Shown here piece by piece: positions 1-9,374 of a stretch of DNA of 9,374 nucleotides (position 1 is the stretch's first letter; each line of letters opens with the position of its first letter). The stretch is from the IMG/VR virus record IMGVR_UViG_2695420523_000014; one strand, 5' to 3'. The notes under the pieces are model-generated. The model made no database searches. It saw only the letters and a program-made list of their open reading frames with translations, and was not told where the DNA came from. Source of the DNA: a virus (taxonomy: Duplodnaviria; Heunggongvirae; Uroviricota; Caudoviricetes). The position numbers and the translations under genes were made by a program.

Positions 1-573
<573 letters not shown>

Positions 574-581
574 AGTGATCC

Positions 582-880
582 TTACACGTCATATTTGTAT
601 ATATCGAATGTTAATGTTTGGGCATAAACGCCACTCACTGGAAGATATTGAACGGTGAAAGCGTTAGTACCCGGAATACAGTAAAACTCATTCCAGTACT
701 GACTCACTCGCATTACTGCCAACCAACCCGTTGGACGCATACCCGACCAGGCTACATTCCATGATGTAGTACTACCAGCCGATACATTAAGATTGACTGA
801 TCCCATGTACCGCATGTTGTAATCACCAATATCGACAATTAATCGTCCAGATGCATCCCAGCATTGTAAACCCTGTGCCA

Positions 881-881
<1 letters not shown>
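582..881 (-). CDS. Small tail-fibre-associated protein (99 aa), translationally coupled to the J-like gene
   Basis: Its ATG (879-881) overlaps the TAA stop of the upstream J-like gene (881-883) as TAATG. The ORF track lists a GTG start at 887, but the overlapping ATG is more likely. It is a paralog of the 226-573 ORF (CWDASGRLIVD versus VYNSAGALTID; EFYCIPGTNAF versus GKYCFPGSAMF). Confidence 0.5.
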
Positions 882-4469
<3,588 letters not shown>

Positions 4470-4473
<4 letters not shown>

Positions 4474-5093
4474 TTGTATCTCCACGTTTGATCCTGATTC
4501 ACCTGTCCTAATAAACTAAAGTATTCATCCCCTTTATAGAGAGATTGATATACTGAATTGGCAGCAATTAGTGGTGGCTGTCTGTCCAGCTTCTTATAAA
4601 TGCTATTCACGTAAACTGTCATTTCATTCGTTTTTTCATTTGGATCGGCTACTGCCTGAATGTAATCAACAAATCCTGAGAACATCAGCATGGAGTACAA
4701 TACAGTACTGTTATAGGGATTCAGGATAACGAGTGTAATATTCATCTGTGCATCTTTAAGGAAGCCCCCTAAAGCAAGTGCTCTTACACTCGTATTCACA
4801 TTACTAATTTTGAAGTTAATCGCATCGTTGTTGATCCCCTTCTGTTCGCTGAAAGAAGGCAATGAACCACTAATGATATCGGGAAAACTAATGTACTGGT
4901 TGCCATTCAGATCAATATCAATAAGTGAATCAGTCCAGTGAAAACCATTTGTACCTTTCGGGAGTACATCAAAACAGGTAACATGCACACCTAAACTCAT
5001 TACATCCATGACACTGAGGCGTGTTTTAGTCGTGCCACGAACTAACTTCCAGTACTTCAATAATGTTGTGTTAGTTAAAATACTTTCGTCCAT
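4470..5093 (-). CDS. Minor tail protein, lambda L-like (tail tip)
   Basis: 207-aa ORF whose ATG (5091-5093) overlaps the stop of the upstream gene as TAATG. It follows the M-like gene and precedes the K-like gene. There is loose motif resemblance to the lambda gpL N-terminal region, but no C-terminal Cys cluster. Confidence 0.6.
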
Positions 5094-5650
5094 TAGATAA
5101 TATTCTCCGTTGCCTTTAATGTGATATTCATGATGTTGCCAACGGGCATTGTATAATCATTATCGGGATCTAATACGGCTTCAATCTGAATGTTGTTATA
5201 GATAATAGCCTCATTTGCCTGTACGGTATTTTGCAGTACAGGGAATACGATTAATGAAGTACTGGTACGGTCAATAATTCTGTATATCTTTTTATGATTC
5301 GTAAACTGGATTAACTCACCAACTGCCATTGAATTATTATTAGTCGTGATTACCCTTGTACCCTTAGAAGCGATTGACTGACTTGTTAATGCCCCGCTCT
5401 GTGCTCCCCTGTAAGTACCCATCAATCCGAGCGAGAAAGTGAAGGATTTACCCTGAGAGTACTGAGCCAGAAAGTTTTGAACCTCTCCAATACTGGAAGG
5501 ATTGAAACTTAACTGAAACTGAATCTCATAGTATTGAATGCCTGTACTTCTCATGATACGTTGACCTGTCCATGTTTGATTTGAGTAAACAGGCTCAGTA
5601 CTTTTAATCTGGAAGTTTGTTATTTTTATTTGATTTGAAAAAGATGCCAT
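5093..5650 (-). CDS. Minor tail / distal tail protein, lambda M-like
   Basis: 185-aa ORF with ATG at 5648-5650 and GAGG about 5 nt upstream. It is the first tail-tip gene after the tape measure gene. The stretch GEVQNFLAQYSQGKSFTFSL loosely resembles lambda gpM from memory. Confidence 0.6.
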   Translation of the reverse strand: MASFSNQIKITNFQIKSTEPVYSNQTWTGQRIMRSTGIQYYEIQFQLSFNPSSIGEVQNFLAQYSQGKSFTFSLGLMGTYRGAQSGALTSQSIASKGTRVITTNNNSMAVGELIQFTNHKKIYRIIDRTSTSLIVFPVLQNTVQANEAIIYNNIQIEAVLDPDNDYTMPVGNIMNITLKATENII

Positions 5651-5685
5651 TGTAACCTCAACAATCCTTGTTTCGAGTATTTATC

Positions 5686-6315
5686 ATGATTGACTTCTTA
5701 AATCACATATTGAGAATATTGCCAATATTATCAGCTATTGCATTCCCTGTTCTTGTGGCAGTAGTGACTCTTTACATAGTCTACAGGAGTGGAAGCACAT
5801 CTATCATTGCCAATAAGATATGGGGGATATTCATTGGTGAGAAAAACTTCTTCGATGAGAAATTAGCACTAAAAGAAAAGGTTGAGCATGACGTTGCTAA
5901 ATTCAATTTCAAAGTTAACCTGAAAACCAAAAATCTCAGTCAAATTGAACAGTTTTATAATTTTCTGGAGAAGTTCGACCTGGATATAGATAGCTTTAAA
6001 GGTCTGCGTGATTGCTACTTGCCTTCATTGCAGAAAGTCAAAAAAACATCTAAAAGTGAAATGTTTAATATTAGTCTGGTTGTAATATTAGTAGGTGGCT
6101 TTTTGCTACCTATATTTGTTGGCGTTTTTATATTTAAAGACATTTCCACTTTTGACGGTGGTAAATTAGCAAATCTATTCATTTACACGTTTCTCATTTC
6201 TGCCAGTACAGTGTTAAGTTTTAGTCAGTTACTTAGAAAGATTAAGTCGATCAATACCCGCAAATTGATCTATAAAAAGAAATGCGAATATCTTGCAAAG
6301 AGAAAGCCCATGTAG
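5686..6315 (+). CDS. Hypothetical membrane protein with three predicted transmembrane helices, encoded opposite to the tail operon; unknown family
   Basis: It is the only long ORF in the 672-bp gap between the tape measure stop and the M-like start, and it lies on the other strand. The ATG at 5686 is preferred over the TTG at 5668 given in the ORF track, but neither has a strong Shine-Dalgarno. Hand-counted GC is about 32-37 percent against roughly 42-55 percent in the flanking tail genes. A 209-codon open frame in such AT-rich DNA is unlikely by chance. The protein has an N-terminal hydrophobic helix, a Lys/Glu-rich middle, two further hydrophobic helices and a basic C-tail. Confidence 0.7.
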   Translation: MIDFLNHILRILPILSAIAFPVLVAVVTLYIVYRSGSTSIIANKIWGIFIGEKNFFDEKLALKEKVEHDVAKFNFKVNLKTKNLSQIEQFYNFLEKFDLDIDSFKGLRDCYLPSLQKVKKTSKSEMFNISLVVILVGGFLLPIFVGVFIFKDISTFDGGKLANLFIYTFLISASTVLSFSQLLRKIKSINTRKLIYKKKCEYLAKRKPM

Positions 6316-6324
6316 GGCTTTCTT
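6300..6324. terminator. Perfect 9-bp stem-loop shared by the convergent 3' ends of the membrane-protein gene and the tape measure gene; candidate bidirectional terminator
   Basis: AGAAAGCCC (6301-6309), loop ATGTA, GGGCTTTCT (6315-6323). The plus-strand TAG stop lies in the loop and right arm, and the minus-strand TAA stop is at 6323-6325. The downstream U-tract is weak on the plus strand and moderate (CUUUG) on the minus strand. Confidence 0.35.
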
Positions 6325-8542
6325 AAGTATTCCGTCTCTGACTGCTTCTTACGGCCTGAGTAACGCTATTAGCGTGCTTCTTCAACATTTCATTGAATTT
6401 CTTATCATCACCTGCAACGTCTCCCTGAATGATCAAGGGGGCGTTGACGGTGATATCTCCAGCAGTACCACCGCCTTTCTCCTGAGTATCGAGGAACTTA
6501 GTCAGCTTCTTGTTAGCTTCTGGCTGTACTACACGCTCACCGGCTTTCAGTATAAAACTTTTGTTATCCATACCAGCGGGCAATTCATCTACACCGCCGT
6601 GGAACTGCCCACTTGCAGCCCCCTTCGCAGTACTGATAATGCTCATACCTAACGATAGTACCTGAGCGTAGTTTGCGAGGCTTGCGGGCCACGGCGTAGC
6701 AAGAGCCTGTGCTAATGCTGATTGTATTGAGAGTACTGTCTGAGCAATAGTAATGCCCTTACTCAATGCGAATGCCGCCTGTGCTGCCCCTGAAGATTCA
6801 CCAAACGCTGCGACCATGCCATCACTTAAGGATTGGGCTGTATCGCTGAAAATTGTTAGTTGTTGCTGTGCATTCTGGTTACTGATATCGATAGCCTGAG
6901 CATTATACTTTGCCGTAATCTCTGCCTTTCTCTTTTCATAATCTTCATGCCCCTTCAGTAATAAATCATTCTGCTGAAGTTCTGCATTCATGGCATCCTG
7001 ATTATCTTTCAGTAATTGATCGGTATTATCATAACTTAAGGGATTACCACCATTGATACGCTGATTTTGCTGATCTGTTAGGAATGATTTTTGAGTACTG
7101 TTCAGTACACCAGAAGAAATTAAGCTATTTGTATCTTTCAGACCCTGATTGGGATCTTGATAACCAACCATTGAATTGATTAAATCATTACGTTGTTTAG
7201 TACCAGAAGCATTTGCGGCATCGACATATTCTTTAAGTTGCTTTGGTGATATTCCAAGTACCTGAGCACTGTCCGTAATCGTCTTAAGAAGGGCTTTCTG
7301 TTGCCTGTCGAACTGCTGTAGGCGTACTTTGAAGCCCTCTTCCCCGACCTGAGCAAGTGCCGTTTCAAGATTACGCTGTGCCTGTAGCCTTTTTGTATCA
7401 GCCTGCTTTTGGACTTGTTCTGCCTGTTTCCGTAGCTGATCGGCTTTCTTCTGAGCATCCTCACGTTCTTTAGCTTCGTCTTTCCAGCCACCTTGCGGAG
7501 CCGTAACAGTAGCTATGTCATTGCGAAAGTTATTCACGAGTCCTTCAAGATTGGCTTGAGCACTGGCGTACACACTCTGCTTGCCATTATCCATACTGCC
7601 AGTTTGCAAGGCTGCACCCTGGTAGTTTAAAGCCCCGGAGGTGCGTAACTTTTCCCATATGTCTAAAAAATCCTGTAATGACCCCTTCGACGTTTTAATC
7701 TTCTCGTTCAGATCTTCAAATAGCCCTGCTTCATGGGGCTTCTGATTGGCGGCATCCAGTATTGCATTCATTGCCCCCACGAGTGGATTCAGACCATCAG
7801 CGATAGTACCTTTGATACGGGTTGTCAGCTTATCCAGATTCTTATCGAACTCTGCATAGTTTGCCGCTGCCTCGTTACTCACTGCGGCGTTCTGGCCCTG
7901 TATGTACGTCATTGCATCGGCTTCAGTATTGAACTGCTGTAGAGTACTGATCATGTGGCTTGAATCACTCGCCAGTGTTTCCATGACGTTGACGATTTCG
8001 GCCTGTGACTTACCTGCATCCCGCATGGCATAAAACGTGTGGATCACGGCCTGCATACCGCCATCTGCTTGTTTAAGGTACTTGTTATATTGCTGTAGGT
8101 TCAGCCCGTACTCTTTAAGATCGTCACTAACACCGCCGCCAGCACGGAACGCATCCCCGAGTTTATCGAGCGTATCCTTGTTGAAATCCCCAAACTTATC
8201 CATTTCAAGCCCAAGACCGCTAAACGCCGCCAATAGCTGCTGAAGCTGCATGACGGACAATCCAGCACTACGACTGATTTCATTCATTTCACGCACATAT
8301 TCGCGGCTTGAATTGACCAGTGCAGTAAGGCCACCAATACCAATTGCAGCAGCCCCCGCTAAACCTGTCATTGCCGTACCGAAACCGCCAGCAAGCCCAC
8401 TAAAACTGCCAGTGAGATCTTCAATCACACCGCCAGCATTTGAACCGAATTCTTCAAGTGATGAGGTGCCTTGTCGCAAAGCACGCTGTAAACCTGACGT
8501 ATCCCCGTCAATATCAAAACGAATTCTATTATTATTTGCCAT
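6323..8542 (-). CDS. Tail tape measure protein (739 aa)
   Basis: Long ORF immediately downstream of the G/G-T chaperone pair, with AGGAAAG 5-6 nt upstream of the ATG. It has a Gly/Ala-rich hydrophobic segment near the N-terminus, a long Q/K/E-rich coiled-coil-like middle and a hydrophobic C-terminal region, all typical of tape measure proteins. Confidence 0.85.
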   Translation of the reverse strand: MANNNRIRFDIDGDTSGLQRALRQGTSSLEEFGSNAGGVIEDLTGSFSGLAGGFGTAMTGLAGAAAIGIGGLTALVNSSREYVREMNEISRSAGLSVMQLQQLLAAFSGLGLEMDKFGDFNKDTLDKLGDAFRAGGGVSDDLKEYGLNLQQYNKYLKQADGGMQAVIHTFYAMRDAGKSQAEIVNVMETLASDSSHMISTLQQFNTEADAMTYIQGQNAAVSNEAAANYAEFDKNLDKLTTRIKGTIADGLNPLVGAMNAILDAANQKPHEAGLFEDLNEKIKTSKGSLQDFLDIWEKLRTSGALNYQGAALQTGSMDNGKQSVYASAQANLEGLVNNFRNDIATVTAPQGGWKDEAKEREDAQKKADQLRKQAEQVQKQADTKRLQAQRNLETALAQVGEEGFKVRLQQFDRQQKALLKTITDSAQVLGISPKQLKEYVDAANASGTKQRNDLINSMVGYQDPNQGLKDTNSLISSGVLNSTQKSFLTDQQNQRINGGNPLSYDNTDQLLKDNQDAMNAELQQNDLLLKGHEDYEKRKAEITAKYNAQAIDISNQNAQQQLTIFSDTAQSLSDGMVAAFGESSGAAQAAFALSKGITIAQTVLSIQSALAQALATPWPASLANYAQVLSLGMSIISTAKGAASGQFHGGVDELPAGMDNKSFILKAGERVVQPEANKKLTKFLDTQEKGGGTAGDITVNAPLIIQGDVAGDDKKFNEMLKKHANSVTQAVRSSQRRNT

Positions 8543-9220
8543 TCTTCTTTCCTAATACCTGATTCCTGATAGCGTCACCGATTGATTTAATATCATTGGC
8601 CTGAGCTTCTTTTTTCTTCTGTTCTTTCACTTCTGCTTTTTCTTGTGTAGTGAGATCGCTATTAAAAACATCCAGAAAATCAAAATCAGCAACTTTGATA
8701 CTACGCCGTGCCTCTGGCGTGAGATTCCCATTACTTATCGTGGTGTAATAGCACTGATAAGCATGTTTCAACATCTCAATTTGCGTACCTGTCGGTTCTA
8801 TATAGGCATCGTAAACCATAAGCATATCGAGTACTTCAGGATCTAAATTAAAGTACTCATCTGGTGATAAACCACGTTTATTGACCATTTTACAGAAGTA
8901 CCGCAGATGGCTATCACATCTTACTTTTTTTCGACTTCATCCACTGGATTACTGTCACTGACAAGTTGAATAATTGCCTGATAGATTTTGCCCTGCATAA
9001 CATAATCAATGCTGTTGACATTAATACGCCCATCAATATCTTCATCAGAGAAAATAGGATCACCATTTTCATCTTTAACACAAAGAATGAGAGTATTTGC
9101 TACATCAGTACAGTTTGCAAAATCGCGACCATTTGGACGGTGGATGTAGAGCGTGAAGCCTTCGATCTCAAATGGTTTTAGCTCTGGTTGTAGTTTCTTT
9201 TTTAGTTCCATTAAATTCAT
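8532..9220 (-). CDS. Tail assembly chaperone G-T fusion, made by a programmed -1 frameshift at 8924-8930 (about 229 aa)
   Basis: The -1 frame after GAA AAA AAG is open (KKVRCDSHLRYFCK) and runs straight into the 118-aa ORF at 8532-8888. That ORF has no Shine-Dalgarno of its own, and its 3' end overlaps the tape measure start by 11 nt. This is the canonical G/G-T arrangement of siphovirus tails. Confidence 0.65.
8921..9220 (-). CDS. Tail assembly chaperone, lambda G-like (99 aa)
   Basis: ATG at 9218-9220 with GGAG 7 nt upstream. It is a small acidic protein directly upstream of the tape measure gene and ends in a slippery A_AAA_AAG heptamer followed by TAA. Confidence 0.7.
   Translation of the reverse strand: MNLMELKKKLQPELKPFEIEGFTLYIHRPNGRDFANCTDVANTLILCVKDENGDPIFSDEDIDGRINVNSIDYVMQGKIYQAIIQLVSDSNPVDEVEKK
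8924..8930 (-). promoter_or_regulatory. Slippery heptanucleotide A_AAA_AAG (-1 programmed frameshift site), immediately followed by the zero-frame stop
   Basis: Minus-strand sequence is GTC GAA AAA AAG TAA. The heptamer is identical to the well-known dnaX-type slippery site. Confidence 0.6.
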
Positions 9221-9236
9221 CTGTTATCTCCATATA

Positions 9237-9267
9237 CGAAAAAAGGAAAGTTAATAACCTTCCCTTT
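9237..9267 (-). terminator. Candidate partial intrinsic terminator between the upstream gene and the G-like gene
   Basis: On the minus strand: AAAGGGAAGG, loop UUAUUAA, CUUUCCUUUU, then UUCG. The stem is 7-10 bp with two G-U pairs, followed by a U-run and then the G-like RBS. The stem is AT-rich, so termination is probably weak. Confidence 0.3.
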
Positions 9268-9285
9268 ATTGGTGATGCTGCCAAC

Positions 9286-9374
9286 TTACTGATTTAGTGT
9301 ATGATGGTGTTTTTGAGGTGCTCCAGTGGCTTCTGTTTCTATCAGCTGTCCCTCCTGTTCAGCTACTGACGGGG
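9286..9374 (-). CDS. 3' end of an upstream gene (start outside window), possibly the major tail protein by position
   Basis: The minus-strand frame is open from the window edge to TAA at 9286-9288 and reads PSVAEQEGQLIETEATGAPQKHHHTLNQ. The functional call rests only on the usual order major tail, G, G-T, tape measure. The fragment is short enough to be a chance ORF. Confidence 0.35.
   Translation of the reverse strand, partial: PSVAEQEGQLIETEATGAPQKHHHTLNQ

What the first reader, a model, noticed from the sequence alone, without database searches (positions are those of the whole stretch)
5651..6322. Low-GC, opposite-strand membrane-protein gene inserted between the tape measure and M-like tail genes
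In lambda-like tail operons the tape measure gene is normally followed directly by the M-like gene. Here a 672-bp gap is filled by one gene on the other strand, with GC about 10 points below its neighbours. Its product is a roughly 210-aa protein with three hydrophobic helices, a charged middle and a basic C-tail that I cannot assign to any family. This layout is what is expected for a horizontally acquired accessory gene expressed from the prophage rather than a tail component. Plausible roles are superinfection exclusion, abortive infection or another membrane-acting defence function. The function is entirely inferred.
Basis: partly seen in the sequence, partly recalled or inferred. Interest (0 to 1): 0.8.

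Follow-up and report, generated by a model that had tools for sequence, protein, structure and literature searches.

The report
Swappable membrane-protein gene inside prophage tail operon
Between two tail genes of a decayed prophage lies a backwards-facing gene for a three-helix inner-membrane protein (uncharacterised family DUF6216); related phages leave this site empty or carry other genes there, so it is optional cargo, probably protecting the host from other phages, not a tail part.

Summary
A 209-aa ORF (5686-6315, + strand) fills the 672-bp gap between the tape measure gene (6323-8542, -) and the distal tail protein gene (5093-5650, -). It is a real gene: dN/dS is 0.08 against a 90% homolog. 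It has three hydrophobic helices, a conserved roughly 95-residue loop predicted to be cytoplasmic, and a polybasic tail.

In 32 related loci found through the distal tail protein, this junction holds:
- nothing (31-130 bp) in 17;
- DUF6216 in 5;
- an unrelated 190-aa single-helix protein in 8, including phages whose flanking proteins are 97-99% identical to the window's;
- a DUF726-like hydrolase in 2.

All three cargoes are antisense and low in GC. So this is a variable cargo slot (a moron hotspot), not a tail component.

Longer DUF6216 relatives sit just inside one end of Tn7-like transposons, or beside Abi_2 or Xre genes.

Function is only inferred. The best guess is a prophage-expressed inner-membrane superinfection-exclusion or defence protein. 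P22 SieA and HK97 gp15 are analogues in layout, but the protein is not homologous to SieA. No promoter, known fold or known defence family was found.

This is a new member of a known kind, of moderate interest.

The parts
5686..6315 (+). DUF6216-family gene encoding a 209-aa predicted inner-membrane protein. TM1 is about residues 10-32, followed by a conserved loop (33-128) predicted cytoplasmic, TM2 at 129-150, a 12-residue loop predicted periplasmic, TM3 at 163-183 and a polybasic tail at 184-209.
   Evidence: ORF. Pfam PF19723 at E=4.8e-21, 75.7 bits against a 27.3-bit cut-off. dN/dS 0.08. Hydropathy and charge distribution. AlphaFold2 model with pLDDT 86.3 and pTM 0.73.
5651..6322 (.). Variable cargo slot between the tape measure stop codon and the distal tail protein start codon. 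In relatives it is empty or holds one of three unrelated antisense genes.
   Evidence: Tally over 32 loci anchored on the distal tail protein: 17 empty, 5 DUF6216, 8 a 190-aa single-TM protein, 2 a DUF726-like hydrolase. Similarity to loci carrying the 190-aa gene is lost at the tape measure stop codon on one side and across the ~35-nt spacer upstream of the distal tail protein ATG on the other.
6300..6324 (.). 10-bp stem / 5-nt loop hairpin (GAGAAAGCCC-AUGUA-GGGCUUUCUU) between the two convergent genes. The DUF6216 stop codon lies in the loop and the tape measure stop codon at the stem base. It is a candidate bidirectional terminator.
   Evidence: -16.6 kcal/mol, z=-2.3 on the + strand and -2.8 on the - strand. 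The stem is conserved in the loci that carry DUF6216. It is not followed by a T-run on the + strand, and the terminator scan did not call it.
5677..5684 (-). ATAAATAC motif about 27 nt upstream of the distal tail protein ATG, with a GAGG Shine-Dalgarno sequence between them. It is a candidate phage promoter element for the downstream tail genes. The DUF6216 ATG lies 1 nt away on the other strand.
   Evidence: The motif is present 25-35 nt upstream of the distal tail protein gene in nearly all related loci, occupied or empty. It recurs upstream of other phage genes in the same orientation.
6323..8542 (-). Tape measure protein gene (739 aa), convergent with the cargo gene. Its C-terminal 150 aa are far more conserved among relatives than the rest of the protein.
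   Evidence: PHROG 13674 at E=2.7e-88. C-terminal 150 aa are 81-99% identical in loci where the best full-length segment is only 33-55% identical.
5093..5650 (-). Distal tail protein gene (185 aa, pb9-like).
   Evidence: PHROG 1302 at E=2.5e-17. Pfam DTP-pb9 B-domain at E=1.7e-5, 25.2 bits against a 27-bit cut-off.
1..243 (.). End of an IS100 (IS21-family) element that truncates the prophage at the tail-tip side.
   Evidence: 99.6% identity to IS100 istB-end copies in many phage records.
9270..9374 (.). End of an IS1 element that truncates the prophage just upstream of the tail assembly chaperone gene.
   Evidence: 100% identity to IS1 in P1, SfIV and other records.

Best explanation
The gene is optional cargo (a 'moron') in a fixed, swappable slot between the tape measure and distal tail protein genes. 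The host phage belongs to an uncharacterised lineage of temperate siphophages of Enterobacteriaceae. In this window the prophage is a remnant cut down by IS100 and IS1.

The product is a short-form member of Pfam DUF6216. It is predicted to sit in the inner membrane with its N-terminus outside and its C-terminus inside. That places the conserved roughly 95-residue helical domain (invariant R34, G36, G51, D69, F73, N74, N78) and the polybasic tail on the cytoplasmic face.

The proposed mechanism is inferred, not shown. The gene would be transcribed antisense to the silent late operon in a lysogen. The protein would protect the cell against superinfecting phages at the membrane. The most likely route is blocking DNA entry through the conduit formed by an incoming siphophage's tape measure protein, as P22 SieA and HK97 gp15 do for their own phage types. 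A less likely route is acting as a triggered membrane-disrupting abortive-infection effector.

Confidence differs by layer:
- real gene: about 0.97;
- accessory cargo of a variable slot rather than a tail component: about 0.9;
- some anti-phage or anti-mobile-element protective role: about 0.5;
- specifically an injection block: about 0.3.
For: **Real gene.** dN/dS is 0.08, and the architecture is conserved down to 31% identity.

**Accessory slot.**
- Of 32 loci anchored on the distal tail protein, 17 are empty, 5 carry DUF6216, 8 carry an unrelated 190-aa single-TM protein and 2 carry a DUF726-like hydrolase. All cargoes are antisense and 31-37% GC.
- Flanking proteins 97-99% identical to the window's enclose a different cargo in L018-L020.
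- On the tape measure side, similarity is lost at the stop codon.

**Membrane protein and topology.**
- Three hydrophobic helices, with K/R concentrated in the middle loop (17) and the tail (11).
- A confident AlphaFold2 model.
- Long-form homologs carry an extra roughly 90-aa domain with two conserved cysteines exactly in the TM2-TM3 loop, which fits a periplasmic location for that loop.

**Association with mobile elements and defence genes.**
- Every short form whose context was examined lies in this prophage slot.
- Long forms are the first gene inside one end of Tn7-like transposons, or lie beside Abi_2 or an Xre regulator plus a variable giant protein.
- The same prophage lineage has a second variable locus carrying PADLOC PDC-S20 (a KAP NTPase, E=1.5e-83) or AbiGi.

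**Positional analogues.**
- P22 sieA encodes a 3-TM inner-membrane protein. It lies on the opposite strand, 22 bp after the gene for ejection protein gp16, and its most conserved motif is cytoplasmic.
- HK97 gene 15 is a moron next to the tape measure gene. Its inner-membrane product blocks DNA entry in a tail-dependent way (PMC3594210).
Against: - There is no experimental or expression evidence.
- No convincing sigma-70 promoter lies upstream. Only 35 nt separate the two start codons, and the one scan hit ends after the ATG. There is no Shine-Dalgarno sequence.
- The hairpin lacks a T-run on the + strand.
- No hit in PADLOC, PHROGs or NCBIfam.
- No homology to P22 SieA (hhalign probability 1%).
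- No informative structural neighbour in PDB or BFVD.
- The periplasmic exposure of the short form is tiny (9 + 12 residues). That is awkward for a protein meant to meet an incoming tail in the periplasm.
- An essential gene, the endolysin, is also antisense in this lineage's late region. Orientation alone therefore does not prove expression in the lysogen.
- None of the three cargoes is a recognised defence gene.
Confidence: 0.5

Rival explanations
1. Lysogenic-conversion gene unrelated to phage defence. The membrane protein would change host envelope physiology (stress tolerance, transport, colicin or serum resistance, as with lambda Bor or Lom) and so raise lysogen fitness.
For: It has the same moron features: a dispensable slot, low GC and antisense orientation. 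No defence-family match was found. One alternative cargo is a DUF726-like alpha/beta hydrolase, which is not an obvious defence gene. Morons have diverse roles (PMC3594210).
Against: Long-form relatives travel with transposon backbones and lie next to Abi_2, patatin or Xre-regulated giant proteins. Those neighbourhoods are typical of conflict systems rather than housekeeping. The conserved part is predicted cytoplasmic and nothing substantial is exposed on the surface.
Confidence: 0.2
2. Abortive-infection-type effector. A cytoplasmic sensor domain detects an infection cue and the TM2-TM3 hairpin then permeabilises the inner membrane, in the manner of RexB or SLATT proteins.
For: The protein is single-gene, membrane-embedded and has a conserved cytoplasmic domain. 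There is a weak sub-threshold match of residues 119-178 to Pfam DUF4231 (E=0.054). From my own recollection, not checked here, DUF4231 belongs to the SLATT 2-TM effector group. One long form is adjacent to Abi_2.
Against: The DUF4231 match scores 14.4 bits against a 24.7-bit cut-off and covers hydrophobic helices, which often match spuriously. No partner sensor or nucleotide-signalling gene lies in the slot. There is no PADLOC hit.
Confidence: 0.15
3. Lytic-cycle accessory of the phage itself, for example a holin-, antiholin- or lysis-timing-like membrane protein, or a helper of the phage's own DNA injection or tail assembly at the membrane.
For: The N-out/C-in topology with three TM helices and a highly basic C-terminal tail resembles class I holins (the holin comparison is from general knowledge). 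The lineage's endolysin gene is also antisense within the late region. DUF6216 has stayed in this slot across deep divergence of the phage.
Against: It is absent from 27 of 32 related loci, including near-identical phages, so it is not required. It is 209 aa with a 96-residue soluble domain, unlike holins. It lies about 6 kb from the endolysin, and a separate holin candidate exists (GTA_holin_3TM, weak). Long forms occur in transposons and islands with no phage genes.
Confidence: 0.1
4. Inert passenger or decaying gene. Under this reading the ORF is intact only because the insertion and the IS-mediated truncation are recent, and it has no current function.
For: The window is a prophage remnant bounded by IS100 and IS1. 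No promoter was identified.
Against: There is strong purifying selection (dN/dS 0.08). Invariant residues hold across homologs of 20-90% identity. The protein is 100% identical to the copy in longer prophage contigs that retain the lysis genes and genes beyond them (L002, L003).
Confidence: 0.05

Closest known systems
P22 SieA (superinfection exclusion, Salmonella phage P22)
   Same: SieA is a small inner-membrane protein with three predicted TM helices and no signal peptide, and its most conserved motif is on the cytoplasmic side. Its gene lies on the strand opposite the late operon, convergent with and 22 bp after the gene for a DNA-injection conduit protein (gp16). It blocks DNA entry. Here the gene is convergent with the tape measure gene and its stop codon lies 7 nt from the tape measure stop codon.
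   Different: There is no detectable homology (hhalign probability 1%). SieA is 162-164 aa and lacks the 96-residue loop domain. It belongs to a podophage and targets ejection proteins rather than a tape measure protein. The function of DUF6216 is untested.
HK97 gp15 moron (YebO-like superinfection exclusion protein)
   Same: It is the prototype moron. It sits inside a siphophage tail operon next to the tape measure gene and is expressed from the prophage. Its inner-membrane product blocks DNA entry without blocking the receptor, and exclusion depends on the incoming phage's tail region (PMC3594210).
   Different: The paper calls gp15 a small protein of the YebO family. [quoted passage not shown] DUF6216 matched no PHROG family at E<=0.1. 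It is antisense, lies on the other side of the tape measure gene, and has three TM helices plus a cytoplasmic domain.
Defence or accessory hotspots of temperate phages and satellites (for example the P2 and P4 hotspots; second variable locus of this same lineage)
   Same: There is a fixed position flanked by conserved genes where unrelated low-GC cargo genes replace one another among close relatives, and the position is empty in others. The same lineage's other variable locus holds PADLOC PDC-S20 or AbiGi. Hotspot concept: the preprint listed (title and abstract only) and general knowledge.
   Different: The slot lies inside the tail operon between the tape measure and distal tail protein genes. 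It holds single small genes only. None of its three cargo families is a recognised defence system.
Long-form DUF6216 proteins of Gammaproteobacteria (Aeromonas, Marinobacterium, Neptunomonas, Nitrincola)
   Same: They share TM1, the conserved RSG...N[KR][IL]W...G.K.F...D[IV]x[RK]FN domain, TM2, TM3 and a basic tail. They are carried on mobile elements.
   Different: They are 260-305 aa, with an extra roughly 90-aa domain containing two cysteines between TM2 and TM3. They are encoded just inside one end of Tn7-like transposons, or beside Xre, Abi_2 or giant proteins, and not in phages.

Membership tests
Pfam DUF6216 (PF19723) | Score above the curated gathering threshold for the family HMM | tested here: met
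   E=4.8e-21, 75.7 bits against a 27.3-bit cut-off. All homologs carry PF19723.
Pfam DUF6216 (PF19723) | Full-length architecture of the 270-position model | tested here: not met
   Only profile positions 8-141 align, to residues 11-144. The short form lacks the roughly 90-aa insert between TM2 and TM3 that long forms have. TM3 and the tail do align in my own alignment. It is therefore a truncated subfamily.
Moron (Juhala/Hendrix sense) | Present in some genomes and absent at the same position in close relatives | tested here: met
   The slot is empty (31-130 bp) in 17 of 32 related loci. A different gene sits between flanking proteins 97-99% identical to the window's.
Moron (Juhala/Hendrix sense) | Nucleotide composition different from the flanking genes | tested here: met
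   33.7% GC against 46.5% for the tape measure gene and 42.4% for the window. It is only 3.8 points below the distal tail protein gene at 37.5%. All cargo types are 31-37% GC.
Moron (Juhala/Hendrix sense) | Own promoter and terminator | tested here: inconclusive
   A 10-bp hairpin lies at the 3' end, but with no T-run on the + strand, and the scan did not call it. The only promoter-like hit, at 5658-5687, ends after the ATG. The cargo ATG abuts the conserved ATAAATAC motif, so there is no room for a private promoter inside the cassette.
Moron (Juhala/Hendrix sense) | Expressed from the repressed prophage | not testable with these tools
   This needs RNA-seq, 5'-RACE or a reporter fusion in a lysogen.
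P22 SieA family | Sequence homology to SieA types A-C, including the cytoplasmic FxRYPxEAxxFNK motif | tested here: not met
   hhalign of P22 SieA against the DUF6216 profile gives probability 1.1%.
P22 SieA family | Blocks DNA injection of superinfecting phage | not testable with these tools
   This needs phage challenge and DNA-entry assays.
Any PHROG family (the library should include families for HK97 gp15, T4 Imm, RexB and holins; its contents were not checked) | HMM match at E<=0.1 | tested here: not met
   0 families. tblastn against 50,697 phage records found no match.
Known or candidate defence systems (PADLOC-DB v2) | HMM match to a defence-system protein | tested here: not met
   0 families at E<=10 for the window protein, and none at E<=0.01 for the long forms P0109 and P0113.
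Class I holin | Small (under about 150 aa) 3-TM protein, essential for lysis, encoded with the endolysin in the late operon | tested here: not met
   The topology and basic tail resemble a holin. However, the protein is 209 aa with a 96-residue soluble domain, is antisense, lies about 6 kb from the endolysin in longer related prophage contigs, and is absent from most relatives.
SLATT / DUF4231-type 2-TM effectors | Significant match to a SLATT-clan model | tested here: inconclusive
   DUF4231 at E=0.054, 14.4 bits against a 24.7-bit cut-off, over residues 119-178. The match is sub-threshold and covers hydrophobic helices. That DUF4231 belongs to the SLATT clan is from memory.

The most novel reading that the evidence does not exclude
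DUF6216 is a previously unrecognised family of inner-membrane exclusion or defence proteins carried as a semi-permanent passenger by two kinds of mobile element. Temperate siphophages carry a short form in a dedicated antisense slot next to the tape measure gene. Tn7-like transposons carry a long form, with a periplasmic disulfide-bonded domain, as the end-proximal gene. In both cases the protein would block incoming foreign DNA at the cytoplasmic membrane. The tape measure / distal tail protein junction of this phage lineage would then be a compact hotspot, read from a promoter in the conserved flank, from which two further unknown protective genes could be mined: the 190-aa single-TM protein and the DUF726-like hydrolase.
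Probability: 0.3. Interest if true: 0.7.

Novelty: new member of a known kind. Interest (0 to 1): 0.5.

Why it matters
If the function is confirmed, DUF6216 would gain its first assigned role. The family is rare: 91 clusters among 1.84 billion representative proteins.

It would also add a new family to the few known inner-membrane proteins that stop phage DNA at the entry step. That step is poorly understood for siphophages and centres on the tape measure protein.

The slot itself is useful whatever the function turns out to be. Three unrelated cargo genes and an empty state sit between nearly identical flanks, which is a natural isogenic series for testing what prophage morons do.

The link between the phage short form and the long form at Tn7-like transposon ends suggests a membrane function shared across mobile element types.

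If the gene turns out to be an ordinary conversion gene or has no phenotype, the finding is a routine moron.

Tried and rejected
**Family and homology searches that found nothing useful**
- PHROGs, PADLOC and NCBIfam gave nothing for the window protein.
- tblastn against 50,697 phage records found no match.
- A profile search of PDB sequences found nothing at E<=10.

**Structure searches**
- Foldseek against BFVD and PDB found nothing below E=0.2.
- The afdb50 library was unavailable.

**Literature**
- 'DUF6216' appears once, incidentally, in a wastewater paper. 'PF19723' does not appear at all.

**Source and relatives of the window**
- No plasmid match.
- Among complete E. coli RefSeq genomes, only one shares the tail-tip half, and none has the gene.
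- No isolate phage is related. The best distal tail protein hit is 31.5% identical, in phage DCP80.

**Other features of the slot**
- Rfam found no RNA family in the window.
- The promoter scan gave 9 hits against 5.7 +/- 2.2 expected, and none is placed to serve the ATG. By eye I found two weak candidates inside the 5' end of the distal tail protein gene: TTGATT-17-TAACCT and TTGTTA-17-AAAGAT. They match only 7 and 8 of 12 consensus positions and are not conserved, so I do not claim them.
- Third-codon-position identity was compared for the first 25 codons of the distal tail protein gene against the rest. It is 0.66 against 0.55 in occupied loci, and 0.53 against 0.52 in empty ones. This is a weak hint, confounded by relatedness and recombination.

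**Ideas rejected**
- Homology to P22 SieA.
- That the giant proteins next to long-form DUF6216 form one family. The 1259-aa and 1431-aa proteins show no similarity.
- That DUF6216 is variable transposon cargo. It is the constant end-proximal gene, while the neighbours vary.
Full report
**What is in the window**

All long ORFs except one lie on the - strand and form a siphophage tail module:

| Gene | Coordinates | Evidence |
|---|---|---|
| Tail assembly chaperone-like gene | 8921-9220 | Pfam Phage_TAC_13 and PHROG 344, both weak |
| 118-aa ORF | 8532-8888 | no family match |
| Tape measure protein | 6323-8542 | PHROG 13674, E=2.7e-88 |
| Distal tail protein, pb9-like | 5093-5650 | PHROG 1302, E=2.5e-17 |
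| 207-aa tail protein | 4470-5093 | PHROG 2048 |
| DUF6950 protein | 4069-4485 | Pfam PF22262 |
| 1067-aa J-like tip protein | 881-4084 | Pfam Phage_Tail_Tip, PHROG 31 |

The module is cut at both ends by insertion sequences. Bases 1-243 are an IS100 end and bases 9270-9374 are an IS1 end. The window is therefore a prophage remnant, not a complete prophage.

**Checking the observation**

It contains one + strand ORF, ATG 5686 to TAG 6313-6315, of 209 aa.

The product has:
- hydrophobic segments at about 10-32, 129-150 and 163-183;
- a 96-residue charged middle;
- a tail with 11 K/R in 26 residues.

GC is 33.7%. That is 12.8 points below the tape measure gene but only 3.8 below the distal tail protein gene, so the compositional contrast is real but one-sided.

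The ORF is under strong purifying selection. dN/dS is 0.082 against the 90%-identical copy in L004.

**What family it belongs to**

It matches Pfam DUF6216 (PF19723) well above threshold (E=4.8e-21, 75.7 against 27.3 bits), but only over profile positions 8-141 of 270.

An exhaustive HMM search of 1.84 billion representative proteins found only 91 clusters at E<=1e-3. They fall into two forms:
- **Short forms** of 199-223 aa match along most or all of their length.
- **Long forms** of 260-305 aa share TM1, the conserved domain, TM2, TM3 and the basic tail. They carry an extra roughly 90-aa segment between TM2 and TM3 with a conserved Trp and two conserved Cys.

Across both forms R34, G36, G51, D69, F73, N74 and N78 are invariant.

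Topology was inferred as follows. The positive-inside rule places the conserved domain and the tail in the cytoplasm. The two-cysteine insert in the TM2-TM3 loop fits a periplasmic location for that loop. Both steps are inferences.

The family has no literature. It has no PHROG, PADLOC or NCBIfam match. It has no relative among solved structures by sequence.

AlphaFold2 models are confident: pLDDT 86.3 and pTM 0.73 for the window protein, and pLDDT 80.8 for a long form. They have no informative neighbours in PDB or BFVD.

**The slot is variable**

This is the main result.

Exact and near relatives of the protein lie in the same place, antisense between the tape measure and distal tail protein genes. 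This holds in E. coli, Scandinavium, Klebsiella aerogenes, Kosakonia, Phytobacter and other Enterobacteriaceae prophages, at 90, 71, 58, 57, 42 and 38% identity.

Taken alone, that could suggest a conserved component. I therefore retrieved loci through the distal tail protein instead, which does not bias towards DUF6216. That gave 23 IMG/VR contigs and 9 species-representative genomes, not de-replicated.

| Junction content | Loci |
|---|---|
| Empty (31-130 bp) | 17 |
| DUF6216 | 5 |
| Unrelated ~190-aa protein with one N-terminal TM helix (no Pfam or PADLOC match) | 8 |
| ~260-aa DUF726-like alpha/beta hydrolase with a GHSLG motif | 2 |

All three cargoes are antisense to the tail genes and 31-37% GC.

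L018-L020 carry the 190-aa gene between tape measure and distal tail proteins that are 97-99% identical to the window's. In the DNA alignment, similarity to the window is lost at the tape measure stop codon on one side. On the other side it fades across the roughly 35-nt spacer upstream of the distal tail protein ATG.

The flanks look like conserved anchors. The C-terminal 150 aa of the tape measure protein stay 81-99% identical in loci where the best-aligned segment of the whole protein drops to 33-55%.

DUF6216 also occupies the slot in a Pantoea prophage whose flanking proteins are only 53-55% identical, with DUF6216 itself at 31%. The association is therefore old or recurrent, not a one-off recent insertion.

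Among 2.9 million viral contigs, a DUF6216 profile found only five, and the four whose context was checked sit in this slot of this lineage.

**Signals around the gene**

Empty slots have a simple layout:
1. tape measure stop codon;
2. usually a GC-rich hairpin, often followed by a T-run;
3. a conserved (T)ATAAATA(C) motif;
4. about 20 nt with a Shine-Dalgarno sequence;
5. the distal tail protein ATG.

The motif recurs upstream of other genes of these phages in the same orientation. It is a plausible phage promoter element. It resembles the T4 late-promoter core TATAAATA, a comparison I make from memory.

In the window, a 10-bp hairpin (6300-6324, -16.6 kcal/mol) spans the stop codons of both convergent genes. 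The DUF6216 ATG lies 1 nt from the motif, which is at 5677-5684 on the - strand.

In the DUF6216-type cassette there is therefore no room for a private promoter. If the gene is expressed, transcription must start in the conserved flank, meaning the 5' end or ribosome-binding region of the distal tail protein gene read in antisense, or at the ATG itself.

The consensus scan found nothing convincing. Third-codon-position conservation at the 5' end of the distal tail protein gene is slightly raised in occupied loci only: 0.66 against 0.55, compared with 0.53 against 0.52 in empty loci. That is a weak hint and is confounded by relatedness. Expression remains untested.

**Context of the wider family**

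- In Aeromonas veronii, Marinobacterium lacunae and two unassigned contigs, the long form is the first gene inside one end of a Tn7-like element. The tnsA, tnsB, tnsC, tniQ and tniQ-HTH genes lie on the strand opposite DUF6216, with the last of them ending tail-to-tail against it.
- Four Aeromonas-type loci with different host flanks become identical exactly at 5'-TGTCGGATCTCATC..., about 480 bp upstream of the gene. Repeated ATCTCA motifs follow.
- Elsewhere, the long form sits with an Xre-type regulator and a giant protein with no Pfam match. The giant protein differs between loci: 1259 aa against 1431 aa with no similarity, and a patatin in Marinobacterium.
- In Nitrincola it sits beside an Abi_2 gene and IS elements.
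- The prophage lineage has a second variable locus near its end. It carries PADLOC PDC-S20 (a KAP NTPase, E=1.5e-83) in the very phage that encodes the window's exact protein, and AbiGi in others.

These are associations of the conflict-system type. None of them is a functional test.

**Most likely mechanism and rivals**

I commit to this reading. The gene is moron-type cargo whose product sits in the inner membrane of the lysogen and protects it from superinfection. The most likely route is interference with DNA entry through the conduit built by an incoming siphophage's tape measure protein.

The closest precedents are analogues in layout and architecture:
- **P22 sieA** encodes a 3-TM inner-membrane protein. 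Its gene is antisense and lies 22 bp after ejection-protein gene 16, and its best-conserved motif is cytoplasmic.
- **HK97 gene 15** is a moron beside the tape measure gene. Its membrane product blocks DNA entry in a tail-dependent way.

A profile comparison shows no homology to SieA (probability 1%), and no PHROG family matches. The statement is therefore 'may work like', not 'is a member of'.

Points against this reading:
- the short form exposes almost nothing to the periplasm;
- no promoter is evident;
- the lineage's endolysin gene is also antisense, so orientation alone is not proof of lysogenic expression.

The rivals are:
- a non-defence conversion gene (0.2);
- a triggered membrane-disrupting abortive-infection effector (0.15; the only sequence lead is a sub-threshold DUF4231 match);
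- a lytic-cycle accessory such as a holin-like protein (0.1; contradicted by dispensability, size and distance from the endolysin);
- an inert passenger (0.05; contradicted by purifying selection).

**Verdict**

The functional interpretation remains inference.

This is a new member of a known kind: a moron in a prophage hotspot, carrying an uncharacterised protein family. Interest is moderate. It is a well-delimited and experimentally tractable candidate, with an unexpected link to Tn7-like transposon ends, but nothing yet shows a new mechanism.

Noticed in passing
window 1-243 and 9270-9374; ORF 226-573 (-): The prophage is a remnant bounded by an IS100 end and an IS1 end. The 115-aa ORF at 226-573 matches only positions 1-123 of the 230-position PHROG 4524 profile and runs into the IS100 end. 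Related longer prophage contigs have a 215-218-aa DUF8377 gene at that position, so this gene appears to be truncated by the IS.
   Followed up: partly
window 5677-5684 (-); e.g. L023 4967-4974, L004 3401-3408, L001 8308-8315 and 11674-11681: A conserved (T)ATAAATA(C) motif lies 25-35 nt upstream of the distal tail protein ATG in nearly every related locus, whether occupied or empty. It recurs upstream of other phage genes in the same orientation. It is a candidate lineage-specific promoter and resembles the T4 late-promoter core (a comparison from memory).
   Followed up: partly
L018 4427-4999, L019, L020, L021, L030, L058, L059, L065 (- strand in locus orientation): Alternative slot cargo B is a roughly 190-aa protein with one N-terminal hydrophobic helix (…WQAASVIVAMILFGAQI…) and a helical soluble part. 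It has no Pfam, PADLOC or NCBIfam match. It is found in Cedecea, Citrobacter and Enterobacter prophages, and in viral contigs (L018-L020) whose flanking proteins are 97-99% identical to the window's.
   Followed up: partly
L027 4141-4923, L028 4149-4937: Alternative slot cargo C is a roughly 260-aa DUF726-like alpha/beta hydrolase (Pfam E=7e-13) with a GHSLG serine motif. It is also antisense and low in GC.
   Followed up: partly
L002 514-1803; L041/L042 919-1710; L004 61-1778: A second variable locus lies beyond the lysis genes, near the prophage end. It holds a KAP NTPase matching PADLOC PDC-S20 (E=1.5e-83) in L002, AbiGi in L041 and L042, and a mad2-like methyltransferase fragment plus unknown genes in L004.
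   Followed up: partly
L046 7500-8831, L047, L049, L052 (and L048, L050, L051, L068 without tns genes): Long-form DUF6216 is the first gene inside one end of Tn7-like transposons. The shared sequence starts at 5'-TGTCGGATCTCATC… about 480 bp upstream, followed by ATCTCA repeats. The tnsA-tnsB-tnsC-tniQ-tniQ/HTH17 genes lie on the opposite strand and end tail-to-tail against it. An Xre HTH gene and a variable large neighbour (1259-1261 aa, 1431 aa or patatin) lie on the other side. A conserved small ORF that gene finders did not call (…VTYQRLTEQEIEDLRKEM…) lies between the transposon end and DUF6216 on the opposite strand.
   Followed up: partly
L004 3411-3860 (+), L002 3477-3920 (+), L012, L016, L041, L044: The endolysin gene (Phage_lysozyme) of this phage lineage is also encoded antisense to the surrounding late genes in all six longer contigs examined that reach this region. 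Opposite-strand orientation in this lineage is therefore not restricted to accessory genes.
   Followed up: no
L017 818-1654 and 1631-1870: In one 2.8-kb metagenomic contig the distal tail protein gene is cut after about 80 codons. It is followed by a DUF4238 gene that matches the PADLOC 'DUF4238-Pers' candidate defence model (E=1.2e-13), right next to a 56%-identical DUF6216 gene. This could be a rearranged prophage or an assembly chimera.
   Followed up: no
L005 10647-12858, L008 4826-7037, L011 4824-7035: In several otherwise intact-looking relatives the tape measure gene is split into 639-aa and 107-aa ORFs. This is a frameshift or nonsense change near the conserved C-terminal end, next to the slot.
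   Followed up: no
window 6323-6775 (tape measure C-terminal 150 aa) versus the rest of 6323-8542: The last 150 residues of the tape measure protein are 81-99% identical across relatives, while the best-aligned segment of the whole protein falls to 33-55% in some of them. Together with the conserved N-terminus of the distal tail protein, this gives conserved flanks on both sides of the cargo slot, which could serve as recombination anchors.
   Followed up: partly

Follow-up and report, generated by a model that had tools for sequence, protein, structure and literature searches.

Background

The closest described counterpart of the locus reported here is the tail assembly chaperone pair G/GT of phage lambda. 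Its two overlapping open reading frames (ORFs) are flanked by the major tail protein gene on the 5' side and, immediately 3', by the tape measure protein gene. The second ORF, which lacks start signals of its own, is read in the -1 frame, a slippery heptamer is located at the 3' end of the first ORF, and no RNA stimulator is required. The lambda slippery site is G_GGA_AAG, and the GT:G ratio is low and fixed at about 30:1. Xu, Hendrix and Duda reportedly described a conserved class of lambda-type tail chaperone frameshifts in 2004. The gene order of major tail protein, G, T and tape measure protein is the textbook setting of a G/GT frameshift (review PMC5009743), and annotated actinophage chaperones have a mean distance of 26 nt between slippery site and stop codon (PMC10885494).

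Two further systems bear on the site described below. The first is E. coli dnaX, which has the heptamer A_AAA_AAG; enterobacteria decode it with one tRNA only, tRNA-Lys(UUU). Frameshifting in dnaX reaches ~50% with the aid of an upstream Shine-Dalgarno (SD)-like stimulator and a downstream stem-loop, and the shifted frame ends almost at once. The second is a group of eukaryotic viral sites in which a zero-frame stop codon lies immediately 3' of the heptamer (PMC4373837) and which carry strong downstream RNA structures.

In this study, we analyzed a 9,374-nt stretch of DNA from a Caudoviricetes virus (IMG/VR record IMGVR_UViG_2695420523_000014), hereafter called the window. A G-like ORF and a 118-aa ORF in the window had been proposed, from the letters of the DNA, to form a G/GT pair joined by a -1 frameshift. 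The locus shares with lambda G/GT the position and overlap of the two ORFs, the -1 frame and absent start signals of the second, the terminal heptamer and the independence from an RNA stimulator. It differs in that the heptamer is A_AAA_AAG, identical to that of dnaX, and occupies the last two sense codons, so that the stop codon abuts it and the distance from site to stop is 0. Unlike dnaX, neither stimulatory element is conserved, and the shift adds 130 residues. It is like the eukaryotic viral sites in the placement of its stop codon, but it has none of their RNA structures and its host is bacterial. No similarity to the lambda G or T sequences could be detected (Pfam Phage_tail_T is absent), and identity to the HK97 tail assembly chaperone (PDB 2ob9) is only 18%. 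Taken together, the comparative evidence presented below indicates that the locus very probably uses a programmed -1 ribosomal frameshift to produce the tail assembly chaperone pair of a siphovirus-type prophage, analogous to lambda G/GT.

Methods

Relatives of the locus were gathered by exact-protein look-ups and pattern scans, which yielded 54 loci with the motif from E. coli, Klebsiella, Buttiauxella, Scandinavium, Pluralibacter, Pseudescherichia, Phytobacter and uncultured viral contigs. These were reduced to 38 distinct junction sequences, which fell into 16 clusters at 85% nucleotide identity. Third codon positions in the junction set differ by ~48% between pairs.

Results and discussion

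Anatomy of the G-T junction

The long ORFs of the window are all on the minus strand. The features of the junction, in the direction of transcription, are as follows.

8921..9220, minus strand: G-like ORF for a tail assembly chaperone of 99 aa, closed by TAA and translated without a shift
8937..8939, minus strand: TGA that shuts the -1 frame upstream and, with the TAA, confines the shift window to 16 nt (8936..8921)
8924..8930, minus strand: slippery heptamer A_AAA_AAG in X_XXY_YYZ phase, made up of Lys98, Lys99 and the third base of Glu97
8921..8923, minus strand: TAA stop of G (the 'intercodon'), abutting the heptamer with zero spacer
8889..8924, minus strand: linker VRCDSHLRYFCK, 12 codons readable only after a -1 shift, with no ATG, GTG or TTG
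8532..8888, minus strand: T segment (the '118-aa ORF' with its stop), the C-terminal part of the predicted GT fusion, with ATG at 8888 and end at 8532
6323..8542, minus strand: tape measure protein gene, 739 aa, matching phrog_13674 'tail length tape measure protein' (E 2.7e-88)

The G ORF has its start at 9220, preceded by the ribosome binding site GGAG, and its 3' end reads ...GAT GAA GTC GAA AAA AAG TAA on the minus strand, the last four codons as had been read originally, with the heptamer formed by the last two sense codons and the base before them. The -1 frame from 8936 reads AGT CGA AAA AAA GTA AGA TGT GAT AGC CAT CTG CGG TAC TTC TGT AAA ATG, and the first codon after a -1 slip would be GTA (8924..8922). 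Translation bore out the claim that a slip on A_AAA_AAG opens 12 codons into the 118-aa ORF; a stop in the -1 frame ahead of that ORF was looked for, and the frame is open. The predicted GT fusion has 229 aa, and its junction, EVEKK-VRCDSHL, is the peptide that had been foreseen for the span 8889-8930, which corresponds to heptamer plus linker. Both frames are open together for 16 nt in the window and for 10 nt in many relatives, where a TGA directly precedes the heptamer. Since the overlap in those relatives is just AAAAAAGTAA, a change of frame is possible nowhere else in them.

The heptamer by itself is unexceptional. AAAAAAG occurs five times on the two strands of the window against 2.4 expected, and 16 of 200 shuffled sequences reach five. 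A 12-codon open stretch is likewise unremarkable in one sequence, and the frameshift reading drawn from a single sequence alone is suggestive at best. Because a bare heptamer is not rare, the weight must rest on context and comparison.

Conservation of the junction in relatives

G ends GAA AAA AA[G/A] TAA in all 38 distinct junction sequences, from 16 lineages; the last base of the heptamer is G in 33 and A in 5, and its conservation in relatives, a check that had been suggested for the original prediction, is thereby documented. The extended motif GAAAAAA[G/A]TAAG is kept in 38/38 with the T segment in the -1 frame, and GAAAAAAA is the sole invariant run of at least 6 nt within the 591-nt G-T block. 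T is in the -1 frame at each of the 54 motif-bearing loci, the linker comprises 12 codons in every junction, and the -1 frame, traced upstream, stays open as far as the heptamer in 38/38 but never much beyond it. The excess over chance thus lies in position and conservation, with the same motif, phase and frame relation found throughout the distinct relatives compared.

G contains its own internal control. A second in-frame A_AAA_AAG (CTA AAA AAG) spans codons 6-8 (9197..9203, minus strand), where a -1 slip would end after 9 codons (..KKETTTRAKTI*). This early heptamer is found in only about one third of relatives, its Lys codons having drifted to AAA AAG AAA, AAG AAA AAA, ATG AAG AAA and others, and it is probably incidental, judging from this variation. 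As the early heptamer drifts, the terminal one is evidently kept as a nucleotide signal and not merely for Lys-Lys.

One protein (P0003, from locus L012; ENA ERZ1332367 tig00000001, 3750-4560) was considered as a natural in-frame G-T fusion, with the site GAAAAAATAAGA, 2 nt shorter. It was given no weight and is most likely a homopolymer error, because L012 comes from a long-read 'tig' assembly and has other A-run frame breaks in comparison to the near-identical L028.

The conserved run of A residues also allows for slippage by RNA polymerase. If one A were added within the A7 run (A8 in some relatives), a subpopulation of mRNAs would encode an identical GT (..EKK-VR..); it follows from the sequence that one inserted A and a -1 ribosomal slip are equivalent in their product. 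The A residues form a homopolymer, which reaches A8 in 5 of the 38 relatives, and productive cases at A/T runs are known, such as Thermus dnaX. However, efficient transcriptional slippage in bacteria is reported at nine A/T, and runs of more than seven A make up the class listed for transcriptional realignment, whereas the run here is A7 in 33/38, never exceeds eight and has been lengthened in no lineage. Moreover, the exact X_XXY_YYZ phase and the mostly final G, the optimum for tRNA-Lys of the E. coli type, would be irrelevant to a polymerase. We therefore regard transcriptional slippage as an improbable source of GT and favor a slip by the ribosome.

Coding of the linker and possible initiation at ATG 8888

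Among relatives, the linker is kept as [VI]RxDxxLx[YH]FC[KR], with synonymous changes at several codons (CTG/TTA/CTA, TAC/TAT, TTC/TTT, TGT/TGC and AAA/AAG). Pooled over pairs of related sequences, and hence a descriptive ratio and not a P-value, pN/pS of linker codons 3-12 is 0.31 in the -1 frame versus 1.04 and 1.35 in the other two; the comparison value over the first 25 codons after the ATG is 0.21. The frame-specific signal is nonetheless clear: the linker evolves as coding sequence in the -1 frame only.

Consistent with the original reading of the 118-aa ORF as lacking a ribosome binding site of its own, anti-SD duplex energies revealed no SD before the T ATG in any of the 38 distinct sequences. 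The best duplex averages -0.44 kcal/mol in relatives and is a poor -3.0 kcal/mol in the window, where seven of eight other gene starts tested have values of -4.1 to -6.6 kcal/mol.

These results bear on whether T is an independent gene, expressed from ATG 8888 by de novo initiation or by termination-reinitiation 32 nt past the G stop, with an incidental heptamer. ATG 8888 is invariant in all relatives, as are neighboring residues, its distance from the stop is short, and gene callers annotate an ORF of 118 or 95 aa; in addition, one sub-lineage (L008/L009) has an SD-like GAGGTGAT 9 nt before an alternative in-frame ATG. Against independent expression of T stand the missing SD and the purifying selection on 10 linker codons that lack a start codon and are constrained in the -1 frame only. 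The open -1 frame reaches the heptamer in every relative and stops near it, and heptamer, phase and frame offset are invariant while the second heptamer of G drifts. We consider it very unlikely that T is made solely as a separate gene product, although some initiation at ATG 8888 in addition to frameshifting is conceivable.

The sequence directly 3' of the stop codon varies among the loci. Most relatives have TAAGAGGTGAT at this position, which resembles the SD core, and the window (8910..8923) has TAAGATGTGAT. The former, seen at L008:2495-2535, at L009:3980-4020 and in most of the remaining relatives, is the coding sequence of an Arg-Gly-Asp that is conserved in the linker. In L008 and L009, an in-frame ATG (MHFCR...) lies 9 nt past the SD-like core, and gene callers start a 125-aa ORF there. 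Judging from this arrangement, the L008/L009 lineage might make some free T as well.

The T segment has no Pfam or PHROG match. The lambda gpT family, PF06223 Phage_tail_T, does not match T of the window and matches one of 25 relatives at E 0.17, which is noise.

Stimulatory elements and expected efficiency

No conserved downstream stem-loop or pseudoknot was found with RNAalifold across the 38 sequences, for which consensus energies were 0 to -0.05 kcal/mol, no better than those of shuffled columns. Single-sequence folds downstream of the site differ from one another, with a mean z-score of -0.9. A hairpin in the window, AGATG..CATCT, was considered as a stimulator and dismissed, as it is not conserved. 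A conserved upstream SD of the dnaX type was also not found, the anti-SD duplex averaging -2.3 kcal/mol against a background of -0.86 +/- 1.8 kcal/mol.

Lambda-type sites work at a few percent without RNA structures, and the absence of stimulators here fits that pattern. In one E. coli reporter (PMC4066793), heptamers without stimulators reached only 2-10 times the background of 0.055%, whereas HK97-like chaperone genes show 6-7% frameshifting (PMC3711429). Context thus clearly matters, and the efficiency at the present site could be low.

The stop codon abutting the heptamer

TAA abuts the heptamer in 38/38 relatives, and the codon choices that preserve it are unusual. The -1 frame Arg codon that provides the last A of TAA is AGR in all 38, where AGR makes up 32% of Arg codons in these genes; by comparison, the invariant Arg17 (T codon 17) is CGN in 22/38. 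Similarly, 'TA' comes from a Val/Ile codon that is GTA or ATA in every case, and the invariant Val14 is GTT in 25, GTG in 7, GTC in 5 and GTA in 1. The TAA is therefore kept beyond the needs of the overlapping codons, and we infer that termination of G at exactly this point is selected. Most simply, G must end there; the TAA may also set the G:GT ratio through competition between release factor and slippage.

The original prediction further held that the abutting stop may itself stimulate slippage. This part is not supported: the TAA is under selection, but in the one bacterial experiment found, that of Horsfield 1995 as described in PMC4373837, a stop as the codon after a slippery heptamer reportedly lowered -1 frameshifting. 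According to the same source, overexpression of RF2 abolished that -1 frameshifting. Lower shifting with a stop, together with the effect of RF2, implies that the two processes compete for the A site. PMC5009743 refers to a plant virus whose frameshifting depends on a stop codon close by.

A more specific role for the stop codon can be envisaged, tentatively and with less than even expectation, in which UAA would be a working part of the recoding signal. A_AAA_AAG_UAA would then act as a stimulator-free 10-nt cassette, bracketed in many relatives by a -1 frame UGA directly upstream; slippage would follow translocation, at a stage when the A site holds the stop codon, and release factor versus re-pairing of tRNA-Lys would set G:GT. 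The idea draws on the conservation of the stop beyond coding constraint, the absence of other stimulators and the weakness of bare heptamers in reporters. Since the bacterial data suggest that a stop lowers shifting, any effect of UAA would be one of tuning, not stimulation. If this proposal is correct, the G:GT ratio would be responsive to release-factor activity or to the translational state of the host.

Genomic setting and the IS1 insertion

The family membership of G was evaluated by profile and fold. G has a weak match to chaperone families (phrog_344, E 1.3e-5), and its score against Pfam PF16459 Phage_TAC_13 is 20.5 bits (E 6.4e-4), below the 28.8-bit gathering threshold. Matches to PF16459 in relatives are weak as well (25 of 26, best E 5e-5), and a distant homologue (P0036) has a precomputed match. 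On these profile scores, kinship to PF16459 is at the margin, and G was not filed as a member. Profile comparison of G with PDB sequences produced nothing above noise. Fold comparison, run on database homologues of G, showed that it has the tail assembly chaperone fold. The exact 99-aa protein is present in many E. coli and Klebsiella assemblies.

The genes around the junction are those of a tail operon. The immediate upstream neighbor of G is a PF08813 major tail protein gene in the intact copies (L001-L007) and in the relatives L008 and L009, and the intact copies have a capsid and portal module beyond it. Past the tape measure gene are genes for a distal tail protein, further tail proteins and a 1067-aa tail tip protein, and the neighboring tail genes are all intact ORFs.

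The last 11 nt of T (8532..8542; ..AAG AAG AAT GGC AAA TAA) are shared with the tape measure gene, whose ATG is at 8542. This layout is typical of translational coupling, and ribosomes that make GT would finish just where translation of the tape measure protein begins.

Between the tape measure and distal tail protein genes is an ORF on the opposite strand (5668..6315, plus strand), which encodes 215 aa and matches Pfam DUF6216 (E 5e-21); PADLOC gave no match for it. It is present in L001-L008 and absent from L009, and it looks like an inserted accessory gene ('moron').

Upstream of G, the window departs from the intact copies. Its last 104 bases (9271..9374) are the end of an IS1 that is 99-100% identical to IS1 in P1, SfIV and others. 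Similarity to the intact copy L001 breaks off at the IS1 border, exactly 50 nt before the G start; this border falls inside the 57-nt spacer that separates the major tail protein gene from G in intact copies, and the window ends within IS1. The window appears to be an entire draft contig that terminates in this repeat, being the longest contig with its exact 118-aa protein. An assignment of 9260-9374 to a cloning vector was rejected, as the sequence is the IS1 end, which the vector in question also carries. With IS1 in the spacer, the tail operon of the window is severed from the genes upstream of it and from the late promoter. IS1 may have silenced the operon, and normal expression of this copy is doubtful. 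Functional statements made here apply to the prophage family and not necessarily to the window copy.

This insertion, along with a bare heptamer that is statistically ordinary in the window, could speak for a chance arrangement or for a functionless, decaying remnant in a defective prophage. Such an origin is hardly credible, however, given that the block from G to the tail tip gene of the window differs from the intact copy L001 at only 5 of 6300 positions, that the adjacent tail genes are free of disruption, and that the arrangement is kept in 16 diverged lineages from several enterobacterial genera.

Proposed mechanism

A programmed -1 ribosomal frameshift would operate at this junction as follows. 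Most ribosomes would make the 99-aa G and terminate at TAA. A minority would slip back one base while tRNA-Lys(UUU) decodes A_AAA_AAG, with AAA-AAG re-paired as AAA-AAA, and would then read GTA AGA TGT... through the linker and the '118-aa ORF' to give the 229-aa GT. By analogy to lambda, the tape measure protein, the product of the next gene, would be bound by the G part, and the T part would recruit the major tail protein. The GT:G ratio would be set by translation and, as in lambda, is expected to be low and fixed. The gene order, the fold of G, the conserved motif, phase and frame, the linker that codes in the -1 frame and the absence of an SD all support the original prediction of a G/GT pair joined by a -1 slip in which T is not an independent gene, to the extent that comparison of sequences can do so.

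Representation in databases

A tblastn search with the G-T fusion against 50,697 phage records gave no match at E <= 1e-3. The G-T region was likewise without a match in near-identity DNA searches that covered phages, plasmids and complete E. coli genomes. Among isolated phages, the most similar tape measure proteins are ~32% identical, the nearest being that of Klebsiella phage KLB5, which was set aside as a comparator as its chaperone region is organized differently. In records of E. coli, Klebsiella, Shigella sonnei, Enterobacter and Rahnella, both G and T are labeled 'hypothetical protein', with no frameshifted-chaperone label, and, depending on the assembly, the T region is given as an ORF of 118 aa or as one of 95 aa that starts at a later ATG.

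Conclusions

The mechanism proposed here is well known, and no new one is revealed; what is new is the membership of this chaperone pair. The site is about as compact as such a signal could be: its seven slippery bases have stops on both sides, and there is no RNA structure. Hundreds of enterobacterial records, from E. coli, Klebsiella and others, merit relabeling as a tail assembly chaperone and its frameshift-extended form. The natural variants, which have AAG or AAA as the last codon and overlaps of 10 to 28 nt, constitute a convenient system for learning how the next codon, a stop, sets the efficiency of -1 frameshifting in bacteria.
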